Shown: piece after piece, positions 1-64,000 of the stretch
How the letters are laid out: every line of letters begins with the position of its first letter
Position numbering within the stretch: the first letter of the stretch is position 1
From: Naegleria gruberi
Lineage: Eukaryota
Assembly: GCA_000004985.1 (NCBI GenBank)
Contig: GG738896.1
DNA: 64,000 nucleotides
Reading direction: 5' to 3' (one strand)
Made by a program: the position numbers and the translations under genes
Notes under the pieces: model-generated
What the model was told of the DNA's origin: nothing
Seen by the model: the letters and a program-made list of their open reading frames with translations, nothing else
Database searches by the model: none

Positions 1-1
1 T

Positions 2-1177
2 TTGTACTACTTTTGACAACCAAAATTGTAAAATTAACATACAGAACCCAAGTGCAAATTGAACTAAATAACTGAAAATTCCAATGTTTGTAAAAGTGTT
101 AAAGTAAGCCATACATGTAAATAATGTAAATATAATAAAATAGTTCAATGATTGATATTCAAAAACAAAAACTCGTTGAAAGTTTTGACCTTCATTTTGA
201 TTTTCAACAACTTCACTTTCCACAACACTTTCATTCTTCTTTGTTACTTTGATATATGGAATTTGTTGAATTAGTGTAAAATAATTTTTCATTAAAATAT
301 TATATGGTATATAGAAATATTGATTAAATGTATGAAATAAAACTGTTGTAGTTTGACACATTAATGAAATCCAAAATAAAACCTTGAAATAATCTTCTCT
401 ATTTAAATCCAAGGATGTTAAAGAATGTCTAGTAGCAAATGTTAAATAAATAAATATATAGGAAAATAAATAATGTAAAATTGAAATTGTAAAATGAAAA
501 TCAGTTTCCCATTTCACAGTTTGTTTCATTTCAAAACTCATAAAACTCTTCCAAAAAATATTAGAAACTCTATCAGAAAATTGTAATAAATTAAAACAAC
601 TATAAAAGAATAAACTTTTAAAGTTTGAAAAAATTAAAGCACGTGATGAATATTTTGGATTTTCTTTAAAATGTTCTTCCATAATTGTAAGTGCCATTTT
701 CAGATCAATTACATTTGGTTTTGTAATAAAAATAGAATTTTGATCAATAAATTGATTAACTAATCCAATCATATTAAATATAAACATTGTAATTAAATAT
801 TCCATAAATATTACAAATAATATCAGTAAAATTAATGATTTGTTAAATAATAATGTTACAAAAGGAAGTAGGACAATAGATATTCCCATCATGGTTATTA
901 ATATATTGTTATTTTTCGAACAACAAGTCTTTTTTCTTTTAAAATCGTTATCCTTTCCACCCATCATTTGGTTCATATTAATTGAAACACTTCCAGAATT
1001 ATTTGTTGTTGATAGTGATGCTGTTGTTGTTGTTGTTGTATTATTGATTCCGATACTACCTAAATTATTGGGTGATTTATTATCATCATAATGATTGTAT
1101 GATGATGAATTCATCACTGATAAGTGATTCACTCTATGTTCGGGCATTGATGGAGTGAGAGATGGTGTACTACTCAT
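2..1177 (-). CDS. Partial CDS whose 3' end lies beyond the window start: polytopic membrane protein with a Ser/Thr/Asn-rich N-terminus
   Basis: Minus-strand ATG at 1177-1175. I translated the reverse strand codon by codon and found it stop-free for about 392 codons down to nt 2 (MSSTPSLTPSMPEHRVNHLSVMNSS...TTTTTTASLS...KRKKTCCSKNNNILITMMGISIVLLPF..., then at least 8 hydrophobic helices). The ORF track omits it because it has no stop inside the window. Track ORF 840..1091(+) is its antisense. Confidence 0.55.
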   Translation of the reverse strand, partial: MSSTPSLTPSMPEHRVNHLSVMNSSSYNHYDDNKSPNNLGSIGINNTTTTTTASLSTTNNSGSVSINMNQMMGGKDNDFKRKKTCCSKNNNILITMMGISIVLLPFVTLLFNKSLILLILFVIFMEYLITMFIFNMIGLVNQFIDQNSIFITKPNVIDLKMALTIMEEHFKENPKYSSRALIFSNFKSLFFYSCFNLLQFSDRVSNIFWKSFMSFEMKQTVKWETDFHFTISILHYLFSYIFIYLTFATRHSLTSLDLNREDYFKVLFWISLMCQTTTVLFHTFNQYFYIPYNILMKNYFTLIQQIPYIKVTKKNESVVESEVVENQNEGQNFQRVFVFEYQSLNYFIIFTLFTCMAYFNTFTNIGIFSYLVQFALGFCMLILQFWLSKVVQ

Positions 1178-1320
1178 TTTTTTTTAATATTAAATAAATT
1201 TATAATATTTAAATTCTTATTAAATATTATATTTATTAATAATATTGTTAAATTGGAATAATTATTGGATAAGTGATCATTGAGGTTTAAGTAAATAAAC
1301 CAATATGGATATCAAATTAC

Positions 1321-2640
1321 TCATTCAATTGATTTAATTAGAATGTCTGTATAAATTTGTCTATTGAGTGTCGAATAGAGTTTTGGAAAGGTTCTATAAA
1401 TTTTAAAATCATAAAGAGGATTCACTTGAATAACTATGTGGGTGTCTGTTCTTCTCTGTTCATCATATCCACCATAGAGATTGATGATACCTCTTTCCTC
1501 ATCAATAAATATTGAGCTACAATTGAGTGGAAGAATATTTTCAACCTCAAGTAGAGTCCATGTGTTATATTTCAAATTGTAAATATAACTGTCAGAGTAG
1601 GGAATGTAATCATCATTACATCCACCAAAAATAAACATTTCATCATTCGATATTTTACAAGTGGTTCCTGCATGTCCAAATAGAGGAGGTGTAATACTAT
1701 TGTCATAGGTTTTCCACACTAAAGTACTTAAATTCAATATACATAATTGGTTGGTAAGTGTTTGATTGTCCACACCAATATCACCTCCATAAATAACAAG
1801 CACATCAGTATTGTCTTTTTTCATGAGAATTCCACTCGAATATCCTCGTGGCACTATTTCATCTCCTGTTGTTGCTAACTTGGTCCATTTTCTGAGTGAA
1901 ATATTAAATTCCCATACATCTGAATAGGATTCATCTCCACATCCTCCAAATAAGAGTAATGAATGATTACTCTCTCTGTACAGAAATACATGACCTCTTC
2001 TTCTAGATGGCCATTCAGAATTTCCATCAGTTGGTTCTGTAAATTGCTCCCAATTCCACTGACAGGTTCTTCCATCTACACGTATTAAATCATTGTAATA
2101 TTTTGATTCTTGGTTATCGAGCCCTCCAAACATCCAAAATATTGGGTCATTCTCTTGTTTAGTAAAGCCATGATAGTATCGTGAATCTTTTTTATCCAGA
2201 TTGGAAGAAATTGGTTTCATCCATGTATATGTTCTCAAATCAAATCTATGAATCTTTCCATTTGTTTCATTTCTTCCTCCCCAAAAGTAAACAATTCCAT
2301 CATGATGAACCACACAAGTATGTGAATCTGAATCACCTATTGAAAATCGACCATCAAAATAATTGTATGCAGGCAACAATCTTCCAACTTTAATCATCAA
2401 TATTGATGGTGAAATATATATTAAAAACCTACCCTCTGATCGATCAGCCAATTCATAACCAGAAGTCTGCATCACTGGTTCCTTGTATTCATCCTCATCT
2501 TCAGTAGTTGTTGTTGTTGTTGTTGTATTCACTTCTTCTTCTTCTACTTTACGTAGACACAAACATCTCTGTCTGAACCAATTTACAGTCCCATCACGTG
2601 CAAGTAATTCCTTCTTCATTATTCTTTGTTTGGATATCAA
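1321..2640 (-). CDS. Kelch-repeat (beta-propeller) protein with a poly-Thr/acidic N-terminal region
   Basis: 439-aa ORF with repeated Kelch-blade signatures (VYFWGGRNETNGKIHRFDLRTYTWMKP; LLLFGGCGDESYSDVWEFNISLRKWTKL; VLVIYGG; MFIFGGCNDDY; LYGGYD). The track start is TTG; the true start may be the internal ATG (MKKELL...) or an upstream exon. Confidence 0.7.
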   Translation of the reverse strand: MISKQRIMKKELLARDGTVNWFRQRCLCLRKVEEEEVNTTTTTTTTEDEDEYKEPVMQTSGYELADRSEGRFLIYISPSILMIKVGRLLPAYNYFDGRFSIGDSDSHTCVVHHDGIVYFWGGRNETNGKIHRFDLRTYTWMKPISSNLDKKDSRYYHGFTKQENDPIFWMFGGLDNQESKYYNDLIRVDGRTCQWNWEQFTEPTDGNSEWPSRRRGHVFLYRESNHSLLLFGGCGDESYSDVWEFNISLRKWTKLATTGDEIVPRGYSSGILMKKDNTDVLVIYGGDIGVDNQTLTNQLCILNLSTLVWKTYDNSITPPLFGHAGTTCKISNDEMFIFGGCNDDYIPYSDSYIYNLKYNTWTLLEVENILPLNCSSIFIDEERGIINLYGGYDEQRRTDTHIVIQVNPLYDFKIYRTFPKLYSTLNRQIYTDILIKSIE

Positions 2641-3605
2641 ATGGTATTGATAATAGAATATATATTATAATTCCGTATTGGCAAGTTGATCAGTAAATTA
2701 TTGGCACCAAAATAATAATAGGCTTTGATTTGGTTCAATTTTTTCTTTTATTGTTTGCCTTGTTGTTATCCATCATATCGGATGAGAAAGGATGATGAAA
2801 ATTCCGAAGAGATGATGGTGATGGTGAATTTGTGATCAATAATCACAATACTCTCATGGTGTGGATGATGAAATTGCTCTTGCACAATTATCTAACTACT
2901 AAAATTGTTTTGCTTTTTATTAATAGAAGAATTTAAGAATACTACTTGAAAAGATGTGAGCAGAAAAAGCTTAATACCTTTAATGCAATAACACAAGAGT
3001 ATTGAATGGAATTAGGTTAATTGATTTCAATACCAGAAAAATATTGTAATGTTTCGGCAGCTTTCCAACGAAATAATTGAGATATTCAGTTTGCCTAGTT
3101 AAATCTTCAACATCCTTACCAAATGAAAAGATTCACCAAACAAGGTTAAACATGATTTCCTTCATGTTGTAGTGTTCAATTTTCTAAATGGAATAAGGTG
3201 ATGAATAAACTTTTTAATAAAGTGAATTTATTTCAAATTAACACAATATCCAACAAAATAAAGGATGGAAAATTACTGGTAATTCTCAACAAACAATCTA
3301 ATTAGAATTTATTATTAGAATTGATGATGGAAGCTTCTAGTTTTTTAATTTAATAAAAAAAATGTTTGCAAATGCTTTTGCCAACTTTGTAAATTATAGA
3401 TTCTATGTTGGATTTTTGTTTTCTCTAGTGTATGTACATACAATGATCATCACTAAATTATTGTGGACAAATGATCCTATCCGATAATATTTAAATATAG
3501 TGGAAGTATATTTTACTTTTTAGGCTTGGCAATATTAAAGTATGCCCATTTAAAAAACAGTGAACAAGTGATTGAATATAGGACTCATTATTTGAAGGAT
3601 AAAAG

Positions 3606-4732
3606 ATGGTGGACATTATTTTCAATGTTTGTATTCGGGTAGGTTTAATTTATTTGATTGGATACAAATTATTTAGTTGGATTTGCGAGATGGTTTCATT
3701 TGCATTTGTTGAATTGACACTTGTTGTTTCTGTTTTGAGTTTTGGTGTTTTTGTTGGAGTGTTTTATACTGCTTGGTATAATGCTGAGAAAATTACAATG
3801 AGAGATTATATTGGAGTATTTATTACAGTGATCGGAATTTTAATATCTGTCATATTTTCAGACAAAATAGTATGTATTTTGTGAATGGAATTGATTATTA
3901 GAAATAATAATAGTATCAACCATTACATCCAATTACAATCTCCTTCATTTCAGGTCAAATTCTCGACTTTAACATTCCAATTTTATTTGTAATTTTAATT
4001 GTGATTTTACCATTCATTTTGATTGTTTTGGGAATTTTCAGAGTTTTCAAAAATGTCTTTTTCAATTCATCCATTTCTGCAACGTAGGTTGACTTTATAA
4101 TTTTGAAATTTATTATTTTAGATTTGCTGCATCTAATTTTATTATATTTAAATTATTTATTGAACTTGTAAAGACATCTGTTGAAACTGATGATAATCAA
4201 TTCAAACATTGGGCCACTTATTTAATTTTGATATTATCCGTTGTATATACAATTTTACACACTCACTTTACTCAAGTAACTCTTGTCCAATATGAATTTA
4301 GTATGTTTTTAAACATAATTTATTGAAGAATATTCATAATAACTTTTATTAGCCATTTCAAATGTTCTCTATTATACCATCATGTCATTTATTACTGTTT
4401 GTGGAGGTGAATTAATTTTCCGTGAATGGTCAGATACTGAAATATTCCAATTAGTTTTATTATTTATTGGATGGTTTATTCAATTTATTGGAATTTTACT
4501 TTTATTGGGATCTCACACAAATACCAATTCGATTTATCCACTCACTCAACTTAATGATTCACACAATGGTCAACTAGTTAGAGTTTCCAATGTTGATTTG
4601 GACTTTGATTCTGATTCCGATAATGAAAACAGTAAATCTGAAAAACAACAATCTGCCCTTCTCCAAGATGAAGAAGACGAAACCATGTTGGAAGAAACAG
4701 AAGACTTGGAACAACCAAAAACCAATCACTAA
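3606..4732 (+). CDS. Four-exon gene for a ~330-aa polytopic membrane protein of unknown function (weak NIPA/DMT-like flavour)
   Basis: Exons 3606-3869, 3914-4083, 4122-4300, 4353-4732. Donors GTATGT, GTAGGT, GTATGT; acceptors ..aatag, ..ttttag, ..tattag; introns of 44, 38 and 52 nt. The summed CDS is 993 nt, divisible by 3 with consistent phases. The protein is hydrophobic and multi-helical (..GGELIFREWSDTEIFQLVLLFIGWFIQFIGILLLLG..) with an acidic C-terminal tail. Confidence 0.5.
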
Positions 4733-4875
4733 ATTTAATATAAAAAATATCTATTAACTTTTACAATATGAAAAATCTCACATGATAACTTCCATTAAGA
4801 AGTTCCAACAATTGATTCTCATAAACTTGAACAGACAATAGAAAAAATTGGAGTAACACAAACACACATGAAAAC

Positions 4876-6476
4876 ATGAACATACAGGAAGAAGTAAATC
4901 ATCAACAGCAACAGGAAACTTCTCCTAGAACACCACTCAGTGAATCTCCTCCTCTTCCTTCAACAACATCTCTTTTATCTGATAATCATCATGATGATAC
5001 TAACCCAATGAATAATAACAATAACAATAATAATACTAGTAGTGATGATAATAATAAGAATAATAATATAACAATTGATGATCCTATGGAAGAAAAGGAT
5101 GAAGAAGAAGAAGAAGAACATTTTGAAAGACCAAAAAACCTCTCCTCCTTTCTTTTATTATTAAAACAATCTAAAACATATAGGAATTTATTTAAGAAGT
5201 TTTTGGGATTATTATGTATATTGGTAGTGGTGATTTTGTGGACATTGGGAGGTGAAGCAATTCAATTAATTTATTCAGATATGGACTATGAGAAACCTTT
5301 TCTGGTCACCTATATTAGTACTAGTTTATTTTCAATTTACTTGTTGGGATTTATATTTGTTGGAACGTGGAGAAGACCATTGTTAAAAAGTGTATCTTGG
5401 TTGATTAGAGCTAGTTTAAATTGTTGTTTACCAAAACAGGTGTGTGAAAGAATGGGAATTTCACAAATTGATAGAAGAGAATATTCTAGAGTTGGGTCAG
5501 CAAGTCAAGATTTAAGTCAAACACAAGTTGAAAATCAATCAAATGATGTGGATGTTGGAAAAACATTTAGATTGGCTGTGATTGTGACATTCTTTTGGTT
5601 CTTTTCAAATACTGCTTATAATTATGCATTACTTTATACCAGTGTGGCCAGGTAAGTGTTCTTCCTGATCATTGATTCGACAATTTTACAATATTTAGTG
5701 ATACAATCATTTCTAATACTTCATGTTTATTTACATTTCTAGTTGGTTTATTAATTGGTGTGGAAACTCATTTCAGTGTTTTACGATTTATTGCAATTCT
5801 TGTGACCTTATCAGGTGTTGCACTTGTAACTTTATCAGATAGTCATCACAATGGAACAGGAATGAAAACAGATACTGTTTTGGGTAATATGCTTAGTTTA
5901 TTAGCAGCTATGGGATATGGTATCTATAGTTCAATATTGAAAAAGTATGAGGAAAATGTTTCAATGGCCATGATGTTTGGATTTGTTGGAATTTTGAATT
6001 TATTCTTCAATTGGCCAATTTTATTCATTCTTTGGGGATTGGATGTAGAAACATTTGAATTACCTTCTTGGAAAATATTCTTTGCAACAGTTGTTAATAG
6101 TTTAATTTCTGCTGTTTTGAGTGATTTATTATGGGCATTGGCAGTTGTCTTGACATCTCCAGTAATTGCCACAGTTGGTTTAACTCTAACAATTCCATTT
6201 GCCATCGTTTGTGACATGTTAATTCGTTCAGATTTTTCAGCGTTCAATGTAATGTATGCATTTGGTACTCTATTTGTCTTGTTTGGATTCATTGCTGTTA
6301 ACACATCATATTATCTTCCAAAGAAAGCTAGAAAATATGATCAACCATACTTTTGCAGTGTTGCCTATCTTGTTACAAAGGTAAAACCACTCATGCTTTC
6401 TTCCACCCCTGTTGGAGATATTGAGTCAAACAAAACTATTCGAAATTCCAATAACCAATCACCAAATTCTCATTAA
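4876..6476 (+). CDS. SLC35F-like (drug/metabolite transporter superfamily) membrane transporter, 2 exons
   Basis: Exon 1 is 4876-5651 and ends ..YTSVA+ag at a GTAAGT donor. The intron is ~126 nt with acceptor ..catttcag. Exon 2 runs to the stop at ~6476. It has an N-terminal poly-N/acidic region and then ~10 TM helices typical of SLC35F/EamA transporters. The track lists the exons as two separate ORFs (4876..5655, 5760..6476). Confidence 0.7.
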
Positions 6477-6702
6477 CATGATGATATTAAATTTGATAAT
6501 GGATTACAATAAAACCATTACCAATTTTCTTGAAATATTAGGTACCTACTTTGGTATTTTGACAAACTAGTTCATCATATCATCTGTTTGACAAGTCATT
6601 CGAAAGAATTGATTAAAAACATCCAAATGGGTTGTTTCTTAGGACACAAAAAAAACTTCATCACAACCTCTTTATTCAAACAACCCATATATTTCTTCTA
6701 CA

Positions 6703-9055
6703 ATGTTATTCAGAATTACAGTTGTTAAATGTACTGATCTTCCACCCATGGATGCCAATGGACTATCCGATGGTTTTTGTGAATTGTGGGTTGTCAATTC
6801 GAAAACCAACAAATACCTCGAACCACCAAAGAATCAAAATGAAATTAAACGTACACAAATTGTCATGAAGAATTTAAATCCAGTCTTTAATGAAACTTTT
6901 GAATTTGATTTTAGTGAAAAGTTGAAGAGACGTGAAATTGATTTTGCAACAAGAGTATCAGAGGAAGATGATATTGATGATGATTATATTCTTGATGATC
7001 CGATGGATAATTTATTAATGATTAGAATTGTTGATTATGACAAATTCACAAAGAATGATGGTATGTATTGAATGATGGTTGTTATATAGTAGCTATATTG
7101 TTCATGATGTTACTACTGATGATGTTATTGATGATGACGATCAAAACTTGTGGATTGTTGTGAAATTGTTGAATATTATGATTTTATATAATTGATTGAA
7201 TAATATAATTAATTGAATATGATGATATTGAATAGTAATTGGATTTGTTCTACTTCAAGTATTCGGATTGAATTTAAAACCAAATGAAAAGCAACGTAGA
7301 ACTTTTCCAATTGTTGGTTCTGATCAGGGTTCTATTGAATTGATTATTGAATCTGTTTATGATCCAAAATCAATGCAAGGTTCTAGTTTTGCTAATTTAC
7401 CAGCTGTTTCCTCACTTTCATATGAAGCTGATGCTCCTTCAAATGTTATCATGACAGTTGGTCCAGTGATTGGTTTAGTAAAGAGTACTAGTGCTAGAAT
7501 TCTTGTGGAATGTTCGAAAGATTTGATTAATAATAATGATTCCGAGTTGGTATTGGATGTGGTTTGTTATCCAATTTGTGAAAGATCTCATTTAGAGAAG
7601 AGAGATGATTATCTCAATAAGCGTTTATTGCATCTACATATGCATGATACTCATGGTTCTTATCATGAAGCTATTCTTAAACGTTCACTTTTAACAAAAT
7701 CAAAGAGGGAAACTCTTAAAGCAACTAATATAATCAAAAAGAAGGTCATTATTCCAAATGCCAACATTCCACACACCTTTACAATTGAAGGTTTATCTCC
7801 AGATTATGTTTATAGAGTTGAATTCCCTAATGTTGTTAATACCAAGACAAGAGTTGGTATTATCAAGACAATGGTTAGTGATAATTTGGGAAATCTCAAT
7901 ACTAGATCACACCATTTGAACACGGCAGCTGTTAGTTGCAATTTAATTGAAAGACGTATTCCTGATAAGGATGTTTGGGAAAGAATGTTAGAAAAAGTTG
8001 ATGAACTTGACATTTTAATGCATTGTGGTGATCAAATTTATAGTGATTGTGGTCACAATGCATTCGATGAAGCAAAAAGAATTTGTGATGGTAGAATTAA
8101 ACTTGAAAAGGATGAGGAAAATGAAATTAAGGAACTTTTTAGAAAGTATTACAGATTAAATTGGAATCACCCTCCAACTAGAAGAATCATGTCTCAAGTT
8201 TCAAATTTAATGATCTTGGATGATCATGAAATTAGAGATGATTGGGGATCTGATGAATGTGATAAGGATAAGGGATCTGTTGAATATTATATTGGTAGAT
8301 TGGCACGTGAAGTTTATTGGGAATATCAAAGAAGTCTCAGAGAAGATGTCCTCTCAATGAATTATGAGGAAACTTTCAAGAAACATGAAGGATATTATCA
8401 TGTGTTTGGTGATTATGCAATCTTATTCTTAGATTTGAGAGCTGCTCGTTCATTCAATTCAGAATTGTCAGGAGATAAACCATTCCTAACACAACCTCAA
8501 TGGGATGATTTAAATAATTGGCTTTTCAAGGATAATAATGCCCTTGCTTCTGAGAATATAAAGGCATTGATTTGTGTCTGTTCCGTTCCATTAGTTTTCC
8601 TTAATAAGAAGATGACTGATAGTTTACCAAAGATTACTTCTAAACTTTCAGATATGAGAGACCACTGGAATTATGGACATCAATTTAATGAACAAATTGG
8701 TATTCTCAACTCAATTAATAGATGGAAGAAAGAACAGCCAAATAGAGAAGCAGTATTTGTTGCTGGTGATGTACATATTGGAGGTGTTACTGAAATTATG
8801 TATAATAATGAAATGGTATTGAAACAATTAACCACTAGTTCTGTTTCTAACAATGAATTTTCATGGTGTTTAGGATTATCAATGAGATTTATGCTCACTA
8901 AGAGTTCAGAACTCAAAGAAGGTTGGACATTTAAACATCAAAAGTGGACAAGAAAACGTAATTATGGAATTCTTAATATTGCAACAGACGGTGAAAAAGT
9001 TACACCAGTGATGAATCCTTACTTGAATACTTACATTAAATCATATAGATATTAA
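6703..9055 (+). CDS. C2-domain protein fused to a PhoD-like metallophosphatase domain, 2 exons, ~717 aa
   Basis: Exon 1 (6703-7060) encodes a C2 domain (LPPMDANGLSDGFCELWV...NLNPVFNETFEFDF...IVDYDKFTKND). The donor is GTATGT at 7061 and the 199-nt intron ends at ..cttcaag. Exon 2 (7260-9055) continues in frame (VFGLNLKP..GSIELIIE) and carries metallophosphoesterase/PhoD-like motifs (GDQIYSD; DDHEIRDDWG; GDVHIGG). The total CDS is 2154 nt, divisible by 3. Confidence 0.7.
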
Positions 9056-9117
9056 ACAATTTCAATCTTCTTCACAACAATAAAATTGTAAATATTTCAA
9101 AGTTCATCTTGTAAAAA

Positions 9118-11587
9118 ATGGGCAACAAGGCATCAACACAGGGCAGAATTGGAAGATCTAGATTGGAAATAATTGATTGGAATGATGAGGAGGGAATCAT
9201 ACCACCACCATCATCGGTTATTAAAATATGGAATAGACACGATTTATTGGAGCAAACTTTGACCGATCGAGTAGATATTGACTATTACTATAGAAAATCG
9301 TTGGATAGCAAACCTTTCAAGGTAATTATTAAATATTATTATAATTATTTAATAATAATTAAAAGGTGAATTTATTGTCTGAAGGCTACACTAAGGATCA
9401 AGTTGCCGATTTTGAAACTCATCCCCATCCATCCTATAGATCTAATAATAGGAAAATTTGTTTAAGACTTAAAGAATTGTTTAACAGGATTGAATTGGAA
9501 AATCTGATGGAACATTTGGAAAAACTCCAGTTTCATTCTTTGGAAAAGGAATATCCAAAAGAATATAGAAATTGTAAGAGAGTTTTAATTAAGAGCAAAC
9601 CAATGGCAGATGCTATTTGGAATAGAATTAAACCAATGTTGAAGGTTTCAGATTTTAAAGATTTGAGACCTTATGGATTTGACAATGAAGGATTGTGGAA
9701 ACCTATTGGAATTAATGAAGTATTAAGAATTTCAAAATATGAGGAGGGTGGATATTTCAAACCTCATATGGATGGTCAATTTGTTATCGATGATAATCGA
9801 AAGAGTATTTTAACTGTATTAATTTATTTGAGCCAAAGTTTTAGTGCAGGAACAAATTATTATCATTGTATTGAAAAGAAAGATAATTCTCTATTATTGC
9901 AACACGTACTCTCTACTAATTGCAATATTGGTGATTGTATTCTTTTTAATCATGAAATTTTTCATAGCGGAGAGCCAGTAGATTATGGTACCAAGTATGT
10001 ACTCAGAACTGAAATTATCTTCCAACGTGTAGATGAGGATAATGTTTCTCGTACTGATTATAAACTCAGTCAAGAATATCAGAATATTAAGAACCTTGTT
10101 GAGGAAAGTGATAGATTGGAAAAAGAAGGGGATATTGAAAAATCTACCAAAGTTTACCTTGAAGCTCAATATTTACAAATGAACATTTCATCAAATCTTC
10201 AATGTAGTAAGCCAAGCTTTTTGGAAAGCACACTTCCATCAGAGGTCTTATCACTAATTTTCAGCTATCTTACTCCTACAGAGGTCTGTACGAGTATTGT
10301 CTATCTGAACAGGAATTTGAATGCGAGTGCAAGAGACCAATACACTTGGAAACAAAGATACAAAGACGAATGGTGCGACATCTCAAAAAATGGGTTTGAC
10401 TATAACTCTACCATTATGAAAATGGAAGAGGATATATTTCATGACCTCACAGATTGGTTTCATTTATTTGTTTCCAGGAAAAATCTTGATAAGGAATTTT
10501 GTGCATTTATTGTTAATCCAGGTCCAAATTATTTCAGGTATGCCCTCAAGAGTGATTCAAATATGAGATTTGAGATTTCATATAGTGGAATTGGAATACA
10601 TAGCCAGTAAGTTTAAATTCAAAGATCATGACCTAACATCACATCTTTGTAAATAGTTTTTTCTTTCCTGGAAAAGGGCTTAACGATCTATTTCTTGGTG
10701 ATGCAGGAAAGCAATACCAAAGACTTTATGATCCTATTGATTTATTCATAGATCAAGAAGCAGTTGATCCTATGATTTTAGCTTGTTTTATTGAGTACAT
10801 ATTGAGAGATTCTTTGGACTTGAGTTTGAAACAATATCCAGTACTCCTAGCCAAACCATTCATGTTTTCAAGTGAGGACGAGGAGATTTTGAAAGATATT
10901 CTTGTAAGTTATTAAGTTTATATAATGAAATCTAGAATTGGATAGTTTGGAGCTGGAATACCTGCACTTCATATCGAACACTCTTACACATTGATTTCCT
11001 TATATTATGGAATGCCTAATTGTACAATAATAGATATACGCCCAGATTATGTAGGTGTTGCAGTTGTAGAAAATGGAAAACCATTACCAACATCAACATT
11101 CTTCTCACCAGACTTGACTAATTTTAAACATCATATTAAAGCTCACTATGATATGGACTGGCCAAACAAGTTCGTCCAACAAAATGCAATAGTAAGAATT
11201 GATGAAGATGATAGTTCATCAGTTCAGTATGGATTTGGAGAGTTATTTTACACAACAATTTTACCATACATTGAGGAATTTTTACAAAAATTAGAGAATG
11301 CTCCTCCAAGTACAATTATTAGAGGTGAATTATCACTTGTTCCGGGGCTTGTAACAAGATTAATTAAGGATCTTTCTGGAAAATTTGTGGAGAAAAACTT
11401 TACATTCACTCACGACCCTGAAAATTGTGTTTGGGATATTTTGAAGGGAGGTAAAATAATGTCAAATCTAAGTGATTTCAAAGAAAAATGTCAAAAGAGT
11501 GGAAACTATGAACAAGTTTGCCATCCTTCGCAATATGCTACTTTTGATCAACTTTCTCAAAAAATCAAACAATCAAATAACAAGTAA
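9118..11587 (+). CDS. Single 4-exon reading frame: N-myristoylation-type start, a P4H-like 2OG-Fe(II) oxygenase domain, an F-box, and a divergent actin-related protein (Arp) domain; ~777 aa
   Basis: Exons 9118-9321, 9366-10606, 10657-10903, 10946-11587; introns of 44, 50 and 42 nt with donors GTAATT, GTAAGT, GTAAGT. The total is 2334 nt, divisible by 3. It starts MGNKAS. The P4Hc-type motifs are HMDGQ (HxD), ..NHEIFHSGEPVDYGTKYVLRTEIIF. The F-box is LPSEVLSLIFSYLTPTEV..W. The actin-fold alignment to actin is CAFIVNPGPNYFRYALKSDSNMRFEISYSGIG ~ [43 protein letters not shown] ~ SYVGDEAQSKRGIL; PVLLAKP ~ PVLLTEAP; LVPGLVTRLIKDL ~ MYPGIADRMQKEI; ENCVWDILKGGKIMSNLSDF ~ ERKYSVWIGGSILASLSTF. There is no stop codon between the F-box and the Arp N-terminus. 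Confidence 0.55.
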
Positions 11588-11684
11588 TCCTAAGTTCAGG
11601 AAGGCTGTTGCTGGTATGGGTAAATTGATTATTTCTGAAATTTACATCAATATGGTTGTTACAAAGAAGTTCATATCATAAAAA

Positions 11685-13280
11685 ATGGATCAAGTTAATA
11701 CATGTTCAATCTTGGATTTAGATCAAGATTACCTCGATCTTATTCTGTCATTCTGTCCGAATAGAGGATGTTATGAAATTCAATCGATGAGACATGTTTG
11801 TAAGGTTTGGAATTTGTTATTGACTGGACAGGGTTCTGAAAGCTCTTCCGATATTGCTTCCCTTCATCAAAGTATATCAAAAACAATTAAGGAAGTATTG
11901 AAGAATGATAATTTTCGTGAAAGAGTTGAAAAAGTCTATTTACCTCGATTGTATTATCAAATATTTCTTGATTTCTTGCCCAGAGATGAACCATTGGACA
12001 GTTTAATGATTCCTATCATGAATGCTTTTAAAAACAAATTTGGTGATGAGGCAGTTAGAAGAATTTCTAGAGTAGAATTTGAAGTTGATTTCATGATGGA
12101 AAACCATCAAGTTCTGGAGAATGTAGAACATACAGTGGATAAGACAATAATATTATCAAATGAAAGATCCGATGAAGAATTTAAAAGTATTGAAAATCCA
12201 AACAAGTTATTCCATGTAGACTTCGAAAAGAAGAACAATCCAGAAGAATTCTTTGCCAAGTACAAACCACTGGATGAGATATTCGGAGAATGGAAAAATC
12301 GACCATTCATAGATAATGATATGCTTGTTAATCCTTACAGATTATATAGAAAAGTAATTCTTCAGTTTAAAGTTTATAGTGAGGAGTTTTTCTCTAAGGG
12401 AGTTTTAAGATTACCAAGTACAGAAATATCAATTGGGGATTCGAGTAATATTTATGAAGAAACTGATGTTGCACTTAAAAGTTGCTTAATTCGTAATTAT
12501 TCATACCAAGAAACAACAGTGTACAAGTTTAAACCTATTGATCCTAGGAAAGATATGGAAAAATTGATGGAGTATACTATTTACTACTTTTTAAAACATA
12601 GATTACTGAGAAGAATGGATAAAATTAATTTGAGTTTGAAAGAATTATTGGAAGATAGTAAGATTAATTACCTAACTCAATTAAATAGGGAGGATCAATA
12701 TTACTTTCTGACAATGAGAGAATCTATGTTGAAGAAGTGTAGAGATTCATTAATATCTGATGTTCGACATTTCAATGGTCCTATTTCAGAAAAGATAAAT
12801 GCCTCTAACGCTTGGACTACTGTTGGTCATCGAATAGAACATTACCTTTCTTTAACCTGCTTAGATACAATGAACAATTATCAAAGAGTCAACTTTCTCA
12901 AACAATTTTTCAACTTTATGTACAAGGAAAAACTCAACATTTCGGAGAAAGTGAGGAAAGAAGTTTTCAAGAAATTTGGAATTGATCATATTGGGAAATC
13001 TTTCACATTCACTGAGACACCAAACAGCCTTAATTTAACTGATATTGTAATGAGCTTTGAGAAAGAATTCGATCACGACAAGAATACCGTTTATTGTCAC
13101 GAATTCATCTTCCCTTCTTTTCCTATAATGTCCATATGTGATGTTAAAGAAACTACTCCGTTCAATACAAGCAAAAAGACAACAAACGATTACAGTTCTA
13201 GGTGCTGCTGCTCAAACCTATTTCAATGTTGCAGAGCACTTTATGGTGTAATGTTTCACCCTGACAGATTTGAAGATTAA
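11685..13280 (+). CDS. Hypothetical 531-aa protein with an F-box-like N-terminal motif and a Cys-rich C-terminus
   Basis: Single long ORF with coding-like codon usage. The N-terminus (LDLDQDYLDLILSFCPNRGCYEIQSMRHVCKVWNLLL) resembles an F-box. I recognised no other domain. Confidence 0.5.
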   Translation: MDQVNTCSILDLDQDYLDLILSFCPNRGCYEIQSMRHVCKVWNLLLTGQGSESSSDIASLHQSISKTIKEVLKNDNFRERVEKVYLPRLYYQIFLDFLPRDEPLDSLMIPIMNAFKNKFGDEAVRRISRVEFEVDFMMENHQVLENVEHTVDKTIILSNERSDEEFKSIENPNKLFHVDFEKKNNPEEFFAKYKPLDEIFGEWKNRPFIDNDMLVNPYRLYRKVILQFKVYSEEFFSKGVLRLPSTEISIGDSSNIYEETDVALKSCLIRNYSYQETTVYKFKPIDPRKDMEKLMEYTIYYFLKHRLLRRMDKINLSLKELLEDSKINYLTQLNREDQYYFLTMRESMLKKCRDSLISDVRHFNGPISEKINASNAWTTVGHRIEHYLSLTCLDTMNNYQRVNFLKQFFNFMYKEKLNISEKVRKEVFKKFGIDHIGKSFTFTETPNSLNLTDIVMSFEKEFDHDKNTVYCHEFIFPSFPIMSICDVKETTPFNTSKKTTNDYSSRCCCSNLFQCCRALYGVMFHPDRFED

Positions 13281-13394
13281 TTTCTCATGATATAATCACC
13301 AAATTATTCAAGGTTGGAGTTATAAAGGAATTAAATGAGGAAACCTCAAAAGAGTTACACATGAATATTAATTTTGTAAATATCGGAATTGAAT

Positions 13395-14345
13395 TTATCT
13401 GAGTAACATTTTTCTTGCCTTATCTTGATCATTAGAGAAGGAAAATGTTCCAACAATTGTTTCAGCAGATTGTCTTCTATCATAAATTTGAGAACAAATA
13501 ACATCCAAAACCTTAATCTTATCATTGTCCATATCCAAAACGTTCAAAATTGAAACAGCGTCATTACATGACATTTGTGCAATATTATTTGTTGACTTCA
13601 ATTGGTTAATTACCTTGACTTGATCATTGGCAAAATCAAATAATTTAAGAATTGTCACTAAATCCATGGCCATAATTGGACTACATTCGGCAGATGAATA
13701 CGAAACAACTGCCTTGACCTTATCTGAATCGAAAGTTGAATTCTTACAAGCTGCAATAATTTTTTGAGCCAAACCACCAGATGAATAATTAGTGACAGGT
13801 GGAGGTGTATAATTATTTTGTGGAGGAGGTGTATATGTTGATGTGGAAGTGGTATGTGTAGAAACAGTCATATTTGGCATTCCCATGTTGAAACCAATTC
13901 CAACTCCTGGCATACCCATATTCATATTTACTCCAACAGTTGGTTGCACACCAATTGACATGTCAACGGTAGGTTGCATAGTGACAGTATTATAATTTGA
14001 TTCATAAGTTGTGGTATTCATTGTCATTCCAATAGTTGGTTGAGCATTCATTGTAGAATATCCATTAGAAACAGTCATTCCTACAGTTGGCTGAACATGT
14101 ACAGTTGGTTGTGCACTAACTCCTACACTCAATCCAACACTTGGTTGAGTACTCACTGTAGAATATCCATTATTGGTTGAGGCAGACACTGTCATTGTTG
14201 GTTGAACAGTGGTATGAACATTTCCTGACACTGTGACACTTGGTTGAACATGAACATTACCGGACACTGTTACTGTTGGTTCCTCATCATAGGCTCCAGC
14301 CAATGAATTTTCTAAACATTCAACAAATAATTTAGAACTAACCAA
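13395..14345 (-). CDS. Repeat-rich secreted or surface-type protein (tandem T-V-Q-P peptide repeats) with a conserved globular C-terminal domain
   Basis: 316-aa ORF. The N-terminal two-thirds is made of degenerate repeats (TVSGNVHVQPSVTVSGNVHTTVQPTMTVS...QPTVGMT...). The C-terminal ~120 aa are non-repetitive (..AACKNSTFDSDKVKAVVSYSS..DQVKVINQL..). The track start is TTG. A candidate upstream ATG exon (MSFFRSIF..) could not be joined in frame. Confidence 0.45.
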   Translation of the reverse strand: MVSSKLFVECLENSLAGAYDEEPTVTVSGNVHVQPSVTVSGNVHTTVQPTMTVSASTNNGYSTVSTQPSVGLSVGVSAQPTVHVQPTVGMTVSNGYSTMNAQPTIGMTMNTTTYESNYNTVTMQPTVDMSIGVQPTVGVNMNMGMPGVGIGFNMGMPNMTVSTHTTSTSTYTPPPQNNYTPPPVTNYSSGGLAQKIIAACKNSTFDSDKVKAVVSYSSAECSPIMAMDLVTILKLFDFANDQVKVINQLKSTNNIAQMSCNDAVSILNVLDMDNDKIKVLDVICSQIYDRRQSAETIVGTFSFSNDQDKARKMLLR

Positions 14346-14454
14346 AATTAACGAAACTTACGGTGACTAACACTCCTGAAAATACTTCTAAAGAATGACA
14401 TGAAGATGCTTAATGTTGTTGAATTGTTTTTTTGTTGTTAAAAGTTTTAAATTG

Positions 14455-14750
14455 AAAGCCAACATGATGGATTTGATGCACACAATCTTAACATGGCGTA
14501 CTGGGAGGTTACACCCTCGGTGTAGCATCATTAGAAACTTTGCAGTGTGACATTCAGATTTTTCCCATGCCGATTGCGGGGGAGGACCTACAGTACTGTT
14601 TTAACATTTGGCTCACAACGTTTGATTGCCGTTGTTTAGTACATACAGTAATACCAAAAATCTTGAGATTTGACTTTGCGTGCTCAGTACTATTAAAAAG
14701 GAAGACATTCGGGAAGTCCGTTATAATCGGACCGAAAAAAAAATGTGCGT
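14455..14750. ncRNA. Candidate structured non-coding RNA (class unknown; weak RNase P/MRP CR-I-like or SRP-like motifs)
   Basis: A ~300-nt segment with clearly higher GC and sequence complexity than the flanking AT-rich spacers. It has no credible ORF (track ORF 14540..14791 has a non-coding composition). There are local hairpins (gtccg-ttataat-cggac; gggagg..ccctc), a GGGAAGUCCG motif and an A9/T9 run at 14738-14746. Confidence 0.2.
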
Positions 14751-14851
14751 TATCAAAATATCTATTGAGAATGTCTAATGTTATTCCTTAAACTGTCTTA
14801 ATGTTCAATGAAATGTGGTCGCTCTGTATTAGAATCAGCTATCTTGTTGTA

Positions 14852-16120
14852 TCAATCTGAGCTGGTAAATTTAACATGAAAATTTAACATTCTTTCTGTT
14901 GCACAAATTACCAACTCAAAAAATCTGCCAACAGCACTCTTTAAATCAACACCAGAATCAATCATTGGTCTCCAAGCACTGAACATGGACATGTAGAGCG
15001 AGAGTTGAATAACAGCTGCTTTTCTTGTCTCTCTCTTCAATTGCTCTAATGAATAGGTTTTTTCTATTATTGGCTTATTGCAAATTAAACTATTCCAATA
15101 ACTCTCCATTAAATTATGAAAATTATCATTCACCTGTTCACTTAATAAACAGGAAGATATGAAAAACCCTAAATCATAACCACAAGAACCAAATCCAATA
15201 CATTGAAAGTCAACAAACGCAACAGATTCTTCCGAAACTTGCAACATATTGTCTAATCTAAAGTCACAATGATTGAGTGTCCTGTTGTTGGCGGTGAGTA
15301 CTTGGCATCCTTCTTCAACAATTTCGAAAATCTTTCCAGAAGAAACTTGCTCATCAATCACTAGTGCATTCTCTGCCAATTGTTTCATACCAGTTTGTGA
15401 AGAGAAGTACTTTAAAACATAATGATAGTCTTCCCATTTGTCTTTCCACACTTGTTTTACCTCCTCAACCACTTCCTCTACTGGTAGAATATTATTCTTC
15501 TTATTAATCATTGAAGTAACAGTGTGATGAAGTGGAGTCATAACATCATATCCATTCACAACCAACTGAGCCTTGAATTTCTCCTCATCCTCTGCAGTAT
15601 ACCAAAATTCTGATTGTATCAATGCCCACTCCTTCAAGATTAATCGAATCAACTCTGTAGAACATCCAACAATTTGATCTAAAGCCTTCCCTGATTTTCT
15701 CAAAATTAATATGAATTGATCCTTGTTGTTTCTATCAATTTCTGCTACATAAACCGGTGGAACAACATTTCTATTCAATAAATTATTTATACTATTAGTA
15801 TTTAATAAATATTGATAGAAGGCTATTTCCTTCTTGTAGGCTGATGTTTCTGCTAGAAAGTCTCTATCCACATGATGAGCAATACTCTTATCATTCTCAT
15901 CCTTTGCAAATTTAATAAAAACTTCATCCAGAATATTTCCCTCCGAATCTTTTAATTCAAATAAAACAACTTGACTGCATTGTCCCTGAATATTGGAATT
16001 ATTATATGAAACGGAAGCCAATTTATCAAGCCAAACCAACCTTCCATTCATATGTTGCTGATTCGAAAGTTTTTCCTTCAAATATTCAACTGTAATTTCT
16101 GAAGGTGTTTTTGGAATCAT
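14852..16120 (-). CDS. Kinase-fold phosphotransferase of the APH / choline-kinase / CHK (ecdysteroid-kinase-like) family
   Basis: The ORF contains the Brenner/APH motifs HCDFRLDNML and VAFVDFQCIGFGSCGYDLGFF. The probable start is the internal ATG at 16120 (MIPKTPSEITVEY...). The upstream part of track ORF 14852..16309 looks non-coding and would overlap the ABCC promoter. Confidence 0.65.
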   Translation of the reverse strand: MIPKTPSEITVEYLKEKLSNQQHMNGRLVWLDKLASVSYNNSNIQGQCSQVVLFELKDSEGNILDEVFIKFAKDENDKSIAHHVDRDFLAETSAYKKEIAFYQYLLNTNSINNLLNRNVVPPVYVAEIDRNNKDQFILILRKSGKALDQIVGCSTELIRLILKEWALIQSEFWYTAEDEEKFKAQLVVNGYDVMTPLHHTVTSMINKKNNILPVEEVVEEVKQVWKDKWEDYHYVLKYFSSQTGMKQLAENALVIDEQVSSGKIFEIVEEGCQVLTANNRTLNHCDFRLDNMLQVSEESVAFVDFQCIGFGSCGYDLGFFISSCLLSEQVNDNFHNLMESYWNSLICNKPIIEKTYSLEQLKRETRKAAVIQLSLYMSMFSAWRPMIDSGVDLKSAVGRFFELVICATERMLNFHVKFTSSD

Positions 16121-16295
16121 TTTTTTTCCATCTCCAATTTGAAGATTTTCAATTTTTACAATGCAAGTTAGTGCGCATAACCTTAATGAAGTTTGAATAT
16201 TAGATATTATCCTCACTGTAAACAACTTGATTTGCGGCATATAATTGATAACTAATAGTAGAATTAGTACATTTGGGAGTTTAACTTGTAAAAAA

Positions 16296-19200
16296 ATGGC
16301 TGAACGCACTAAGAATGAAGATGAGGAAAGCCTGATCGTTATTCCTTCGGCATTCTCATCTTCTCAACAAGATCAAGCACAACACCTTGAACAGGTTTCG
16401 GAAGAGAAAGATAATTGGAAGGATGGTGTAGATATTTCCTCTCCTGAACATTTAGATGGAAATGCTTCGTGGTTTTCGATATTGTTTTTTATATTTGTTG
16501 ATCCATTATTAAAAGTTGGATTTAAAAAGGCGGGAGATGGTCCAATGATGATTTGGATTAAAAAGTTGATTTCCAAATTGAAAATTAGAGATTTTGAAAT
16601 TAGAGAAAGTGAGGGAATGACTCATGCAGATATTCCTAAATTGGCAAAACAGTGGACCACTGAACATCAATTTGAAATATTTGAACCAATATTTAGAAAG
16701 AGTTTCATTAATGAAAGACAGAACTATTCAGAAAATGGAGGAATTACAAAGAATTTTGGAACTTTATTTTTGAAAGTTAGCGAGAGAACATTTAGATGGA
16801 GAGGATGGTATGGTGTTGGTCTGTGGAAATTAGCAGAAATGATTTTCCATTACGTTTCACCATTAATTTTATATTTGTTATTGGAATCTATCAAGTCAAC
16901 TGGTATTCAGTCCGATTCTAAACCCTCAAAAGCAGTCGAATCCATATCTATGTTTTATAATGTGCAGTATTCAGTTGTTGCTTTTCAAAATGAAACTCTT
17001 CAAAATGCTGCACTCATCACAAATTCAACATTTAATAACCAAACCAGTTGGCTAAATCAGAACCTTCCTTTAAGCAATGGATTTTTCCAATTTGGGATTG
17101 TAATCTTGCTGTTCTTGTGCAATATACTGCCAACAATTTTCATCAATCAGTATACCTATGGAGTGGGTAATCTTTGGTTTGCTTGGAGAGGTTGTATTCA
17201 AGCAGCTGTTTTTCAAAAGATTAACAGAATTACTAGCTCAGAAAGAAGCAAATTCAAAAGTGGTGAAATTACCAATTTATTTACCACAGATCCAACAAGA
17301 ATTGCAACTCTTATTCTATATTTTCATGAATGTTGGGTTGTTCCAGTTTCACTTTTGGTCGGTTTGTCCATGATTTGCATATTCTTTGGATATAGTGCCT
17401 TCATTGGAGTGGGAGCAATGTTATTAGTGAGTCCTCTTATTCCAGTACTAGCCAAGATTCTAACGAAGGTTGAGGGATGGCTCAGTAAGTTTAGAGATGA
17501 AAGAGTAAAGAATTTGAACGAATTACTGAATGGTATTAGAATTATCAAATTCTTTGTTTTTGAGGAAAAGATGAAAGAGAAAGTTATGGAGAGTAGAAAA
17601 AAAGAGTCCAAAGGGCTGTTTGCATCTGTCCTTACCATGAGTTCACAAAGATTTGCAGCAGTTTTAATGTCAATAGTTGTAAGTTGTAAATTGTTATTAG
17701 AGTTTTTTTTTACACTTTATTAAGGGAGGAAGCGTAACATTTATTTCATATGCTTACTTTGGTGGGCAGTTGACAATTTCAAACATGTTTACTGGCCTTA
17801 TTTTGTTTGATACTTTCAGAGTACCCCTCACAACCTTTCCACTAGTTCTTTCTGGATTAGTTTCTTCTTATGTGAGTGCTAAACGTGTTGGACGATTTCT
17901 TTACAGTGATGAACAGGTTCATCTTCCTCACGACCATTATAATAAGGCTCATTTATGGAATGAAGTTTCCAATCGCTCTTCTTCTGATCACTCTACTAAT
18001 TTGGAAGATAATGTTGCAATTGAGTTTGAAAATGCGTCCATAAAGTGGACTGAAGACGGTGAAACTATAGTTTCAAACTTGAACTTAATATTGGAAAAAG
18101 GAAAACTCTATTCAATCATTGGAGATACTGGTTCAGGAAAATCGACCCTCATTTCTTCCATAATTGGGGAGTCAATTGTCTCTGAAGGCAGTTTGAAAGT
18201 GAATCCTCAGTTGAGCCTTTCTTTATGTGATGAAAATCCATGGATGATCAATTCCAGTGTTAGAAACAATATCATTTTCGATAAGTCCTTAGAATTTGAC
18301 AGTGAAAAGTACAACAGGGTTTTGGAAGTTTGTCAATTGAAAGACGATTTGGAGCAATTCTCAAATTTTGATGAAACTGAAATTGGTTTCTCTGGAATTA
18401 ATCTCTCAGTTGGCCAAAGACATCGTATCAGTCTTGCAAGAGCTTGTTACTCCAATTCAGATATTATCATTATGGATTCTACACTTAATTCAGTTGATGC
18501 AAAGATTTGTAAGTCGATTTTCAGAGATTGTATTTGTGGCCATCTGAAAGGTAAAACCAGAGTGTTACTGACCCATTCACTTCAATTATTGGAGATGGTC
18601 GACGAGGTAATTGTTCTTGAAAAGGGTAAACTCATTGCAAAAGGACCACTTCATTCGATTATGCATGCCTATGATTTTTCAAAGTTAATTTCGGAAAAGG
18701 GAGAAGAATTCGAAAACAATGAATCCAACGACAAGGAGGAACAAGTGAAAAAAGATCCGAAATCCACTGAAAAAGATGACAAGAAGGGTAAACTTGTAAT
18801 TGCTGAAGATAAGAGCAATGAAACTATTAGCTGGGGAGTTTTTCTTTCGTTTGTAAAAGAATGTGGAATTATACTAGTTTTGTTTAGTATAATTTCATGT
18901 CTATTTTCAGTTAGCTCCAAAGCAGGTGGTCAAATATGGATATCAGTTATGAATAATGATTATCTCGGATTGGATATCTTTACTTATGTTTGGATTTTCT
19001 TTGGAATTGGTCTAACAGATGCTTTTTTTGCTTCTCTGAAGGAATTAGCTTTTGGTCTTGCCTCTCTTAAGGCCTCCAACAGTTTTCACAAAAAGATGTT
19101 GAATAATATTCTTCATGCCCCAACTAGATTCTTTGATCAGAACCCAACAGGAAGAATTTTGAATAGATTCACACAAGACGTAGTGGTATTGGACACACAA

Positions 19201-20580
19201 ATGATCTTTGCATTGCCACAATTTATCACAACAATTATTTCAGTTTGCTTTACACTTGTTATGATTTCAATTGTCACTCCACTATTTCTAATTGTAGTTA
19301 TTCCTATCGCTCTTGTATTCTTTGTGGTCCAGGAGTATTATAGAGCTACATCACGTGAAATTAGAAGATTGGAATCCATTTCTAGAAGTCCAGCAATGTC
19401 ACATTTTAATTCCTGTTTGGAGGGTGTTAAAACCATTAAGGCTGCTCTTATTCATGAAAGTATTTACAAGGACAATTTTATGAAGATTGATTTTACAAAC
19501 AAACATTCATACGGAAGATTTCTAATCAATAGATGGTTAGGTGTTAGAATTCAATTAGTTGCACAATTAGTTATTTTTTTTACAGCATTATTTGCAATTA
19601 TTACGAAACACTTTCAACATAATAACGAAGCTCTTTTAGCACTGGTTATTACTTACTCCTTACAATTGAGTGATACTTTCACAGAGTTTGTTCGTTCATT
19701 TGTTGATTTGGAAAGTCATATGACTAGTGTAGAGCGAATCATTCATTACAGTTCAAATATTGAACAAGAGGCCCCTTACGAACTCGAAAGTGATCCAATT
19801 CCATCACAATGGCCTTCTCAAGGGCATGTTCAATTCAACTCTCTTTCTGCAAGATACAGAGATGATCTAGACCCAGTTTTGAATTCCATTCAACTGGAGA
19901 TTAAACCAGGAACAAAAATTGGAGTTGTTGGAAGAACAGGAAGTGGAAAGAGTACCTTGCTAATTTCCCTGTTTAGATTCATAGAAGCAAGTGAAGGAAA
20001 TATAACAATTGATGGAGTGGATATTTCACAAATTGGATTGAAAACTCTCAGAAAATCTCTTTTAATTATTCCACAAATCCCTATTCTATTCTCTGGTACC
20101 ATTCGATACAATCTAGATCCATTCAATGAATTTCAAGACCATGAAATTTGGAAAGCCTTAGAGAGAGTTCATATGAAAGAGAAAATTCAACAAATTGGAC
20201 TCTCTGGAAATGTAACAGAGAATGGCAGCAATTTCTCAATTGGAGAAAGACAATTACTTTCACTTTGTCGATGCATTTTGAGAAGAGCTAAAATAATCAT
20301 ATTTGACGAGTCAACAGCTTTTGTGGATCACAATAGTGATGAGATTGTGCAAAAAGTCATTAGAGAAGAGTTTAAGGAATCGACAATCATTACTGTTGCC
20401 CACAGATTGGATACCATTATTGATTCTGATATGGTTGCATTTATGCAGGATGGTGAAATAATTGAAATCGGTTCTCCAAAGGAATTATTATCTCAGCATG
20501 ATAGTAACTTTTCAAAATTAGTGAATGAAACAGGTAAAAACTATTCAGCACATTTGAAAAAGAAGGCGAATGATAACTGA
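16296..20580 (+). CDS. ABCC/MRP-type full ABC transporter (TMD1-NBD1-TMD2-NBD2, no TMD0), 2 exons, ~1412 aa
   Basis: ATG at 16296 (MAERTKNED..), then the MRP N-terminal motif (SWFSILFFIFVDPLLKVGFKK). Exon 1 ends at 17678 (..MSIV) at a GTAAGT donor. The 46-nt intron has acceptor ..ttattaag. Exon 2 starts at 17725 (GGSVTFISYAYFGGQLTISNMFTGL..), in frame with track ORF 17770..20580. NBD1 has Walker A GDTGSGKST; NBD2 has GRTGSGKSTL with signature LSGNVTENGSNFSIGERQLL and Walker B IIFDEST. Confidence 0.85.
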
Positions 20581-21152
20581 TAGATTTAAAATAAGATTCA
20601 GATTGAGTAAATATACTGTTGAATCCTTTTGAAGATTGTAATCTCCAACAGTACAGTCTTCTTATTGTTTTCCTGCATAAATTAATTGTTGATACGAGGA
20701 TTACCCTATCTTTTGCTATAGTATCATTAGATTCCATTTCAATGGTGATTGTCTTTCCTGTCAAGTAAAATCAAAGTTATTAACTATATATTGCATCATC
20801 ATCTACTTTCAAAATTGAGGAGTTAAAAAGTTGTTCTGTGGACCATTATCTTCTCATGTAGTATAGGAGGTATTTGTGAAGAAATTTCAGGTGGAAACTG
20901 ATTGTGGTATACAACATCATCGGATGGACAAAATGTTGTTGAGTAAATGGGAGTAAGCCAACAATAGCAGCCGGAGTGGAAGTACCACTGGATGAGATAT
21001 CTGGACTATTTCTTTCTTTTAGATTTGGGGTTGTTTGTGAGAGAATTATTTGGACTAATCTCAATACAAGGACCTGATGACGTTGCAGCAGCTGAAACTG
21101 TGGATACAGTAAGTTTTGTTTCCCTCTTAATGCAAATTTAGAACTGAAAAAA

Positions 21153-21524
21153 ATGAAGAAGCAAAACAACGACTTTAACATCGTGCCATCCATGTTGGTG
21201 CTTATTGTCTGTCGTGCTTTCACCAAAGACACCAATGACTTCACCTTACTAGCCAGCTCAACTATTGATCAACTATTGCTATCGTATAATAAAATAGGCA
21301 AACAATGGCCTCAAAAAATGGTACAATTTATTACCAACAGAACATTGAAAAACTTTACGTATTGGCGAGAGTTGTTCGTTGATGAAAATATTCAACCTTT
21401 AATACAATTTTTATTGAATCAAGAGGATGTTGATCAGGCAACTAAGGCTTCAATTTATAAACTTGTTAGAAAATATAAGTTATCCATTGGTGGTGATGAA
21501 TTTCTACCTAACACCAGTTTCTAG
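21153..21524 (+). CDS. Small hypothetical ORF (123 aa), possibly preceded by a short intron in its 5' leader
   Basis: An ATG-initiated ORF with a higher fraction of C-ending codons than the flanks. A GTAAGT...tttag intron-like element lies at ~21109-21141, immediately upstream. No homology was recognised. Confidence 0.25.
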   Translation: MKKQNNDFNIVPSMLVLIVCRAFTKDTNDFTLLASSTIDQLLLSYNKIGKQWPQKMVQFITNRTLKNFTYWRELFVDENIQPLIQFLLNQEDVDQATKASIYKLVRKYKLSIGGDEFLPNTSF

Positions 21525-22181
21525 ATTACAGCGATCACTATTCATGACAAATCAATAATTTGATGGGATTGTAAAGTATTTTAACATTTCCAATACGGTT
21601 TACAACATGACACTTATTTCAGAAGCATCTTTACAATATAATCAGCTAAATCTAACAAATGATATCATCAAGAGTCAATTATGATCTTCTTCATGCTTTA
21701 AATGTGATACTATTTCATGTGTTTCTGAACAATAGGGACCAGACACTTTGAATATTGTAATAGTTTCGGTTGGAATAGCTTTCAGATCACCAGTCGTCTA
21801 TTGAAAGAATGGAATCATCTTCTTGGCCACCTTTTTCAATACTTCCATTTCAGAGTTGGATCTATTTTTAAAGAAAGAAATATACCATAATGAAATGAAT
21901 GTTTTCAACAATCTGAAGCTAAGAGAGATTGTAAATCATTACTGAATTTGAGGCATGTAGTGTAATTCTAACATCACGATCAGCTCATTTCTCTGAAGTG
22001 TTGGTGGCGAAACTCCACCCATGCCTTTTTTACAAAAATTTCATTAAGAATTTGAATGGAACTTTGGTATAAGTTTTATCTGGTTCAAAACCATCAATTT
22101 TCGAATGGTCTTTTAGTACTCACAAATTAAACTATAACAAATTAAGAGATAGCTCATTATCTTAATTTTTATATCAACAAT

Positions 22182-22250
22182 GGCTACGGCCATATCACGA
22201 TGAATGCACCTCATCCCGTCCGATTTGAGAAGTTAAGCAGTAGTCTTTTT
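22182..22250 (+). pseudogene. Internally deleted 5S rRNA copy (5' ~58 nt plus 3' terminal GTAGTC and the T-run terminator)
   Basis: GGCTACGGCCATATCACGATGAATGCACCTCATCCCGTCCGATTTGAGAAGTTAAGCA is identical to the 5' part of the full 5S copy at 25621-25739(-). It then jumps to ..GTAGTCTTTTT, so ~55 nt of the middle (including the box C region) are missing. Confidence 0.6.
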
Positions 22251-22786
22251 GGGTTTTTTAACAATAGTTTGGAAACATTTTTAATAATTCTTGGTCAATT
22301 CTAATCTTTTTAAACAATTTTTAACTCTTACCACTCCATTTATCAAATAATTCAGTCTTGTAAAGCTTCCTTATTTGAATCTTTGTGACATGACGATTTT
22401 TTGATGATTTCAAAGGATTTAATTTGTCCACACTGTATCACGCTTGATCCTTTCTACAAAAAGTTGATCTTTCTAATGGAACTTCAGTAATTCTCTCAAT
22501 AACTTTCTTAATTTTCAAATACTCATTTTCATTTACAGTACTATGATTGAAATATTTCACTTTCGTTTACAAACAGTATCTTACCTGTCCAAATAGGATT
22601 ATCAGTTCAACTTTTAGAGTTTCCTGTAGGAAAGTTTAAAGGGTTAAACTTCTATAACGTTAAAATATAATAACTTTTTAACAATAAAATACTCAACTGA
22701 TAGTGGAATAGTTGCTTAGTATTGGCATTATTGAAATTCCATAAAAAAATATATTTAGCATTATGAAAGTAATTGAGATCTTAACT

Positions 22787-23899
22787 TTAATCAGCAAATC
22801 CTGAAGTACCTCCATAATCACCTCCTCCTCCTCCACCACCATAATCATATCCACCACCACCAGAGTAGTCTCCACCACCACCATATCCTCCAGAATAATC
22901 ATAACTTGGTGGCTCATACTTGTATGTTTCTTCAACAGTGGTTGTTGAATATCCTCCATATGGTTCACTTGTAGTAGATGGAGCGTAATAACTAGTTTCT
23001 TTTTGTCTTGTTGGTTGGTCGACCTTTGTAGATGGGGCTGTTGTCGACATTGGAACATCAACTCTTGGATGTGCTGAAACACTTGGTTTGTAAACTGAGC
23101 TAGTTCCCCAATTCTTCTTTAGGAAATAGATTGTGACAGCACCTATTAAAATTATTGCTATAACTCCTACTATAATTAATGGGATTCCAATAGCTTGAAA
23201 ATAAAAATCTGATTTCATACTAGTACCAAGTCCAATTATCTTAATTTCTGGTTTGAAATAAGAATTAGAATTTAATCCTGTCATGTTGAAAGTGGCCTTA
23301 TACTGATTGTCAATTGTCGAGACTTGACCATTGACACAAGTCAAATTATAGGATGAGATTGATGAATCAAATAGGATTGTGGTTGAAATGGATGAAATAA
23401 AGGAATTATCCTGATAGTGATATCTCCAAACAGTGTCTGTTGACTAGTTTTCTCATTGTAATGATTAATAAAATTGTAAACTTACAACTTCAAGATTTGG
23501 AATTAGGGAAAATGATATTCTGAATGAAAACTTGGTTAGTGCATTTGAGGGAGTGGCAGGACTCAAAGTCGAAACAATAAAATAGGATTCAGAACCACTT
23601 TCTAACTTGGAAGAAATCGAATAGGTTGAATCCGAAATAAATACCTTGATTGATAAAGGATCAACACTTGTTGCAATGTCACGTGGAATAGGTCTTCCAA
23701 TCCTTGAGTAACTTCCGTTAAAATTATATTCAAAGTCTTCAACAATGTTCATGGATGATCCTTTTTCCAAGAATTGAATATTCGAAACGATAGAAGAAAT
23801 GGAATATGATTTTTGAGCATGAATTGATGAAAGTTGATACAAAAGTATCATCAAGATAACAACAACCTTCATCATCCCACCATCCGTGTATTCCAACAT
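22787..23899 (-). CDS. Type I membrane glycoprotein: signal peptide, extracellular domain, one TM helix and a Gly/Tyr-rich cytoplasmic tail; 2 exons, ~356 aa
   Basis: Exon 1 is 23486-23899 (MLEYTDGGMMKVVVILMILLYQLSSIHA.., a signal peptide) and ends ..PNLEVV at a GTAAGT donor. The intron is 42 nt. Exon 2 is 22787-23443 and starts STDTVWRY.. in phase 0. The TM helix is GIPLIIVGVIAIILIGAVTIYFL; the tail is ..GGYGGGGDYSGGGGYDYGGGGGGGDYGG. Exon lengths are 414 and 657 nt, both divisible by 3. Confidence 0.6.
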
Positions 23900-24240
23900 T
23901 TTTTTTGATGTTCAAAAGTTTATTCAAGTTTATCCACAGCTCTGATAACTTGCTTTATGTGGGTACCTCGCAGTGGAATTGGTGAGACAATGTCCAAGTT
24001 TGTCCTAGCTGGAATCAGAGTGGAAAGGATCATGAAAAGAGATCAGTATCTTGGAAAGTTCAATGTGAAAACTGGTTGTTGGATTTAATCTGACATGTAT
24101 TGAAGAGCCACTATACGTTATGAATAATTGACTCAAAACTTCATTGGTGTTATTCTTTATCATTCCAATTTTAATATCATACCTGTCCATATTCTTATAA
24201 TCCTCGATAGAATTCTTGACAAAATGACACAAATTCCACC

Positions 24241-24291
24241 CAAGGTACAAGGTTTGATAACTTGGGTGACAAGGTACAAGGTTTGATAACT
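24241..24291. repeat. Short tandem direct repeat (22 bp x2 separated by 7 bp)
   Basis: caaggtacaaggtttgataact tgggtga caaggtacaaggtttgataact. Confidence 0.8.
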
Positions 24292-25620
24292 GATCTTTTT
24301 GAATTTCCTTATGACTATTGCAGTAAACGCCAAACTCAATTGCATTTCAGTAATTAATGGGATGAAATCATTGTGCAAAGTATGCTGTTGACCTGTTGAT
24401 AAAAAACTTGAAAGTTTTGGGAGTTTTTTCAATCTGTTGGCCAAGGTAGTGAAGAACTCTTTCATTTATGTACCTAAAATGCAAAGAAAGTTCCAAATAG
24501 ATCTGCATGTTCACATGATGAGTGCAAACATATTTTAAATGCTGCCAAAGGACATTTAAATTGTTTAAGTTTCTATTAATTATTAAAAAAATTAAGGTAC
24601 CAATCTGCATGTTCACAAATCCCCCATTCACAAACCATGGCTGGTAAGGAATGCAGCAATCATCTATGAACGAGGAAACCTACAGCGAAGCATGTTTCCA
24701 GTTCGATATCATGCTCAAGATATGTGACTACAGAGTCTTCATCTTGGTTAACCTCAAAGGTCAGATTGACTCAAAAAAGTCGAGTTTATGTATTCCTACA
24801 GAAAAGATCCTGTAGAAGTACAGTCAATGGTTTTATCAAGTTTCATTTGTGAGGTTTGTGATATTGGTTTTGAATGTGTGAAAAGTGAGGTTAAAAAATT
24901 GTGGTACTTTTATGTGAAAAATATAAATTTCGATTCAAGAAAATAATTGAATGTTGATGGCTTCAAGATCAGCTCACAATTTTTAAGAACTTCCTCCTGA
25001 AAGTTGTAAGAAACAACTAATTAAGTGAAGAATTTCCTCATTCCTTGCACAAATACTATTATAATCTGTGAAATGACAAAAAGACAGGTTCCTAATTGAG
25101 ATGAGGTGATATTGATCCTCCCTATGAACTTGTTGATCAAATGAAAATTACATTCATGAATGTTTGCTTCAAAAGTTGAAAGTGGCATTTCCTAAAATAT
25201 AAATAGAAAGAGAGCTGGCTTGAATGTGACAAAATTGTCTCTTGTTCAATTAAAAAAAAAGAAACCTCCTGCAATGAATCTTCAGTCGAGTATTTTCATA
25301 GATTCATTGAGCCCTCTTGTCCAATCAAATCGTTCTAGAAAGAGTGGCGGAGGGCTGATAATTAATGTAGAGGGAGGAAATCCCTGATTGTAACCAAGTA
25401 TTTGCAGTAATGTGAATCCACAGCAGTTAAAAGAGTCTCCTTAATAGTAAACAACAACCCGAACAATTTGGATAAGATTGAATTTACAAGTTTTTCAATA
25501 AAGTTCTTTAAATTGTCAAATGATTTGTATTTAATTTTCTTCAATGTTTGTACATTTCCATTTCAATATTCTCTACATTTCAATATTTAAAGCTGTAAAA
25601 ACAATAAGGTGAAATTAAAA

Positions 25621-25739
25621 AGACTACAGCTTCACAGGTTCCCAAGTTGTCTCCAACCTCAGTACTGATGTGGCTCGACGATGCTTAACTTCTCAAATCG
25701 GACGGGATGAGGTGCATTCATCGTGATATGGCCGTAGCC
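25621..25739 (-). rRNA. 5S ribosomal RNA gene (full length, ~119 nt) with a downstream T-run terminator
   Basis: The reverse complement reads GGCTACGGCCATATCACGATGAATGCACCTCATCCCGTCCGATTTGAGAAGTTAAGCATCGTCGAGCCACATCAGTACTGAGGTTGGAGACAACTTGGGAACCTGTGAAGCTGTAGTCT, followed by TTTTT. This carries the conserved 5S motifs (..CCCGTCCGAT.TGAGAAGTTAAGC..AGTACTG.GG.TGGGAGAC..TGGGAA..). The 5'/3' ends pair as helix I (GGCUAC/GUAGUC). Confidence 0.8.
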
Positions 25740-26014
25740 ATTCACTACTTCAAAATGTATAATTTCAATGTACCTTCCATAACAGTTCATCCTTGCAAAA
25801 TCCTTAGTACCTTATTCAGACCAAAAACTTCAATCAACAAGAAGGTTATTCCAGTTGACAATTTCTGACTTAATGAATTGAACAATTCAATGTTGACTGT
25901 ATTTTCCTTTCCAAACAAAGACTCAATTATTCCATATTTGCACTGATATCGGGAGATTAAATCTGGTAATGTAATTCTTCATGCAACATCATCAGCACAA
26001 CGTTACCTGTTCAT

Positions 26015-28288
26015 TTGCAACTGAAGGTTCTTCTTCAACCCCAAGATGATCATCCTCGAAGTTTCAATATAAAAATGTCCTCACTCGTTCTTGCATTGTC
26101 CCTCACCCTGGTTGTGATGGTTGTTGTAGTGTGGTTGGTTTTATTCAAGGAAACACCAGAGACTGATCCATTGAGTATCATGTTCAATGATGATCCGAAC
26201 AGCATGGATAAACATCAACATGTTGAATATCAGGATCCTAACGAAGTATTGGAAAAGGGAGAATACATGGAAGAAACCAATATTTACAAGTTGAGATTGT
26301 GGAGTAAGCAAATGCCGAATAGGCCTGCTCTCTGGTATAAGAATCAATCAAGTCAGGCAAAGGAGTACATTCCTATCACTTTTAAAGAGTACAATGACCA
26401 TGTTCAAGAGGTTGCCAAATCACTTCTTGCTCTCGGAATTAAAAGAGGTGAGACTTGTTGTATCATGTCTGGAAATAACAAGGAGTGGAATTATTTAGAT
26501 TTGGGTTGCTTGACTGTTAATGTTATTTGTGGAGGAATTTACTTTTCATCATCAGAACTTCAAGTATTGCACTTGTTGAATCACTCAGAAGCAAAGATGG
26601 TTGTTGTGGAAAAGAAGGATCATTTTGAAAAAGTTAAGAGATGTATTTCCAAGTTGACTGATTTGCAAAAAGTTGTGTTTATTAATGAAAGTGTTTTGAA
26701 TGAGTGTTTGAAGGAAAACCCAGAGCCACTTTTGAATGCTTCTGGTATTCAAGTTCAATTGTGGAGTTGGAGCGATTTTATCAAACTTGGAGAAAATATT
26801 ACTCAAGACCAAGTTGATGAAATTTTCAAGTCAATCAAGACAAATGATGTCTGTACCGTGATTTACACAAGTGGTACAACAGGTGCACCAAAAGCTGTTC
26901 AATTGACATATAGAGCAGTTACCTCAGCTACTCTTGCAGCTAGAACAATTGCTAAATATAATGAAACTCATCCAGATTTTGATATTGAGAATCATAATAA
27001 TACCTATCTCAGTGTTCTCCCACTTGCTCATATTGCTGAGAGATTGTTAACTATTTATATACCTTTGAGATGCGGATATCAAGTTTATTTTGCTGAAAGT
27101 ATTTTCACTTTGTTGAATGATTTACAAGTTGTAAGACCTCATATTTTCTTTGGAGTACCAAGAATTTATGAAAAGATCAAATCTGGTATTGAAACCAATC
27201 TCAGCAAGGTCAATCCAATTGTTAGATATTTAATTCAACACTGTATGAAACAAGTATCCAAATACAATACTTTGGTTGCTATGGGAAGAAGCACTAGTTC
27301 ATTGTTGGATTTCAGAGCTAAATTAATTTACAAGTTCATTGTTGGACCATTGAAGAGAAAAATTGGATTTGATAGAACAAGAGTTTTCGGAGTTGGAAGT
27401 GCACCAATTTCAAAGGATGTTATGATATTCTTTTCTGGATTGGATGCCATGTTAATTAACATTTATGGTTCTTCTGAATCATCAGCTATGGGTATGTATA
27501 GATAGTTCAATTTGAAAATTCCTTAATATAATTATCTGCATAATTAACAGGTTCATCCATTAGACCAAGAGCTCTCCATTTCGATAGTGGTATGTTTAAT
27601 AATTGATTTGACATTTCTTAACAATGAAACAGTTGGTGTTCCAATGCCAGGTACAGAAATTAAAATAGATGTCGATGGTGAAGTGTTAATTAAGGCACCA
27701 TCAACAATGGTTGGATATGCTAAAGATGAAAAGTCAACCAAAGCTGCTTTCACTGAAGATGGATTTTTGAGAACTGGTGACTTGGGTATATTAAGGAATG
27801 GTTTCTTAAAGATTACTGGTAGAAAGAAGGACATTATCATGACTAAGAATGGTAAGAATGTTGCCCCAGCATATTTTGAATCATCATTGCAACATGACAT
27901 TATCAATGGAAGCTTAATGATTGGAGATGATAAAATTTTCCTCTCTGCCATTGTTTCCCTTGAACCAACCCAATTAATGAAATATGTCAAAGATCACCAT
28001 AAGGAATTTGGTGTTGAAAATGTAGATTCTCTATCAGATTTAACACCAGAAAGAGCTCTGAATACCTACCATAATCATCCAATTATTTATAAATTGGTTG
28101 AATCTCTCATCAAACAAGTGAATAGTAAGGTATCAGATGCTGAACAAGTTAAAAAGTTCAAAATTCTGTCCAAATCCTTCTCAATAGATGGCGGTGAATT
28201 TACTGCAACTTTGAAAACCAAAAGACATGAAATTTTGAAAAAGTATGAAAAGGAAATTGATGAAATTTACTCTGGTGTTAAGGAATAA
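26015..28288 (+). CDS. Long-chain fatty acyl-CoA synthetase (AMP-binding family), 3 exons including a 39-nt micro-exon
   Basis: The AMP-binding motif is IYTSGTTGAPKAV. Exon 1 ends at 27491 (..SAMG+g) at a GTATGT donor. The micro-exon is 27551-27589 (GSSIRPRALHFDSG), followed by GTATGT. Exon 3 starts at 27633 (VGVPMPGTEIKIDVDGEV..GFLRTGDLG..). Introns are 59 and 43 nt. The total CDS is 2172 nt, divisible by 3. The probable start is MSSLVLALSL (a signal-anchor). Confidence 0.85.
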
Positions 28289-29630
28289 TCAACAAACCAC
28301 CTTTACTAAATTAATATTGTAAATAATTATTTAATTGTAAATATTCTCTAGTACATGCTATCATTAATGTCGCAGTGTCTATCAAAGTTATCGATTAATT
28401 CTAATCAATTGATGAGCATCACCAACAAATAAATATCTACATATAAAAACCTCCTAGGTTACGTTTGATCAAGGTGACCAATAATAACTCGGACCTCAAG
28501 TATTAAATAATGTTATTTTACATTAACTTTCATCAATTTAATATATTTGAACTTCCGAAGTGCAAACATCTTGACAATAATAGCCAAGAGATCTGATCCA
28601 CCCAATGCTATCACTCTAAGTTTGAACAATATGTATTGAATTAGAATAAACTCCAGATATCAATTTCATTTACCTTATTTTGAGTGAACAATTACATCTT
28701 CAACGTATCTGTCTCATTAATTTGTAGATGAGTAGCGCCAACAAACACGGTAACGGTTTTGTATGGAAGGCAACAATGTAACGATTCCCGAAATAAACAG
28801 TTTGAAATAACAAGCGTTCTATTCAAGAACTAACAAACAATGAAGTTGCAGTTGTTTCATCTTGTTAGTATTGTTGAATAGACGTTAATTTCATATATTG
28901 ACGTTATCAAATCCTTTTGCTAACTCATCAACAAGCTGGCTCGAAAACATCAAGACTTGCACAAAATAGCGCAGCCAATTGCGTTTTTGAATCTCTCGCC
29001 CATCTTCGGACGGCACCACTTTAAAAAAAAACAAATAGGATCAAATATATTATTTTGCTGTAGGTTGATTTTCCTTCAAAAGCACTTTTACCAAGTAACC
29101 TCAATTTATAAACACCTCTCCAAATGAATCTCTCCATCTTTGAACGTGTTGCAAATTTAAACACTTCCCAACTCGTACGATGACTATTAAACTCACCACC
29201 CAATTATGACAACACTATTACAACAACAACTATCCCTACAACAACAATTAATTATTATATATTATTATATTACATATGCATGTAATATAATTACATGTTG
29301 TTGTTGTACCTCCTTCATCATCACACCAACAATAATTTCTTCCTTTGATATTGATCATAATCATCAAATAGATAATGTCCACCCAAGATCAAGAACAAAA
29401 GAATGGTGCTGGTGACTCCAACATCATGATGATGATTCATTCTCAATCTAACCAAAACCAAGGGTATGTTGTGAATATATATTATCAAATTGGAAATATT
29501 AATTTAAATTATTATTATTATGATCATCACAAATGACAACAACAATTACGATCATCACCATAAACACTGTTGATCAACTAACTACCACAACATTTTGTCT
29601 TGACAACATTCATATTGTCAACCTGTAATT

Positions 29631-30484
29631 ATGTCTTTTTATACAAACAGTATGGCCATGACCCAAATGACTCAAGGAGCTGGTGCCACACAATCAACAC
29701 AAGTTACCAGTGAAGTTGAATCACCACCACAATCTGGAAGTAACTCCAAGAAGAGAGCAGGACGTAGGAAAATTAACATTGAATTCATTCAAGATAAATC
29801 TCGTAGACACATTACTTTCTCCAAGAGAAAGGCAGGTATCATGAAGAAGGCTTACGAACTTTCTACATTGACTGGTACTCAAGTTCTGCTGCTAGGTAAG
29901 TATTTACTGTAATCTACATCCTTATTTAAAATCCAAATTTAGTTGCTTCTGAAACTGGTCACGTTTACACATTTGCTACTCCAAAGCTTCAACCTCTCAT
30001 CACTCAAACTGAAGGTAAAAACCTTATCCAACAATGTCTCAATGCCCCAGAAGCTTCCCAACAACAAATGATGGGAGGTGGTGATGAAGACGAAGATGAA
30101 GAAGGTGACGAAGATGAATATCAAGGAATGATGGGAAATCCACAAATGATGGGCAACCCTCAAATGATGGGAAATCCTCAAGGAATGGGTAATCCACAAA
30201 TGATGAGTCAACACAGTGGTCAACCAATGATGAATCAACAAAACCAACACATGGCTGGAGGTATGCCTCAAACTCAACACATGGGACAAGGCTCTCAACA
30301 GGTTCCTCAAAATCAAAATCAATACTATAACCAACAATCCCAAGCTCAACAATCCACTTTGCCACCACAACGTATGATGAACCAACAAGCCAATTCAAAT
30401 AATGGTATGGGACATTTTCAAGTTCCAATGAACAACCAATCTCAAGCCCAAGGTGGTGGTCATCAACCTCATTATAACTTCTAA
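29631..30484 (+). CDS. SRF: SRF-type MADS-box transcription factor (SRF/Mcm1 family) with a Gln/Met-rich C-terminal region, 2 exons
   Basis: The MADS/SAM domain is GRRKINIEFIQDKSRRHITFSKRKAGIMKKAYELSTLTGTQVLLLVASETGHVYTFATPKLQPLITQTEGKNLIQQCLNAPE, nearly identical to animal SRF. Exon 1 is 29631-29895 (GTAAGT donor), the intron is 47 nt, and exon 2 is 29943-30484. The total is 807 nt. MMGNPQ repeats follow. A possible extra 5' coding exon at ~29375-29463 is described in the findings. Confidence 0.8.
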
Positions 30485-30624
30485 GCTAGATTCATATGTG
30501 TACACTAAAGTATTAAAAAACAAATAAATTATTATTCTCTAAAATGTAAAATATGTCATTAATCATCTCAGCATATTTCAGTGATAAAAAAATATCTAAA
30601 CATCTCAAATAAACATATCTCAAA

Positions 30625-32491
30625 ATGGGACAGTTAGAGAGCAAAAGTCTTTCTGATAATTCAGACCACAATAACTTTCAAATGCTTCAACAAAGACAGC
30701 AAAGAAGAGGTTCAAATGTTGGTCAAATTCATGCAACAAGTCCTCCAACTTCAACAACAACTTTCGGAGCAAATTTACTTTTCAGTAGTAGAAGTGATGA
30801 TTTATTTGATGAGTTGGAAGATGATGATTCAAAATCATCTCAATCTTTCCAAACCTCTACACAATTTCTCTCACTCTTGGGTCATAACATTTTGGATCAG
30901 GCAAAAAAAGTTAATGACCTTCATACAACACAAGTACAATCAATTCCAATTTATGGAAATAATAGAAAGGATAGTGTTGATCTTTCAAAGGCTCCAAAGT
31001 TAGTTCTTGTCGGTACTGGTAGTTCAGGTTTGTTTTAAATTCTTTTTAACATTTCTTCTTATTGGAATAATTTCGTTTTTTATATTCGAATAATATTAGG
31101 AAAGACATCACTTTCAAAGTTATTGAAGATACATTCATCTGATTATTCAATCACTAATTTTGATATTAAGAATTGGAGAAAGATTCTCGTAAAGAATATT
31201 TTCCAAGGTTTGTTTTAATTATAACTGATTATTCGAAACCTGACTAGCATTCCGTGTTCTTTTTGATGTTAAGAATAACCTATTTCCAAATGTGCCGTAT
31301 CTGAAAAAAGAATCAGAAGAATTTAAAACTAAATTCTCTCAAATTCCTTCAGATAGTATTGACAATATTCTTGGAGATACCACTTTTTTGAGTGATGAAA
31401 TTTGTGAAAGATTGGTTGATTTTTGGATGGATGAACCAATTATTCAAATGTGTTACTTTTTTGCAAGTATTGCTTACAAATTTATTGAAGGATATGGAGA
31501 TTATTCTAGAAATAGAGCTGAGAAATCAGTTTATATTCGTCACTTGAATCTTGAAAATTTACCAACTCTCATTGATCAATTGGAAGATGTTTTGAGTTAT
31601 GAAACTGAAGGAGATGATTTACAGTCAAAGTTTTCAAGTGCCATTAAGGATGATTCACACATTGTAACTGAGCTCATTGTTAGTACCTATGTAAAAACAA
31701 CTGGTATTATTGAAATTCCAGTTAAATTTGGTGATAACAACCTGATTGGGTTGTATGACACTGGTGGTCAGGTAAGAATTCAATTTAATGAAATATTCTA
31801 ATATTAATTAATATCATTACAGAGAAATGAAAGAAAAAAGTGGAAAAATATCATGAATGATAACTCTCAAACACTCTCTGGAGTTTTGTTCCTTGTTCCT
31901 CTCTCTGAGTATAATCAAATTTGCTATGAAGATGATTCAATTAATAGAACTATTGAATCTTTGAATTTATTCTCAGAACTTGTAAATAGAAATACTTTTG
32001 GATCACTTCCATTCTTTTTGATTTTCACTAAAAAGTTGGTCATGGAGGAAAAGCTCAAATTATACGATTTGACCTACGTCCCATTCAAAACAGAACTTCC
32101 ACAGGATTTAAAAGTTGAATTGAAACTGAATGAAGAAAATAAGAAGGATTTATTGGTTAACATTTTGAAAATGAAAAATAGTCAAATTGATAATCTCACA
32201 CCTAGAGAAATTCAATTGATTGATAGATTTTCATCTGATACACGTTATTCACCATCTCAATTATTGAAAATCATTGGAGGTGATAAGACTATTGAAAGCT
32301 CCTCAACTGTGAAACATTCCGAATTTGTAAATAAGAATATTGAATTCTTTAAGGAACAATTTTTCAATGTGATTCAAGATCCAGAAAGAAAGGAACAAGT
32401 TATTCGTGATCATCAAATTATTGATGTTAAAGATTTTGATCATACCATCCAATCCATGCATTCCATTTTCAAAAGTATTTCAAATCACTAA
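30625..32491 (+). CDS. Divergent heterotrimeric-G-protein alpha-subunit-like protein (probable pseudo-GTPase), 4 exons, ~567 aa
   Basis: Exons 30625-31027, 31100-31207, 31248-31771, 31823-32491; introns of 72, 40 and 51 nt. The total is 1704 nt, divisible by 3. It starts MGQLESK (a myristoylation-type start). The P-loop is GTGSSGKTSLSKLLKIH (compare GAGESGKSTIVKQMKIIH). Switch I reads ..IVSTYVKTTGI, so the catalytic Arg is absent. Switch II is DTGGQRNERKKW. The G4 motif NKKD is replaced by FTKKL, and the G5 motif TCATDT by SSDTRY. A ~130-aa C-terminal extension follows. Confidence 0.7.
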
Positions 32492-33002
32492 TTTATTGAG
32501 ATTCATTTATCACTCAAATATTTACCAAATACAAGTGCAAATAATATAATAGAGGATATATAAATCACAACTATATATCTCAATATTAGTAGAATTGAAA
32601 AGAAGGTTGTTTTATCCAATAATAAAACTTGTTCATGTAAAATATTTAAATTTAATCCCCAAATAATTAAATCAAAACAAGAATTTAATATTAATACAAA
32701 AATTAGATAGATATTCATTTTACGACACGATTTACTCATCATCATTGATCCGAATATAAAAGAAGCGAGTATTAAATAGTAGGAAATTAAAAAGGTTGTC
32801 TCTACATCATTTGTAAAATGTATCCAATTTACTTGATGTAATATTTGATCCTTGATTGCAATCCTCAAACTTTTAAAAAATACAAGAATGGTATCATTGT
32901 ACAGTGATGACATTTTTTTTAAATATATAATTAAATTTAAATTCATTACAAAATAATATTAATTATTAATATTGTTGATATTTAAAAAGAATTTAAAAAA
33001 AA

Positions 33003-34009
33003 ATGCGTAAATTCCTTCCGAACCTCAAAGTTGATAGTCCATTCAAGAAGAAGGCTACACAAGTACCAGCCCGAAGTACAGACAGCCTTGATGATGATGA
33101 TGATAGATCGGAACGTTCCAATCGATCCAACCGATCAACAGTTTCAACTCCAAAGAAATTGGTTGATAGTTCTCCATTAGTTGGTTCTGAGAAATCATCT
33201 AGTCTTCCATTTACATCAGTTTCTGAGGTAAAACGATCGATACAACAGGAAAAGGATTTGTATGTCTTTATATTAGCAGATAACTTATTAATTATATTAA
33301 AGATTAATTGTTTTGGGATATGGAGTGGAATATATAACTCCTACAAAGACTAGTTTGGAGGCTTTGTTGGAATTTGGAAAGGATCCAGGTCTTGAATATA
33401 AGGATAGAGTTAAAATTATATTAATTGATGAGGAAGTTAATGTATGTTAATGAAATTTGTGAATTGGAATTAATATTTGGAATTTAATAGAGAAAATTTT
33501 GTAATGAGAATAATCTGGTTGTTGGAACACCAATTTTACAAATGTATTACAATTCAAAGAATATTAAATTTAGATTTGAAGATAGTGTAGGAAAATCAAT
33601 GGGTGAAACATCGTCACAAAAGGGATCTAAAAAAACAATTGATGAGGACAATGAATCAAGACCTAGAAATGTATATATTGGACAACTTCACTATTCAATT
33701 ATTCATACACTTGTTGTTTTAACATTTGAAGCAATTAGTGATGCAGAGGAAGAGGAGGCCGAAGAAATTATTGTAGAGGTAGATATGGCCATTTTGAGAG
33801 GAGAAAAAGAATTGGATGCTGAAGCAGATGATAAATTTGATTCATCTGTAAGTGATGAAACTGACAGTGGAGAAGAAACAGAGGAAGAAGATAGTGACTC
33901 TGAAAGTGTAAAATTAGCAAATAGTGCATCAAATGCTAAATCATTAGATCAAGATGATGAAGATGGTGATTTTGACGACGAAATGTCGAGAGCAACAAAT
34001 GTAAAGTAA
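33003..34009 (+). CDS. Hypothetical ~304-aa protein: Ser/Arg/Asp-rich N-terminus, a small ubiquitin-fold-like middle and a strongly acidic C-terminal tail; 3 exons
   Basis: Exons 33003-33259 (GTATGT donor), 33303-33441 (GTATGT donor) and 33491-34009. Introns are 43 and 49 nt. The total is 915 nt, divisible by 3. Track ORFs 33003..33353 and 33542..34009 read through into the introns. Confidence 0.45.
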
Positions 34010-34179
34010 ATCTCGTAATTTATTTGAACAACAACTTGTTGCCTTTCTTTTCATTGAATACTAAATAGTTAAACAGTGAAGAGAAATGATCTGGTACTGG
34101 GGCAATGACAACCATATTTTCACCCCTGTTATTAAGTAGAATAGTTTGTTTAAAATGTAAATGAACTATTTCATAAAAC

Positions 34180-35457
34180 TTACTTTGAATTAAGATATGG
34201 AAGCTTCATAGCTCTGTGATGTAAATGAAGTCTCTTTAAGCTCTTATCTGGAACTACGTGTGTCAAACTTTCTGGCACACCTTCACCATACTTGTAATCA
34301 CCTAAAATTGGAGCTCCCAAAGCACTAGCACAATGAACTCTAAGTTGATGTTTTCTTCCTGTCACTGGATAGAGAGCTACCCAAGCCAATTTATCAGTCA
34401 TGTGGTCGATGGTCTTGTATTCAGATACAGAGATTTTTGACGAGTCTGTCTTATTATCCACAGGAACTACTTTTTCTACTCCATTTGCATCTTTTTGAAT
34501 GTCGATTACCATCTTAATTCTTCCAGTAGTTGGTGTTGGAACGCCAACAGTGACAGCCCAATAACACTTCTTAAGTGGAACAGTTGATTCCTGTAACCAT
34601 TGTTGCATTCTTATGGCACCAGCTCTATTTCTAGCAACAATCAACACACCAGTTGTATCTCTATCCAATCTGTGAACAAGTTTTGGTCGCACATTGAATC
34701 CGTCCAATCCAGTCAGTGCATCCAAAAGTGCATCGATGTGGAATGTTTGATTACTTCCTCCCTGAACACAAATACCATATGGCTTGTTAAGTGCAATAAT
34801 TTCATCATTCTTGAAGAGGATCCAACTTCTAATTTCCTCAATTTGTTCCTGTGTTAATTCGAGTTTCATTTTACCTCCATTCTTACTATAAATTGGATTT
34901 CCCAAAGTTTCTGATGAGATGGTATCCATTTCATCATCTCTGTCTATTTTATCAGTTTCTCTTTGTGCCTTATTGAACTGTTCTCTTTTTCCTGTTATAT
35001 GCTCGTCAATTTCCTGTCTCTTTTCACTATCAATGAAATCTTTTGGAATTTTAATAATGTCTCCCTTAAAAACTCGTTCATTATTTTCCTTAACAGCAAT
35101 TCCATTCTTGAAAAGTTGCTTCTTTCTCGTAATTTTCTGTATCAGACCAAAATTAATGGCAAGAGTTTTTGTTAGGAATTTATCCAATCTCATATCATCG
35201 TGTTCCTGTGAAACTGTTAATGTGACATATTTCTTTTTTAAGGAGCTAGAATTGACCTCGTTTTTGGAAGTAGATTTATCTTGATTGGATTCAACAATTG
35301 GCATAGAAGAGGCCTGGTGATCAGGTTTCACACTTGTTGTTGGAGTATTTTCAAGTAATGTTGAATCTTCTTGTTGTTTATCATTTCCTATTTTACAATT
35401 CAAATAAATTTCATCAAATGAACAAAAAGTTTGTAATTTATATGCCGATAATATCAA
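34180..35457 (-). CDS. RluA-family RNA pseudouridine synthase with an N-terminal S4-like RNA-binding region (RPUSD-like)
   Basis: The catalytic motif is HRLDRDTTGVLIVARN, with an S4-like segment (RLDKFLTKTLAINFGLIQKITRKKQLFKNGIAVK) upstream and the conserved C-terminal core (HQLRVHCASALGAPILGDYKYG). The track start is TTG, so the true N-terminus is uncertain. Confidence 0.8.
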   Translation of the reverse strand: MILSAYKLQTFCSFDEIYLNCKIGNDKQQEDSTLLENTPTTSVKPDHQASSMPIVESNQDKSTSKNEVNSSSLKKKYVTLTVSQEHDDMRLDKFLTKTLAINFGLIQKITRKKQLFKNGIAVKENNERVFKGDIIKIPKDFIDSEKRQEIDEHITGKREQFNKAQRETDKIDRDDEMDTISSETLGNPIYSKNGGKMKLELTQEQIEEIRSWILFKNDEIIALNKPYGICVQGGSNQTFHIDALLDALTGLDGFNVRPKLVHRLDRDTTGVLIVARNRAGAIRMQQWLQESTVPLKKCYWAVTVGVPTPTTGRIKMVIDIQKDANGVEKVVPVDNKTDSSKISVSEYKTIDHMTDKLAWVALYPVTGRKHQLRVHCASALGAPILGDYKYGEGVPESLTHVVPDKSLKRLHLHHRAMKLPYLNSK

Positions 35458-35505
35458 AAATTAAGTAACAAACCATAAGAAATGGTTAGTTAAGGAAGAA
35501 TATGA

Positions 35506-35883
35506 TTACACACCCTTTCCGAATGGTTTTCCTCTAGTAGCAGCTTCCTTCTTTTGTTCTTCAAAAAGTTGTTGGTCATATTCATCTTGGAACAATGGAG
35601 CTTCATTTCCCCACTGTTGCATCATTTCATCTCCAAAATCTTCACTCAAATCAGTTTCAGCCTCGGATTGAAGATATTCCCACAAGAATTGACGAAGTAA
35701 ATCTTCATATTGTCTAGAATCCATCCCCGATGCAAATTGTTGAATATCCTTATTATTATTATTCATTTGCGTAACATTTTGAGAGAAACATCTAATGATG
35801 GAATATTGTTGTTGGTTTGCTGCTGATGAAGCAACTTTTGAAATCAAAGGCTTTGAGAGTTTGGAAATGTTTTTGAGCATTTT
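35506..35883 (-). CDS. Small protein (~125 aa) with a mitochondrial-presequence-like N-terminus and an acidic middle; function unknown
   Basis: ATG-initiated MLKNISKLSKPLISKVASSAANQQQYSIIRCF.. (basic, hydroxylated, no acidic residues), then ..EDFGDEMMQQWGNEAPLFQDEYDQQLFEEQKKEAATRGKPFGKGV. Coding-like, but no family was recognised. Confidence 0.4.
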   Translation of the reverse strand, partial: KMLKNISKLSKPLISKVASSAANQQQYSIIRCFSQNVTQMNNNNKDIQQFASGMDSRQYEDLLRQFLWEYLQSEAETDLSEDFGDEMMQQWGNEAPLFQDEYDQQLFEEQKKEAATRGKPFGKGV

Positions 35884-36062
35884 TTTTATTTTCAATTTTT
35901 TGAAAAATTTAAAATTGATTGAATTTAAAAATTTAAATTGTTTGAAGTTAATTATTGAGAGAGCTTGTTAATGGTGGTGAGTGAGAATGAGCTTTTCAAA
36001 AATGGAATACAAGATAATGGATAGCAGAAAATTGTGTTTATTCTTTCAAAACTCCACATTCA

Positions 36063-37129
36063 ATCATAAATTCTAATAGAGGTTAAAATTATTGAAATGA
36101 GAAAGAGTACTTACTCTTAATGTGGTTGGTGAGTTCTCGTAATCCGAGGACTTCTCTCAGATCATTGTGTCCAGCATTCTTGATCCATAAGGCTGGATAT
36201 GGATTTTTAACATGTTTGTGAATATAAATGCCATGGTCAACTCTGTAAAATGTTGATAAATATTTTTGTAAACAATTTGATGATAACTTACGGAACTAAC
36301 TCATCATTTTCACCATGAATAATAAAAACAGGAGCTTCAATAGCACCAATTCTCATATAACTTGGGAAAATATCAACCAATCTTCCTGCAAATACATTTG
36401 TAACAGTTCTTACAATACTTTCGAATGGACTTTCTAAAATTACACCAGAAACTCTACGATGATGAGCTGCCAAATAGATGCTAGCTGCAGTTCCCATCGA
36501 TGTACCATATAGAATAACATTTTCAGGTGAAACTTTCAAAGAATTCACAACATAATCAAAAGCAGTCAATGCACATTCATAAACACCTTCTTCACTTGGT
36601 TCTTCAACATTTGACAAGACTCCATATCCAAAATACTTTACAATTCAATCAATTATTATGAATAATAGCTAACGTACTTCATAATGAACAATATTGACAT
36701 TCAATTTATCTCTCAAAATTGTTAGATAATCATAACTCATTCCAATATCCATTCCATTTCCTAAATTTTACAAGAATTTTTCTTCAAACCATGCGAAATT
36801 TCACTTAAATTACGTACCATGACTATAGAGAATGGTTGTTTTTACACTTTCAGTCTTTGCTTTAAAATAATACAGTGCCACTTCCTTTCCAGTTTTAATT
36901 CCTATTAATAATTATGATGATGATGACAATATAAATTGATTAATGATAAACGATGATAATTAACGATAATTGATGAATACGATGATGATGAAGGAAATAT
37001 AACATGATGAGGAATGTGATGAAATTTTTAATATTTACCTGGAGTGTAGATGACAGGATGTGGTTTTTCGGTTGTGTAGGATGCTGGTTTAGGAGGTTGA
37101 AAAGTTAATGAAGAAACAACTGAACCCAT
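36063..37129 (-). CDS. ABHD17-like alpha/beta-hydrolase (depalmitoylase-type), multi-exon (at least 5 exons)
   Basis: ATG at 37129 (MGSVVSSLTFQPPKPASYTTEKPHPVIYTPG). The exons encode ..YYFKAKTESVKTTILYSHGNGMDIGM.., ..YDYLTILRDKLNVNIVHYEYFGYG.., ..ILYGTSMGTAASIYLAAHH..PVFIIHGENDELVP (GxSxG nucleophile), then VDHGIYIHKHVKNPYPALWIKNAGHNDL. The whole protein lines up with ABHD17 (FSHGNAVDLGQM..YDYSGYG..ILYGQSIGT..LVIHGTEDEV..WVEGAGHND). Introns are 40-130 nt with GTAAAT, GTACGT and GTAAGT donors. Only one exon (36288..36617) appears in the ORF track. Confidence 0.65.
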
Positions 37130-37325
37130 CCTCTCTCTCAATTATTATAATTTTTTTATGTCACTGATCAAGAAATGTAGTGACGGGTAATGATTTTAGT
37201 TAGTTCATTTGTTGTTCAGTAGAAAATTTCACTTTTTTACTATGGAACTATTCATACAAAAGTTCAACAAATGAAATGTTTGGTATTTAATATTTAAATA
37301 TATTTAATAATTGTAAAATAATTAT

Positions 37326-37949
37326 TTGATGAATGGAAAAATGAAAAAATTACAATCATTGAAAGCACCCACTTGTTCATTCAACAAGACTAAAAATTGC
37401 CTACACTCAAAATTTATCTTCAATTCCAAGATTAATCAAAGTTTTGAATTTTCCATCCCGAAGAATTTTAATCAAATTTTAAATTTTCATCAAACAAGCC
37501 TTCGTCAATTTTCTCATCATTCAATTAATTATATTAATAATAATAACAATACAAAGGAAGAAAGAACGATGGAAGAATTATTAAAAACATTTACCAATGG
37601 AATTATTTCGAAAAAGCAATTGAAAGAATTAATTGAATCGTCATCACCATCTTCTGTAAAATATTTTCTATTTGATGTTAGAAGTGAACAGGAAGCTAAT
37701 GGAATATTTCATCCAATATTACCAACTGCTGTAAATATTCCGATTTATCATTTGGAACCAATTTTTGAAATGGATGATGAGGATTTTAAGAGTCAACTCG
37801 GAATTGAAAAACCAAAATCTGATGATTTAATTATTGTCTATTGTGAGCATGGTATTAGAAGTGCAATGGCACAACAAGTATTAATAGAAGAGTATGGATA
37901 TTCAAATGTTATTAATTATAGAGGATCTGCTCATGATTGGTACTCTTAA
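37326..37949 (+). CDS. Single-domain rhodanese (sulfurtransferase/Cdc25-like) protein with an N-terminal presequence-like extension
   Basis: The rhodanese fold signatures are LFDVRSEQEANGIFHPILPTAVNIPIYHLE and the active-site loop IIVYCEHGIRSAMA (Cys-x-x-Gly-x-Arg). The N-terminal ~80 aa are basic and Asn-rich; an alternative start MEELLKTF is possible. Confidence 0.7.
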   Translation: MMNGKMKKLQSLKAPTCSFNKTKNCLHSKFIFNSKINQSFEFSIPKNFNQILNFHQTSLRQFSHHSINYINNNNNTKEERTMEELLKTFTNGIISKKQLKELIESSSPSSVKYFLFDVRSEQEANGIFHPILPTAVNIPIYHLEPIFEMDDEDFKSQLGIEKPKSDDLIIVYCEHGIRSAMAQQVLIEEYGYSNVINYRGSAHDWYS

Positions 37950-38212
37950 ATCATATTGTTTTTTGAATGAATAGTGAAATAATTAATTCATTAATCAATC
38001 GAATTTACATTTTGAAACAAAGTCCCCAATAGGAAGCAATATTCATATTTTGTTCTTTCAGATAGGTACCAAACGAACCAATCAATAGTTTTGATCATTG
38101 TAACTTATGAATTTTCAATAAATAACATTGTAAATTTGCTCTCAGTCCCCACCAGGTTTTAAGCTTGCAGCCACGCAACATTGTAATTTCCGTTTAAAAA
38201 AAATACAACAAA

Positions 38213-38711
38213 ATGTCCTCTGAAAGAAGTACGTATAATTCTATGATAAAATATATTAAACTTTGAAAAAGCTTTCATTGCTTTGAAGCCTGATGCCGTC
38301 CAACGTGGTTTGATTGGTCCAATCATTACCAGATTCGAACAAAAGGGATTCAAGTTGGTTGCTATGAAGCTCATCACTCCAACTGCTGAATTGGCCTCTA
38401 AGCATTACGCTGAACATGATGGTAAGCCATTCTTTGCTGGTTTGGTTGAATTCTTGACTTCTGGTCCAGTCTGTGCTATGGTCTGGGAAGGTCAAGGTGT
38501 CATTGCTGCTGCTAGAAAGCTCATCGGTGTTACCAAGCCATTGGAATCTGCTCCAGGTACTATCAGAGGTGACTTTGCTATCAACGTTGGTAGAAACATT
38601 ATCCACGGTTCTGACAGCACTACCTCCGCTGAAGCTGAAATTGCTTTGTGGTTCAAGCCTGAAGAAATCTCCAACTGGACTCCAGTTGCTAACAAATGGA
38701 TTTACGAATAA
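38213..38711 (+). CDS. ndk: Nucleoside diphosphate kinase, 2 exons
   Basis: Exon 1 is 38213-38228 (MSSER+a) with a GTACGT donor. The intron is 43 nt with acceptor ..gaaaaag. Exon 2 starts at 38272 ([33 protein letters not shown]...[20 protein letters not shown]), the canonical NDK sequence with the active-site His (NIIHGSD). Track ORF 38283..38711 lacks the first exon. Antisense ORFs 38256..38744(-) and 38159..38377(-) are spurious. Confidence 0.9.
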
Positions 38712-38968
38712 ATAGTTAGTTACTACTCTAACCTTTAATAGCAAACATGTTCAATAATATTGTATTAATATTAAGAATAATTAAAAAATATTTTAAATTG
38801 TATTCGGAATTGAAAAACAATGAAGGTTACCTCCCTCTCGATGATCAGGTACCACAACTCCTATTAGAAATTAAATTAGAGGGGTTCCATTTCCCCTCTC
38901 TATTTGTGTTGTTTTGCCAACAGGTAAAAACGATCAAAACAAATTACAGATATTATTATTTAAAAAAA

Positions 38969-40087
38969 ATGTGTGAGTATTCCGATGATCGACTCGTAGA
39001 TATTATCAATCTTGAAATTAAATTACAAAAGGAATGGTATAGTGATACGATAGAGGGTGATATTCGTTTAGAAATTAAAGAAAATTGTAATCAAGTTATT
39101 CGTATTAAAGATATTACTCTCTTTTTGCAGGGATTAGAAAAATTAGAGTATCAAGTGGAGGGTCCGAACCGATCTTTGGCTTGGAAATCTGATGAAAAAA
39201 AGGTACTACAAAGTGAGGTACCGATCGCTGGAGATGGGAAATTAACAAAAGGTCCTCATGTTTATTCTTTTTCAGAAAGATTACCAACCGATATTCCTGG
39301 ATCATTCTTTGAGGAAACCACTTATCTGGGAAAACAGATCAAGGCTCAGATATCTTACTTTGCATCATGTGTTGTTGAACTAAGGGTGGGAAATGAAAAA
39401 GAGTCTCAACATGTTACAATTCACAAACAATTTGAAATTTTTGAAAAATTAGGTGATAGAATGGCTAACAATTTGTTTGCAAGCAGAAATAATCAATCAT
39501 GTGGATTATTGTGGAAAATATCATCGAGAAGAAATATTTACTGTCGAAGAGACAAATGCCAATTTTATTCAGAAGTATTGAACGAAGGCATCTCTTCTGT
39601 ATCATTTATTACTGTCAGATTGCTGCAGATTTTAAAGCTTAACATGGAGAAACAAAATACATCAGAGAATATTATGTTAGAGGTCTATAAAAAGACCTTT
39701 AATGGTATCCTGCCAAAATGTAAAGATTTGAGAAATATCACATTTGATTTACATCCAGATCTTGTTGATTATTTCCTCTATCCACAAACAACTTATGGAA
39801 GTCTTATCAGAGTAGAGTACATGCTCCAATTTTCACTAGATAATTTGATTGAGATCAATATTCCAATAGAGGTTTTATTCAAGCAAGACATTCCAGTAAG
39901 ACCTTTATCTAGAAACACAATATCATTGACTGATCATGAAAAGTCCAATAGAAGAAAATCAAAGAGCTACTACGGAGAGCTTGAAGATTATGAGGAATCT
40001 GTCGTGTTAAATGATCCAAAAGATCAAGATAATTATCACGAAGTAATTTCATTAGAGAAAAATACTGGCTGTTGTACTATTCAATAG
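38969..40087 (+). CDS. Arrestin-domain-containing protein (arrestin N and C domains)
   Basis: Arrestin-like strands appear: ..ITLFLQGLEKLEYQVEG..KGPHVYSFSERLPTDIPGSFFEETTYLGKQIKAQISYFASCVVEL.. and ..YMLQFSLDNLIEINIPIEVLF. The probable start is MCEYSDD; the track ORF 38747..40087 extends upstream into AT-rich sequence. Confidence 0.6.
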   Translation: MCEYSDDRLVDIINLEIKLQKEWYSDTIEGDIRLEIKENCNQVIRIKDITLFLQGLEKLEYQVEGPNRSLAWKSDEKKVLQSEVPIAGDGKLTKGPHVYSFSERLPTDIPGSFFEETTYLGKQIKAQISYFASCVVELRVGNEKESQHVTIHKQFEIFEKLGDRMANNLFASRNNQSCGLLWKISSRRNIYCRRDKCQFYSEVLNEGISSVSFITVRLLQILKLNMEKQNTSENIMLEVYKKTFNGILPKCKDLRNITFDLHPDLVDYFLYPQTTYGSLIRVEYMLQFSLDNLIEINIPIEVLFKQDIPVRPLSRNTISLTDHEKSNRRKSKSYYGELEDYEESVVLNDPKDQDNYHEVISLEKNTGCCTIQ

Positions 40088-40237
40088 AGAGATTTTATGA
40101 TTTCTAAACATGTCATCTTCTAACTCTAATTATTTCTCTTTTCTTTGTTTTGCTATCCACACTATCTACAAGCAACTGTTTTCTTGACCTGAAAAGATAT
40201 AGGGTAATCTTCTACACTATCTTTTTTTGAACAAGAA

Positions 40238-40310
40238 GCCGACATAGCTCAGTTGGGAGAGCGTAAGACTGAAGATCTTAAGGTCCCTGGTTCGATCCCT
40301 GGTGTCGGCA
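40238..40310 (+). tRNA. tRNA-Phe (anticodon GAA), 73 nt, no encoded CCA
   Basis: GCCGACA-TA-GCTC-AGTTGGGA-GAGC-G-TAAGA-CTGAAGA-TCTTA-AGGTC-CCTGG-TTCGATC-CCTGG-TGTCGGC-A. The acceptor, D and anticodon stems pair perfectly. The anticodon loop CUGAAGA gives GAA. The sequence is close to other eukaryotic tRNA-Phe, with one T-T mismatch in the T-stem. It is followed by a T5 Pol III terminator. Confidence 0.85.
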
Positions 40311-40312
40311 AA

Positions 40313-40318
40313 TTTTTA
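40313..40318 (+). terminator. RNA polymerase III terminator (T-run) downstream of tRNA-Phe
   Basis: ..GGCA aa TTTTT acaatt immediately 3' of the tRNA. Confidence 0.6.
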
Positions 40319-40637
40319 CAATTCGAGATTTATTTGATAATAGAGAGCAACTTGATTGTTTTTGAATTTGTAGAAACCTAAAGAATTTTTGTCAATTTTC
40401 AAATTTCTTTTTTGCATAATCATAGTTTTGTTGTCTCAATTCGGTAGATATTTCCTCTACCAAATAATCAGGGATTGAATAGCAGTGATAGGATCTGAAT
40501 GTGGATGATCCACCAGTATATTGTGTGGAACAGGTTTAGTCGAGTTTCATTTTTTACCATAGTTGATAAGTTTCTTGATAAAGTTGACAATAGGAGCTGT
40601 TGATGAAGCTTTGATTATGCTTCTAGTAATTGGAGGT

Positions 40638-42248
40638 TTACCAATAGTTATTACAGCTACAAATTCCATTCTTAAAATGATGAAATCTCTTGGCATCCCT
40701 GACAATAATTTCGCAATCCATCACTTTAGAAATAAATGCTGTTGCTGAATGACAATCATTGCAAACCCTCAGGTTTGTGGTTAATAATATTTTCTTGCGA
40801 TCCTTATTCAACACAAAAGCATGAGCAATTGCTGTTTTTTCTGAATGCCTTAACAGGGCTTTAACTCTTTCGTCTTTAGTCTTAAACTCTGTATTTGGTA
40901 CCCATCTTACATCTGGCACATAACCTGCTTTGATGATTTTTCTGAAAATTTCATCTCTCATTTGCTCAACCTCATTGAATCTGTCAAAATTATCATTGCC
41001 AGATACAAATTTGTAGGTTATTCCATTTTCTTCGTGATACACAATGCCGGGCATTACCTGAATACCCTTTTCTTTCATTAGCTCTCTAATTTTATTTGCC
41101 TTTTCAACAAGTCCATAGTTCATGTAAATATGTGATAATAAATAGGCAGAAGGTTCCAATTCATCGATGGATATCATTATTTTGAATACTCTTTCTCCTA
41201 GCTCTAGGTTATTGAATTTTCTACAACCACACATTAAAGTATTCCAAAGTATATAACTATCATCATGATCAATTACACTTTCTGCCTGTTCTAACAGTCC
41301 TTTTCGTGCCAATGCATCTACCATAGCACATTTATTATGTATGGATGGATGCTTAATTGAGGAAAATACTGAATATACATGCTCTACCATTCCAGAATGA
41401 GAAAGAGCATTCAGCAGAATTGTGAAAGTTTTTTCTGTAGGTTCAATATTCTTTTCTATGAATGAAATGTAAAAATTGAATGCTTCAGATCCCTCACCAT
41501 GATGTGCGAAAACAGAAAGGATGTTATTGCATGTTTCAATTGAAAGAGCTTTTTCATATTTCAACAATTCATCAAAAATCTGTTTGGATGCTTCTAACTC
41601 TCCAATTTTTGAAAAATAAAGAGCTATCGAAGATTGTATTATTTCATTATTGTACAACCCATTATCTTGAATGTGTTTTATCACTCGGTTACCACTGTCG
41701 GTTGATACAAATCTAGAACATGCTTGTAACAAAACAAGATATGTTACAATATTGGGTTGAAAATTTTGCTTCAGCATTTCGTTAAAAACTGTAAAAGCTT
41801 CATTAGCATCACCTATCTCAATAAAAGCCTGTATCAAAGCAGTACAGGTTCCGACATTAACTAGACCTGCCTCACAAAACTCATCGTATAAATCAACTGC
41901 CACATATGGTTTACCACACTTTGTGTAAAAGTTCATGATGGATGTTGCGAGCTCAGTAGTAATATTCTCAATAACATCTGGAATCATTCGGTGAATTTCT
42001 ACTCCTTCCTCATATAATCTATTATCTGCACATCCTTTCAGTAAAATTGTAAATTTAATGTCATTTGGTGATATGTTGTTTCCTTGCATTGTTGTAAAGG
42101 TTTGAATAGCTGTTGAAATGTTTCCAGCGCTAATATATGCTTGGAGTAAACAATTCCATGAACCAATATCTACTCCTCCTGTCTTTTTCAGTTTTTCAAA
42201 CTCCTCCATCGCGAGTTCAGGATGGCCACATTTTGTGTAAAATGACAT
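40638..42248 (-). CDS. DYW-type pentatricopeptide-repeat protein (PPR + E + DYW cytidine-deaminase-like domain), a putative organellar C-to-U RNA editing factor
   Basis: The 536-aa ORF has ~10 PPR/PLS-like motifs (..FYTKCG..A..F..M...G..P...T..), an E-like region and a C-terminal DYW domain with conserved HSEKTAIAHAF and CNDCHSATAFISKVMDCEIIVRDAKRFHHFKNGICSCNNYW (the zinc-binding HxE and CxxCH are intact; the terminal NYW replaces DYW). It starts abruptly inside a PPR motif with no targeting peptide, so it is probably continuous with the upstream PPR ORF 42419..43537. Confidence 0.85.
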   Translation of the reverse strand: MSFYTKCGHPELAMEEFEKLKKTGGVDIGSWNCLLQAYISAGNISTAIQTFTTMQGNNISPNDIKFTILLKGCADNRLYEEGVEIHRMIPDVIENITTELATSIMNFYTKCGKPYVAVDLYDEFCEAGLVNVGTCTALIQAFIEIGDANEAFTVFNEMLKQNFQPNIVTYLVLLQACSRFVSTDSGNRVIKHIQDNGLYNNEIIQSSIALYFSKIGELEASKQIFDELLKYEKALSIETCNNILSVFAHHGEGSEAFNFYISFIEKNIEPTEKTFTILLNALSHSGMVEHVYSVFSSIKHPSIHNKCAMVDALARKGLLEQAESVIDHDDSYILWNTLMCGCRKFNNLELGERVFKIMISIDELEPSAYLLSHIYMNYGLVEKANKIRELMKEKGIQVMPGIVYHEENGITYKFVSGNDNFDRFNEVEQMRDEIFRKIIKAGYVPDVRWVPNTEFKTKDERVKALLRHSEKTAIAHAFVLNKDRKKILLTTNLRVCNDCHSATAFISKVMDCEIIVRDAKRFHHFKNGICSCNNYW

Positions 42249-42418
42249 AACAGTATTATGTTAGTTAGTACTAATATTCAGTAGCAGTTTTTGAGCTTGG
42301 TTATGTATCCTTTTACCCTCATCAAATAGTCTGTGGTGTGTGCAAGAAGTTAATAAAATGGATTCATCGATACTATATCTTGGAACTGTGTAATCCAAGC
42401 ACATTTAAGTAGAAAAAA

Positions 42419-43537
42419 CTACAAAAAGGCCCTTATGGTTTTAAGCGAAATGGAAAAAAGAACTGGCTTACCACCTGACAGTACTACATACGGTTTATTA
42501 CTTGGAGCTCTTGGAGAAAACAACTTATACTTATATGGAATAGAGCTTGTTAAATGTATTCCTTTATTGAATATTCCACAATCTGGTTTGATCCCAGTCT
42601 CTATCATTTCATATAAACTCTCTATAGCTTTCTTCATATTATTCATTTCTATAAAAGATTGAATTAAACATGTCCAAGAAATTACATCCATTTTTCCATG
42701 TTTTTGTAATTTCATGCACTCCTCATTCGCCAAAGAGTGGTTTCCACATTTGGAAAAGAATGAAATTAGACTTGAAGACAGTTGCAAACTCTCAACTTTT
42801 GATTTCTGGATTATTTCGTATAACTTCATTCCTACACAAACATTATTGCATCTAGTTGCTTCTTTTAGAATGGGAATGTAAACTCCAAAATTAGGTTCAA
42901 TTCCATTTTGTTGCATTTTGAGTATAGCACTAATTGTTTCATTTAATTGACCGTTCTTGATCATACTCGAAATCAGAGATATAAACGAATAGACTGTACA
43001 TTGTCCTTTCTCAATTAAAATATCAACAACTAGTTCACATGATGAGGTATCTCCAATTTTGGAGTAATACTGTAAAATTGCATTGTAAGTAAAGTAGTTT
43101 GGAGCAGCCAAATTCTTGTTTACAATTCTTTCGAATAACCTTACTCCTTGTTTTTCATAATTTGGATGACTAAGTAAATGTTGAATGGCAAAATTCCAAG
43201 ACTTTTCTTTAAGTTTTAGTTCATCATCTTGGTTTAGGCAATCAAACAAGTTTGACAAATCAAGTAAACACTCTTCTAGCTCCTTTTTTTGATTTCCCGA
43301 CACTTTGCACTTGTGAGTCATTGCCAAACATATTTCTATCATGTTGGTTGGTAATAAGTCTTTCTGTTGTTTTGATTTTCGGTAGATTGTAAATAAATTA
43401 TCAAACGAAGCCCCATAGCCCACTAATTCTCGGAAGGTGCTGCTGTTGGTAGTGGTAGAATAATATTTCTTTCCTAAATTCTCAAGAAAGGCTTTCATAG
43501 ATGTGCAAGTCTTCCCTTTGAAAAGTTGTGATATCAT
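42419..43537 (-). CDS. PPR protein with a presequence-like N-terminus; probably the 5' portion of the DYW-PPR gene
   Basis: 372-aa ORF. It starts MISQLFKGKTCTSMKAFLENLGKKYYSTTTNSS (basic/hydroxylated, mito-presequence-like) and carries ~8 P-type PPR motifs (..TYNAILQYYSKIGDTSSCELV..; ..VYIPILKEATRCNNVCVGMKLYEII..; ..MKKAIESLYEMIETGIKPDCGIFNKGIH). The last ~40 aa are non-PPR junk, so the real exon probably ends near 42535. Confidence 0.7.
   Translation of the reverse strand: MISQLFKGKTCTSMKAFLENLGKKYYSTTTNSSTFRELVGYGASFDNLFTIYRKSKQQKDLLPTNMIEICLAMTHKCKVSGNQKKELEECLLDLSNLFDCLNQDDELKLKEKSWNFAIQHLLSHPNYEKQGVRLFERIVNKNLAAPNYFTYNAILQYYSKIGDTSSCELVVDILIEKGQCTVYSFISLISSMIKNGQLNETISAILKMQQNGIEPNFGVYIPILKEATRCNNVCVGMKLYEIIQKSKVESLQLSSSLISFFSKCGNHSLANEECMKLQKHGKMDVISWTCLIQSFIEMNNMKKAIESLYEMIETGIKPDCGIFNKGIHLTSSIPYKYKLFSPRAPSNKPYVVLSGGKPVLFSISLKTIRAFL
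42435..42550 (+). pseudogene. Antisense PPR-like gene fragment (~1.3 PPR motifs) lying between the two minus-strand PPR ORFs
   Basis: The plus-strand reading MVLSEMEKRTGLPPDSTTYGLLLGALGENNLYLYGIELVKCI fits the PPR consensus (..M...G..PD..TY..LL.A..). The same DNA read on the minus strand gives non-PPR sequence. Confidence 0.3.
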
Positions 43538-43987
43538 TTTTTTATAATATTCTTGTATACTAAGAATTAATAAGCTGAAATGATTTTAAGATTTACTTTT
43601 ATTAACTTTTTAAGTAGGGTTATAAGAGAGTATTATAAGAGATCGATCTATTCATAACAATAGAAGCCAATCCCTCTTTGGTCCTTTCCATTAACTTTCT
43701 GGTTATTTCTAAAAACAAGAAATGCTTTATGTTTCTTAATAAAAGGTTCGGAATGATGCAACTAGTACACTGGTTGGAAACATTTACATCTACATCACTT
43801 CATTCCGATATTCGATTCGACACTTCATATCATCATGATTCCGATCCAGAATCAGCAAATTCCGAAATGCTTTTAAAAATGCTACAACACACCCATTTCC
43901 TACCCAAAATCCAATTAAAAAAAATTTCAAACATTCTCTGTACATACACACTCTCAGCTGTTCGCTTAGTAAATAACATACGTAAAA

Positions 43988-46111
43988 ATGGCCCAAGTTG
44001 AAACTTACAAATTCCAAGCCGAAATCAATCAATTGATGAGCTTGATTATTAATACATTCTACAGCAATAAGGAAGTCTTTTTGAGAGAGTTGATTTCCAA
44101 TGCTTCAGATGCTTTGGATAAGATTCGTTATATGAGTTTGACTGAACCTTCAGTTTTGGATACTGAAAAGGAATTGTGCATTCATTTAATTCCTGATAAG
44201 GTAAACAAGACATTGACAATTAGAGATACAGGTTGTGGTATGGCCAAGCACGATTTAATTAATTGCTTGGGAACTGTTGCAAGATCTGGAACTAAACAAT
44301 TTATGGAAATGCTTCAAGCTGGTGCTGATGTTTCCTTAATTGGTCAATTTGGTGTTGGTTTCTATTCTGCTTACCTTGTTGCTGATCGAGTTGTTGTCAC
44401 AACTAAACACAATGATGATGAACAATACATTTGGGAATCATCTGCTGGTGGCAGTTTTACAATTACTTTGGATGAAAGTGGTGAAAAATTGTCACGTGGA
44501 ACCAAGATTGTTCTTCACATGAAAGACGATCAATTAGAATATTTGGAAGAAAGAAAGTTGAAGGATTTGGTAAAGAAGCACTCTGAATTTATTGGTTATC
44601 CAATCTCTTTACAAGTTGAAAAGACTGAAGAGAAGGAAGTTGATGAAGATGACTCCATGTCAGATGATGAAAAGAAGGACGAAGACAAGAAGGAAGATGG
44701 TCCAAAGATTGAAGAAGTCAAGGAAGTAGATGACAAGAAAAAGAAGAAGGTTAAAGAAGTCAAGAAAGAGCTCGAATTGTTGAATAAGAACAAGCCATTG
44801 TGGACTCGTGATCCAAAGACTGTCACTAAGGAAGAATATTCCAGTTTCTACAAGGCATTGACAAATGATTGGGAAGAACATTTGGCTGTCAAGCACTTTT
44901 CAGTTGAAGGCAACTTTGAATTCAAGAGTTTGTTGTTCACACCCAAGAGAGCTCCATTCGATCTATTCGAACCAAAGAAGAAACTCAACAATATCAAACT
45001 CTATGTTAGAAAGGTCTTTATTATGGATAATTGTGAAGAGTTGATTCCAGAATATTTGAATTTTGTGAAGGGTATTGTTGACTCTGAAGATTTGCCATTG
45101 AATATTTCCCGTGAACACTTGCAACAAAACAAGATTATGAAAGTTATTAGAAAGAATTTAGTCAAGAAGTGTATTGAAATGTTCACTGAACTTGCTGAGA
45201 ATAAGGAAGATTTCAAGACTTTCTATGAAGCATTTGGAAAGAATTTGAAATTGGGTATTCATGAAGATTCTCAAAATAGACAAAAGTTGGCCGAGTTATT
45301 GAGATTCCACTCCTCTCAAACTAAAGGTGAAGATTGGACCAGCCTCAAGGAATATATTGAACGTATGAAGGAAGGTCAAGAATTTATCTATTACATTACT
45401 GGTGAAAGCAGAAAGGCAGTTGCTAGCTCACCATTCATTGAAAAGTGCACCAAGAAGGGAGTTGAAGTCTTGTACATGACTGATCCAATTGATGAATACA
45501 TGGTTCAACAATTGAAAGAATTCGAAGGCAAGAAATTAGTGTGTGTAACAAAGGAAGGATTGAAATTGCCAGAAACTGAAGAAGAAAAGAAGAAGAAGGA
45601 AGAATTGAAGGCCTCATTCGAAGCATTGTGCAAGTTGATGAAGGATATTTTGGGAGATAGAGTTGAAAAGGTTGTTGTTTCTGATAGACTTGGTGATTCT
45701 CCATGTTGTTTGGTTACTGGTGAATATGGTTGGAGTGCAAATATGGAAAGAATCATGAAAGCTCAAGCTTTGAAGGACAATTCTATGGCCTCCTACATGG
45801 TTTCAAAGAAAACAATGGAAATTAATCCAGAAAATTCTATTGTCAATGAATTGAGAAAGAAGGCTGAAGCTAATAAGGCTGACAAGACTGTCAGAGATTT
45901 GGTTTGGTTGTTATTCGAAACTGCCTTATTGACTTCTGGTTTCAGTATGGAAGAACCTCATACTTATGCTTCCAGAATTCACAGAATGATCAAACTTGGT
46001 TTGAGTATTGATGAAGAAGATCTTGCCTCTGAAAAGACTGAAACAACAAGCCAAGAAAATAAGGTTGAAGAAAGTCCAGCTGCTGAATCCTTAATGGAAG
46101 ATGTTGATTAA
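43988..46111 (+). CDS. HSP90: Cytosolic heat-shock protein 90 (HSP90), intronless, 707 aa
   Basis: Full-length alignment-quality match to HSP90 ([22 protein letters not shown]; [39 protein letters not shown]; a charged linker; [18 protein letters not shown]). The C-terminus is ..MEDVD, a variant of the MEEVD TPR-binding motif. Codon usage is biased toward highly expressed codons (GGT/GCT/TTG/AGA/AAG). Confidence 0.95.
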
Positions 46112-46121
46112 AATAAATAAT

Positions 46122-49100
46122 TTATCTCTTTTCCTTTACAAAGAATCTCAATAAGAGACCAGCTAAAACAATAAAGAAAACAGCAAAGCTTGCAGTGAAA
46201 ATGATATCCGCATAGAATCTTTCGTGGTCCATTCCCAATTCTTTCAGGAAAAAGTCACCATCACCTGGGAAGCTTGGGAAACCTTTTGGATCAATAACGA
46301 TTGGGAATCCGTGCAATTCATTGATGAGAAGGGCTTCATAGGCATAACTAAAGTATGAAAAGTATTTAATCCATGAGAGGTAGACTGGAAGTGAATCAGT
46401 ATTCAACAAGAATCCAGCAAACAACATATTTCCAAGAATTAACAAAATTGAAATCAAGTTAGCAGAAGCAACACTATTAGCAATTGTACCAATACAAATA
46501 CAGAGAGCTCCACTTGCTAAATTGAATAAAATTAAAATGAAAATAAACCAAAAGAAGTGTGAAGTGATTTCTCTCAAACCAATCATCCACTAATAATATT
46601 TTAGATAATTATTTCTATTGTCAAATAATCAATATTGAAAAATACTTACATAAGCAATAGATCCCATAATAATTGGTGGAATGACACGGAGTGGAATTAA
46701 ATCAAAGAAAGTCTTTGAGAAAAAGTATGAAATTGAAAGATAGTATCCATTTGCTCTTTCTCTCACATAAATTGTACGTTCTGTAATAAATAATTCCAAG
46801 CTAGACATGGCAGCAAAGTTCAACAAAGCACACATGAAGAAAATACTACCCATTCTGTTTTGACAAGCTTGGATATTGTTACTTTGCTGGAAGTAAATGG
46901 CACCAAGTAAAAGACCCATGATAATAGCACTCAAATAGTGAGCTGGCATAAGGTAGAAATTTCTGTAAAAGTTACGGAATGATCTCTTAGATAAAATGTA
47001 AAGTTGCGTATAGAACGAGGTGGCATACTCTTGAACCTTCTTGGTGTAAATATTATCTTCTGTCTTTACCAAGAGATTTTGTGATTCTTGATTTTCAGAT
47101 CCATAACCAGATTGTTTGAAAATTGGTTGTTGGTAAGATAAAGATTGATTATTTTGATTAATAGAAGTTCCTTGAGTCTCATTTTCTGACATTTCTGACA
47201 TGACATCTAATAAAAAGTCAGCAGGATTGTATTGAGATGGACAGTCATGACCAAGTTTTGACAAATAATCCAATGATCCTTCAGCACTTCCACTATAGAA
47301 TATTTTACCATCCTTCATTAAGAGTAAATTATCAAATTGTTGGAAAATATTAGAACGAGGTTGATGGATAGAGAATACAATAGTTCTGTTATGTTTAGTG
47401 GCCAGGTCGCAAATAGTCTTGATGGTTGAGACTGCGTGATATGAATCCAATCCCTTAAAAAGTTTGTCATTCATTAATAAAAGTAAAATTACTAACACTT
47501 GTAGGTTCATCCAAGAAGAGAATTTGTGGTGCAATGACTAATTCACAAGCAATACTGACACGACGTTTTTCGCCTCCAGAAATACCTTAAAAAGTTTGTT
47601 ATTCATGAAATAAAAGTAAAATTACTTACCTCTTGTCATGGCATCACCAATCTTTCTATCACGAATATGTGAAATTCCAAGCTCTTCCATAACAGACTCA
47701 ACACGTCTCTTCTTTTCCGTATATGGGACAGTATCAGGTAAACGAAGCTCCGCACTAAACATGATTGATTCAAAAACTGTCAAGGTACCCATTAAATGAT
47801 CATCTGATTGAGATACATAACCAGCAACTCTCTTATATTGGTTATAGTCAATTGGTTTGTTATTAACCAATAATTCTCCAAAAACATCTCCAGATTTAGA
47901 TCTACCAGCAATAATATCCAATAATGATGTTTTACCAGCTCCAGAAGGACCCATAATAGCAGTAACAGTTCCCGGTTTAAAGGTGTGACTCAATCCATGA
48001 AGAAGTGTAATTCTATTCTTGCTCTTGAGATGGAGAGCCCTTTCTCTTTCCTCCTCCTTTTCTTCCTTTGCAATATCTTCCTCATTGACTCCACTAACTT
48101 CCTGGAGAGAATTGATTTTCTTAGCAGTAGTTCTGATAATATAGGTCAAGTTACGAATTTCCAACTTGGCTCCAAATTCATTATTTCCTGTCTTCATCAT
48201 ATCCTCATATTCATGTTTAACCTTTCTAGTTTGAAGTTTAGAATAAATAATACTGAAAATTAATACAATCATGATAGCAACAAAAATTACTGAACCAACA
48301 GCTCCAGCAACAATTTTAGGTAAATCATTTTGTTTTGGTGGTTGAGGTGCAGGAACGTATACATCAACACACTCAGCAGCATGATCACAAGTTGATTGAA
48401 TAACACCAGGGAAGTTTTCATGTTGAACTATTAGAAAAATATTAACAGGTAAATATTTTAACATTGGAATTGAAACTTACTTGAACAAGACTTGGTTTCG
48501 TTATTACACTGTACATTTGCATAACCAGTCATGTGTTCTAATATATACAATACAAACTGGTTATAACATTTTGGAGAAATCATTGAACATGCACAGCCAG
48601 TAGTATATCCACATTTGTATAATACTTCTCCTTTTTCTGGAATTGATAAGACACAATCGTGGAATGTACAATAAAAAGTTTCAGCAAGAGAAGTATCAGA
48701 CTTGTCAAATGATCTGAAATAACAATTTCCACCAGCTGTCTTATTTTCCATTCCATTACAGTCAATTGTGAAATAATTTCCCATGAGAGGTATCATTCTT
48801 TCCGAAGTAACTTCACAACTATAAACCTTTTCTTTCTGTGGAATGTATGATTTATCACAAAAAGCAGCCGAATTGTTCAATCGTTGTTGACAAACGTAAT
48901 CATTACTACACATTCTACAATCCAATCCTTCCCATCCAGGTTGACAAGAACAAACTGGAGATTTATCGTCATCACTACTCGTACTAAATAAATTTCTTCT
49001 TGTGTTCGAATCATCATAAACTTTATCTGTCAATGATTTTCCATTTACACAGTCAATCAAAGAACAATTTCTAATTCCCATGGATAAATCATTCTTGAAA

Positions 49101-49372
49101 CCAGGCAAACAAACACATGTTGTATTATCTGTCGAACAATATCCAGCATTCATACATCTCGCATCACTATCACAAATTGTCCAATCGTATTGTTGTTGTC
49201 CAACAATTAGACTACCACTACTCATCATTATGATCACTAGGAAAATAAATAATACTAAACCACTACCACCGAATTTGAATGAATTATTGTTTGGGTTCTT
49301 CCGAATCCTATGTAGACCATGAGAGATCCCACCATTGGAAGAAGATAATGGGTTGGATAGCGATATCTGCAT
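46122..49372 (-). CDS. ABCG (White-type) half-transporter with an N-terminal signal-anchor plus an EGF-like cysteine-rich ectodomain and an extra TM helix; 5 exons, ~1016 aa
   Basis: Exons 48481-49372, 47630-48427, 47497-47585, 46650-47453, 46122-46589; introns of 53, 44, 43 and 60 nt with donors GTAAGT, GTAAGT, GTTAGT, GTAAGT. The total is 3051 nt, divisible by 3. Exon 1 has a signal anchor ([19 protein letters not shown]) and ~230 aa with more than 30 Cys, including EGF-like [12 protein letters not shown] and [15 protein letters not shown]. Exon 2 has a TM helix, then NBD Walker [18 protein letters not shown]. Exon 3 has the signature [12 protein letters not shown] and Walker [10 protein letters not shown]. 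Exon 4 begins [20 protein letters not shown]. Exons 4-5 carry an ABC2-type 6-TM domain. Confidence 0.8.
47454..47496 (-). repeat. Intron 3 of the ABCG gene, a near-identical copy of intron 2
   Basis: On the minus strand this is gttagtaattttacttttattaatgaatgacaaactttttaag. It is about 85-90% identical to intron 2 (47586-47629: gtaagtaattttacttttatttcatgaataacaaactttttaag). Confidence 0.8.
47586..47629 (-). repeat. Intron 2 of the ABCG gene (paired with the 47454-47496 copy)
   Basis: See 47454-47496. The two copies are separated by the 89-nt exon that encodes the ABC signature and Walker B. Confidence 0.8.
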
Positions 49373-49656
49373 TTTTTTAATTTTTTTGAAAAGATTTGAA
49401 AAATCCTTTGTTCCTTGTCGAACCGTTTTTATTCTTTTTGCAAAGTTCTAATGGGTAAACAATGTTGATGTATCAAGGAGGTAAGGATTCGATGGTTGGT
49501 TTTTATTAAGGAATTTTTTAAAGGAAATGTTGGAACAGGACACAAAGTGGAATTAAAGTGGAACGGTAAAGAAAATCTCCAGTTGAACCTTCACAAAGAT
49601 ATAAAGTTTACAAAGGTATGATGAAATTTACAATTTTTTTATTAACAGTTTTTTTT

Positions 49657-51057
49657 TTAAAAATTGAAAGAAACATCCGAATAGGATCCATTCATAAGAT
49701 TCTTAAGGAAGTTTTCAACTCTAACATTTGGAATTCTGATAAAGAATGCAGAATCAGAGAATGGTGAAGAACATACTTTCCATCCTTGAGTTGTTAAATA
49801 TTTAAAGTCATCAAAGCATTCCATTCTTTGAATAACTCTGAAGGACTCATCATCTCTGTCGAACCAATTCTCTTCATCTTCACTATCAGCATACTTGCTA
49901 TGCTCAATATGACCTAGGGCACCATAGCTATTAGCTCCAGCTCCATAAACATCTCCATTGTGAGTTGTAAAGTAAGCAACATCTGAACCACATTCTATGG
50001 ATGTAATTAAAACATTCTTCGAGTCGAAATAGGTAATCTTAATTGGTCTACAACTGGTCATATTTTCAGAATCGTCTAAATGTGGAGTTGTTGAAAAATT
50101 GAAATATCCTGTTACGAATACTTCACCTGATGCATTTAAAAACATTGTGAAATTTTCTCCACATTTTACAGAGACAATTTCTTGATCTGTGAATGGTTCT
50201 ATAAGAACAGGTCCAGCATGTAGTTCAGTTGAACCCAATCCTAGTTGACCAAGTAAATTATTACCACATCCATACAATGATCCATCTGTCTTCTTAAAAA
50301 TAGTATGTGAAGATCCGCAATATATATCCTCAATATTATTCATAGTTGGAAGCATTAGTGGCACAGTTATCACATCTTTGGCATTATAGGTTCCTAGTTT
50401 ACCATAATTATTTAATCCTGAAGCAAATACATAATTTGCAGAAGTAATAAAGAATGTACACGATTCACCACAAACAATTTTTCTAATAACTTCACCATTA
50501 TTAATAGTGATCCTTGAAAGTTGATCGTACATTCTCTCCTTAGGTAGACCCAACTCAAAACATTTGTTTGACCCGAGTCCATAAATTTTACCCTTATTTG
50601 TTAATACAAATAAATGCTCACTTCCAAGAGTTATCTTATCTATAAAATCCTCTGAATCTTTCCAAACAAATGGTAACTTGGTTGGAGCAGTTGTTTCAGG
50701 AAATAATTCATCTGGTTGTTGTTTCTTCTTTTTCTTTTTCAAATTTTGAGTTGATCCACAAACAAACAAGTGTTTTCTACTACTTGTCAAGAAAACTGAA
50801 TATCCACGTGTATCATTACTAACACAATAAACGTGTTCTACCTTTTCATAACCCTCTTCTAATCCATTCATTCTCAGTGTTGGATTTAAATATTTTGGAT
50901 AGTATATTGATTGTGCATTTTGATTGCTAAACCCTAATTGATGACAATGATTTCTTCCCATAGAAAGAACCAATGTTTTGGAAAATTCTTTTTTTCTTTG
51001 TTCCGATCGTGTGGTTGCTGTATTACTGGCAGAAGCAGCAGAATGTGTTTGAGACAT
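49657..51057 (-). CDS. RCC1-repeat (regulator of chromosome condensation-like beta-propeller) protein
   Basis: 466-aa ORF with repeated RCC1 blade signatures (..VCGSTQNL..; KIYGLGSNKCFELGLP; VFASGLNNYGKLGT; LYGCGNNLLGQLGLGS; VFVTGY; VYGAGANSYGALGH). It starts MSQTHSAASASNTATT... Confidence 0.75.
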   Translation of the reverse strand: MSQTHSAASASNTATTRSEQRKKEFSKTLVLSMGRNHCHQLGFSNQNAQSIYYPKYLNPTLRMNGLEEGYEKVEHVYCVSNDTRGYSVFLTSSRKHLFVCGSTQNLKKKKKKQQPDELFPETTAPTKLPFVWKDSEDFIDKITLGSEHLFVLTNKGKIYGLGSNKCFELGLPKERMYDQLSRITINNGEVIRKIVCGESCTFFITSANYVFASGLNNYGKLGTYNAKDVITVPLMLPTMNNIEDIYCGSSHTIFKKTDGSLYGCGNNLLGQLGLGSTELHAGPVLIEPFTDQEIVSVKCGENFTMFLNASGEVFVTGYFNFSTTPHLDDSENMTSCRPIKITYFDSKNVLITSIECGSDVAYFTTHNGDVYGAGANSYGALGHIEHSKYADSEDEENWFDRDDESFRVIQRMECFDDFKYLTTQGWKVCSSPFSDSAFFIRIPNVRVENFLKNLMNGSYSDVSFNF

Positions 51058-51603
51058 TTTTTCAAATCAAGAAGGAAAATCCGAGAAACTGATGCAGATT
51101 AAAAATCGGAATGTACAACTCCACAATCAAATTGAATCTATTTTTATCTATTACTGATAATTATTTTTAGATTTTTAGAAACACAAGGAGGAAACTGTTG
51201 TTTACAACTCCTGTGAAATATCTGATCAAAATTCCATACAGTATTCATTGTAACACCTCGTACATTGAAAGATATGTTAAAATAAATTTAATATTCTTAC
51301 TTTTGAAATAGTGTTTGTTAGTAATGTGTTATCATGTAACTATTTCATTTCTAAAAGGATATGGGTAAATGAAGTTGATGGAACAGCAACAAATCATTTC
51401 AAGTCACTTTACAATTGCCTTTCCCAGACCTTCCGGTTGAAAGATTTTTGGTATTATTATTGCAAAACGATTGGTCAGCAAACCCTTCTTCCAATTTATT
51501 GTGGAGTTTCTACTTTCCGTTTCTTTCTTGCACCTTCTAAATTGAAAGTAATGAAAACTTCAGCACCAACATTGACATTTGTCTTTCTATTAGTAAAAAA
51601 ACC

Positions 51604-54600
51604 ATGTCATCGTTATTTGAGGGCTTTCTCCTCAACAACACAACAAGGAGGAAACTGTTGTCATCAACAACATCTCTTCTCTTCTTCCTACTCTTGTGCA
51701 TTACATTCTTCTTTTCAACAACGTGCCTTGTTGATGGTGAAAGAATAGATTTTTTTCCATCTACTATAGTAAGCTATGGTGACCAATCTTTTTGCTCTTC
51801 CATGTCCAGTAATTCCTATGTAAGTTTTAAAGAAGGATTTTCTTGTTATTAATCGGACTTTATGGTTTTTCCCTCCAAAATTTATGATTGTCTTGACAAT
51901 GAATTTGAAAAAATGTGTTGATATTAATTTTATTTGGCTTGCTATCATTGGATTTTCTCTGATCATGTGAACAATATGATGATAAATAATAATATTACTT
52001 TCGGAATGGTATAGAAATCATTTAAAAATCCAGTTTCATATCCAACACCTGGATGGCAATTATTATATTTCCAAGGATTTAATTGCCCAAAGAATGGAGT
52101 TCCTGAAGGAATTAGTGATCGTAGTTATGGACAATTGCGTGTTGGATATAATCACATTATTGCTTTTCAAGTGAAAAGTAATAATGGAACACAAAAATTA
52201 AATATTGTAGGAAAAGGTGATAATACAGTTGGTCAATTAGCTATTGATAGATATATTTCTGGTGGAGTCAGATATTTTGCCAATATTACATTTGAAATTA
52301 ACTGGGGAGAGATGGTTAGATTAGTACAAATTGAAGATTTAATAACATCAAGAACTATTGCAAATAATCAAGATGTTGCTAAACTTCAAACTTATGATGC
52401 TTGGGATTCTAATCTTTATTTTGATAATATTAAGGGACACTATTTCCCTGATAATATTATTATTCAAGATATTAATACTTGTTATTTAAATACTTTTATA
52501 ATTTTAAAGAATCAAGAAATTTATGGAACTGGTTCAAATATTTACAAAAGTTTAAGTTTATCAAACGAAAATAGCAAAAGTAACTCTCCTATAAGATTAA
52601 CAATTTTGGAAAATTTTTTAAAATCACAAAGTGATTGGATTGATCAACTTTATTGTGGTTATTCATCTGTTTTTATTAAAACAAAAGCTAATAGAATTAT
52701 TGTATTTGGTAGAAATGATGTAAATCAATTAGGTCTTGGATCTGAATTTAGAGCAAATTCAATTACTCCAACAATTCATCCATTTTTAACATATTATTCA
52801 CAAAATATTGCAAATCTTGATACTATTTCATTTGGTTTAAATTTTACTTTAATTTCATTCAAAGATGGTTCAGTTTATTGTGCTGGTTTAAATAATCACC
52901 ATCAATGTGGTCTTGGTATTAATGAATATACAATTTCAAATTTTGTTCAAGTACCAATACCAGAAAAGATTACAAAAATATCAACAACAGCATATGCATC
53001 ATTTTTTGGTATTGAAACTGGTGAAATATTATCTTCAGGATGGAATTTAGGTTTTATTTTAGGACAAAATATTACTGATGAAAATTATGTTTCATCTACT
53101 CCAGTTAAAATTGAAAATTTAATTTCTCCAAATGATTATCAACTTTCAAAAGGTTTTCAATTATTTCATATAACTTATCAAAATGCAACATCAACTATGG
53201 CATGGGGATCAAATCAATTTTATAGTTCTGGTATACTTTATCAGGGTACTGGAACAGCTGCTTATCCAACTATTTTAGCATTGGGCAATGTGGAACGTGC
53301 TGTTTTAGAATCTATTGCAAATCCATCTGAATGTATTTTAGTTGGTGGTCATGCTGCTGCTAATGGTTGTTCCAATAGTTTATTACAAAGAATTAATTTA
53401 AAAACAGGATTTAATACTACATTTGGTGAATTTCGTTCATATTGCAGTAATTTTGGTACTTTTAATTATTCTACAGAAGTTTGTTCATGTGATGAAAAAC
53501 ATTATGGATATTCATGTCATTTAATCAAACCAGAATTTTTAGGAAATTGTAACCAATCAAGTTTAGAAAATTTTGCTATTGCTCCAAATACATGTTATTG
53601 TGGTGGAGAAGGTTTTTATGGAACATCTTGTGAAAATAAGGCACCTCCTAGATCTGTTTACAGTTTTACTAGATCTTTAAATATTCAAAAATTTACTCTA
53701 AAAAATAAGATGTTTGATTTTGGTTATTTAATAAGTGGTCAATCACATACATTTTTAAAATCTCAATTGAATAATAATAGAGTTTATGTATTTGGTAATG
53801 GATTGAATACAAATGATAAATATGGAATTGGTTTGGCTAGTAATAATATGATAAGTGATACTATTCAAATTTCAACATTATTTGAAAGATTATCAAAGAA
53901 ATTAACTTCTTCAATAAGAAATATTTATCCAATGAAAATTCAATCAGTTGCATTATTTAGTAATGGAGATATTTATAAGACTTTAAATAATTCAGATTTT
54001 GAAATTATTGCAAGTAATGTTAAATATTTAACATGTTCAGATATTACATGTTTTTTTATTACTAATGATAAGAATGTTTATGGTATTTTTGATAATCAAT
54101 ATAATCAACTTGGTTTAACTGATTTTGCAACAAGACAAAAAGTTTATGAATCTCAACCTGTTTTAGTATCACTTTTAAATAATAATTATCATAAGGAGAT
54201 TGTTAATATTTATCCTTCAAATTATTTTACATTATTTGTTAATCAATTTGGTAATTTATTTGGTATTGGTAAAAATACAGAATATCAATTAGGTATTGGA
54301 CATAATTTAAATATTGATAAGTTTATTATTCCATTAATAATTGAAAAACCTGTTTCACATGTTATTGTTACAGAATCTATTACATATTTTAAAGAATTAA
54401 ATTCTGTTTGGAAAACAATGGGTAAAGATATTTTAAATATTGCTCCAATTTCTCAATATTTAATTTATCCAACAGTAATAACATCTTTACAAGAACAAGA
54501 AAATATTTATAGAGCTAAAGGTGATATTATTATTACTCAAACAACAACTAAATTTAGACAATTAACACTTAATCAAGACCTTTCATATGGTCAAGAAAAA

Positions 54601-57600
54601 ATTATTGATGTTAATATTATGGGAGATGATATTATTTTAGTTACAATTCCAAGTAATTTTAATTCTATACTTTGTTATAATGGTTATTTAGATATTACTG
54701 GTACTTCATGCATTTGTGATAAAGGTTTTAGAGGAATTGATTGTAATTCTTATTTATGTGATAGAGTAACATGTAATTCATGTATTGGACCAAATATATG
54801 TTCTAAAAATCAATCTACAACAACAAATGAATTGAGATTATTCTCAAAAAATTATGGAATGATACAATCAAAGTTTAATGTTAAACATCATACTATTGGT
54901 GATAATTTTGCTATATTTATAGATTATGATGGTGAAACTAAATTTATTGGTGATAATTTTTATGGTGAATTAGGAATGGGTGGTTATTCTTCAATTAGTA
55001 TTAGTACCTCAAATTTACAACTTTTAACAAATAATATTTTACTTTTACCAATTTATTTAGCTAATGAAAATGTTAAATCAATTACATCTGGCAATAATTT
55101 TATTATTGTTTTAACAGAATCAGGTAATTTATTCTCTGTTGGTGATAATAGATTTGGTCAATTAGGTCAAAATGATACTATTAGTAGATATTTTTTAACT
55201 AAAATAGAAAGTACAATAACTTTTACAAGTGTAACTTGTAATTCTTTTCATTGTATTGCCTTAGGATCAAACAACAAATATTATGGTTGGGGAGATAACA
55301 CATTTGGTCAATTATGTTTAGATTCAACAACTAAAAAGGTTGTTTACACACCTTCACAAATTATATTTGATGTTATTATAGATGTTGTATCTACTTCAAT
55401 TATGTCAATTGGTCAAAACTCTTCAATATTTTATAGTAATAGTGGAGATGTGATTGCTTGTGGTAAAATAACAGTACCATCAAATTATGCTGATAAATCA
55501 GTAAGACAAAGAGTTTTACCAAATTTCAATATTGATTTACAAGCTATGGAACAAATACCAAGAAAATTCTATACCGATTTATGTTTAAAAAATTCTAATG
55601 AAGAATATTACTGTTTAGGTGAAAACAAATTTGGTACTCTAGGTTTTGGTCATGCTTTACCTCTTTATGGAATTTTTTTATCAAAACATTTTGGTGTTGA
55701 TGGAGGATTATTTTTCCATACTCACACTAATAAGATTAATTTCTATTATTCTAAAAACAAAATTTTAAATTATTTTGGTAATGGTGATTTATTGAATGAT
55801 ATCAACAATATGAATCCAGCAAGACAAACAAATGTTTTTCAATCAATTGGTAAATTTAGTTTCATAACATCAAATGAGAAATTTGGTTATATAATTACAA
55901 ATACTAGCAATTGTTTTAATAGAGGATATTTTTCTAATGGAATTTGTACTTGTAATAATATTAAATATTTAGGTGATGAATGTCAAACAAATACTAACAT
56001 TCCACAAGGTACAACTTCTCAATTCCAAATAATTGATACTTTAGGTAATAATTTTAATTTTACTAATAAGTTTGGAAGTATGTCAAAAATTGAAACATTT
56101 GGTAATTTACCATTTGGTTTTAATAATACTAGAAATAATTTAAGAGTTGTTAGTACCTTTAATTTGGCATTAAATCAATCCACTTCTCAACTTGCACTCA
56201 TTTTTGCTATTGATAATTATGCTAATTTAAACGTTGACATTCAATTTCCAAATAGTGGGAAAATTAGTAAACTTCAAACAAGATTGGAGGAAGGATCTGA
56301 TTACATTTATCATACAATTACTACTGATAATATAGATACTAATGCAATTATTCAAGTAACATATACAACAAATAATTCAGTAATTTTAGATAGTGATATG
56401 AAGAACCAATTTCTTAAAGTTTATACAAGAAATGAAAAAAATAATATTATTCCTATTGGATTGAAATCTAGCTCTGAATTATTATCTGAAGTACTTGCAA
56501 GGTTGAATTTCCTTTTTTCTATTAATGGTCCACATACTGCAGAAATTTCCTCTATTGAAGAATTTCCATGTGATCTAGATGGTAATAATAATGTGATAGG
56601 TCTCAGATTAGATGGAAATTTTTTCAATTATACATTTTATCCAATTCTAAAAGATGAATCTTTCCGTACTTTAAAGAACTTTTACAGCTCAAAAATTTCA
56701 TCAATTAGATATCCTATTCATGAAACATTTAATTTTGCAGAAAGTGATATTAGTCTCATTAATTTATCTAATAATAATAATCTTGAACAATCTGCAGGTT
56801 ATTATGATTTATCACCAGTTAAAAGAACAAATATTTTAATTAATGTTTCAAAATCAAAGATTTGTGATATTCCATTTGCTGATTTATTTATTAATCCTTC
56901 TAAATATAATTTTACAAATACTAATATGTATTGTATGAAACCAATTTTTGATAATTCTTGGTGTAAACCATTAAGTTTTAGAGAAAGTACTTTATACTTG
57001 ACTCAATTTTTTGTTTCTACAAAATTAAGTATTCCACTTGCACTTTGTGACTCATGTTCTATTTTAAATTGTTTTGATTTTTTAACTCAAAATACTTCTA
57101 GATTATCCTATTATTTTGTTTACCCAGATAATAATAAGATTATTTCTAATAATTTTAATATATTTGAAACAAGAAAGGATGTAAATGTTGATTTATTATT
57201 CAATGAATTTAATGAAAATAATTTCCTTAATTTTGATTATATTAATATGGGTATTATTTATAAATATGATTCTCCTATTGGAATACAAGAATTAAAAGGA
57301 ACTATCAAATTACAATATTTGAAATATTTACAAAGTTTCAATTTTACACCTATTGTACTTGCTAGAAATAGTGATAATATTGTTACAATTAAAAGTGAAA
57401 ATATGAAAGATTTCATAAAATATAATCAAGTTTATTGTAAAACAAGAATTAGTGAAGAAATAATTACTTTGGATGACAATGATAAATCAACTTCCTATTG
57501 TAATATTAGAACTGGTATTGAATATAATCAAAATATAACAGTTCAATTAATGGCTTACCCTATATCAGGAAATAATCCTTTTAAAATTGGAGAATTTAAT

Positions 57601-60600
57601 GTTTATGTTTTAAATATAACACTTATTCCAAATATTATCAATAAGTATTCTACAAAATATCCACAATTAATATTTATTAATTCTGATTTTACAACAGGAA
57701 GCTTTTTATCAAATTCTAAATTAGAATTTATGGAAAATGGTGAAACTGTTTATAAGATTGATCAACTAAAAATTAGTTATTTCAATACTTTATCCATTAC
57801 TGCAGATATTTATAAACAAAATCTTGACATGTATTTAGATAATGTAAATTTAGGATATTTTACTTCTCAAATTGTTTATAAACAAGTCAATTTAGAAAAA
57901 ATTATTCCATCCTTAAGTTTTAATACTGAAGAGATGCCTACAATTTATTTAGATAGAGAAATTTATTCAAATATTCATTCAAATATTCAGTATAGATGTT
58001 TAGATACTTTAACAAATACTTCATATTCTGCTCAATACTTAAATTCTAGAATAATATGTAATATTAATAATTTACCTACAAATAATGTAAAATTATTAGA
58101 TTTAATTGTTCAAATAAGAATTTATTCATTTAATGATAATGAATGGTTTACATATAGTAGTAATAGTGTTAAGTTTTATCATTTAATTTCTAATATGAAT
58201 ATTTCTTTAGCAGAAGGATCACAAACCTTTTCAAAATGTCATTATTTATCTTCTAGTACAACAGGTTTCACTCCAAGAATTAAATTAAATGAAATTGTTT
58301 TACCTGAAAGTGAAACTTATAGATTTTCAATATGCCATTATAATAGGTTAAATGAAATTGTTACCTATAGATCTAATTATTATAGAGATAATTTATTTGA
58401 AGCATCAGGATTTACTTTATATCTTAAAAGTGGTTATTCTAATATTTATTTATGTGCTGACTCAATGATTGTATCAAAACCAGTTGTAGTTTTTGTTATT
58501 AATCAAACAGATTATGATTCCAAACCAATTTTTGGTTTTATTGGTTCTGATATTTGGTCTGGTTATATTTTCCATCATCAACCACTTTATTCTGATTCTC
58601 TCTTCAATTTAACCTATTCTTGTGCCTTATTTGGTGATGTTCAAAATTATACTGTTTATTCAACAGATTTAATTACAAACAAAATTGATAATTATTATGT
58701 AACAAGATGTATTTTCACTGGTTTAAATAATATTATCAAACAAGAGGCAGGTTTTTATTTTTCATTACTTGCAAAGAGAGGATCAGAAACTGTTCAATTA
58801 CCAGCTACTTTTATTAATTTCATTTATGGACCAAAACCTACAAATTATTCTACTCCATTTATTTCTCATATTCCATATTCTGGTTATATTTCAACAACTT
58901 TATTAACACAAGATCAGGATAGAGATTTATTTGTTTCTAAAAATCAAAATGGATTTTTTAGATTAACTCTCCCAATTGATTGTTTGTTATTTAAAGTTGG
59001 TGGTACTTATCCTATTGCATCTGCACCACTTGATACAACATCATCAACTCTAAAATGTGATTTAACTAAATATACAGTTACAAGCAGTGAACCATTCGAA
59101 ATATCATTAGGTTCACTTGTTACAGAATATTCTTATTTTGTAGAATTTACATCAAGAACTGTACATTTCACATATTTGAATAAGATAGAATTTAACTTTG
59201 AAGGCTATCCAATTTTAGAAACTGGAAAATCTATTCTTCTAAATTATTATACTAACAAACTTCCTCAATACAAACAAACCCAATTGAATGTTACTATGTC
59301 TGCATTAGGACAATACCCCATTATCAAGTCATGTGATTTTGAACTTACAGGATCTTGTATAGTAGATTATAATTTAACAATTCCAATTACTCCAGTTTTA
59401 CAAACTTACATACTTCAATTTTCATTTATTATTAATGAATTTTTATTGAAACAAACATTGAACATTGAAAATACATTGTTCAATAACAGATTTAATGTAA
59501 TGTACTATTCACCATTCCTCTTTGATTTTAAAACTGATTCAAGCATTTACAATTTCAAGTTACAAATTGATAATGGATTAAATCCTGATTTCAATTTTGA
59601 TCTTGATACTGATGGTATTAGAAGAAGCATTTTTTATGGTTTGAATAATGATAGTATAACAGAAGTTACTTGCTCTAGAATTAGTAATTATAGTACTAGT
59701 ATAGCATCTAATTTAGAAACAAGAATTGTATCAACATTTAAAGGAATTACATTTTCTGTTGATAAGAAACCATCAACTATTTACCTTAGAGAACTTTACA
59801 CTACACCAAATATTGTCTCTCAATCAATTCAAAAAACTATTAATATTACTCTTACTACAGATATTGCTATTCAAAAACCTCTAAAGAAGTATTATATTTC
59901 TTTATTAGATAATAAGTATGAATGTAGTATTGAATCAACATCTTTGATTTGTCCTGTTTTAATTACATATATTGGTAATCCTTTCTACAAGGAAGTTCTT
60001 AAAATTTTAGATGGTGATAATGTTGTAACAAGGATTGGTTTACCATTTATCCTATTCAAACCAATTTCTATTCGTGAAGTTAAACCAACACTTCTACTTC
60101 AAGATAATAACTCTGTTAATACTACAGTTTTAATGGAGCAAACAGTTTTTGAAGATTTAGGAACAGAATTTATATTTTCTTGTTCCATCGAAGATGGTAA
60201 CTTCTCAGCTATTGTTGGTGATTCTAACTCTGTTAGATGTAATTTCAATAACTTGAATACTGGAAGAAAGAGTGTAAAAATTTATCTTTCCTCTAATAAT
60301 CAATACAGATCCATCAAGGAATTATTATTAACTGATATTAATCCAGCAAAAGATTTTGAAGTTATTAAGAATCCAACCATAGCTCTTGATAATTCTATTG
60401 AGCAAAAAACTTTATTCTATACTTCTGAAACCTTTTCATTAACAACTCTTAATATTCTAGTTACAAATACTGAATTCACTTTGAATAATATCTTGTATAA
60501 CATTTCTACTGAAATTGGTTTTTATGGAAAAAACAGCTTTGTTGAAAGTACTACTTATTTGGGAAAATTTGATACATCATACAAATTCCAAGTATCATTT

Positions 60601-63600
60601 TATGCTTCAAATAACTATGAAGGATTTGTTCCTCTGAGATTAACAAAAGTTTTATCAGGAACTACTAAAGAATCTAGAGCTCTTACTTCTGATGATTACA
60701 TTTTAACAAAGATATCTGATTTGGTTCTAACTTGTGTAACAAAGGTAACTTTATCAAAGAGTGTTCCAGCATTTGGTGTTGAATCTAATTTACCAAGATT
60801 AGTTCAATTATATTCAAACTTTAACTTTTTAAAATTTATTCCTGATTCTAATCTTTTACAAGATGGAAAGGTTAATTTTAAGTGTGTTTATGAATATTTA
60901 CCAAAATCTAATAAGGCAATTAGTAGCACTACTAGAATTTATAATAACGAAGCATTCGAATGTAATATGACAACACCAGATGTTGGTCAAGTTCAAATTG
61001 ATCTTTATGTTGAAAAAGATGGACATTCATTATCTCTTAATATTAATTCATGGAATTATATTATTTATGATGGTTTATTCTTACAACCTTCTTATGGTTT
61101 GAGAACTATTGAAAATTCAAGACTGGTAAATCCGTTCAAGATTCAAAAATACTCTGATTTGTCTGGTATTAACTTGAATCAATTTACAAAGTTTAATGGT
61201 AAAATTACTGAACCTGATGTTTCCTTTACTTGTGAAAAGGAATTAAGTTCAGATGGTATCTATCCATTATTGAACTGTACTATTCCTGTTTTACCATCTA
61301 CAAATATTATGTCTTTCAAACAGTATGAATTAAGACTTTACACAAATCCAAGTATGCAACTAATTTCAAATTTCTCACTAGGTTGGCTTCCAACAAGTTC
61401 TCTCTATATTAGTAATATTAATCCAAAAATTATTCAAAAATCTACTAGTAAGACTGATATGAAAACAATTTATGTAGATATCTCGGGAGATAGTAATGTT
61501 ATTTCAAGAACCTTACCTGAAGGTAACTTTGCTATTTATACAAGAAGTGCAGGTGTTGCCCTTTTACAATCTGCTAGACCACCTTATGTTGCTCAACCTG
61601 CATCTATTGCTATTCAAACTTCTAATTTTGAAGAAACTGTAACATTACAATATGTGAACTATAACTTACTTACACCTGTTATTGATATTCCAAAACCAGA
61701 CCTTGTCGATTTTATGAAACTCACTGTGAATGATGTTGAATTGAATAGTATTCAATATTCATCCGACAGTATTAAAGGTTCTAAGGCAAGTGGTGCAACT
61801 ATCTTTTTCACTGTAAGCAAGAATACTGCCACACTATTCATGTTAAATAATGGTGGTTATAATGGTTCTATCAAATGTGTTCAAGATCCAATCACTAGTA
61901 ATAGTGCAACATTTGTGTCTGAATCAACTGATACACTCAAGTTCAAATGCGTTTTAGCAAAGACAAGCTCAATTACAAATTCCTTTATTCTTTCTAAAGT
62001 TGAAATTTACTATAATAATCCAATGGCAGAGAATGGAAATATGAAGGTTTCATCTAGTGCTTTAGATTTTATTTGGTTACCTTCTACTTTACCAATAGAA
62101 CAACCTGTACCATTTGCATTTATCTCCAGAGTTGGTTCTTTTGATATTTCACTTTCAGATAAGAAGGTATTTATTTCCTCTGATAATTTTGTTTGTTATT
62201 TGGCTGATTCTACAAGTACCAATGTAGTGAAAATCAAAGCCATTTATAATCCATCAGGAACTCTCACATGTCCATTCAGTTTTAGCTATTCTATATCAAC
62301 AGTATTTAAAATTTCTATTTACTTTAGTAATGGTCCAAGTGATGTTCTTTTAACAACAACAAGAGATGTAACCTTTATCAATGCACCTTTGGAAATTTCA
62401 TACATTGACCCATTCATTACTTATCACTTACCAGCACTTACTGGTAGTACAACAGATATCAATTACAAGGTCAGCAAATTGAGTTTTATTCCTCAAGGTT
62501 TATCTTGTACTTTTAGAGAAGTTACATCAACAATACCAAGTATTGGTCAAGTTAGAAAAATAACACAAGCTCAAATTCAAGACGGTTTATTTGTTTGTCC
62601 TTTCTTGATTGATCAAACATTCTCATCTTATAATTTACTTACCAAATTAGTGATAGATTTAGGAAGTAATCTTTTAGACATTTCTAGCAATGAGCTTGAA
62701 TTGATTCTTTACAAAAAGAAGCTGACATGGAATATCAACTCATATTTGACAGCATCAAATTTGAATACTAGATATGAACTACGTAATTATGAAATTCCAC
62801 ATTCTTCAAGTTATAGTCTTCAACAATCTGTTGTTGCTACTCCTTATTTAAGATCTCAAAAAATACAAAACTTGAAAACAACAACATTAGATTGTATTGG
62901 AGCTGATCCAGCTAGTTGTACATTTGTTGGTATTGAACCAATGGTTAACAAAATACCTTCATACATGACCACTGCTATTGAATTTATCAATGTTGAAAAT
63001 CAAAGAAAATCTTACATTATTGCTAATGACTTGACATTGTTCCTTAAAAAGTCTTCATTCAATGTTTCTCATATTTCTCCATATATTGCAGACTACAGAC
63101 AAAGTCATGCATCTAATCAAAATTTCCTCTTTACCAGTGCTAGTTTAAATGCTGAGGACTTTGATATTACATGTCAATTCGATAACAAAAAGACAAATAT
63201 GACAAGAAATCAATTTTGTGTTGTTAAACCACCAACTTTACCAAATGGATACCCAAAAACTGGTATTCAAAATGTCACTTTAACTTGGAATGGTATTGAT
63301 TTATATTCTAGAAGTTATCCAATAGATTTCATAGAAGCCTATCAAGTTAATAATTTGATAACTTTTTATTCATATAGATCTAATATTACATTGATTGATA
63401 ATCCTTATGTTCCTCTACCTTTCAGTGGAGATTTTTCTGGCTATACTTTTTCAATTGGACTTTTTGAAAAGAATAGATTAATAGGTGAAGCAACTTGTAA
63501 ACAACTATTTGCTAATAATGCCCAATTAGAATGTGTAAAGGGACCTTTTAGTTATTCAACATCTTATCCAGTTACTTCTATTGTGAAATTATTGATTAAC

Positions 63601-64000
63601 GCTCAATCTGCTTTCCAGATGAAAGGAGAAATTGTGTTATATTCTGCTCCTACTATTCAAAGTCTCAGTACTAATTATTTCAGAATTAACCAAATTTATA
63701 CTATGGAAGTCTATGGATCTGTATTCTATCAAAAGGATACGCCAACCCTTGAAATATATTCCAATACTACTTTCAATTCATATCCTACCATGGTTGTTGA
63801 TTCCAATACTATTCGCATTCAAAACATTGGCTTCAATGACCTACAAGAAACTCTAAGAAAATCCAGATTGAAATTTAGTTCAGGTGCCTATTTAGATCTA
63901 CCAGATATTTCTATTTATAAAGGAGTGAAAGAAGATTTCTCGTTGCAATCCATCAATTCAGAAGCATATGATAATGGTGTTATTACAGCAACCACAACTA
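51604..64000 (+). CDS. 5'-partial giant gene (more than 4,000 codons in the window, continuing past the window end): a signal-anchored extracellular or surface protein with RCC1-like repeats, EGF-like modules and a long array of beta-sandwich (IPT/TIG- or Ig-like) repeats
   Basis: Exon 1 is 51604-51819 (MSSLFEGFLLNNTTRRKLLSSTTSLLFFLLLCITFFFSTTCLVDG..SNSY, a hydrophobic signal-anchor) with a GTAAGT donor. The intron is 195 nt with acceptor ..ggtatag. Exon 2 starts at 52015 in the same frame. I spot-translated that frame at 52.0, 54.0, 57.0, 60.0 and 63.6 kb and found no stop in any of them. It has RCC1-like blades (VFGRNDVNQLGLG; VYCAGLNNHHQCGLG; VYVFGNGLNTNDKYGIG; LFGIGKNTEYQLGIG; LFSVGDNRFGQLGQ; YYGWGDNTFGQLCLD) and EGF-like modules (CSCDEKHYGYSCH; CYCGGEGFYGTSCE; CICDKGFRGIDCNSYLCDRVTCNSC). 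From ~56 kb on it has Asn/Ser/Thr/Ile-rich ~100-aa modules (..PKIIQKSTSKTDMKTIYVDISGD..; ..PTIQSLSTNYFRINQIYTMEVYG..). It is absent from the ORF track because it has no stop codon in the window. Confidence 0.8.

Follow-up and report, generated by a model that had tools for sequence, protein, structure and literature searches.

Proteins that join an oxygenase to an F-box are already known in KDM2A and KDM2B (FBXL11 and FBXL10; JmjC, F-box, LRR), animal proteins in which an N-terminal Fe(II)/2OG oxygenase is followed by an F-box and then by a C-terminal interaction domain. The receptor position of F-box proteins is usually occupied by WD40 or LRR receptors, and no F-box protein known to us has an actin fold there or an enzyme of the P4H type. 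The published precedent for an F-box protein that is also a dioxygenase is Dictyostelium JcdI/Fbxo13, which combines an F-box with an O2-dependent non-haem JmjC dioxygenase, binds Skp1, is conserved across protists and has been proposed to be SCF-controlled and possibly self-degrading (PMC9485057).

The gene analysed here, in a 64-kb window of Naegleria gruberi DNA (the window being the whole stretch that was analysed), belongs to an oxygenase-F-box-actin family that has the domain order of KDM2A/B and shares with JcdI the presence of an O2-dependent oxygenase domain in a protist F-box protein. JcdI differs from the family in that its enzyme domain has the JmjC and not the P4H fold, its F-box lies N-terminal to the enzyme domain, and it has no actin-fold domain. 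The text and one supplement of the JcdI paper do not mention the family (PMC9485057), the Dictyostelium actinome paper mentions no such protein, and our literature searches found no paper describing a P4H-type/F-box/actin-fold architecture. An earlier note on this DNA had proposed a new SCF-associated architecture, which stands insofar as no publication was found, but other genomes have the architecture too, and public databases already contain family members, under the labels ‘hypothetical’, ‘F-box domain-containing’ or ‘Fe2OG dioxygenase domain-containing’. With this family, the actin-related proteins and the SCF receptors would each gain a new class.

Gene structure and the two N-terminal domains

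The gene consists of four exons (Table 1) whose spliced coding sequence of 2334 nt is divisible by 3 and encodes 777 residues followed by TAA. Exon 2 lies inside one unbroken ORF (9366..10610); its frame has no stops in 413 codons, with 18 and 54 stops in the other two frames, and from base composition the chance of its staying open is ∼3e-15. All three splice junctions are backed by ungapped alignment to homologues: the first residues of exon 2 are the conserved VNLLS, junction 2 falls within, and rebuilds, an HSH at the place of the H-x-H motif invariant in the family (HPH in most homologues), and FGAGIPAL downstream of junction 3 aligns to the homologues' FSLGIPGI. Within exon 1, IKIWNRHDLL aligns with the homologues' KFWRRxDxL. 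On this splice model, 9118-11587 is one Naegleria gruberi gene, intact and with four exons, exactly as the earlier note had read it from its four exons, GT..AG junctions and length divisible by 3; that the actin N-terminus and the F-box share one ORF without a stop, as it also stated, is confirmed by the exon 2 frame.

Table 1. Features of the gene and its predicted product
Feature	Position	Strand	Details
Whole gene	9118..11587	+	4 exons, ATG at 9118, TAA at 11585-11587, 777-aa product
Exon 1	9118..9321	+	residues 1-68, N-terminal region
Intron 1	9322..9365	+	44 nt, GT..AG (GTAATT..AAAAG)
Exon 2	9366..10606	+	residues 69-482, last codon split by junction; oxygenase, helical hairpin, F-box, linker, start of actin fold
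Intron 2	10607..10656	+	50 nt, GT..AG (GTAAGT..AATAG), phase 2
Exon 3	10657..10903	+	residues 482-564
Intron 3	10904..10945	+	42 nt, GT..AG (GTAAGT..GATAG)
Exon 4	10946..11587	+	residues 565-777 and stop
P4H-type 2OG/Fe(II) oxygenase domain	9450..10034	+	residues 97-291
Conserved helical hairpin, oxygenase to F-box	10035..10214	+	residues 292-351
F-box	10215..10373	+	residues 352-404, LPSEVLSLIFSYL...TWKQRY; LPSEVLSLIFSYL at 10233
Linker, F-box to actin fold	10374..10499	+	residues 405-446
Actin-fold (Arp-like) domain	10500..11584	+	residues 447-777, spread over exons 2-4

The oxygenase of the 777-aa product carries the HxD...H iron triad and the basic 2OG residue, namely H202 and D204 of the HxD (9765-9773), the distal H268 (9963-9965) and the predicted 2OG-binding K278 (His+10; 9993-9995), with R282 also present. 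Pfam 2OG-FeII_Oxy_3 scores 27.5 bits over residues 189-281 (cutoff 27), and the domain has a pLDDT of ∼80-93 in an AlphaFold model of exon 2. All 62 family representatives compared share the catalytic H, D, H and K, and, judged from sequence, the oxygenase retains every residue required for Fe(II) and 2-oxoglutarate binding, so that the earlier description of a P4Hc-type oxygenase with HxD...H is upheld. Its double-stranded beta-helix fold is closest to the protein prolyl hydroxylases; neither a JmjC-type catalytic domain nor a specific affinity to PhyA/PHD2 (EGLN) over other P4Hs, with Arg as the 2OG C5-carboxylate ligand, was found. The family profile has marginal similarity (E 0.006-0.03) to known protein prolyl 4-hydroxylases (PBCV-1 vCPH, Chlamydomonas P4H, OGFOD1/Tpa1, PHD2/PhyA), none of which has either an F-box or an actin fold, and the N-terminal segment EYPKEYRNxxRVL is particular to the family as compared with these enzymes. 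The hairpin that follows is modelled as two long helices (pLDDT ∼85-92 in the exon-2 model) and carries a YLxAxxLQ motif conserved in homologue alignments.

The F-box is canonical by Pfam and by motif, as the earlier note had it: it fits the ∼45-residue pattern LPxE[IL]..I[FL]..L ... W, it scores 25.7 bits with Pfam F-box-like over residues 357-400 (cutoff 24.3), and the family F-box profile matches Skp1-bound F-boxes in the PDB. KDM2B (1.4e-12) and KDM2A (5e-12) are among the best of these matches, together with FBXL5 (2e-13), FBXL2 (2e-11) and Skp2 (1.2e-10 for construct 1fs1, ∼3e-9 for longer chains), and FBXW7 and Cdc4 are matched as well. The pLDDT of the region is only ∼50-60 in the exon-2 model. 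The F-box tryptophan is invariant or nearly so in the 62 representatives, and the linker behind it has a conserved DW(Y/F)H motif at 10452 and a tryptophan, W432, that is invariant in the 5 closest sequences and nearly so in the 62. No further F-box of the same kind was found in the 64-kb window with the family profile; the neighbour at 11685-13280, which begins LDLDQDYLDLILSFC, was considered as a second F-box protein and is unsupported by Pfam and by this profile.

Distribution of the fused family

The family has 473 representatives at E<=1e-30, and the best identity of the 777-aa product to its homologues is 31-35%. A source in some unannotated heterolobosean was considered on account of this low identity and rejected, the HSP90 encoded in the window being 100% identical to that of N. 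gruberi. Among 62 long representatives, Pfam detects the oxygenase in all 62, F-box-like in 49 and Actin in 36. The order 2OG-FeII_Oxy_3, F-box, Actin is seen in these 36 and in 15 named homologues. It occurs in Dictyostelium cf. discoideum, Tieghemostelium, Cavenderia, Physarum (2), Nowakowskiella, Rhizophlyctis, Pterocystis and Arcella as well as Naegleria and Willaertia. The groups with the fusion are thus Discoba (heteroloboseans), many amoebozoans including dictyostelids, chytrids and one centrohelid. In Dracoamoeba the oxygenase and then the actin domain were found in order, with no F-box at E<=0.01. The fusion is contained on single de novo transcriptome contigs in Physarum, Arcella and Pterocystis, and also on an intronless 2032-bp metagenome contig.

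Judging from this distribution, the oxygenase-F-box-actin family is old, widespread in eukaryotes and fixed in its domain order, and its breadth across heteroloboseans, amoebozoans, chytrids and a centrohelid favours an old selected function over a chance fusion. Two checks that had been proposed for this locus, a search of related genomes for orthologues with the same domain order and HMMER searches for the three domains, gave different results. The former found such proteins across several major eukaryote groups and, together with the single transcripts and the conserved linker, bears out the claim of one P4H-like/F-box/actin protein; the latter placed 2OG-FeII_Oxy_3 and F-box-like of this copy above their cutoffs but Actin below.

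The actin-fold domain and the state of this copy

The actin N-terminus, AFIVNPG at 10503, lies inside the exon 2 ORF. Pfam Actin (PF00022) scores 17 bits in the 777-aa copy, under the gathering cutoff of 27, whereas 36 of the 62 family representatives reach the cutoff; the best E is 9e-36, and some family members score up to 124 bits. With phmmer against the PDB, the 777-aa copy alone has Arp4 as its best match (2.7e-5). A profile built from five C-terminal sequences of the family matches actin at 7.5e-18 over actin residues 5-329, up to 367 and so nearly full length, and the C-terminal domain in the AlphaFold model of paralogue P0007 is matched to actin by Foldseek (E 2e-16, TM 0.75). The 777-aa copy aligns colinearly with the paralogues matched to actin. 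We therefore regard it as solid, from family profiles and a paralogue model, that the C-terminal domain is an actin fold, very divergent in the 9118-11587 copy. The earlier note had called this fold ‘unmistakable’; the family evidence supports the homology, but since the copy's own Actin score falls under the cutoff, the word is too strong for the copy taken alone.

The family shares with actin and the Arps the four-subdomain actin fold; unlike them, it has this domain fused to other domains and carries a family-specific H-P-H at the D-loop position. Best matches do not place the domain in any one numbered Arp class (Arp1-11): by family profile and paralogue structure it lies nearest to conventional actin, while the best single-sequence match is Arp4. 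Most family members retain the D.G and GG of the nucleotide motifs. The 9118-11587 copy has VNPGP, DIRPD and RGE where actin has DNGSG, DSGDG and GGT, so that in our motif tables none of the phosphate-1 DxGxG, phosphate-2 DxGxG and adenosine GG motifs is kept.

Two readings would make of this locus something other than an intact member of the family. If two neighbouring genes had been misread as one, an oxygenase-F-box gene would be followed by a stand-alone Arp starting at the in-frame ATG (MKMEED) at 10416 in the linker, 30 codons before the actin N-terminus, and intergenic spacers in this genome can indeed be very short (62 nt upstream of the 9118-11587 gene, for example). The stretch from F-box to Arp nevertheless has no stop, the linker with W432 is conserved, and the fusion recurs in Discoba, Amoebozoa, chytrids and a centrohelid, in more than 36 representatives overall, some of them on single transcriptome contigs and one on an intronless contig. 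An extra internal transcript start may exist, and the fused product would remain anyway; from these comparisons we consider the two-gene reading effectively excluded and give it almost no credence. It is a little more credible, though still very improbable, that the paralogue at this locus is in decay or without function, expressed or a silent relic, with a frame as yet unbroken. No other member of the family has an actin domain as degenerate as that of this copy, which lacks ∼55 residues of subdomain 4; both the YLND..GG family motif and the GG adenosine loop of actin are gone; the copy is a long-branch paralogue of which neither N. lovaniensis nor N. fowleri has a 1:1 orthologue; and a homologue search of the protein collection returned no N. 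gruberi protein model for the locus, although paralogues P0160 and P0162 were present. Against decay, the 2334-nt frame is intact over four exons and three canonical introns, with exon 2 most unlikely to be open by chance, and the copy keeps its catalytic H/D/H/K as well as the core of the F-box and the tryptophan of the linker. Since the long branch without an orthologue is joined by the loss of YLND..GG and the GG loop, the copy may act unlike the family norm or be decaying. Tblastn of the product returns only its own locus in the 64-kb window, with no second copy there. For annotation, the locus seems to be without a protein model.

Possible functions

The product of this intact four-exon gene of a fusion family is probably, though by no means assuredly, an SCF-associated protein hydroxylase using its actin-fold domain as a binding module. 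The F-box would dock on Skp1, placing the protein in an SCF (Skp1-Cul1-Rbx1) ubiquitin ligase with the C-terminal actin-fold domain in the receptor position. This domain would probably serve as a protein-binding module, not as an ATPase or polymer subunit, and it could bind actin itself, a protein that binds actin, or some other partner. With the oxygenase at the N-terminus, the same complex would gain a protein hydroxylation step that depends on O2 and 2OG and is most likely directed at proline. Hydroxylation could act on the bound client, which would make a hydroxylase-coupled E3; alternatively, the F-box may mainly link the enzyme's own stability to the SCF.

A rival account takes the enzyme as the business end: the actin-fold domain would recruit the substrate of the hydroxylase, such as actin or an actin-binding protein, and the SCF would merely regulate the protein through the F-box, possibly by self-degradation, with no client ubiquitylated. 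We hold this to be rather unlikely, while giving it more weight than any other alternative. For JcdI, the F-box proved dispensable for the phenotypes that depend on the dioxygenase, and association with Skp1 went along with reduced JcdI levels (PMC9485057); within the family, conservation is strictest at the catalytic residues, stricter than in the actin-fold domain; and PHD-mediated prolyl hydroxylation of actin has been reported (PMC4161513), although it is disputed whether PHDs have substrates other than HIF (PMC6739866). On the other side, substrate receptors classically have the F-box ahead of a large C-terminal domain, as here, and both F-box and linker have been kept across very long evolutionary distances. 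This account and the SCF-receptor reading overlap, and present evidence does not separate them. The idea that the P4H-like domain hydroxylates Skp1 docked in cis on the adjacent F-box, hinted at in the earlier note, can draw on the presence of a P4H-type fold and an F-box in one chain and on the knowledge that, in Dictyostelium and Toxoplasma, Skp1 is hydroxylated by prolyl hydroxylases (PMC9485057, PMC11570480). It gains no specific support here, and we think it quite improbable.

The SCF-receptor reading can be carried further, to a version that we offer tentatively and consider unlikely as it stands: the family would be an ancient O2/2-oxoglutarate-sensing SCF ligase, possibly dating from the last common eukaryote ancestor, in which the actin-fold receptor pairs with actin or actin-binding proteins, and one polypeptide couples the prolyl hydroxylation of cytoskeletal clients to their ubiquitylation. 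If true, it would tie O2 and metabolic state directly to actin-cytoskeleton turnover in amoeboid cells, independently of the PhyA-Skp1 glycosylation pathway. Since Dictyostelium cf. discoideum has one family member and Physarum two, the question is directly testable in tractable amoebae, and the biology of Skp1 and oxygen is already well developed in genetically tractable amoebae. As a separate observation, the product begins with MGNKAS, which fits the N-myristoylation consensus.

Gene model and domain order

We read the window over 8500–12300 and joined the proposed exons, which gave a coding sequence of 2334 nt that ends in TAA and encodes 777 amino acids. The three introns are 44, 50 and 42 nt long, all with GT..AG borders and two starting with GTAAGT, in accordance with the four-exon model of the earlier note. 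Alignment with homologues runs ungapped across all three splice junctions and confirms them: conserved VNLLS forms the first residues of exon 2, junction 2 restores an invariant H-x-H motif in which the H482 codon is split between CA and T, and FGAGIPAL, just past junction 3, is aligned to FSLGIPGI. Exon 2 is a single ORF in which the oxygenase and the F-box are followed by the opening ∼35 residues of the actin-like domain. The claim that no stop separates the F-box from the actin N-terminus holds, as this frame has no stops in 413 codons (18 and 54 in the other two frames), an openness expected by chance at ∼3e-15 from base composition. The candidate internal Arp start (MKMEED) is present in frame, though at 10416 and not at ∼10411. 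The protein begins with MGNKAS (9118–9138), which fits the N-myristoylation consensus (Gly2, Ser6); aligned homologues start otherwise.

Coordinates of the fusion gene, its domains and other features of the window
Feature	Position	Strand	Remarks
Exon 1	9118-9321	+	Assembled from window sequence
Exon 2	9366-10606	+	Within single ORF 9366..10610
Exon 3	10657-10903	+	Assembled from window sequence
Exon 4	10946-11587	+	Ends in TAA
2OG-FeII_Oxy_3 (Pfam)	Residues 189-281 of 777		27.5 bits, cutoff 27
F-box-like (Pfam)	Residues 357-400 of 777		25.7 bits, cutoff 24.3
Actin (Pfam)	Residues 526-616 of 777		17 bits, cutoff 27 (below)
PhoD-like phosphatase, upstream neighbour	7268-9055	+	
Downstream 531-aa ORF	11685-13280	+	Starts F-box-looking LDLDQDYLDLILSFC...VCKVWNLLL
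U3 snoRNA	24599-24827	-	76 bits
5S rRNA	25621-25739	-	97 bits
tRNA-Phe(GAA)	40238-40310	+	
Two adjoining PPR genes	40641-42248 and 42422-43537	-	
HSP90, complete gene	43988-46111	+	100% identical, full length, to N. gruberi predicted protein

An initial search for homologues yielded four proteins, 674–922 aa long (Naegleria lovaniensis, Willaertia magna and a JGI contig), among which, taken together, the same three Pfam families are present. An exhaustive HMMER search gave 473 cluster representatives at E≤1e-30; the oxygenase was found in all 62 long representatives, F-box-like in 49 and Actin in 36. The family is widespread and visible in databases. Per-protein scans placed oxygenase, F-box and actin in that order in nine proteins: in Dictyostelium cf. 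discoideum, Tieghemostelium, Cavenderia, Physarum (two) and Arcella, in the chytrids Nowakowskiella and Rhizophlyctis, and in the centrohelid Pterocystis. A Dracoamoeba protein has the oxygenase followed by actin, with no F-box at E≤0.01. Since several ordered members come from transcriptomes assembled de novo (transcripts of Physarum, contigs from Trinity or MMETSP), all domains lie on one transcript, and P0004, an intronless metagenome member, is an uninterrupted ORF filling its 2032-bp contig. The linker between F-box and actin is also conserved: its DW(Y/F)H tryptophan does not vary among the five closest sequences and hardly varies among the 62. The shared order, single transcripts and conserved linker effectively rule out that two genes, an oxygenase–F-box gene and an Arp, were misread as one. 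The fusion gene is one gene; it may have an additional internal promoter, but the conserved entity is the fused product. In a few representatives the oxygenase–hairpin–F-box module occurs with ankyrin repeats, rhodanese, FYVE, Macro, NADAR or a RanBP zinc finger, which suggests that the C-terminal or N-terminal partner is swappable.

The three domains and the state of the window copy

The P4H-like oxygenase, whose HxD...H had been read from the sequence, exceeds its Pfam cutoff and carries H202-x-D204, H268 and K278 (His+10), positions that are invariant across 62 family representatives. It shows the tested features of a P4H-type 2OG oxygenase and not those of the PhyA/PHD subfamily. Solved P4Hs match it marginally at the sequence level (E 0.006–0.03), and the P4H proteins compared with it were OGFOD1 (13.9), Pseudomonas P4H (13.9), Trichoplax PHD (13.6), Dictyostelium PhyA (13.1) and Chlamydomonas P4H (12.9). 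The F-box, also above cutoff, proved canonical by every feature tested: a family profile of 25 sequences, searched against solved structures, matched the Skp1-binding F-boxes of FBXL5 (2e-13), KDM2B (1.4e-12), KDM2A (5e-12), Skp2 (1.2e-10, 1fs1 construct), FBXW7 and Cdc4.

The actin fold had been called unmistakable; the homology is firm, although the window copy alone falls under the Pfam cutoff. The protein is an actin-fold protein, an assignment that rests on an Arp4 match (2.7e-5, phmmer against PDB), on a C-terminal profile of the window protein and four homologues that matches actin at 7.5e-18 over its residues ∼5–329, up to 367, and on the AlphaFold model of P0007, the N. lovaniensis paralogue (mean pLDDT 71, ∼75–95 through much of this domain), which matches actin structures with a Foldseek E of 2e-16 and a target-normalised TM of 0.75. 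The matches favour no one numbered Arp class: the single-sequence search puts Arp4 first, but the family profile and the paralogue model lie nearest to conventional actin.

Aligned to beta-actin, the window copy lacks ∼55 residues of subdomain 4, and its nucleotide-binding motifs are changed (DNGSG to VNPGP, DSGDG to DIRPD, GGT to RGE). These changes, together with an altered oxygenase YLND..GG motif, could point to decay, which is possible but unlikely, as the frame, splice sites, catalytic residues and F-box core are all intact. The window copy is a divergent paralogue: a neighbour-joining tree puts it within the Naegleria/Willaertia clade, on a long branch and lacking a 1:1 orthologue. No matching N. 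gruberi protein was found in the protein collection (best matches 31% identical) even though paralogues from other loci (P0160, P0162) are included in it, so the locus appears to be without a public protein model.

Most family members keep the D.G, the GG loop and H-P-H, a family-specific motif at the actin D-loop position that reads HSH in the window copy (10599–10657). Its flanking histidines do not vary among the five closest sequences; the wider family mostly retains them, the second without exception. The motif may bind a metal or may itself be hydroxylated.

Possible function and known analogues

A single polypeptide carries a P4H-type oxygenase with its catalytic residues in place, a canonical F-box and an actin-fold domain, in an unvarying order conserved over the long term. 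The F-box would dock the protein on Skp1 within an SCF ligase. The actin-fold domain, at the usual WD40 or LRR receptor position, is a putative protein-binding module; nucleotide binding by the window copy is improbable. The oxygenase would add O2/2OG-dependent hydroxylation to the same complex, and its target may be a recruited client, an SCF component or the fusion protein itself. The earlier note had raised Skp1; its hydroxylation in cis is not favoured, since the oxygenase is no nearer to PhyA, the Dictyostelium Skp1 prolyl hydroxylase, than to other P4Hs, its His-x9-Lys arrangement is of the collagen-P4H type, and Dictyostelium has both this family and PhyA. Alternatively, the F-box may mainly govern how stable the enzyme itself is, a role proposed for JcdI (PMC9485057). 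Actin hydroxylation by PHD3 was reported (PMC4161513) and disputed (PMC6739866), which makes an actin-related client plausible, as a lead only.

The closest counterparts belong to a known kind, F-box proteins with an oxygenase domain: KDM2A/B follow the same domain order (JmjC, F-box, LRR), and Dictyostelium JcdI has an F-box then JmjC. The family differs from both in having a P4H-type DSBH oxygenase instead of JmjC and an actin fold at the C-terminus, a combination that is surprising and ancient. The Dictyostelium actinome paper mentions no such protein, and the architecture was not described in the literature searched, locus tags included, a search of incomplete coverage such that an earlier mention is possible. 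The architecture can be tested in Dictyostelium or Physarum, its function being so far only predicted.

Surroundings of the fusion gene

The intergenic spacers are very short, with 62 nt (9056–9117) between the PhoD-like phosphatase stop and the fusion-gene ATG, and 97 nt from the fusion-gene stop to the next ORF. The F-box resemblance of that ORF is unsupported, as neither Pfam nor the family F-box profile matched it. The full-length identity of the HSP90 gene assigns the window to N. gruberi. The U3 snoRNA, 5S rRNA and tRNA genes are interspersed among protein-coding genes. One of the PPR proteins combines an E motif with a DYW deaminase domain at its C-terminus, the architecture of plant-type RNA-editing factors.

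Follow-up and report, generated by a model that had tools for sequence, protein, structure and literature searches.

According to PMC5555474, which summarises Rooney & Ward (2005), the dispersed 5S rRNA genes of filamentous ascomycetes are reported to undergo birth-and-death evolution, with 18–83% of the sequences identified as pseudogenes. They resemble the 5S genes of Naegleria gruberi in forming a dispersed multicopy family in which some copies lack an intact coding sequence, and in both cases such copies are called pseudogenes because their secondary structure is destroyed. Ascomycete 5S pseudogenes are mostly end-truncated and often diverged, unlike the Naegleria copy described here, in which both termini remain, 54 nt are missing from the interior and identity to an intact gene is 100%. 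In the oocyte-type 5S genes of Xenopus laevis, a partial copy, also a pseudogene, lies beside each gene of the repeat unit. Both there and in Naegleria, the 5′ portion of a 5S gene has been copied close to an intact gene into an apparently non-functional sequence; however, the Xenopus copy is 3′-truncated and sits in direct orientation within a tandem repeat, whereas the Naegleria copy is internally deleted, inverted and 3.4 kb away. SINE3-type SINEs and Cassandra TRIMs likewise place 5S-related sequence outside bona fide 5S genes. These elements keep the 5S internal promoter and are present in many copies, whereas the Naegleria fragment has no internal promoter region, and a search of metagenome contigs gave no second copy of its junction.

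In Schizosaccharomyces, recombination between dispersed 5S genes has been inferred for a centromeric inversion and for the presence or absence of wtf31 (PMC10085805). Dispersed 5S genes serve there as short homology blocks flanking other genes, which is the mechanism that the original prediction proposed for the present locus, where an inverted 5S pair would mediate inversion of the segment that it brackets. The Schizosaccharomyces inference draws on comparison across species or strains and on full-length genes (PMC10085805), whereas in Naegleria 61 bp are shared, one partner is a fragment and one orientation is known.

For N. gruberi, 279 dispersed 5S loci on 117 scaffolds have been catalogued (PMC3369914 Table S1). 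From this table we computed 33 neighbour pairs separated by ≤5 kb, 27 of them by ≤3.5 kb, and 64 of the 279 copies have a neighbour within 5 kb. The commonest close arrangement is a pair 1.4–3.5 kb apart, and 15 entries are partial (<110 nt). An internal control region (ICR) and an upstream TATA box are reported for these genes, and no recognisable TFIIIA was found in this species (PMC3369914).

An intact 5S rRNA gene and an internally deleted copy

The window (the whole 64-kb stretch of N. gruberi DNA analysed here) contains a full-length 5S rRNA gene and, in inverted orientation to it, a copy with an internal deletion (Table 1). The window corresponds to scaffold_42 of this species, and its ligase ORF shows 100% identity to an N. 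gruberi protein. The sequence itself, the covariance model RF00001 and a repeat search agree with all the coordinates originally proposed for the pair. The minimum-energy fold of the intact gene is the canonical three-helix junction (−37.4 kcal/mol, z = −1.9).

Table 1 Features of the 5S rRNA pair and of the segment between its arms (nt, numbering within the 5S gene)
Feature	Position in window	Strand	Basis and details
Left arm of exact inverted repeat	22179-22239		Repeat search; AAT upstream + nt 1-58
Partial 5S copy	22182-22250	+	
Partial copy, 5′ block	22182-22239	+	5S nt 1-58; 100% identity to intact gene
Partial copy, 3′ block	22240-22250	+	nt 113-119 (GTAGTCT) + TTTT; 11/11 match to intact gene
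Two-exon gene	22787-23899	-	Gene model; exons 23899-23486 and 23410-22787; 75-nt GT..AG intron
U3 snoRNA gene	24599-24827	-	RF00012, 76.1 bits
Remainder of T5 terminator run of intact gene	25617-25620	-	Sequence
Intact 5S rRNA gene, 119 nt	25621-25739	-	RF00001, 97.1 bits, E=7e-20, model positions 1-120; entry R33487, scaffold_42 25622-25738 (PMC3369914 Table S1)
nt 59-112 of intact gene (54 nt missing from partial copy)	25628-25681	-	
AAGC, nt 108-111 of intact gene	25629-25632	-	
Right arm of exact inverted repeat	25682-25742		Repeat search
AAGC, nt 54-57 of intact gene	25683-25686	-	
Upstream TATA-like element TTGAAATTATA	25758-25768	-	-29 to -19 of intact gene

The partial copy retains, as had been proposed, the first 58 nt, the last 7 nt and the terminator, with nt 58 and nt 113 joined directly. 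It matches its intact neighbour at 69/69 positions and lacks nt 59–112, so that the deletion previously put at ~55 nt measures 54 nt. The 5′ block spans the 5′ strands of helices I and II, helix III and loop C; the 3′ block ends in a T5 run of the Pol III terminator type, and such a run lies directly 3′ of both copies. Lost with nt 59–112 are most of the 3′ strand of helix II (nt 59–65), all of helices IV and V and the first 3 nt of the 3′ strand of helix I; in the fold prediction, no other part of the gene is as strongly structured. The site of the copy falls between an ABCC-type transporter gene and the membrane-protein gene.

The 5S call is borne out by RF00001 for the intact gene (97.1 bits), but a search of 601 nt gave the partial copy 30.9 bits (E = 2e-4), under the gathering score of 38, in an alignment that used unrelated downstream bases to close helix I. 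The stretch is clearly 5S-derived, yet it is no 5S gene by Rfam's criterion. The three-way junction with helices I–V is gone, and the fold predicted for the mini-RNA (−11.7 kcal/mol, z = −0.19) is equalled by 79 of 200 shuffles. Judged by position against the standard eukaryotic ICR, from which the box positions were taken and whose role in Naegleria is presumed, the copy has lost the 3′ part of box A, the intermediate element and box C; the loss of box C had been foreseen. Its 5S derivation is unambiguous and both its coding sequence and its structure are disrupted, which places it among 5S pseudogenes, and it is not one of the 279 listed N. gruberi loci. The earlier description of it as an unusual pseudogene form stands insofar as losing an internal stretch while both ends remain is less common than the truncation reported for 5S pseudogenes elsewhere; of function there is no sign, with neither a conserved promoter nor a stable fold.

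We searched more widely for related forms. The junction 24-mer GATTTGAGAAGTTAAGCAGTAGTC has no match in metagenome contigs and hence gives no sign of a propagating mini-5S family. Across 14 metagenomic loci, every complete 5S gene (12/12) is 119 nt long without internal deletion, and the 5′ half of the Naegleria-type 5S has no match in viral and prokaryotic genome collections. No 5S and no other Rfam match is present at the locus of a 55%-identical ligase orthologue (L015); at such divergence, the positions of 5S genes are thus not conserved. A bacterial promoter and terminator scan gave nothing useful, its models being irrelevant to a eukaryote.

The two copies also differ upstream. Positions −29 to −19 of the intact gene carry the TATA-like 11-mer TTGAAATTATA, which occurs in exact form once in the window and recurs at the identical offset in another Naegleria locus, L005. 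The only part that L005 has in common with the window is a 151-nt unit, 92% identical and running from the T-run to −29, so we treat it as an independent locus. In a consensus built on two Naegleria-type genes only (the window's intact copy and that of L005), TTGAAATTATA appears to be a fixed-position part of a conserved Naegleria 5S unit. It is not present upstream of the partial copy. In-register similarity over 30 upstream nucleotides is 20/30 between the intact gene and L005 (P = 4e-5), 10/30 between the partial copy and L005 (P = 0.44) and 14/30 between the partial and intact copies (P = 0.05). Beyond −3 and past the T-run, the flanks of the two window copies are unrelated.

Origin of the partial copy

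Very probably, the partial copy is a dead, 5S-derived relic, that is, a non-functional pseudogene. On balance we prefer an origin as a promoter-less partial copy to an in-situ deletion of a working gene, and the two taken together, a dead relic that arose recently by promoter-less partial copying, make up a fairly probable account. Only transcribed sequence makes up the copy: the homology begins at −3 and ends with the T5 run. A once-complete gene in slow decay would hardly show a perfectly identical body next to upstream similarity at background level, which leaves a recent promoter-less partial copy as the most likely origin.

Such a copy would most likely have been made by repair synthesis or ectopic recombination with a 5S gene as template, perhaps the inverted neighbour; we rank RNA-templated copying below this route. 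During copying or soon afterwards, the 54-nt gap may have formed through slippage or a jump from one AAGC tetranucleotide to the other (nt 54–57 and 108–111), near the three-way junction; the first borders nt 59–112 and the second falls inside it. Clean AAGC-mediated slippage was considered and rejected: it predicts AAGC-T-GTAG, whereas the junction reads AAGC-A-GTAG, and we keep the tetranucleotides as near-microhomology only. To account for the A, either the parent had that base at nt 112, as the related locus L006 does, or one extra change took place, or the junction formed without microhomology. Because the intermediate element, box C and the upstream element are all absent, a partial copy of this kind is expected to be transcriptionally silent, given the presumed dependence on box C. 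If the site in a sister strain were empty, the locus would become a clean and datable heterolobosean case of a templated partial-copy insertion whose junctions show microhomology.

A possible but unlikely alternative is that a complete, functional 5S gene at 22.18 kb lost nt 59–112 in place, through replication slippage or end-joining between the AAGC motifs that flank the helix II/IV/V region. Such a deletion would explain why the copy still has its two ends and its T5 terminator, why its blocks keep their original order and orientation, and why AAGC is present at both borders. It would also fit a genome in which pairs 1.4–3.5 kb apart are the commonest close arrangement and 15 other entries are partial, as well as the marginal in-register upstream match between the partial and the intact copy (14/30, P = 0.05). 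It runs into difficulty over timing: after an old event the body should carry mutations, but it shows 0 changes in 69 nt, and after a recent one the promoter should still be in place, yet the conserved upstream element is missing and similarity to L005 is at background. Slippage, moreover, predicts a product one base different from the junction observed. Should many N. gruberi 5S copies prove to lack the 11-mer, in-situ deletion would become equally likely.

It is improbable that the sequence is a retroposed copy, inserted after 5S RNA had been reverse-transcribed aberrantly or with an internal skip. Homology limited to the transcribed region and ending in a U/T run, the absence of a promoter and a TSD-like AACAAT that abuts the 5′ end (22176–22181) and recurs at 22260–22265 would all suit this origin. 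A repeat of ≥6 nt abutting the element occurs in 2.3% of random placements, but the signal is weak, the test is post hoc and its P rises to 0.098 once 5 nt of slack are allowed, and nine unrelated bases (GGGTTTTTT) separate the T5 run from the second AACAAT. There is no A-rich tail, the identity takes in the AAT at −3 to −1, which precedes the mature 5′ end, and the junction search of metagenome contigs returned no further copies.

More improbable still is an assembly or cloning artefact, with the 54-nt gap made in a clone or in the consensus rather than in the organism. Strong structure is a known trigger of polymerase skipping, and the stretch missing here is where the structure of the gene is strongest. 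An independent assembly (L016, from sample ERZ929261, carrying P0122, a 96%-identical relative of the left-flank ORF) aligns to 19392–22027 with 95.9% identity; it ends 155 nt short of the partial copy and is silent on the deletion, although it confirms the left flank from an unrelated metagenome up to 22027. Collapse of a repeat, however, requires long direct repeats where AAGC alone is available, the published table holds 15 other partial 5S entries of the same assembly, and the missing promoter is a second, independent difference that no artefact explains.

The inverted pair and the segment between its arms

The arms of the inverted repeat are 61 nt long, 100% complementary and 3442 nt apart, so the segment has exact inverted repeats at both ends, as an invertible DNA segment does. 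A 29-mer from the 5S 5′ half has two exact occurrences in the window, where 100 shuffles give an expectation of 0, and the 5S 3′ domain occurs once. None of the four ORFs tested between the arms has a recombinase or other Pfam domain, which argues against a dedicated recombinase. This genome has 279 listed loci, 15 of them partial, and 33 neighbour pairs separated by ≤5 kb, so two 5S sequences at a spacing of 3.4 kb are routine. The segment is bracketed simply because two copies from a large, dispersed gene family lie on either side of it, and the proposal that the pair works as an inversion device is left unsupported.

Least probable of all are the functional readings, in which the 61-bp arms flip the 3.4-kb segment or the mini-gene is transcribed into an RNA of ~65 nt. 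Inversion between the arms is conceivable, since the repeat is exact and, in fission yeast, recombination between dispersed 5S genes has been inferred as the cause of an inversion and of a presence/absence polymorphism (PMC10085805), but it has no support at this locus. If it took place, the complete 5S 3′ half would move to the promoter-less left copy, the promoter-bearing right copy would be truncated, and the flipped segment would carry the U3 and membrane-protein genes. Arms of 61 bp are short for efficient homologous recombination, no recombinase or other domain turned up in the ORFs tested between them, dozens of similar neighbour pairs exist in the genome, and switching one of ~279 copies would have a negligible effect. 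A mini-RNA would be made by Pol III from the AT-rich upstream sequence to the T5 terminator, which is present, and would keep helix III and loop C, the region of 5S that binds ribosomal protein uL18/L5. Because TFIIIA is undetected and an upstream TATA box is reported (PMC3369914), transcription driven from upstream is conceivable; against it, the conserved upstream element is missing from the partial copy and the structure of the mini-RNA is not above chance.

The partial copy is, in our assessment, an ordinary pseudogene and no regulatory switch. It adds one unlisted, internally deleted fragment to the 279 catalogued N. gruberi 5S loci, which is of limited importance, and it is an example of how dead partial copies arise from dispersed families of Pol III genes. 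The analysis also yielded modestly useful by-products, namely the TTGAAATTATA element, a U3 gene near a 5S gene and a probable membrane-protein gene.

The membrane-protein gene proposed between the copies is recovered in our two-exon gene model, whose predicted 345-aa product has a signal peptide, one TM segment and a Gly/Tyr-rich cytoplasmic tail. It is a probable gene without annotation. Its protein has no Pfam match, and the sole relative found is an N. gruberi paralogue with 39% identity; by these comparisons it is a lineage-specific orphan.

A permissive Rfam scan of the bracketed segment returned nothing besides the U3 snoRNA gene, which the original prediction had overlooked. This gene lies on the same strand as the intact 5S gene, 793 nt downstream of it, and is followed by a T7 run. 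U3 thus sits ~0.8 kb from a 5S gene, with a Pol III-like T-run behind it.

A complete 5S rRNA gene and an inverted partial copy

The Rfam covariance model RF00001 (gathering score, 38 bits) matches the intact 5S rRNA gene over its full length (E=7e-20; see the table of features). Its nt 1–58 recur from 22182 on the opposite strand, where nt 113–119 (GTAGTCT) followed by TTTT directly abut nt 58, leaving a short copy without nt 59–112 (54 nt). The sequence thus bears out the original prediction of an inverted pair, one member full-length and the other internally deleted by ~55 nt while keeping the first 58 nt, the last 7 nt and the terminator. Box C of the internal control region, described as missing from the short copy, indeed falls by position within the deleted nucleotides, as does the intermediate element. 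A repeat search found that the 58 nt of gene and an upstream AAT form an inverted repeat whose arms are separated by 3442 nt, and flank comparison detected no homology between the two copies past -3 or past the T-run. A 29-mer of the 5′ half has exactly two matches in the 64 kb (0 expected from shuffles), and the 5S 3′ domain has one.

Coordinates and supporting evidence for features of the 5S pair and the bracketed segment
Feature	Position	Strand	Evidence or detail
Intact 5S rRNA gene	25621-25739	-	RF00001, 97.1 bits
Short copy, 5′ block (nt 1-58)	22182-22239	+	58/58 identity to intact gene
Inverted repeat arms	22179-22239 / 25682-25742		exact, 61 nt
Upstream 11-mer TTGAAATTATA	25758-25768; L005 (metagenome contig) 676-686	- (window)	same offset in both
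Two-exon membrane-protein gene	exons 23899-23486, 23410-22787	-	75-nt GT..AG intron
U3 snoRNA gene	24599-24827	-	RF00012, 76 bits

With the covariance model run on both loci, the 5S call holds for the intact gene, whereas the short copy scores 30.9 bits, with helix I closed only by unrelated downstream bases. Scoring below the gathering threshold, the short copy clearly derives from a 5S gene yet is not one. The intact gene is predicted to fold into the textbook three-helix junction; the predicted 68-nt RNA of the short copy (-11.7 kcal/mol, z=-0.19) folds no better than shuffled sequence. The short copy fails four of the five functional-5S features tested (covariance-model threshold, structure, internal promoter region and upstream element) and keeps only the terminator. 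It has the defining features of a pseudogene, and a functional interpretation of the pair is not supported.

The short copy adds a hitherto unlisted member to the well-known class of 5S pseudogenes. Dispersed 5S families regularly include truncated pseudogenes; among the 5S sequences of filamentous fungi, 18–83%, truncated copies included, have been called pseudogenes (Rooney & Ward 2005, as quoted in PMC5555474). The form had been considered unusual, and an internal gap between two retained termini is indeed seen less often, without implying any new biology.

The pair within the N. gruberi 5S family

In 2012, 279 putative 5S genes were catalogued in the N. gruberi JGI assembly; they are reported to be unlinked to the rDNA unit and to carry an upstream TATA box as well as an internal control region, and no TFIIIA was recognised in that study (PMC3369914). 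One entry of that list, scaffold_42 25622–25738, coincides with the intact gene, which evidently makes the window the initial 64 kb of scaffold_42. The adjoining ORF shows 100% identity to a long-chain fatty-acid-CoA ligase that Naegleria gruberi encodes on a 331,721-bp scaffold. Among the 279 entries, the short copy at 22182 is missing. Our re-analysis of the published table placed these on 117 scaffolds, with 33 adjacent pairs at most 5 kb apart (27 of them at most 3.5 kb), 64 of 279 copies having a listed neighbour within 5 kb, and 15 of 279 entries being shorter than 110 nt, that is, partial or degenerate. By these counts, partial 5S copies are not rare in the genome, and a 5S pair that encloses ordinary genes at a distance of 3.4 kb represents its commonest close arrangement.

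Inversion of the bracketed segment through the repeat, as originally proposed, would swap the 3′ halves, leaving the left, promoter-less site complete and the right, promoter-bearing site truncated. The mechanism is real in fission yeasts, where recombination between dispersed 5S genes has been invoked to explain a centromeric inversion and the presence/absence polymorphism of a wtf gene (PMC10085805). It is not supported here: the shared stretch is only 61 bp, no mark sets the pair apart from dozens of others, and altering one of about 279 copies would have a negligible effect. None of the four ORFs tested within the bracketed segment is recombinase-like.

A candidate upstream element and the origin of the short copy

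Scanning metagenomes with the Naegleria-type 5′ half yielded 14 loci, among which all 12 complete 5S genes are 119 nt long and free of internal deletions. The gene on L005 differs from the intact window gene at three positions only and shares the exact 11-mer TTGAAATTATA at -29 to -19. The only homology between L005 and the window is one block of 151 nt (92% identical) that extends from the T-run to -29, and the genes neighbouring the 5S differ. L005 is a non-orthologous, independent Naegleria locus. Because the loci share this one block amid different neighbours, the upstream element is, on the strength of these two genes, part of a conserved Naegleria 5S unit, and TTGAAATTATA is a candidate promoter element at a fixed position upstream of Naegleria 5S genes. 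It occurs once in the whole window and is not present at the short copy. Scored in register over the upstream 30 nt, the intact gene matches L005 at 20/30 positions (P=4e-5), the short copy matches L005 at 10/30 (P=0.44), and the short copy matches its intact neighbour at 14/30 (P=0.05), a count that includes the repeat's AAT.

The body of the short copy is identical to the functional gene (69/69), against background similarity upstream. We lean slightly towards its origin as a recent copy of part of the 5S transcribed region, made without the promoter; this is the simplest account, since slow decay would also have mutated the body. Copying may have occurred during repair or ectopic recombination templated by a 5S gene, for which the inverted neighbour at 3.4 kb is an obvious candidate, with AAT at -3 to -1 also common to both. 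The gap could reflect a jump or slippage, during copying or later, between AAGC sites at nt 54–57 and nt 108–111, which border it and flank the helix II/IV/V region near the three-way junction. The fit is imperfect, as a clean event predicts AAGC-T and the short copy has AAGC-A; A at nt 112 is seen in the related metagenomic gene L006. Both window copies carry T at nt 24 (22205 and 25716), where 12/12 metagenomic relatives have A; the T is either specific to N. gruberi or a variant common to these neighbours, and the latter case would point to the intact neighbour as template.

An in situ deletion within a formerly complete 5S gene is possible but rather less likely: a recent deletion should have left the promoter in place, and here it is missing beside an unmutated body. 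This reading would gain weight if many N. gruberi copies prove to lack TTGAAATTATA. An RNA-mediated copy is improbable. AACAAT abuts the 5′ end (22176–22181) and recurs at 22260–22265, a TSD-like but weak signal (P=0.023 to 0.098, post hoc), given that a repeat of at least 6 nt abuts the element at 2.3% of random placements, or 9.8% with slack; moreover, an A-tail is absent and nine unexplained bases separate the T-run from the second AACAAT. An artefact is likewise improbable, as collapse would require long direct repeats and an artefact leaves the missing promoter unexplained.

Genes of the bracketed segment and flanking features

The membrane-protein gene expected between the 5S copies was recovered as a two-exon model for a 345-aa product that has a signal peptide, a single TM segment and a tail rich in Gly and Tyr. 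This protein matches no Pfam domain, and the sole relative detected is a paralogue in N. gruberi (P0121, 39% identity). The gene is apparently absent from the public protein set, since no identical entry exists in a 5.8-billion-protein collection that includes other N. gruberi proteins; it is probably an unannotated member of a small lineage-specific family. The U3 snoRNA gene, overlooked in the original prediction, is the only further Rfam match within the segment; it shares the strand of the intact 5S gene and is located 793 nt downstream of it. A T7 run within about 8 nt after it would suit Pol III termination, by analogy with plant U3. The non-coding stretch from the membrane-protein gene to U3 contains a perfect 22-nt direct duplication, CAAGGTACAAGGTTTGATAACT (24241–24262 and 24270–24291; 29-nt period).

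On the left flank, metagenome locus L016 (1–2698; ENA ERZ929261, run ERR1078381) matches window 19392–22027, covering the ABC-transporter 3′ end and the left-flank ORF; its 95.9% identity indicates a very close Naegleria relative in that sample. This sole independent assembly of a close relative stops 155 nt before the short copy. Next to the intact 5S gene, the ligase coding sequence is divided over several ORFs, unlike its orthologue in ENA metagenome contig L015 (1–3829), which is called as a single uninterrupted 684-aa gene (55% identical) with a different upstream neighbour and no 5S nearby in that interval. Elsewhere in the window, a tRNA-Phe(GAA) gene at 40238–40310 (+; 67.9 bits) is another dispersed Pol III gene, and G+C content is 24–25% at 52001–60000 versus 30–35% in the rest.

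Follow-up and report, generated by a model that had tools for sequence, protein, structure and literature searches.

An atypical G-alpha gene of Naegleria gruberi with substituted guanine-specificity and arginine-finger motifs

Introduction

What can a G-alpha protein still do when the residues that recognise guanine and the arginine finger of switch I are both replaced? The question is raised by a gene of Naegleria gruberi that lies in a stretch of 64,000 nt (contig GG738896.1, assembly GCA_000004985.1), the window of this analysis. A first-pass annotation, made from the letters of the window, described it as a G-alpha-like gene without these two elements.

The G-alpha repertoire of N. gruberi, with 44 members, is among the largest known, and some Naegleria G-alphas have deviant catalytic motifs according to a review citing Anantharaman et al. 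2011 (PMC8584482). Atypical G-alphas are thus already known, from plants and, as deviant motifs, from some Naegleria proteins. In N. fowleri, G-protein signalling is under study as a target for drugs; a paper on the G proteins of this species lists 13 G-alphas, and its main text does not discuss a clade of the kind reported here (PMC9283941). A literature search for the accession numbers of the locus found no paper that mentions them, and one for Naegleria, G-alpha and F-box together found nothing relevant. Deviant Naegleria G-alphas were probably first described by Anantharaman et al. 2011 (Gene 475:63).

Gene structure

Is the gene read correctly? It runs from an ATG at 30625 to a TAA at 32489-32491, and its four exons give a spliced CDS of 1704 nt and a protein of 567 aa. 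The exon number and the intron lengths of 72, 40 and 51 nt were proposed in the first-pass annotation. They are borne out by GT..AG sites in all three introns and by orthologues that are colinear over all three exon junctions. A tblastn search found no second copy of the gene within the 64,000-nt window. The features of the gene are as follows.

30625..32491, + strand: whole gene, atypical G-alpha of 567 aa, locus of N. gruberi XP_002672578.1 / EFC39834.1 / D2VTC0
30625..31027, + strand: exon 1, with the MGQLESK start (30625-30645), the disordered low-complexity region, the STQFLSLLGHNIL helix, beta1 and the first P-loop residues, GTGSSG
31028..31099, + strand: intron 1, 72 nt, GTTTGT..TAG, cutting the P-loop between Gly135 and Lys136; orthologues colinear over the junction
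31100..31207, + strand: exon 2, with P-loop Lys136-Thr137 and helix alpha1; absent from the public 496-aa model
31208..31247, + strand: intron 2, 40 nt, GTTTGT..TAG; colinear with orthologues
31248..31771, + strand: exon 3, with the helical domain, switch I and the beginning of switch II (DTGGQ)
31682-31705, + strand: switch I, S316-TYVKTTG323; the Tyr318 codon (31688-31690) stands in place of the Arg finger
31772..31822, + strand: intron 3, 51 nt, GTAAGA..CAG, interrupting switch II after Gln345; colinear with orthologues
31823..32491, + strand: exon 4, with RNERKKW of switch II, the remaining Ras-like domain, the insert, alpha4-beta6-alpha5 and the stop codon
32027..32038, + strand: G4 position, T414-K-K-L417 (NKxD in canonical proteins), the specificity Asp being gone
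32084..32302, + strand: clade-specific insert between alphaG and alpha4, residues 433-505, an LPxDLK motif and then four short helices (pLDDT about 90); SSDTRY lies within it
32420..32431, + strand: G5 position, I545-D546-V547-K548 (T-C-A-T in canonical proteins); all clade members have Asp546, and Val, Ile or Leu stands in place of Ala
32435..32488, + strand: helix alpha5, residues 550-567, stopping at the equivalent of Gi1 Asn346; the final 8 canonical tail residues are missing

A cluster look-up identified the locus as XP_002672578.1 / EFC39834.1 / D2VTC0, annotated as 'G(o) subunit alpha' with 496 aa. That public model is identical to the four-exon model except for 71 skipped residues, namely exon 2 and the 5' part of exon 3, which hold the P-loop Lys-Thr and helix alpha1. 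The P-loop GxxxxGK[ST] is complete only in the four-exon model. Since the orthologues are colinear through the skipped stretch, and the translation of exon 2 has 62-65% identity with its counterparts in N. fowleri and N. lovaniensis, the four-exon model is, on these comparisons, better than the reference annotation. The gene is thus in public databases already, but its name there misleads and its model is faulty. Automated surveys would misjudge the protein from this mis-spliced model, because it is without the P-loop lysine.

Orthologues and selection

Is the gene conserved? The best homologues of the 567-aa protein are Naegleria proteins, and the full-length relatives are listed below with their identity to the N. 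gruberi protein.

P0001: N. lovaniensis, 46% identity
P0002: N. fowleri, 45% identity; 611 aa
P0003: a more distant relative from a Logan assembly, 39% identity
P0004: N. lovaniensis paralogue, 39% identity

In N. fowleri and N. lovaniensis the gene has syntenic neighbours on both sides, so P0001 and P0002 are positional orthologues; the N. fowleri orthologue gene is intronless. When 1.84 billion representative proteins were searched with a profile, only the full-length clade members and three fragments were recovered before the score dropped sharply to other G-alphas. The gene is real and conserved in Naegleria. N. fowleri G-alpha6, which shows no GTP activation (PMC9283941), was considered as an orthologue. 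This is unlikely, for the cloned protein comprises residues 11-383 and responds to GDP-AlF4, while P0002 has 611 aa.

For the pair of orthologues from N. lovaniensis and N. fowleri, dN/dS is 0.27 overall and, for the core of the G domain, 0.22; neighbouring genes of the same species pair range from 0.04 to 0.29. These ratios of 0.22-0.27 indicate that the gene is under purifying selection, somewhat relaxed. About 100 alignment columns are invariant in the clade, the lipidation signal among them. They include M1, G2, Q3, E5, S6 and K7, further G130, G132, S134, G135 and K136, then K320, T321, T322 and G323, and finally D341-W352 and D546. In motif terms the N. gruberi protein and P0001-P0004 have in common MGQxESK, G[TC]G[GS]SGK[ST], [SA]-Y-[IVM]-KTTGI and DTGGQRNER[KR]KW. 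One aligned row of P0003, LITRIKTTG, seemed to carry an Arg at the finger position. It is an artefact of hmmalign, the contiguous sequence being LILNSYIKTTG.

Fold and nucleotide-binding motifs

Is the protein a G-alpha at all? The clear G-alpha topology claimed at first reading holds well. Residues 108-455 match the Pfam G-alpha family PF00503 with E=1.5e-49 (169 bits, cut-off 48.8), and phmmer finds G-alpha chains in the PDB (Go/Gi/Gq) with E about 1e-25. An AlphaFold2 (AF2) model was built from 60 homologues; its core has pLDDT above 90, in a model whose alignment contained canonical G-alphas and which leans to the canonical fold. With Foldseek it reaches TM scores of 0.71-0.86, normalised to the solved chain, against G-alpha chains (Gi1, Gq, G13, transducin). 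The predicted structure is a complete G-alpha fold, in which both Pfam and AF2/Foldseek place an all-helical domain between G1 and switch I of the Ras-like GTPase domain.

Where does the extra length come from? The first source is the N-terminal region of about 115 aa, which is low-complexity, disordered and without any Pfam domain; exon 1 also encodes a conserved STQFLSLLGHNIL helix, at residues 78-98. The others are a longer helical domain and the insert at residues 433-505, some 70 aa that lie between alphaG and alpha4 and that AF2 models confidently as four helices. The C-terminal extension of about 130 aa that had been proposed is not there. AF2 assigns alpha4 to 507-526, a short beta6 to 543-544 and alpha5 to 550-566, and the chain stops inside alpha5 at a point matching residue 346 of the 354 in Gi1. 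It is thus 8 residues short of the canonical G-alpha C-terminus and lacks the final part of the receptor-coupling tail.

Which nucleotide-binding elements are kept, and which are lost? The MGxxxS start (here MGQLES), the P-loop GTGSSGKT and the switch I and switch II motifs are present as claimed. The P-loop, G130-TGSSGKT137 (GAGESGKS in Gi1), has the clade-invariant pattern GxGxSGK[ST], and Glu43 of Gi1 is replaced by Ser133. Switch I reads V-S316-T-Y318-VKTTG where Gi1 has LRTRVKTTG; Arg176 is replaced by Ser316 and Arg178 by Tyr318, while the Mg-binding Thr321 is kept. The intrinsic arginine finger of switch I (RxxTxG) is therefore absent, in agreement with the earlier reading of STYVKTTG, and Tyr stands at this position in all clade members. 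Switch II, D341-TGGQRNERKKW352 (in Gi1 DVGGQRSERKKW), is wholly kept and clade-invariant, catalytic Gln345 included. The kept elements are thus the P-loop, the Mg-binding Thr, DTGGQRNERKKW and the MGQxESK myristoylation signal.

At G4, the NKKD of Gi1 aligns with T414-K-K-L417, within F413-TKKL417. The alignments around switch I, switch II and G4 are gapless and of high confidence with both phmmer and hhalign, so the replacement of NKKD by TKKL that had been noted stands. The G4 Asp is absent throughout the clade, where FTK is followed by RN, KN, RK or KL (TKRN, TKRN, TKKN, TKRK, TKKL). The change is exactly Asp to Asn in four clade members, namely P0001, P0002, P0003 and the fragment P0061. 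Could exons have been mis-joined, so that another splicing would restore NKxD or Arg? This is excluded, and a splicing artefact with it, because Tyr318 and TKKL both lie inside exons and the same changes recur in intronless orthologues; P0001, P0002, P0003 and the paralogue P0004 all carry the substitutions.

The case of G5 is different. The first-pass annotation took SSDTRY as the counterpart of TCATDT, but SSDTRY (482-487) falls inside the insertion. The true G5 is I545-D546-V547-K548, corresponding to T324-C325-A326-T327 of Gi1, and the (T)CA(T) motif is absent. This assignment is based on the AF2 secondary structure, on the orthologous fragment P0061, whose Pfam match reaches profile position 327 of 333, and on a bridged hhalign comparison. 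In the latter, a profile of the clade together with its F-box-bearing relatives places residues 514-562 on Gi1 296-341 with E=1.1e-4, an alignment of the G5 region that is not significant with the six clade sequences alone. MAFFT instead deletes the TCAT loop, an alignment that was rejected in favour of IDVK on the same three grounds. All clade members have hydrophobic-Asp-hydrophobic at G5, and Asp546 is invariant. A degenerate true G5, with Ala replaced by Val, Ile or Leu, strengthens the idea that the guanine pocket may have been remodelled.

Wider heterolobosean family

When did these changes arise? The next-best profile matches are heterolobosean G-alphas of N. lovaniensis, N. gruberi, Willaertia magna and metagenomes, which have the Tyr finger, DTGGQ, CYEDD and FTK/FNK in common with the clade. 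By these signatures the gene belongs to a small Naegleria-centred clade inside a wider heterolobosean group of Tyr-finger G-alphas. In the profile search, the nearest relatives outside the clade are G-alphas with an F-box, namely N. lovaniensis C9374_002917 (P0209), Willaertia magna KAL9656181.1 and KAL9652580.1, and P0069. The N. gruberi protein resembles them in the signature SSY[IV]KTTG / DTGGQ / CYEDD / F[TN]K, in an LPxDLK-type motif, in an insertion at the same site and in the same alpha4-beta6-alpha5 pattern. In contrast to the clade, the F-box group retains the G4 Asp (NKKD, NKRD, TKDD, TKAD) and has an F-box detectable by Pfam at the alphaG/alpha4 site. Its G5 is TSA-type in P0209 and P0079, TSP in P0069 and CTV in P0092.

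Is the clade insert a degenerate F-box? Pfam scans of five relatives at E<=5 and of the N. gruberi protein at E<=1 gave no F-box match in the insert, and hhalign of the clade inserts against F-box segments gave a probability of 0.15%. The idea was rejected for residues 433-505 on both grounds.

Since F-box relatives with the Tyr finger retain the G4 Asp, and P0209 and P0079 also a TSA-type G5, the change from Arg to Tyr is, as this distribution tells, old and can go together with a pocket that is otherwise canonical. Many protist G-alphas with NKxD and a TSA-type G5 have Tyr at the finger position (P0209, P0079, P0104). A census of 206 G-alpha-like sequences finds substitutions of the Arg finger fairly common and loss of the G4 Asp almost confined to the clade. 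Judging from these comparisons, two losses set the clade apart, that of the G4 Asp and that of the G5 Ala. P0011 and P0015 have a G5 of the form TDAT, with Asp at the Cys position, alongside an intact NKKD.

Discussion

What, then, might the protein do? It has lost the equivalents of Gi1 R176 and R178 and of Glu43, their partner in the P-loop, and also the Asp of NKxD, the small G5 Ala and the tail that contacts receptors. It has kept, invariant in the clade, all phosphate and Mg ligands, DxxG, the catalytic Gln, the whole switch II partner surface and the myristoylation-type signal. The reading that we favour, at roughly even confidence, is a functional but atypical G-alpha that would be anchored at the membrane and would not cycle, analogous to the XLG proteins of plants. 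By its MGQxESK myristoylation-type start the protein would be lipid-anchored at the membrane. It would still hold a triphosphate with Mg, but its affinity for guanine would be weak and its discrimination between bases poor. Intrinsic hydrolysis would be negligible. A receptor-driven GDP/GTP cycle would not take place and a GPCR would not be the driver, so that the protein may serve as an adaptor that is constitutively loaded with NTP or independent of nucleotide exchange. G-beta-gamma, RGS proteins or effectors could be bound through the canonical switch II face, as in XLGs.

The weak guanine binding, poor discrimination and slow hydrolysis are inferred from the effects of mutations in other GTPases and from the role of the Glu-Arg pair. 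Arginine-finger mutants (Gs R201, Gi1 R178) no longer hydrolyse GTP fast, mutants of the NKxD Asp (Ras D119N, Go D273N) have no preference for guanine, and Gi1 A326S and Ras A146T/V release nucleotide more readily. The Glu-Arg pair has been implicated in the control of exchange (Bosch et al., PMC9283941). The first-pass annotation predicted a pseudo-GTPase or a G-alpha of altered nucleotide specificity. That the P-loop Lys/Thr, the Thr of switch I, DxxGQ and all of switch II do not vary within the clade counts against a protein that is simply dead and free of nucleotide. The same invariance of phosphate and Mg ligands and of the catalytic Gln would be expected of a working NTPase switch rather than of a nucleotide-independent scaffold, and this speaks against the XLG-like reading. 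Against a loss of guanine recognition, the Asp at the G5 Cys position in P0011 and P0015, which have NKKD, suggests that the pocket, instead of being destroyed, may have been remodelled. Thr at the first position of G4 is found in normal GTPases (Rac1, TKLD).

Could the protein then be a genuine GTP switch with a remodelled base pocket? Here Thr414-Lys415, Lys548 and Asp546 would jointly recognise guanine, Asp546 would replace the Asp of NKxD, and Gln345 would work with an arginine that a GAP provides in trans. Thr414-Lys415 would be comparable to the TKx of Rac and Lys548 to the lysine of SAK in Ras, and an arginine in trans would act as in small GTPases. The invariance of P-loop, switch I Thr, DxxGQ and switch II fits such a switch, and Asp546 is clade-invariant exactly where the G4 Asp has been lost; in Ras, the G5 Ser equivalent to the position of Asp546 touches the NKxD Asp. 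The Tyr finger by itself is no sign of a dead enzyme, as P0209, P0079 and P0104 keep NKxD and a TSA-type G5. However, the old Asp position varies freely in the clade (N, N, N, K, L), and the G5 Ala has given way to beta-branched or bulky residues, a kind of change that weakens nucleotide retention in Gi1 and Ras. On balance we find this scenario possible but rather doubtful. A switched or relaxed specificity, for ATP, XTP or any NTP, seems unlikely. Precedents exist in ATP-preferring YchF/OLA1, where NKxD has become NxxE, and in G proteins engineered to be XTP-specific by Asp to Asn. Asp to Asn at G4 turns Ras, EF-Tu and Go to a preference for xanthine nucleotides, and just this change is present in the four clade members named above. 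Intact phosphate and Mg ligands beside changes in all base-specific contacts would also suit it. Yet N. gruberi has Leu and the paralogue Lys, so that the clade agrees on no one new residue for specificity; XTP is not abundant in cells, and no positive determinant for adenine was identified in the sequence.

The protein might also have no function, as a decaying pseudogene or an artefact of gene prediction. Such a view would draw on orthologues that are only 42-46% identical to the N. gruberi protein, on a dN/dS towards the relaxed side of what neighbouring genes show, on a tandem paralogue that has decayed to a remnant in N. fowleri, and on the mis-spliced public model. But full-length open reading frames are found in at least four species with conserved synteny, dN/dS is far under 1, the invariant columns extend to the lipidation signal, and the introns are canonical with colinear junctions. 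We regard a pseudogene or artefact as very improbable.

Why does the clade matter? Its main value is an unusually clean split, in which the phosphate and switch machinery is retained and the base, finger and tail elements are lost. A bolder possibility, to which we would give only a slim chance from the sequences, is that this is the first natural G-alpha lineage with changed base specificity. It would be an ATP/XTP or promiscuous NTP switch, or one whose guanine-recognising Asp has moved from G4 to G5 (Asp546), having neither an intrinsic arginine finger nor receptor coupling.

Comparison with known systems

How does the protein compare with known ones? With canonical G-alphas (human Gi1, Gq and Go; N. 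fowleri G-alpha7, PDB 6NE6) it shares the Ras-like and helical domains, the P-loop, KTTG, DxGGQRxERKKW and MGxxxS. Unlike them, it has Tyr for the finger Arg, Ser for the second switch I Arg, Ser for the P-loop Glu, TKKL for NKxD and IDVK for TCAT. It also differs in the insert of about 70 aa at alphaG/alpha4, in the disordered N-terminus of about 115 aa and in the missing last 8 residues of the tail.

Pseudo-GTPases and GTPase-deficient small GTPases such as Rnd, RhoH and CENP-M also combine a GTPase fold with substitutions at catalytic residues, nucleotide-binding residues or both, and function there is independent of a GTPase cycle. They are small GTPases or isolated G domains, unlike the N. 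gruberi G-alpha, whose likeness to them is one of sequence.

The best functional analogy, and a documented precedent, would be the plant XLG1-3 proteins, which are likewise derived from G-alpha, with an N-terminal extension and deviant nucleotide motifs. XLGs have very low GTP binding and have been demonstrated to bind G-beta-gamma and RGS independently of nucleotide (PMC8584482). The origins are independent, XLGs being plant-specific and the present clade heterolobosean. XLGs have a Cys-rich, NLS-bearing N-terminal domain, which was not found in the N. gruberi protein (no N-terminal Pfam domain), while the latter has a myristoylation-type start that XLGs do not share. The nucleotide motifs of XLGs are weakly conserved overall; here only the base-recognition and Arg-finger elements are lost, and phosphate, Mg and switch II elements are perfect. 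Thus the clade offers an independent parallel to plant XLGs, and a natural experiment that separates 'nucleotide loading' from 'GDP/GTP cycling'.

Gene model of the atypical G-alpha

For this locus the public N. gruberi model (XP_002672578.1 / D2VTC0, 496 aa) misses 71 residues that are present in the 567-aa four-exon model. The gap (window 31027-31353) covers exon 2 together with the start of exon 3, exon 1 being spliced straight to a downstream acceptor, and the P-loop Lys-Thr and helix alpha1 are among the residues absent. Which model should be preferred? At the sequence level the four-exon model is supported over the public one, because the orthologues are colinear. The introns of the gene are very short (40-72 nt), and two of the three have GTTTGT, not GTAAGT, at their 5' end (window 31028-31033 and 31208-31213).

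Gene neighbourhood and tandem copies

N. lovaniensis has a paralogue (P0004) in tandem with the orthologue (P0001) on sequence L002:

L002 4001-5823 and 5974-7673, tandem pair P0001 and P0004

In N. fowleri the second copy is only a frame-disrupted remnant (L003 7019-7410), which matches residues 371-516, and in N. gruberi no second G-alpha copy was found at this locus. The gene upstream, whose 3' end lies at window 30068-30484 (+), is syntenic in both other Naegleria species; the low-complexity tail encoded by this end is rich in Met, Gln, Asn and Pro and contains MMGNPQ repeats. On the other side, a hydrophobic 147-aa ORF (window 32503-32946, -) faces the G-alpha gene in convergent orientation, its end lying 12 nt from the G-alpha stop codon. 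This ORF has no Pfam match, and it is found in syntenic position in N. fowleri and N. lovaniensis with 64-70% protein identity. Two further features were noted in the window:

38747-40087, +, arrestin-domain protein (Pfam Arrestin_N E=4e-6, Arrestin_C E=1.3e-4)
40238-40310, +, tRNA-Phe (GAA); no other tRNA was found in the window

About 6 kb separate the arrestin-domain gene from the atypical G-alpha upstream of it, a proximity that is probably coincidental.

F-box-bearing relatives

A group of heterolobosean G-alphas (P0005, P0069, P0079, P0092 and P0209), from Naegleria, Willaertia magna and metagenomes, carries a Pfam-detectable F-box between alphaG and alpha4. Tyr instead of the Arg finger is found in most members, and a long C-terminal region is an additional feature of one of them, N. 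lovaniensis C9374_002917 (1068 aa). No published description of this group was found in the literature. The architecture suggests G-alphas that may be wired into an SCF-type ubiquitin ligase.

Follow-up and report, generated by a model that had tools for sequence, protein, structure and literature searches.

Two open reading frames (ORFs) lie end to end on the minus strand of the stretch of the Naegleria gruberi genome analysed here (64 kb of contig GG738896.1, hereafter the window). ORF1 (42419-43537) encodes pentatricopeptide repeats (PPRs), ORF2 (40638-42248) encodes further repeats followed by a DYW deaminase domain, and a PPR-like fragment in the opposite orientation separates them. The locus therefore raises the question of whether it holds two genes, one gene split by an intron or one gene that has been broken. 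The original prediction took the first ORF to be joined to the second across an intron of about 280 nt, named a disabling mutation as an alternative and placed the locus in an amoebozoan-like genome; the host is instead N. gruberi, an amoeboflagellate of the Heterolobosea (Discoba). Knoop and Rudinger reportedly described the DYW-type PPR proteins of this organism in 2010, and its editing sites are said to have been described by Rudinger et al. in 2011. No further PPR or DYW sequence was found in the 64-kb window beyond this locus.

ORF2 and its DYW deaminase domain

ORF2 (536 aa) already has a public annotation as XP_002672651.1 (NAEGRDRAFT_72252; D2VTC6), which it matched with 100% identity over 536 aa in a protein comparison. 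A motif walk resolved it into an S motif, three more P-L-S rounds, L2, S2, E1, E2 and DYW, and the register of the triplets (P35/L36/S33) showed the hallmark order of a P-L-S array followed by E1/E2. Profile searches, suggested originally as a check, matched the repeats with the Pfam PPR and PPR_2 profiles, residues 345-402 with the E motif (PF20431, E_motif; 38.7 bits against a cutoff of 27.3) and residues 442-536, encoded at 40641-40925 on the minus strand, with the cytidine-deaminase domain (PF14432, DYW_deaminase; 115.9 bits against a cutoff of 24, E=7.6e-34). A PG-box-like segment, PGIVYHEENGITYKF, is encoded at 41007-41051.

Within the DYW domain, the zinc and catalytic motif HSE (40836-40847), CNDCH (40749-40763) and the C-terminal HHFKNGICSCNNYW (40641-40682) were all present and aligned with three solved structures: the domain matched the PPR-DYW structure 9kfx (E=3.6e-51) and the DYW domain of OTP86, 7o4e (E=1.1e-25), from end to end, and 7w86 across its full length. 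ORF2 thus carries both hallmarks of the DYW type, namely the zinc-binding HxE...CxxCH centre and the C-terminal CxC...(D/N)YW, confirming the predicted intact deaminase of the 3′ ORF. The start of ORF2 was also as predicted, lying in the middle of a motif and apparently lacking a targeting peptide: its start codon is a Met internal to an S motif (MSFYTKCG), and residues 1-30 are acidic (4 K/R vs 5 D/E) and not presequence-like. By composition, then, ORF2 amounts to about 10 PPR-type motifs plus E1/E2 and DYW with no targeting signal. A frame of 536 codons would remain open by chance with a probability of about 1e-19 at the local base composition. Judged by its sequence, the locus belongs to the N. 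gruberi family of plant-type PLS-E-DYW PPR genes that has already been described.

The upstream segment and its junction with ORF2

ORF1 encodes 372 aa with PPR repeats (Pfam PPR_2, E=2.9e-16), and its N-terminus is basic and Ser/Thr-rich like that of its paralog (5 K/R vs 1 D/E by composition), in agreement with the presequence-like start and PPR repeats originally noted for the upstream ORF on this strand. Its first 323 codons (42569-43537, minus strand), which we call segment A, represent the ancestral 5′ part of the gene according to the ORF itself, the Pfam PPR matches and collinearity with a paralog. Segment A begins with a presequence-like MISQLFKGKTCTSMKAFLENLGKKYYST..., continues through a non-PPR region of about 110 aa into PPR motifs up to a P motif, and ends with the first four residues of an L motif (CGIF); the chance of a random open frame of 323 codons is about 4e-12 at the local base composition. 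It has no annotation in public protein sets. An exhaustive search of 1.84 billion representative proteins returned NAEGRDRAFT_45423 as its best match (E=4.2e-128, 38% identity), and the two are collinear starting in the N-terminal region. This collinear paralog came from the exhaustive search, a k-mer protein search with ORF1 having given one weak match only, and no protein identical or more than 50% identical to segment A was present in the protein collections searched.

The remainder of ORF1 (42419-42568, minus strand) is a tail of 49 non-PPR codons that is out of register, runs across the antisense of the inverted PPR fragment and closes with a TAG at 42419-42421; past 42569, tblastn detected no homology to a paralog in this frame. 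As it stands, ORF1 is made up of a targeting-type start, about six PPR motifs and a nonsense tail. A divergently oriented HSP90 gene is located 450 bp from ORF1.

The boundaries of the tblastn alignments defined a 206-bp insert (42363-42568) that interrupts an L motif exactly between the codons for Phe322 (42569-42571) and Ser323 (42360-42362). Since 206 is not divisible by three, the insert shifts the reading frame. Exact excision of 42363-42568 gave a gapless alignment to NAEGRDRAFT_45423 and the top junction score among the candidates: segment A joined to the sequence downstream of the insert aligned with no gaps across either the junction or the stop codon described below. The motif walk likewise showed that the 35/36/33-residue P-L-S register is preserved through the junction, being restored when ...PDCGIF is joined to SILLTSC.... 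Together, these results indicate, from homology at the sequence level, that ORF1 and ORF2 derive from a single ancestral gene of about 897 codons, as the original prediction had proposed in treating the two ORFs as one gene.

Between the insert and ORF2 lie 114 nt of stranded former coding sequence (42249-42362, minus strand) in the ORF2 frame, which complete the L motif (SILLTSCTHHRLFDEGKRIHNQAQKLLLNIST) and begin an S motif. This linker is 34% identical to the paralog, compared with 44% and 27% in its flanks, and thus shows no extra divergence. It contains an in-frame TAA (42261-42263), 33 codons past the insert, at a position where the paralog has Leu. The sole stop falls in this 38-codon linker, and both long ORFs, with 323 and 536 homologous codons, are fully open; a single stop placed at random in the 574 codons that follow the insert would have about a 6% chance of falling within the first 34. 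The TAA may be a base-calling error, as it is known from a single assembly.

Nature of the insert and fate of the gene

Read on the plus strand, the insert and its immediate edges (42357-42578) contain an inverted PPR fragment consisting of the end of an S motif (NGFID), a P motif (TISWNCVIQAHLSRKNYKKALMVLSEMEKRTGLPPD) and about two-thirds of an L motif (STTYGLLLGALGENNLYLYGIEL...); the PPR reading covers 42357-42548 and extends up to 42578. The fragment matched Pfam PPR_2 with 47.8 bits (cutoff 30; E=1.6e-12) and a paralog with E=4.5e-12 in tblastn. The antisense PPR fragment originally placed at 42435-42550 is therefore real and longer than reported, and it indicates a local rearrangement, as had been suggested. 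It does not qualify as a gene, with two stop codons directly upstream and its first ATG internal, at 42435.

The best relatives of the fragment in blastp were N. gruberi DYW-family units of only 34-38% identity, and a k-mer search of 5.8 billion proteins found no close relative. No recent donor above 46% protein identity emerged from blastn and tblastn searches of the window, a repeat search, the k-mer search or blastp against the retrieved proteins; at the DNA level, no match in the donor search exceeded about 73-81% identity, in stretches of 41 nt or less. Inspection of the sequence revealed neither terminal inverted repeats nor a target-site duplication at the insert. An inversion in place was rejected, since flipping the block yields P-(4 aa of L)-P-L-L-S with a broken register, whereas deleting it restores the register. 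Fold-back template switching was rejected as well, the microhomology at the inverted junction being at the null mean, with 64% of random window pairs scoring as high.

In the present copy, no single continuous frame runs from the targeting N-terminus through the PPR array to the DYW domain, whereas the ancestral gene had such a frame. Continuity fails because of the insert and the TAA, and no candidate intron repairs both. The locus is thus probably a rearranged, recently disabled or truncated paralog and not an intact intron-containing gene. From homology, we infer that in an intact member the N-terminal presequence would take the protein into the mitochondrion, the PLS array would read the RNA sequence just upstream of the target C, and the zinc-dependent DYW deaminase would turn that C into U. 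In this copy, one lesion is the 206-bp block, with its inverted P+L PPR unit, inside an L motif, shifting the frame, and the other is the TAA nonsense codon 33 codons further. What is left is the pair now seen, an unannotated 372-codon 5′ ORF and an annotated 536-codon 3′ ORF, in a family whose genes far outnumber the editing sites. The open ORFs and the lone linker stop could reflect a break that happened very recently or selection that continues to act on the two halves as separate genes, and unusual splicing, readthrough or separate expression of the ORFs may take place.

Gene fission is a possible but unlikely alternative. ORF1 would then encode a mitochondrial PPR protein of the PLS type that lacks a deaminase and ORF2 a short PLS-E-DYW protein translated from its own start, and the two might cooperate in trans by analogy with plants, where E-class PPR proteins work in trans with DYW1, DYW2 or MEF8-type proteins. 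Both ORFs are fully open despite the interruption, with the only stop in the linker, and the DYW catalytic residues are all intact, but the statistical indication of selection is slight (p ~0.04-0.06) and in part post hoc. The divergent HSP90 gene 450 bp away would offer ORF1 a plausible shared promoter region, whereas an independent promoter for ORF2 is not evident; moreover, ORF2 would have to start at an internal S-motif Met with an acidic N-terminus, and ORF1 would carry 49 nonsense residues at its end. The annotation likewise divides the closest paralog into two neighbouring models, one with the N-terminus and PLS repeats and the other with PLS, E and DYW, but it is split elsewhere, which speaks for a lesion of independent origin or an error in the assembly and not for a conserved architecture. 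It is less likely again that selection has kept such a fission, with ORF1 and ORF2 acting independently or in trans, or that the insert is a very young intron formed by inverted duplication of exon-like sequence. If true, the fission of ORF1 and ORF2 would be a protist parallel to the plant partnerships of E-class PPR proteins with DYW1/DYW2-type proteins.

An intron in a functional single gene, spanning the antisense PPR fragment, with the TAA being a sequencing error or bypassed, is quite improbable. On the gene strand, the insert begins with AATAAAGG... and ends with GATGAA (AA...AA), so precise excision would proceed without splice dinucleotides; the exact 206-bp insert has no GT-AG, GC-AG or AT-AC ends. 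In place of the intron of about 280 nt in the original prediction, the break consists of this insert, which is followed by the 114 nt of collinear former coding sequence with its TAA. The proposed join of NKGIH to SFYTKCG, which was thought to restore the register, would instead delete most of an L motif, and it is impossible by canonical GT-AG splicing, as the stretch from the TAA to SFYTKCG contains no AG. The ORFs on either side are intact, and a single canonical GT-AG pair close to the junction adds no stop of its own (42579-42386, 194 nt) and does restore the ORF2 frame. However, its donor, GTGGAA, shares only GT with the GTAAGT donors of the three other introns in the window (47-63 nt, inferred from ORF continuity), its length is three to four times theirs, and it makes the L motif four residues longer. 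A GTAAGC donor near 42470, noted by manual reading, has a better consensus and could pair in frame with the same acceptor, but this option leaves about 40 non-PPR residues within the L motif. All candidate splices leave the TAA in frame, and the coding sequence of the paralog is uninterrupted at the equivalent position. No spliceosomal-intron boundaries that restore a continuous homologous frame occur at 42.25-42.57 kb, and the disabling mutation that was originally the alternative is better supported than the intron.

There is similarly little likelihood that the real gene is continuous and that the inverted segment, the stop or both are errors in the draft N. gruberi genome: the sequence does come from a single draft assembly, and the closest paralog pair also looks interrupted within error-prone, near-identical tandem repeats, but the insert here lies exactly between two codons, with unique, diverged sequence and no near-identical repeat on either side (units within the gene share no more than about 46% identity as protein and about 73-81% over short runs of DNA), and misassembly does not typically produce an inverted block of 206 bp whose sequence is otherwise unknown.

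Relatives in Naegleria and in land plants

According to PMC4202320 and PMC5421314, the DYW-type PPR genes and mitochondrial C-to-U editing of N. gruberi were published in 2010-2011, with 11 such genes reported and only two verified C-to-U sites in its mitochondria. Their presence in this organism is thus already known, and as a headline it adds nothing new. The gene itself was not mentioned in the literature searched by accession, including the supplements of PMC4202320, and none of the protein models found includes the 323 homologous codons of segment A, the inverted insert of 206 bp or the in-frame TAA. What is added here is a corrected description of NAEGRDRAFT_72252, whose public 536-aa model is the 3′ remnant of the gene of about 897 codons. 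This correction is of modest use to those who compare the number of functional DYW genes in Heterolobosea with that of editing sites (11 vs 2), and the locus provides an example of PLS array rearrangement.

Within N. gruberi, ORF2 has the PLS-E-DYW architecture in common with NAEGRDRAFT_45424 (47% identity), which ranks as its closest paralog, and NAEGRDRAFT_66503 (49% identity). NAEGRDRAFT_45423 (XP_002682649.1) and NAEGRDRAFT_45424 (XP_002682650.1) are immediate neighbours on one scaffold; the N-terminal region of this pair is collinear with ORF1 and its C-terminal E-DYW region with ORF2. The pair carries many near-identical 104-aa PLS triplets, whereas the gene described here has diverged single units, and nothing in the pair corresponds to the inverted insert at Phe|Ser. 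To judge from the protein sequences, the end of NAEGRDRAFT_45423, ELSQHNY* against a repeat consensus of ELSNTIIN, reads like a one-base frameshift.

The land-plant PLS-class DYW factors for organellar C-to-U editing (for example OTP86, DYW1 and the synthetic PPR-DYW protein 9kfx) have the same P-L-S...L2-S2-E1-E2-DYW order and share with ORF2 a PG-box-like segment, HxE, CxDCH and a C-terminal HxxxxxxCSCxxYW. Identity between ORF2 and plant proteins is about 30-32% over the full ORF2. The S motifs of this gene have 33 residues, compared with 31 in plants, giving triplets of 104 residues, and ORF2 ends in NYW where the land-plant factors end in DYW. Unlike those factors, it resides in a heterolobosean protist, in a gene copy that is interrupted.

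Two minus-strand PPR ORFs and their surroundings

Two long minus-strand ORFs, ORF1 (42419-43537, 372 aa) and ORF2 (40638-42248, 536 aa), were examined using Pfam, which detected PPR repeats in both. At least six of these are in ORF2, where Pfam also placed an E motif at aa 345-402 and DYW_deaminase at aa 442-536 (E=7.6e-34). All three DYW motifs were located in ORF2, namely HSE (40836-40847), CNDCH (40749-40763), and HHFKNGICSCNNYW (40641-40682; all minus strand), in agreement with the original prediction of a DYW-type PPR gene with intact deaminase motifs. ORF2 was 100% identical over its full length to NAEGRDRAFT_72252 (XP_002672651.1, EFC39907.1, UniProt D2VTC6), titled "predicted protein [Naegleria gruberi]" and encoded on a 331,721-bp scaffold. 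N. gruberi belongs to Heterolobosea within Discoba, not to Amoebozoa, and the genome had thus been wrongly described as amoebozoan-like. The homologous part of ORF1 (42569-43537, minus strand; 323 codons, or 372 including a nonsense tail) was missing from public protein sets. A comparison with about 15 billion sequences gave no identical or >50%-identical protein, so at least this PPR ORF is absent from the annotation of N. gruberi.

The ORF1 ATG lies 450 bp from a divergent, intronless gene for a cytosolic-type HSP90 (43988-46111, plus strand, 707 aa; Pfam HSP90 E=1e-233). Downstream of ORF2, on the opposite strand, are a tRNA-Phe (GAA) gene (40238-40310, plus strand), about 330 bp beyond the ORF2 stop, and a 446-aa arrestin-domain (N+C) ORF (38747-40087, plus strand). 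No further PPR or DYW sequence was found elsewhere in the window. GC content was 23-27% between 52000 and 60000, compared with about 33% for the remainder of the window, and no ORFs of at least 250 aa were listed past 51057; the 52000-60000 stretch may be gene-poor or repeat-rich.

A former single gene and its 206-bp insert

A tblastn search with P0002 (NAEGRDRAFT_45424, 822 aa), the closest paralog of ORF2 (47% identity), gave three homology blocks in this region: 43171 to 42569 in the ORF1 frame (minus strand), 42357 to 42548/42578 on the plus strand, and 42362 to 40641 in the ORF2 frame (minus strand). When residues 1-323 of ORF1 were searched exhaustively with HMMER, P0036 (XP_002682649.1, NAEGRDRAFT_45423) was far ahead as the top match (E=4.2e-128, 38% identity), collinear with ORF1 from query residue 50, which corresponds to protein residue 27. 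Because P0036 adjoins the P0002 gene model on the same 1.0-Mb scaffold, the paralogous locus starts with an N-terminus like that of ORF1, followed by a PLS array and E-DYW. This is the architecture expected of a single ancestral gene, and these alignments indicate that ORF1 and ORF2 were formerly one, as originally proposed. Across P0036 and P0002 there are about ten nearly identical P-L-S triplets of 104 aa, suggesting recent tandem amplification or concerted evolution. In addition, the P0036 C-terminus (...ELSQHNY, then stop) looks like the repeat consensus (...ELSNTIIN...) after a one-base frameshift, and judging from these sequences the paralog may also be broken or mis-assembled.

When exactly 42363-42568 (206 bp) was removed, ...ETGIKPDCGIF ran directly into SILLTSCTHHRLFDEGKRIH... 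The reconstructed product of 897 codons aligned without gaps to P0036 from about residue 139 to 416, a stretch spanning both the junction (Phe322/Ser323) and a later stop codon, and the P-L-S register held from residue 181 as far as the L2 motif (35/36/33-residue steps). As 206 is not divisible by three, the insert shifts the reading frame; the ORF1 tail consists of 49 nonsense codons inside the insert, ending at TAG 42419-42421. Beyond the insert, a 114-nt linker (42362-42249) retains the ORF2 frame and is homologous to the paralog, with 34% identity compared with 44% and 27% in the flanks, indicating no extra decay. It contains TAA 42261-42263, where the paralog has Leu.

The predicted antisense PPR fragment proved real (42357-42578, plus strand): it encodes NGFID-TISWNCVIQAHLSRKNYKKALMVLSEMEKRTGLPPD-STTYGLLLGALGENNLYLYGIEL..., comprising an S motif end, a complete P motif, and roughly two thirds of an L motif, and exceeded the PPR_2 gathering threshold (47.8 bits versus 30, E=1.6e-12). 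Both its WNCxIQA signature and the sequences it matches best assign it to the DYW family of N. gruberi. It showed just 34-38% identity to any family unit compared and 46% over 41 residues to the adjacent ORF1 P motif, and no protein sharing three 5-residue words with it was found among 5.8 billion. It is not a gene, as its first ATG is internal and it is immediately preceded by two stop codons. Turning the fragment around where it lies gave no P-L-S order, whereas deleting it did; the fragment thus behaves as an inserted inverted piece and not as a simple in-place inversion.

Alternative readings of the break

The locus is most likely a rearranged member of a family whose genes far outnumber the known editing sites, and the reference genome copy can no longer make a full-length, targeted PLS-E-DYW protein. 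Caution is called for, as both ORFs are fully open (random expectation about 1e-12 and 1e-19), and the only stop sits in the short linker, for which the chance is about 4-6% for one randomly placed stop in a partly post hoc calculation. This pattern fits a recent break or the retention of both halves as separate genes. Such a fission has a fairly small chance of being correct. The ORF2 ATG, four codons past the linker TAA, is a Met within an S motif (the following one reads ..SIMNFYTKCG), and the first 30 residues of ORF2 are acidic and not presequence-like (4 K/R, 5 D/E), whereas the ORF1 start is presequence-like (5 and 1; paralog, 6 and 0). Moreover, the paralog's annotation is split at a different place, by an apparent frameshift deduced from protein sequences.

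A single continuous gene with an intron of about 280 nt, as first suggested, is improbable. We enumerated all GT-AG, GC-AG, and AT-AC pairs around the break that bring ORF1 in frame with ORF2, and none of these ends occurred at the exact insert. The sole stop-free canonical GT-AG pair near the junction (42579-42386, 194 nt, donor GTGGAA) would add four residues to the L motif. Manual reading pointed to a better-looking donor, GTAAGC near 42470, which could be joined in frame to the 42386 acceptor, but would leave about 40 non-PPR residues within the L motif. For local reference, three introns inferred from ORF continuity in the window (17.68 kb, plus; 47.6 and 48.47 kb, minus) are 47-63 nt long, start with GTAAGT, and end with (A/T)AG; one splits an ABC transporter's signature motif after ...TRG. 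The linker TAA stays in frame under every candidate splice. Since no AG lies between this TAA and SFYTKCG, the suggested NKGIH-to-SFYTKCG join lacks an acceptor, and it would also remove most of the L motif. Thus, to keep the gene continuous, two distinct ad hoc corrections are needed. Errors in assembly or base calling may explain the break but are unlikely, being hard to reconcile with a unique 206-bp inverted block between diverged flanks.

Relation to plant-type RNA editing

Plant-type editing in N. gruberi, correctly implied by the original prediction, has already been known for about 15 years: passages of PMC4202320 and PMC5421314 describe two verified mitochondrial C-to-U editing sites (Rudinger et al. 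2011) and a DYW-type PPR family probably acquired from early land plants by horizontal transfer, with PMC4202320 giving 11 family genes for the two sites. What remains of value is the corrected NAEGRDRAFT_72252 gene model, together with a minor, unexplained rearrangement. By analogy with plant homologues and solved structures, an intact member would be imported into mitochondria, its PLS array would bind RNA sequence-specifically, and a C a few nucleotides 3' of the binding site would undergo zinc-dependent deamination. An end-to-end alignment was obtained between the C-terminal 220 residues of ORF2 and the solved structure of a synthetic PPR-DYW protein (9kfx, E=3.6e-51), and this part of ORF2 likewise aligned with two Arabidopsis DYW domains, those of OTP86 (7o4e) and DYW1 (7w86).

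What the first reader, a model, noticed from the sequence alone, without database searches (positions are those of the whole stretch)
46122..49372. ABCG half-transporter with an N-terminal EGF-like cysteine-rich ectodomain
Exon 1 encodes a signal-anchor and a ~230-aa domain with more than 30 cysteines, including EGF-like CxCxxGxxxxxC modules. It is spliced at phase 1, through a 53-nt intron, directly onto a TM helix and a standard ABCG NBD-TMD. This gives a predicted topology of an ectodomain, one TM, a cytosolic NBD and a 6-TM domain. ABCG half-transporters normally start with the cytosolic NBD. An extracellular ligand-binding-type domain fused to an ABC exporter suggests a receptor-like or regulated transporter.
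Basis: partly seen in the sequence, partly recalled or inferred. Interest (0 to 1): 0.7.

Follow-up and report, generated by a model that had tools for sequence, protein, structure and literature searches.

The report
ABCG transporter with conserved outside-facing barrel domain
This Naegleria-type gene really does encode an ABCG half-transporter carrying a cysteine-rich outside-facing domain and an extra membrane helix at its front; the layout defines a conserved, apparently undescribed protist subfamily whose added domain is predicted to be a small disulfide-locked beta-barrel.

Summary
A five-exon gene on the minus strand (49372-46122, four GT..AG introns of 53, 44, 43 and 60 nt) encodes a 1016-aa protein. 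In order it has a signal sequence, an ectodomain of about 280 aa with 26 cysteines, one extra TM helix, and a canonical ABCG NBD-TMD. The fusion does not rest on the predicted intron. A 68%-identical relative has one uninterrupted ORF across the junction. The Naegleria lovaniensis protein (72% identical) is colinear. The intron also cuts through a predicted beta-strand of the ectodomain.

The layout is not a one-off. An exhaustive search found about 20 long proteins with the same ectodomain, and all are ABCG-type. They come from Heterolobosea, Amoebozoa (transcriptomes) and many metagenomes. The ectodomain has no Pfam or PDB sequence match. AlphaFold2 models it confidently (pLDDT 87) as an EGF-like module plus an eight-stranded up-and-down beta-barrel resembling lipocalin, Gid4 and ToxS.

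Plant ABCG24/28 has an analogous layout, but its ectodomain is not homologous and its core forms a separate clade.

Function is inferred: a homodimeric exporter whose barrels receive or sense a hydrophobic ligand on the outer face. I class it as a new variant of a known kind, of moderate interest.

The parts
46122..49372 (-). Whole gene: five exons (49372-48481, 48427-47630, 47585-47497, 47453-46650, 46589-46122) encoding 1016 aa. Stop TAA at 46124-46122.
   Evidence: Translation is open across all junctions. It is colinear with the N. lovaniensis protein P0054, 72% identity over residues 84-1016 with no gaps at junctions.
48428..48480 (-). Intron 1, 53 nt, GTAAGT..TAG, phase 1. If retained, an in-frame TAA follows after 7 further codons.
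   Evidence: Relative L003 has an uninterrupted ORF here. The junction (residues 297/298) lies inside a predicted beta-strand.
47586..47629 (-). Intron 2, 44 nt, GT..AG. It splits the codon of G564, just before the ISGGE signature.
47454..47496 (-). Intron 3, 43 nt, GTTAGT..AAG, phase 0, between EPTS and GLDS.
46590..46649 (-). Intron 4, 60 nt, GTAAGT..TAG, phase 0, inside the TMD (IAY|WMIG).
49202..49372 (-). N-terminal targeting sequence: a 38-aa n-region with 4 K/R, then the hydrophobic core [19 protein letters not shown] (residues 39-57). A possible cleavage site lies after G58.
   Evidence: Hydropathy 2.76 and charge distribution. Homologues carry classical signal peptides at residues 1-25. 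Cleavage was not tested.
49064..49174 (-). EGF-like module 1 (residues 67-103, six Cys).
   Evidence: Pfam EGF 21.9 bits against a cut-off of 21.5 on the isolated ectodomain. Present in most but not all family members.
48956..49048 (-). Variable, low-complexity loop (residues 109-139).
   Evidence: 23-27% identity to close relatives, against 65-70% for the flanks. pLDDT below 55. A near-identical strain has an in-frame 3-nt indel at 49001-48999.
48360..48955 (-). Conserved ectodomain core (residues 140-320; the range includes intron 1): an EGF-like half-module [12 protein letters not shown], then a disulfide-rich beta-barrel of about 8-9 strands. It has 14 invariant and 5 near-invariant columns, mostly Cys.
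48186..48323 (-). Extra transmembrane helix TM0 (hydrophobic core at residues 337-359, 48243-48311), predicted as one continuous ~46-residue helix (residues 333-378) running into the first NBD strand.
   Evidence: Hydropathy 2.98. Present in all 18 long family members. Corresponds to helix H282-327 in the full-length AF2 model of the ortholog.
47313..48182 (-). Nucleotide-binding domain (residues 380-640; the range includes introns 2 and 3). Walker A GPSGAGKT 457-464, Q-loop 501-504, signature ISGGE 565-569, Walker B ILFLDEP 585-591, H-loop SIHQP 621-625. It carries an acidic insertion of about 35 aa after the first strand.
   Evidence: Pfam ABC_tran 107.8 bits. Motif positions.
46125..47009 (-). 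ABCG-type transmembrane domain (residues 742-1016; the range includes intron 4), six TM helices. The last extracellular loop has no cysteines.
   Evidence: Pfam ABC2_membrane 148.4 bits. Foldseek of the ortholog model against ABCG2 gives target TM-score 0.89-0.90. Loop cysteines.

Best explanation
One gene encodes a member of a conserved, so far unnamed subfamily of ABCG half-transporters.

Shown:
- The polypeptide starts with a signal sequence.
- Next comes an exoplasmic module made of one or two EGF-like units plus a disulfide-locked eight-stranded beta-barrel.
- An additional helix (TM0) then crosses the membrane once.
- The chain continues after a short tether into a catalytically intact NBD and a six-helix ABCG TMD.

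Inferred from the ABCG family:
- The protein works as a homodimer.
- It is an ATP-driven exporter or floppase of a hydrophobic or amphipathic substrate.

Inferred from fold resemblance and from analogy with the extracellular domains of ABCA transporters and the periplasmic domains of LptFG and MacB:
- The two barrels sit over the exoplasmic mouth of the TMD and act as the acceptor or hand-off site for the exported lipid-like substrate.

My confidence by step: about 0.95 for the architecture and its membership in a conserved family, about 0.8 for an active ABCG-type exporter, and about 0.35 for the acceptor role of the barrel.
For: Gene model and fusion:
- The CDS is open across four GT..AG introns.
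- It is colinear at 72% identity with N. lovaniensis C9374_011775.
- Metagenome contig L003 has an uninterrupted 804-aa ORF (68% identity) running from ectodomain through TM0 and NBD into the TMD.
- A 98.4%-identical strain (L001) differs in exon 1 only by substitutions and one in-frame 3-nt indel.
- The splice site falls inside a predicted strand, and the last barrel strand with two conserved Cys is in exon 2.

Family:
- phmmer of exon-1 residues 58-297 against 1.84 billion representatives gave 40 hits.
- All 18 long ones that match this domain have ABC_tran plus ABC2_membrane C-terminal to the match. They also have a TM helix 52-183 residues before Walker A and, where the N-terminus is complete, a signal peptide.
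- Short hits also run into TM0 and Walker A.
- Named members are Acrasis kona, Clastostelium, Soliformovum and Physarum.
- The ABCG cores of ectodomain-bearing proteins group together in 137 of 200 NJ bootstraps.

Ectodomain fold:
- AF2 gives pLDDT 87 and pTM 0.82.

Core:
- All ATPase motifs are intact.
- The full-length model of the ortholog has pLDDT 82.8 and pTM 0.75.
- Its core superposes on ABCG2, ABCG1, ABCG5/8, ABCG16 and ABCG25 with target TM-scores of 0.78-0.90.

Topology:
- 26 Cys and 5 sequons in the ectodomain, and more K/R after TM0 than before it.
Against: - No expression data for this gene were available.
- Topology, signal-peptide cleavage and dimerisation are predictions.
- I could not inspect the model coordinates. 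I therefore do not know whether the barrel has a cavity or whether it docks on the TMD.
- The family split has only moderate bootstrap support (68%).
- No substrate can be inferred from sequence.
Confidence: 0.6

Rival explanations
1. Receptor-like or ligand-regulated transporter. The barrel binds an external signal and, through TM0 and its rigid helical extension into the NBD, switches ATPase or transport on or off.
For: - Structural neighbours include ToxS and VtrC, barrels of single-pass membrane sensors.
- TM0 is predicted as one continuous ~46-residue helix ending at the first NBD strand.
- The juxtamembrane segment is well conserved: 70-73% identity between Naegleria-type sequences.
Against: No ABCG is known to be gated this way. 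Nothing computed here distinguishes sensing from substrate hand-off. The TM0-to-NBD spacing varies widely in the family, from 52 to 183 residues to Walker A, which argues against a rigid allosteric coupling.
Confidence: 0.2
2. The ectodomain is a non-catalytic accessory. It could serve as a dimerisation, sorting, quality-control or adhesion module (EGF-like protein-protein interaction surface) with no direct role in the transport cycle.
For: - EGF-like modules are typical interaction domains.
- The ectodomain evolves faster than the NBD and TMD: 65-70% against 82-88% identity.
- The N-terminal EGF module and the loop are variable or absent in some members.
Against: The barrel core, with 14 invariant columns, is retained in every member found and was never seen apart from an ABCG core. 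This suggests a function tied to the transporter itself.
Confidence: 0.17
3. It is an orthologue of the plant long half-size ABCG24/ABCG28 group, which has the same layout.
For: Plant and streptophyte ABCG24-type proteins also have a signal peptide, a 22-26-Cys ectodomain, one TM and then NBD-TMD.
Against: - hhalign between the two ectodomain profiles gives probability 0.1%.
- The ectodomain HMM does not hit any ABCG24-type protein.
- The PF19055 TMD model scores 707 bits on Arabidopsis-type ABCG24 but only 60.8 bits, and partially, on this protein.
- In the NJ tree the two groups were sisters in 0 of 200 bootstraps.
Confidence: 0.03
4. Two separate genes (a secreted Cys-rich protein and an ordinary ABCG) that were wrongly joined.
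For: An unspliced transcript would stop 8 codons into intron 1.
Against: - An uninterrupted ORF spans the junction in L003.
- Transcriptome-derived single proteins exist in three amoebozoans.
- The domain is split by the intron.
- Exon 2 has no start codon before TM0 that would give a sensible ABCG N-terminus.
Confidence: 0.02

Closest known systems
Canonical ABCG half-transporters (human ABCG2, ABCG1, ABCG5/G8; Arabidopsis ABCG16, ABCG25)
   Same: Reverse NBD-then-TMD order and all ATPase motifs. The ABC2_membrane TMD is present. The predicted core superposes on solved ABCG structures with target TM-score 0.78-0.90 and 25-31% identity.
   Different: About 380 extra N-terminal residues: signal sequence, EGF-like modules, beta-barrel and an extra TM helix. 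No solved ABCG chain covers them (query TM-score only about 0.5). The last extracellular loop lacks the cysteines seen in ABCG2-type proteins (the comparison with ABCG2 is from my own knowledge).
Plant long half-size ABCG24/ABCG28. ABCG28 is reported in pollen-tube tip growth (Do et al. 2019, PNAS), a paper cited in PMC9409143 that I could not read.
   Same: Same order of parts: signal peptide, ectodomain of about 270 aa with 22-26 Cys, one TM, cytosolic linker, NBD, TMD. Neither ectodomain has a Pfam model.
   Different: The ectodomains show no detectable homology. The TMD is of a different Pfam type (PF19055 at full length in plants). The clade is separate. The cytosolic linker is much longer in plants: about 210-240 residues from TM0 to Walker A, against about 100 here.
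Calycin-like eight-stranded up-and-down beta-barrels (lipocalins, nitrobindin, avidins, Gid4/Gid10, ToxS/VtrC)
   Different: Sequence identity is 3-13%. This barrel is heavily disulfide-bonded and preceded by an EGF-like module. Foldseek finds nothing below E = 1e-3. This is resemblance of fold only.
ABCA transporters with large extracellular domains (ABCA1, ABCA4, ABCA7)
   Same: Same concept: a type-V (ABC2-type) exporter core combined with a structured, disulfide-bonded exoplasmic domain thought to receive lipid. This rests on my own knowledge; PMC13257379 mentions the ordered ~600-aa ECDs.
   Different: In ABCA the domains are inserted between TM1 and TM2 of each half and are unrelated in fold. 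Here the domain is N-terminal and tethered by an additional helix.

Membership tests
ABCG subfamily of ABC transporters | NBD lies N-terminal to the TMD (reverse topology) | tested here: met
   ABC_tran at residues 440-593, ABC2_membrane at residues 742-953.
ABCG subfamily of ABC transporters | Intact Walker A, Q-loop, ABC signature, Walker B and H-loop | tested here: met
   GPSGAGKT 457-464, YVSQ 501-504, ISGGE 565-569, ILFLDEP 585-591, SIHQP 621-625.
ABCG subfamily of ABC transporters | ABC2-type six-helix TMD with the ABCG fold | tested here: met
   PF01061 at 148.4 bits. The model of the 72%-identical ortholog superposes on ABCG2 and ABCG1 with target TM-score 0.89-0.90.
ABCG subfamily of ABC transporters | Functions as a homo- or heterodimer | not testable with these tools
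   Inferred from the family. No multimer modelling was available.
EGF-like domain (Pfam PF00008) | Six-cysteine EGF pattern scoring above the curated threshold | tested here: inconclusive
   21.9 bits against a cut-off of 21.5 for residues 67-93 when the ectodomain is scanned alone; 13.8 bits in the full protein. The only PDB sequence match is to the Tie2 EGF repeats, at a non-significant E = 0.6.
Plant ABCG24/ABCG28 long half-size group | Homologous N-terminal Cys-rich ectodomain | tested here: not met
   hhalign probability 0.1%. The ectodomain HMM finds no ABCG24-type protein.
Plant ABCG24/ABCG28 long half-size group | PF19055-type TMD matched over its full length, and common ancestry of the core | tested here: not met
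   PF19055 scores 60.8 bits, best stretch profile positions 1-68 of 410, against 707 bits at full length in P0128. The two groups were sisters in 0 of 200 bootstraps.
Calycin / lipocalin superfamily | Eight-stranded antiparallel up-and-down barrel | tested here: inconclusive
Calycin / lipocalin superfamily | Conserved sequence motifs and a ligand cavity | not tested
Identity to the hits is 3-13%.
Ectodomain-bearing ABCG group defined here | Conserved core pattern C-x-C-x2-GW-x-G-x2-C-x2-C ... CD ... K-x-F-x-C, with 14 invariant columns, followed by TM0 and an ABCG core | tested here: met
   Alignment A1. The family HMM scores the Naegleria orthologue at 2.6e-63 and all long members at 1e-49 or better.

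The most novel reading that the evidence does not exclude
The ectodomain is a new extracellular domain family that arose once, early in eukaryote evolution. Members occur in Discoba and Amoebozoa, probably in a mucoromycete fungus, and in many uncultured lineages. Together with TM0 it turns an ABCG exporter into a two-compartment machine. Either the barrel is an obligatory exoplasmic acceptor that takes the lipid-like substrate from the TMD, a eukaryotic ABCG counterpart of the ABCA ECDs or the LptFG jellyrolls. Or it is a ligand sensor that gates the pump through the rigid TM0 helix.
Probability: 0.2. Interest if true: 0.75.

Novelty: new variant of a known kind. Interest (0 to 1): 0.5.

Why it matters
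ABCG transporters move sterols, lipids, hormones and drugs. How substrate leaves the transporter on the outer face is still debated. A conserved ABCG lineage with a built-in, confidently modelled exoplasmic barrel offers a natural system in which the 'acceptor' is covalently attached, so hand-off could be studied structurally.

It also adds an unannotated domain family to the catalogue. There is no Pfam model and no solved relative, so current pipelines label these proteins only as generic ABC transporters or hypothetical proteins.

Naegleria includes the pathogen N. fowleri. A surface-exposed, lineage-restricted domain on a transporter could interest researchers as a marker or target, but I did not find the N. 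fowleri orthologue here.

The practical caveat is that similar proteins are already in public databases and that plants show a parallel design. This is therefore a refinement of ABCG diversity rather than a new kind of system.

Tried and rejected
1. Word-indexed homologue search with residues 1-393 returned only a 280-aa metagenomic fragment of the same species. The same tool with the ectodomain alignment returned nothing, although members exist. This is a sensitivity limit, not absence.
2. Exact look-up of the neighbouring HSP90 to identify the organism found nothing on record. The species stays undetermined. The best match is N. lovaniensis at 72%.
3. The spliced protein could not be submitted to the exhaustive search or to AF2. 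I used the exon-1 translation for the search, and the 59%- and 72%-identical relatives as modelling targets.
4. AFDB Foldseek was unavailable, so I could not list named AlphaFold models of the family or compare the plant N-terminal domain by fold.
5. PDB sequence searches with the ectodomain profile and with the EGF region found no significant hits.
6. I tested whether the intron-free metagenomic members are viral. Pattern scans of IMG/VR with P0022 and P0036 found no relatives, and the alignment was too divergent to scan with.
7. Literature searches for a description of this architecture found none (papers checked). The ABCG28 paper was not held.
8. The two-gene reading and the ABCG24-orthologue reading are rejected; see the rival explanations.
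9. tblastn found no second copy of the ectodomain in the window.
Full report
**1. The observation**

The minus strand between 49372 and 46122 carries four adjoining ORF pieces. Joined at canonical GT..AG sites, they give an open 3051-nt CDS of 1016 aa.
- Exons: 49372-48481, 48427-47630, 47585-47497, 47453-46650, 46589-46122.
- Introns: 53, 44, 43 and 60 nt.
- The ATG at 49372 is the first start codon after an upstream in-frame stop. It lies 284 nt downstream of the stop codon of the neighbouring RCC1-like gene.

Pfam finds ABC_tran at residues 440-593 (107.8 bits) and ABC2_membrane at 742-953 (148.4 bits). Walker A, Q-loop, signature, Walker B and H-loop are all intact. Two further hydrophobic segments lie at residues 39-57 and 337-359.

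Between them are 278 residues with 26 cysteines, against 7 in the other ~680 residues, and five N-x-S/T sequons.

- There are 26 cysteines, not more than 30.
- There is one exact CxCxxGxxxxxC motif plus one looser one.
- Pfam EGF support is marginal, 21.9 bits against a cut-off of 21.5.
- Exon 2 first encodes the end of the ectodomain, not the TM helix.

**2. One gene or two**

Four independent lines show one gene.
- The annotated Naegleria lovaniensis protein C9374_011775 (P0054) is 72% identical and colinear from residue 84 to the C-terminus, with no gap at any of the four junctions.
- Metagenome contig L003 carries an uninterrupted 804-aa ORF (P0002, 68% identical). It runs from the ectodomain through the extra TM helix and the NBD into the TMD, so in that relative no splicing is needed.
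- Full-length proteins with the same order of parts come from transcriptome assemblies of Clastostelium, Soliformovum and Physarum.
- In the AF2 model, the exon 1/exon 2 boundary (residues 297/298) falls inside a beta-strand. The final strand (residues 306-318, with family-conserved C311 and C317) is encoded by exon 2.

A 98.4%-identical strain in another metagenome (L001) differs in exon 1 by substitutions and one in-frame 3-nt indel in the variable loop.

**3. Organism**

- The window has 31% G+C, short introns, and a best match to Naegleria.
- The next named relative of the ectodomain is Acrasis kona.
- It is therefore a heterolobosean, not an amoebozoan.
- The species could not be fixed.

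**4. A conserved family**

phmmer with exon-1 residues 58-297 against 1.84 billion cluster representatives gave 40 hits.
- Eighteen of the 19 long hits (799-1205 aa) match with this domain near their N-terminus. All 18 have ABC_tran and ABC2_membrane C-terminal to it.
- The nineteenth long hit (P0012, 1633 aa) has no ABC domains and matches only through a short 48-residue stretch (residues 21-68 of the query fragment, i.e. protein residues 78-125).
- The members share a hydrophobic helix 52-183 residues before Walker A, 17-26 ectodomain cysteines and, where the N-terminus is complete, a classical signal peptide.
- Short hits are fragments that also continue into TM0 and Walker A.
- I never saw the domain without an ABCG core.
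- The alignment has 14 invariant and 5 near-invariant columns, mostly cysteines, with the core pattern C-x-C-x2-G-W-x-G-x2-C-x2-C ... C-D ... K-x-F-x-C.
- An HMM built from it also detects a divergent copy in the fungus Dissophora globulifera (6.6e-13), a 1345-aa metagenomic protein, and weakly a Caulerpa-labelled full-size ABCG.
- In an NJ tree of NBD-TMD cores, the ectodomain-bearing proteins fall on one side of a split in 137 of 200 bootstraps.

**5. What the ectodomain is**

- No Pfam family covers the conserved core.
- No PDB sequence matches it.
- AF2 on the 59%-identical P0002 ectodomain, with a 19-sequence alignment, gives pLDDT 87 and pTM 0.82. The model has a short EGF-like hairpin, then eight to nine long strands with two helical inserts.
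- Foldseek gives nothing significant.

I read this as a disulfide-locked calycin-like barrel. That is resemblance of fold, not membership.

A full-length model of the N. lovaniensis orthologue (61-sequence alignment) has pLDDT 82.8 and pTM 0.75.
- The ectodomain is confident, at about 90.
- One continuous 46-residue helix (TM0 plus a cytosolic extension) leads straight into the first NBD strand.
- The core superposes on ABCG2, ABCG1, ABCG5/8, ABCG16 and ABCG25 with target TM-scores of 0.78-0.90. No solved chain covers the N-terminal 380 residues.

**6. How it probably works**

Shown:
- The order of parts.
- Intact ATPase motifs.
- Conservation of the ectodomain at 65-70% identity between Naegleria-type sequences, against 82-88% for the NBD and TMD and about 25% for the variable loop.

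Inferred from topology rules:
- The signal sequence puts the Cys-rich module outside or in the lumen.
- TM0 returns the chain to the cytosol, where there is more K/R after TM0 than before it.
- This lets the NBD and the six-helix TMD adopt the normal ABCG orientation.

Inferred from the family: it is a homodimer that exports a hydrophobic substrate.

My preferred reading, at about 0.35, is that the barrels are the exoplasmic acceptor for that substrate.
- Barrels of this kind usually hold small hydrophobic ligands.
- Related type-V exporters (ABCA) and bacterial LptFG and MacB use fused exoplasmic domains for hand-off (my own knowledge).

ToxS/VtrC-like neighbours and the rigid TM0 helix speak for it. 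The very variable TM0-to-NBD spacing speaks against a tight allosteric link. An accessory role in sorting, dimerisation or adhesion is about as likely, at roughly 0.17.

**7. Comparison with what is known**

The core is an ordinary ABCG.

The closest precedent for the layout is the plant long half-size group ABCG24/ABCG28. Its members, including Klebsormidium and a green alga, also have a signal peptide, a 22-26-Cys ectodomain and one TM before the NBD-TMD. Three tests separate the two groups:
- The ectodomains are not detectably homologous (hhalign 0.1%; no HMM hit).
- The plant TMD is the PF19055 type: 707 bits at full length, against 60.8 bits and a partial match here.
- The two groups were sisters in 0 of 200 bootstraps.

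So this is either convergence or divergence beyond recognition. Only a fold comparison, which I could not run, would tell.

I found no paper describing this family.

**8. Verdict**

In one respect it is more interesting, because it carries a confidently modelled, un-annotated barrel domain that is always tied to an ABCG core. I class it as a new variant of a known kind, with interest 0.5.

Noticed in passing
window 46112-46121: Only 10 nt separate the stop codon of the HSP90 gene (43988-46111, + strand) from the stop codon of the convergent ABCG gene (46124-46122, - strand). Their 3' UTRs and polyadenylation signals must therefore overlap on opposite strands.
   Followed up: no
window 24599-24827 (-), 25621-25739 (-), 40238-40310 (+): U3 snoRNA (76 bits), a 5S rRNA gene (97 bits) and one tRNA lie in the same window, interspersed with protein-coding genes.
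   Followed up: no
P0054 (N. lovaniensis C9374_011775), residues 1-25: The annotated orthologue starts MGLLKNKQIIG... It lacks a signal peptide and the first half of EGF module 1, and AF2 pLDDT is about 40 there. The public gene model is probably truncated or mis-started at its 5' end.
   Followed up: partly
L004 1-23597 and L006 1-23618: Two long metagenome contigs (79 kb and 69 kb) carry intron-free family members. The surrounding genes are densely packed and mostly have no Pfam match, apart from TBP, a histone, RING fingers and a giant EGF-repeat protein. The source could be a compact protist or a giant virus. Pattern scans of IMG/VR found no relatives.
   Followed up: partly
P0128, P0132, P0137, P0133, P0142 (plant and algal ABCG24-type), first ~300 residues: The plant long ABCGs have their own conserved 22-26-Cys ectodomain (motifs such as [20 protein letters not shown]). 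It also has no Pfam model and seems little discussed.
   Followed up: partly
P0164 (Naegleria fowleri, 1047 aa): A different Naegleria ABCG has a ~390-residue N-terminal extension with two hydrophobic segments and only 2 cysteines. N-terminal extensions of ABCGs therefore come in several unrelated forms in this genus.
   Followed up: no
window 48999-49001 vs L001: A 98.4%-identical environmental strain (ENA ERZ929261 / ERR1078381) has an in-frame 3-nt deletion in the low-complexity loop of the ectodomain. It has no differences in intron 1.
   Followed up: yes
window residues 395-430 of the protein (about 48030-48140): An acidic, ~35-residue insertion ([26 protein letters not shown]) sits between the first NBD strand and Walker A. 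It is conserved between Naegleria-type sequences, and part of it is modelled with low confidence (pLDDT about 50-60).
   Followed up: no

Follow-up and report, generated by a model that had tools for sequence, protein, structure and literature searches.

Two neighbouring introns of a Naegleria gruberi ABCG half-transporter gene are near-identical in sequence, are set in exon sequence that is not duplicated, and occupy positions that are empty in the orthologous genes. On the strength of these sequence comparisons, introns 2 and 3 are very probably paralogous copies with a lineage-specific, duplicative origin, in agreement with the original prediction of a recent intron duplication or gain. The pair lies within a 64 kb stretch of DNA (hereafter the window, meaning the whole stretch that was analysed) from N. 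gruberi strain NEG-M.

The intron pair and its host gene

Intron 2 (47586–47629, minus strand) is 44 nt long (GTAAGTAATTTTACTTTTATTTCATGAATAACAAACTTTTTAAG; GTAAGT...TTTTTAAG). It is a phase 1 intron within the Gly codon directly before ISGGE, the ABC signature, between residues 563 and 564. Intron 3 (47454–47496, minus strand) is 43 nt long (GTTAGTAATTTTACTTTTATTAATGAATGACAAACTTTTTAAG; GTTAGT...TTTTTAAG) and sits in phase 0 between Ser593 and Gly594 of the Walker B sequence DEPTS/GLD (the slash marks the intron position, here and below). Exon 3 (47497–47585, minus strand) separates the two and encodes the ABC signature motif and Walker B in 89 nt, that is, the (G) plus 29 residues. The original prediction had described two near-identical introns of 43–44 nt lying ∼90 nt apart. 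Both are present exactly as quoted, on the minus strand and with the 89-nt exon between them, and the predicted phases (1 and 0) and location in the signature/Walker B region are both correct in the spliced model. As both copies interrupt invariant ATPase motifs, the intron boundaries are certain.

The host gene is NAEGRDRAFT_72254 (46122–49372, minus strand), which corresponds to EFC39908.1 and UniProt D2VTC8. It was named via EFC39908.1 and the neighbouring genes, which were identified by exact protein match as HSP90 (EFC39839.1/XP_002672583.1), an RCC1-like gene (EFC39909.1), and EFC39907.1. The spliced model used here is collinear with N. lovaniensis P0001 and with P0002, and its 1016-aa product is 72% and 68% identical to these proteins, respectively. 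It has five exons and four short GT-AG introns and encodes a Cys-rich N-terminal ectodomain, one transmembrane helix, an ABC ATPase domain, and an ABC-2 membrane domain. The remaining two introns are ordinary. Intron 1 (48428–48480, minus strand; 53 nt, phase 1, aa 297) is unrelated in sequence to the intron pair, and intron 4 (46590–46649, minus strand) is 60 nt long and in phase 0 at aa 861. The annotated EFC39908.1 protein has 818 aa. Its start is an internal Met, and its model keeps intron 4 and runs on to a stop (...AYVSIFQY). The last 155 residues of our model are absent from EFC39908.1 and are supported by the orthologues.

A global alignment of introns 2 and 3 contains 40 identical positions out of 44 (91%), with three substitutions and one 1-nt indel, and blastn assigns the match an E-value of 1.9e-9. 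Shuffle and blastn statistics agree on this point, and the predicted high identity over the full intron length is borne out. Neither 21-nt half of the unit has a further site with at most three mismatches in the 64 kb window, where shuffles lead one to expect 0.03–0.05. We also compared 15 introns with each other, namely the four of the ABCG gene and 11 others predicted in the window by an ORF-rescue heuristic. The other 104 pairings have a mean identity of 60% (sd 3.7%, maximum 68%), which places the intron 2/intron 3 pair more than 8 sd above the background. The pair is thus a clear outlier rather than a by-product of a strong intron consensus. The predicted introns of the window are 40–60 nt long, with donors GTAAGT, GTATGT, GTTTGT or GTTAGT and acceptors that are mostly TAG, and also AAG and CAG.

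Several features of the sequence suggest that both introns are removed from the transcript. Reading through intron 2 produces GGT AAG TAA and hence a stop, so that the open reading frame at 47622–48464 ends in ...TRGK. Reading through intron 3 reaches a TGA after nine codons. Neither length (44 or 43 nt) is a multiple of three. When introns 2 and 3 are removed, the product aligns without gaps over 120 aa to the uninterrupted orthologues, with 87% identity to the N. lovaniensis locus (L001) and 83% to an environmental Naegleria-like contig (L002). Likewise, the reference protein EFC39908.1 has both introns removed, as seen in a 41-residue stretch that spans the junctions; the reference annotation therefore already treats both as introns. 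Each copy retains a donor site, GTAAGT in intron 2 and GTTAGT in intron 3, as well as a TNAY branch-like motif ∼13 nt from the end and, at the 3′ end, an AAG preceded by a run of T. Since the signature/Walker B coding sequence is interrupted and each copy contains a stop codon, both must presumably be spliced. Judged by these features, both members of the pair are ordinary spliceosomal introns of the U2 type and are probably functional.

Occurrence in relatives and age of the probable duplication

Comparison with orthologous genes shows that the two intron positions are occupied in N. gruberi and empty elsewhere. Both aa563 (intron 2) and aa593 (intron 3) lack an intron in N. lovaniensis and in L002, and the empty sites of L002 (AGAGGTAT and ACAAGTGGA) match the exon junctions of N. 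gruberi exactly. The other positions differ in their distribution. The intron at aa297 (intron 1) is present in N. gruberi and N. lovaniensis and absent from L002, the intron at aa861 (intron 4) is present in all three, and an intron at aa955 is present in N. lovaniensis and L002 and absent from N. gruberi. More distant homologues are also empty at both sites: neither the outgroup ORFs P0013 and P0015 nor a Dissophora gene has an intron at either one. A rotifer ABCG gene does contain an intron 1 nt from the intron 3 site, in a different phase, which looks like an independent insertion near the conserved Gly codon.

N. gruberi, N. lovaniensis and L002 are approximately equidistant, with 17–18% protein divergence on conserved columns, and the tree alone therefore gives no polarity for the intron events. 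Since this gene has also lost introns elsewhere, polarity rests on the outgroup ORFs together with the sequence identity of the two copies. The latter also bears on age. Introns 1 and 4, which are orthologous between Naegleria species, are 47–59% identical, no better than unrelated introns. Because orthologous introns are saturated at this level and introns 2 and 3 are 91% identical, the duplication is dated to well after the species split.

A closer relative sets a limit in the other direction. Four contigs (L123, L124, L125 and L128) from an environmental sample (ERR1078381/ERZ929261) are 98.3–99.2% identical to the window, and two of them, L123 and L128, carry intron 2 with one substitution relative to NEG-M. 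The substitution is at intron position 23, where the environmental strain has an A, as does intron 3, and intron 2 of NEG-M has a C. The shared A places this difference after the duplication. Between NEG-M and the environmental strain, the introns differ at 3 of 157 positions (∼2%), as compared with 3–4 of 44 between introns 2 and 3, which makes the duplication several-fold older than the split of the strains. The sample has no reads over 47433–47536, so that presence in this strain is read for intron 2 and not for intron 3: L123 and L128 end 41 nt before intron 3 (L128 by running into Illumina adapter), and L124 and L125 begin 21 nt after it. The original prediction had presented the pair as intron gain caught in action. 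This goes too far: 7–9% of positions differ between the copies, and a strain that is ∼98–99% identical already carries intron 2. The duplication is young, not ongoing.

Possible routes of duplication

The borders of the repeated unit are informative about how it may have been copied. Introns 2 and 3 resemble each other from the G of the GT up to the AG, with the similarity stopping at most 5 nt from the intron borders, and the two copies have the same orientation within one transcript. Exon 3 and the exons on either side of the pair occur once each and line up collinearly with their counterparts in the orthologues. With the exons collinear and the similarity stopping at the intron borders, we rejected a segmental tandem duplication of exon plus intron. 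The flanking exon sequences had been predicted to be unrelated, and this is essentially right, short microhomology aside. The junction sites, ACAAGAG/GTATT at intron 2 and ACAAGT/GGATT at intron 3, share ACAAG upstream and G.ATT downstream, for 12 of 24 matches, a weakly significant score that is reached by ∼2% of random in-frame site pairs in the ABCG gene. The intron 3 site ends in AGT/, as compared with the canonical AG/ of a proto-splice site, which tells against the reading preferred below.

We lean somewhat towards a combined reading in which a same-gene intron duplication (intron transposition) took place by reverse splicing after the split from N. lovaniensis and L002. One intron would have been copied, from GT to AG and without exon sequence, to another position in the gene at a distance of 89 nt. 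In this scheme the excised intron RNA would reverse-splice within the same transcript, at a nearby site that resembles its own exon junction. The re-interrupted RNA would then be reverse-transcribed, and the cDNA would replace the genomic copy by homologous recombination. Afterwards, the two copies would have drifted apart by three substitutions and one indel. Reverse splicing is favoured because it predicts an insert with exact intron boundaries, so that only later point changes are needed. Taken by itself, the reverse-splicing route is a more tentative proposal, to which we give slightly less than even credence; that RNA was the intermediate, and which intron was copied into which site, is inferred.

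A duplication at the DNA level is an unlikely alternative, yet it is the strongest of those considered. A double-strand break or template switch at the intron 3 site would have been repaired from the intron 2 region 133 bp away, with repair primed by ACAAG and G.ATT and with selection keeping a precisely spliced product. The source is indeed close by on the same DNA, and the flank microhomology described above (p ∼0.02) is consistent with such priming. A 5-nt direct repeat, AGGTA, at both intron 2 junctions also speaks for this alternative. However, AGGTA is inseparable from the splice-site consensus, and the corresponding repeat at the intron 3 junction is 1 nt long. Moreover, priming at ACAAG predicts the sequence ACAAG-AG-GTAAGT and a frameshifted product, whereas ACAAGT/GTTAGT is observed, so that extra changes would be needed. 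Repair of this kind is likewise disfavoured by the sharp end of the similarity at the intron boundaries.

Less probable again is an origin from a short mobile element of N. gruberi, introner-like or MITE-like, that is dispersed at low copy number and inserted at both sites. The near-identity of the introns in unrelated flanks is in keeping with such an element, as is a possible internally deleted relative on the opposite strand in intergenic DNA 3.9 kb away. The N. gruberi genome comprises ∼41 Mb, and the 64 kb window represents ∼0.16% of it, in which a family of fewer than ∼1000 copies could easily be missed. Nonetheless, the window contains no other full copy of the unit, and the length of 43–44 nt falls within the ordinary 40–60 nt range of introns in the window. 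We found no stable fold (MFE −1.6 and −3.7 kcal/mol, z-scores +0.51 and −0.43 relative to shuffles), and a structured or hairpin element was rejected, as the copies fold no better than shuffled sequence. There are no terminal inverted repeats in the unit and no convincing target-site duplication at intron 3; at intron 2, AGGTA is confounded with the splice consensus. On these grounds the introner-like element of the original prediction is not supported within the window. Scans of other sequence collections add little: a viral-contig scan with the near-full unit returned 0 matches, and among the at least 120 AT-rich random matches listed for the shared 18-mer AGTAATTTTACTTTTATT in metagenome contigs, none reaches the 3′ half of the unit, although this pattern is too short to be informative. 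Gozashti et al. 2022 searched annotated introns all against all and report an ‘ie’ of 0 for NEG-M, i.e. no introner family of at least four introns (PMC9860276, Suppl. Table 4). The annotation that they used includes introns 2 and 3, and this negative result stands against an introner-like element, with the limit that their paralogue filter would have dropped a same-gene pair (PMC9860276).

The possible relative of the unit is a partial, non-intronic match of 23 nt (43592–43614, plus strand; TTTACTTTTATTAACTTTTTAAG) in intergenic DNA upstream of HSP90. It matches both ends of the unit, with ∼11 internal nucleotides missing and no 5′ splice site. Each of its half-motifs also occurs elsewhere in the AT-rich DNA of the window, and its shuffle expectation of zero overstates its significance because the gapped pattern was chosen after the match had been seen. 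The match may be an AT-rich coincidence, and we treat it as unexplained rather than as the sign of a family. Were it a third copy, it would fit a DNA-level mobile element better than reverse splicing. We consider it doubtful, and slightly more so than an introner-like origin in general, that the 44-nt unit is a still-active, minimal, low-copy introner with more copies outside the window and 43592–43614 as one relic, or that intron 3 is polymorphic in its presence among N. gruberi strains. If either were true, N. gruberi would provide a culturable discoban system in which to observe intron gain and to test directly whether it proceeds by reverse splicing or by DNA insertion.

Less probable still is an ancestral presence of both introns in Naegleria, with loss in the other lineages (e.g. 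together, by cDNA recombination) and with gene conversion as the cause of their present similarity. Intron loss does occur in this gene, as the intron at aa955 is gone from N. gruberi and that at aa297 from L002, and adjacent introns can be lost together; in addition, the rotifer ABCG intron lies 1 nt from the intron 3 site. However, that intron is in a different phase, and the outgroup ORFs are without both introns. Segments of 44 nt in unrelated flanks also offer no homology from which conversion could start. Furthermore, because orthologous Naegleria introns keep no similarity, two old and unrelated introns would share nothing to convert.

Finally, chance similarity, an assembly artefact or a segmental tandem duplication is effectively refuted. 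The DNA is rich in A and T and has low complexity, and an ACTTTT(T)A motif recurs in the two halves of the unit, but the shuffle, blastn and intron-pair statistics oppose chance, intron 2 was recovered independently from the environmental sample by two assemblers, and exon 3 and its neighbours, which line up collinearly with the orthologues, occur once.

Relation to known systems of intron gain

Intron gain in Daphnia is reportedly explained by a model of double-strand-break repair that leaves short flanking direct repeats, with mostly unique filler sequences. The Naegleria introns resemble these gains in being recent and lineage-specific and in having a short repeat at the border (AGGTA, at intron 2). 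Unlike the Daphnia filler, the Naegleria insert is a copy of the neighbouring intron; its border repeat coincides with the splice consensus at intron 2, and intron 3 is without one.

The introners of Micromonas, Aureococcus, dinoflagellates and other lineages are likewise repeated units that insert and are then removed by splicing, and they favour aquatic unicellular hosts (PMC9860276). These transposon-derived elements form families of at least four and up to thousands of copies, which often show target-site duplications or terminal inverted repeats (PMC9860276). They occur in both orientations and have intergenic copies as well (PMC9860276). The Naegleria pair comprises two copies that share one gene and one orientation and have no clear target-site duplication. 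A comparable distinction applies to the ILEs of Dothideomycete and other fungi. Like the Naegleria pair, they are mutually similar spliceosomal introns that are associated with lineage-specific gains. ILEs number in the hundreds, are spread over unrelated genes, exceed regular introns in length and have stable predicted structures (PMC3609843); we found none of this for the Naegleria pair within the window.

The closest counterparts are the same-gene duplicated introns (SGD) described in fungi by van der Burgt/Collemare et al., half of which arose without co-duplication of exon sequence (PMC3609843). Duplications without the exon are read as intron transposition within one transcript (PMC3609843). 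Analogous cases cited in that paper include three gained introns in C. elegans and near-identical introns in Oikopleura dioica (PMC3609843). As in the fungal examples (PMC3609843), the Naegleria copies are near-identical introns of regular size at different positions of one gene, few in number within the window and with no special secondary structure. They differ from them in host and setting, as they belong to a discoban amoeboflagellate (Heterolobosea), are extremely short at 43–44 nt, and lie 89 nt apart in the most conserved motifs of the ATPase. In the literature that we searched, we found no description of an earlier same-gene intron duplication in Heterolobosea. The host lineage is deep-branching and intron-poor, and is without a reported introner family.

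The Naegleria pair is best read as a same-gene intron duplication, an already described class of which it is a clean yet not unprecedented example, and it leaves the current picture of intron gain unchanged. Clear cases of intron copies whose empty sites are kept in relatives are few, and they provide the main empirical support for models of intron transposition. Among them, the present case is unusually clean, in that the copy is exact from GT to AG and is separated from its source by 89 nt within one transcript.

Gene model of the ABCG half-transporter

The reference model of NAEGRDRAFT_72254 (EFC39908.1, 818 aa; 46122-49372, minus strand) appears to be truncated. Its first residue is an internal methionine, residue 50 of our own model of the gene, and it leaves intron 4 unspliced, which introduces a stop after ...AYVSIFQY. 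As a result, EFC39908.1 lacks the last 155 residues, which contain the ABC-2 membrane helices. These C-terminal residues are supported by the orthologues in N. lovaniensis and in L002, an environmental Naegleria-like contig, and environmental contigs contain the final-exon ORF that holds them (46122-46586) as an ORF of its own. The set of ABCG homologues recovered by our search contains neither the window's own protein nor P0118 and P0129, which are near-identical cluster representatives. The 90% cluster of the N. gruberi protein, which includes P0121, is represented by P0120, an unrelated 56-aa GC-rich ORF, and this is probably why the window's own protein is absent from the homologue matches.

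RNA genes and environmental strain DNA

The window contains a complete 5S rRNA gene (25621-25739, minus strand) and, 3.4 kb from it, a perfect 61-nt inverted copy of the 5S rRNA 5′ half (22179-22239, plus strand) that is probably a pseudogene or a truncated 5S fragment. Between the two lies a U3 snoRNA gene (24599-24827, minus strand), and a tRNA-Phe (GAA) gene is found at 40238-40310 on the plus strand. N. gruberi-like DNA is also present in an environmental metagenome (ERR1078381/ERZ929261, PRJEB11402), where four contigs (L123, L124, L125 and L128) are 98.3-99.2% identical to the window. L124 and L125 differ from each other at several sites, and this sample therefore holds at least two haplotypes of N. 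gruberi-like DNA, read at low coverage and with an Illumina adapter at the end of one Logan contig.

Intron turnover and insertion sites

Across Naegleria, the ABCG gene shows high intron turnover within a single gene. We compared the N. gruberi gene with the N. lovaniensis locus (L001 3736-3796 and 5984-6045) and the environmental orthologue (L002 ~2809-2845 and ~3128-3166). Both orthologues carry an intron at aa955 that N. gruberi lacks, the aa297 intron is missing from L002, and aa861 is the sole position common to all three. The orthologous intron sequences cannot be aligned among them. The gene's surroundings differ as well; its neighbors encode RCC1-like and HSP90 proteins in N. gruberi, whereas they encode ArfGap and PhoD proteins in N. 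lovaniensis.

An intergenic segment of the window, TTTACTTTTATTAACTTTTTAAG (43592-43614, plus strand), matches the duplicated intron unit at each end but is missing ∼11 internal nucleotides and the 5′ splice site. The unit could have left this segment as a relic or have arisen from it, or the match could be a coincidence of AT-rich sequence. Beyond Naegleria, the ABCG homologue of the rotifer Adineta steineri is interrupted by a phase-1 intron (L127 985-1048) within the Gly codon of its DEPTTG|LD motif, one nucleotide away from where intron 3 sits in N. gruberi. This proximity suggests that the conserved ...AG|GG... codons form a recurrent insertion or proto-splice site.
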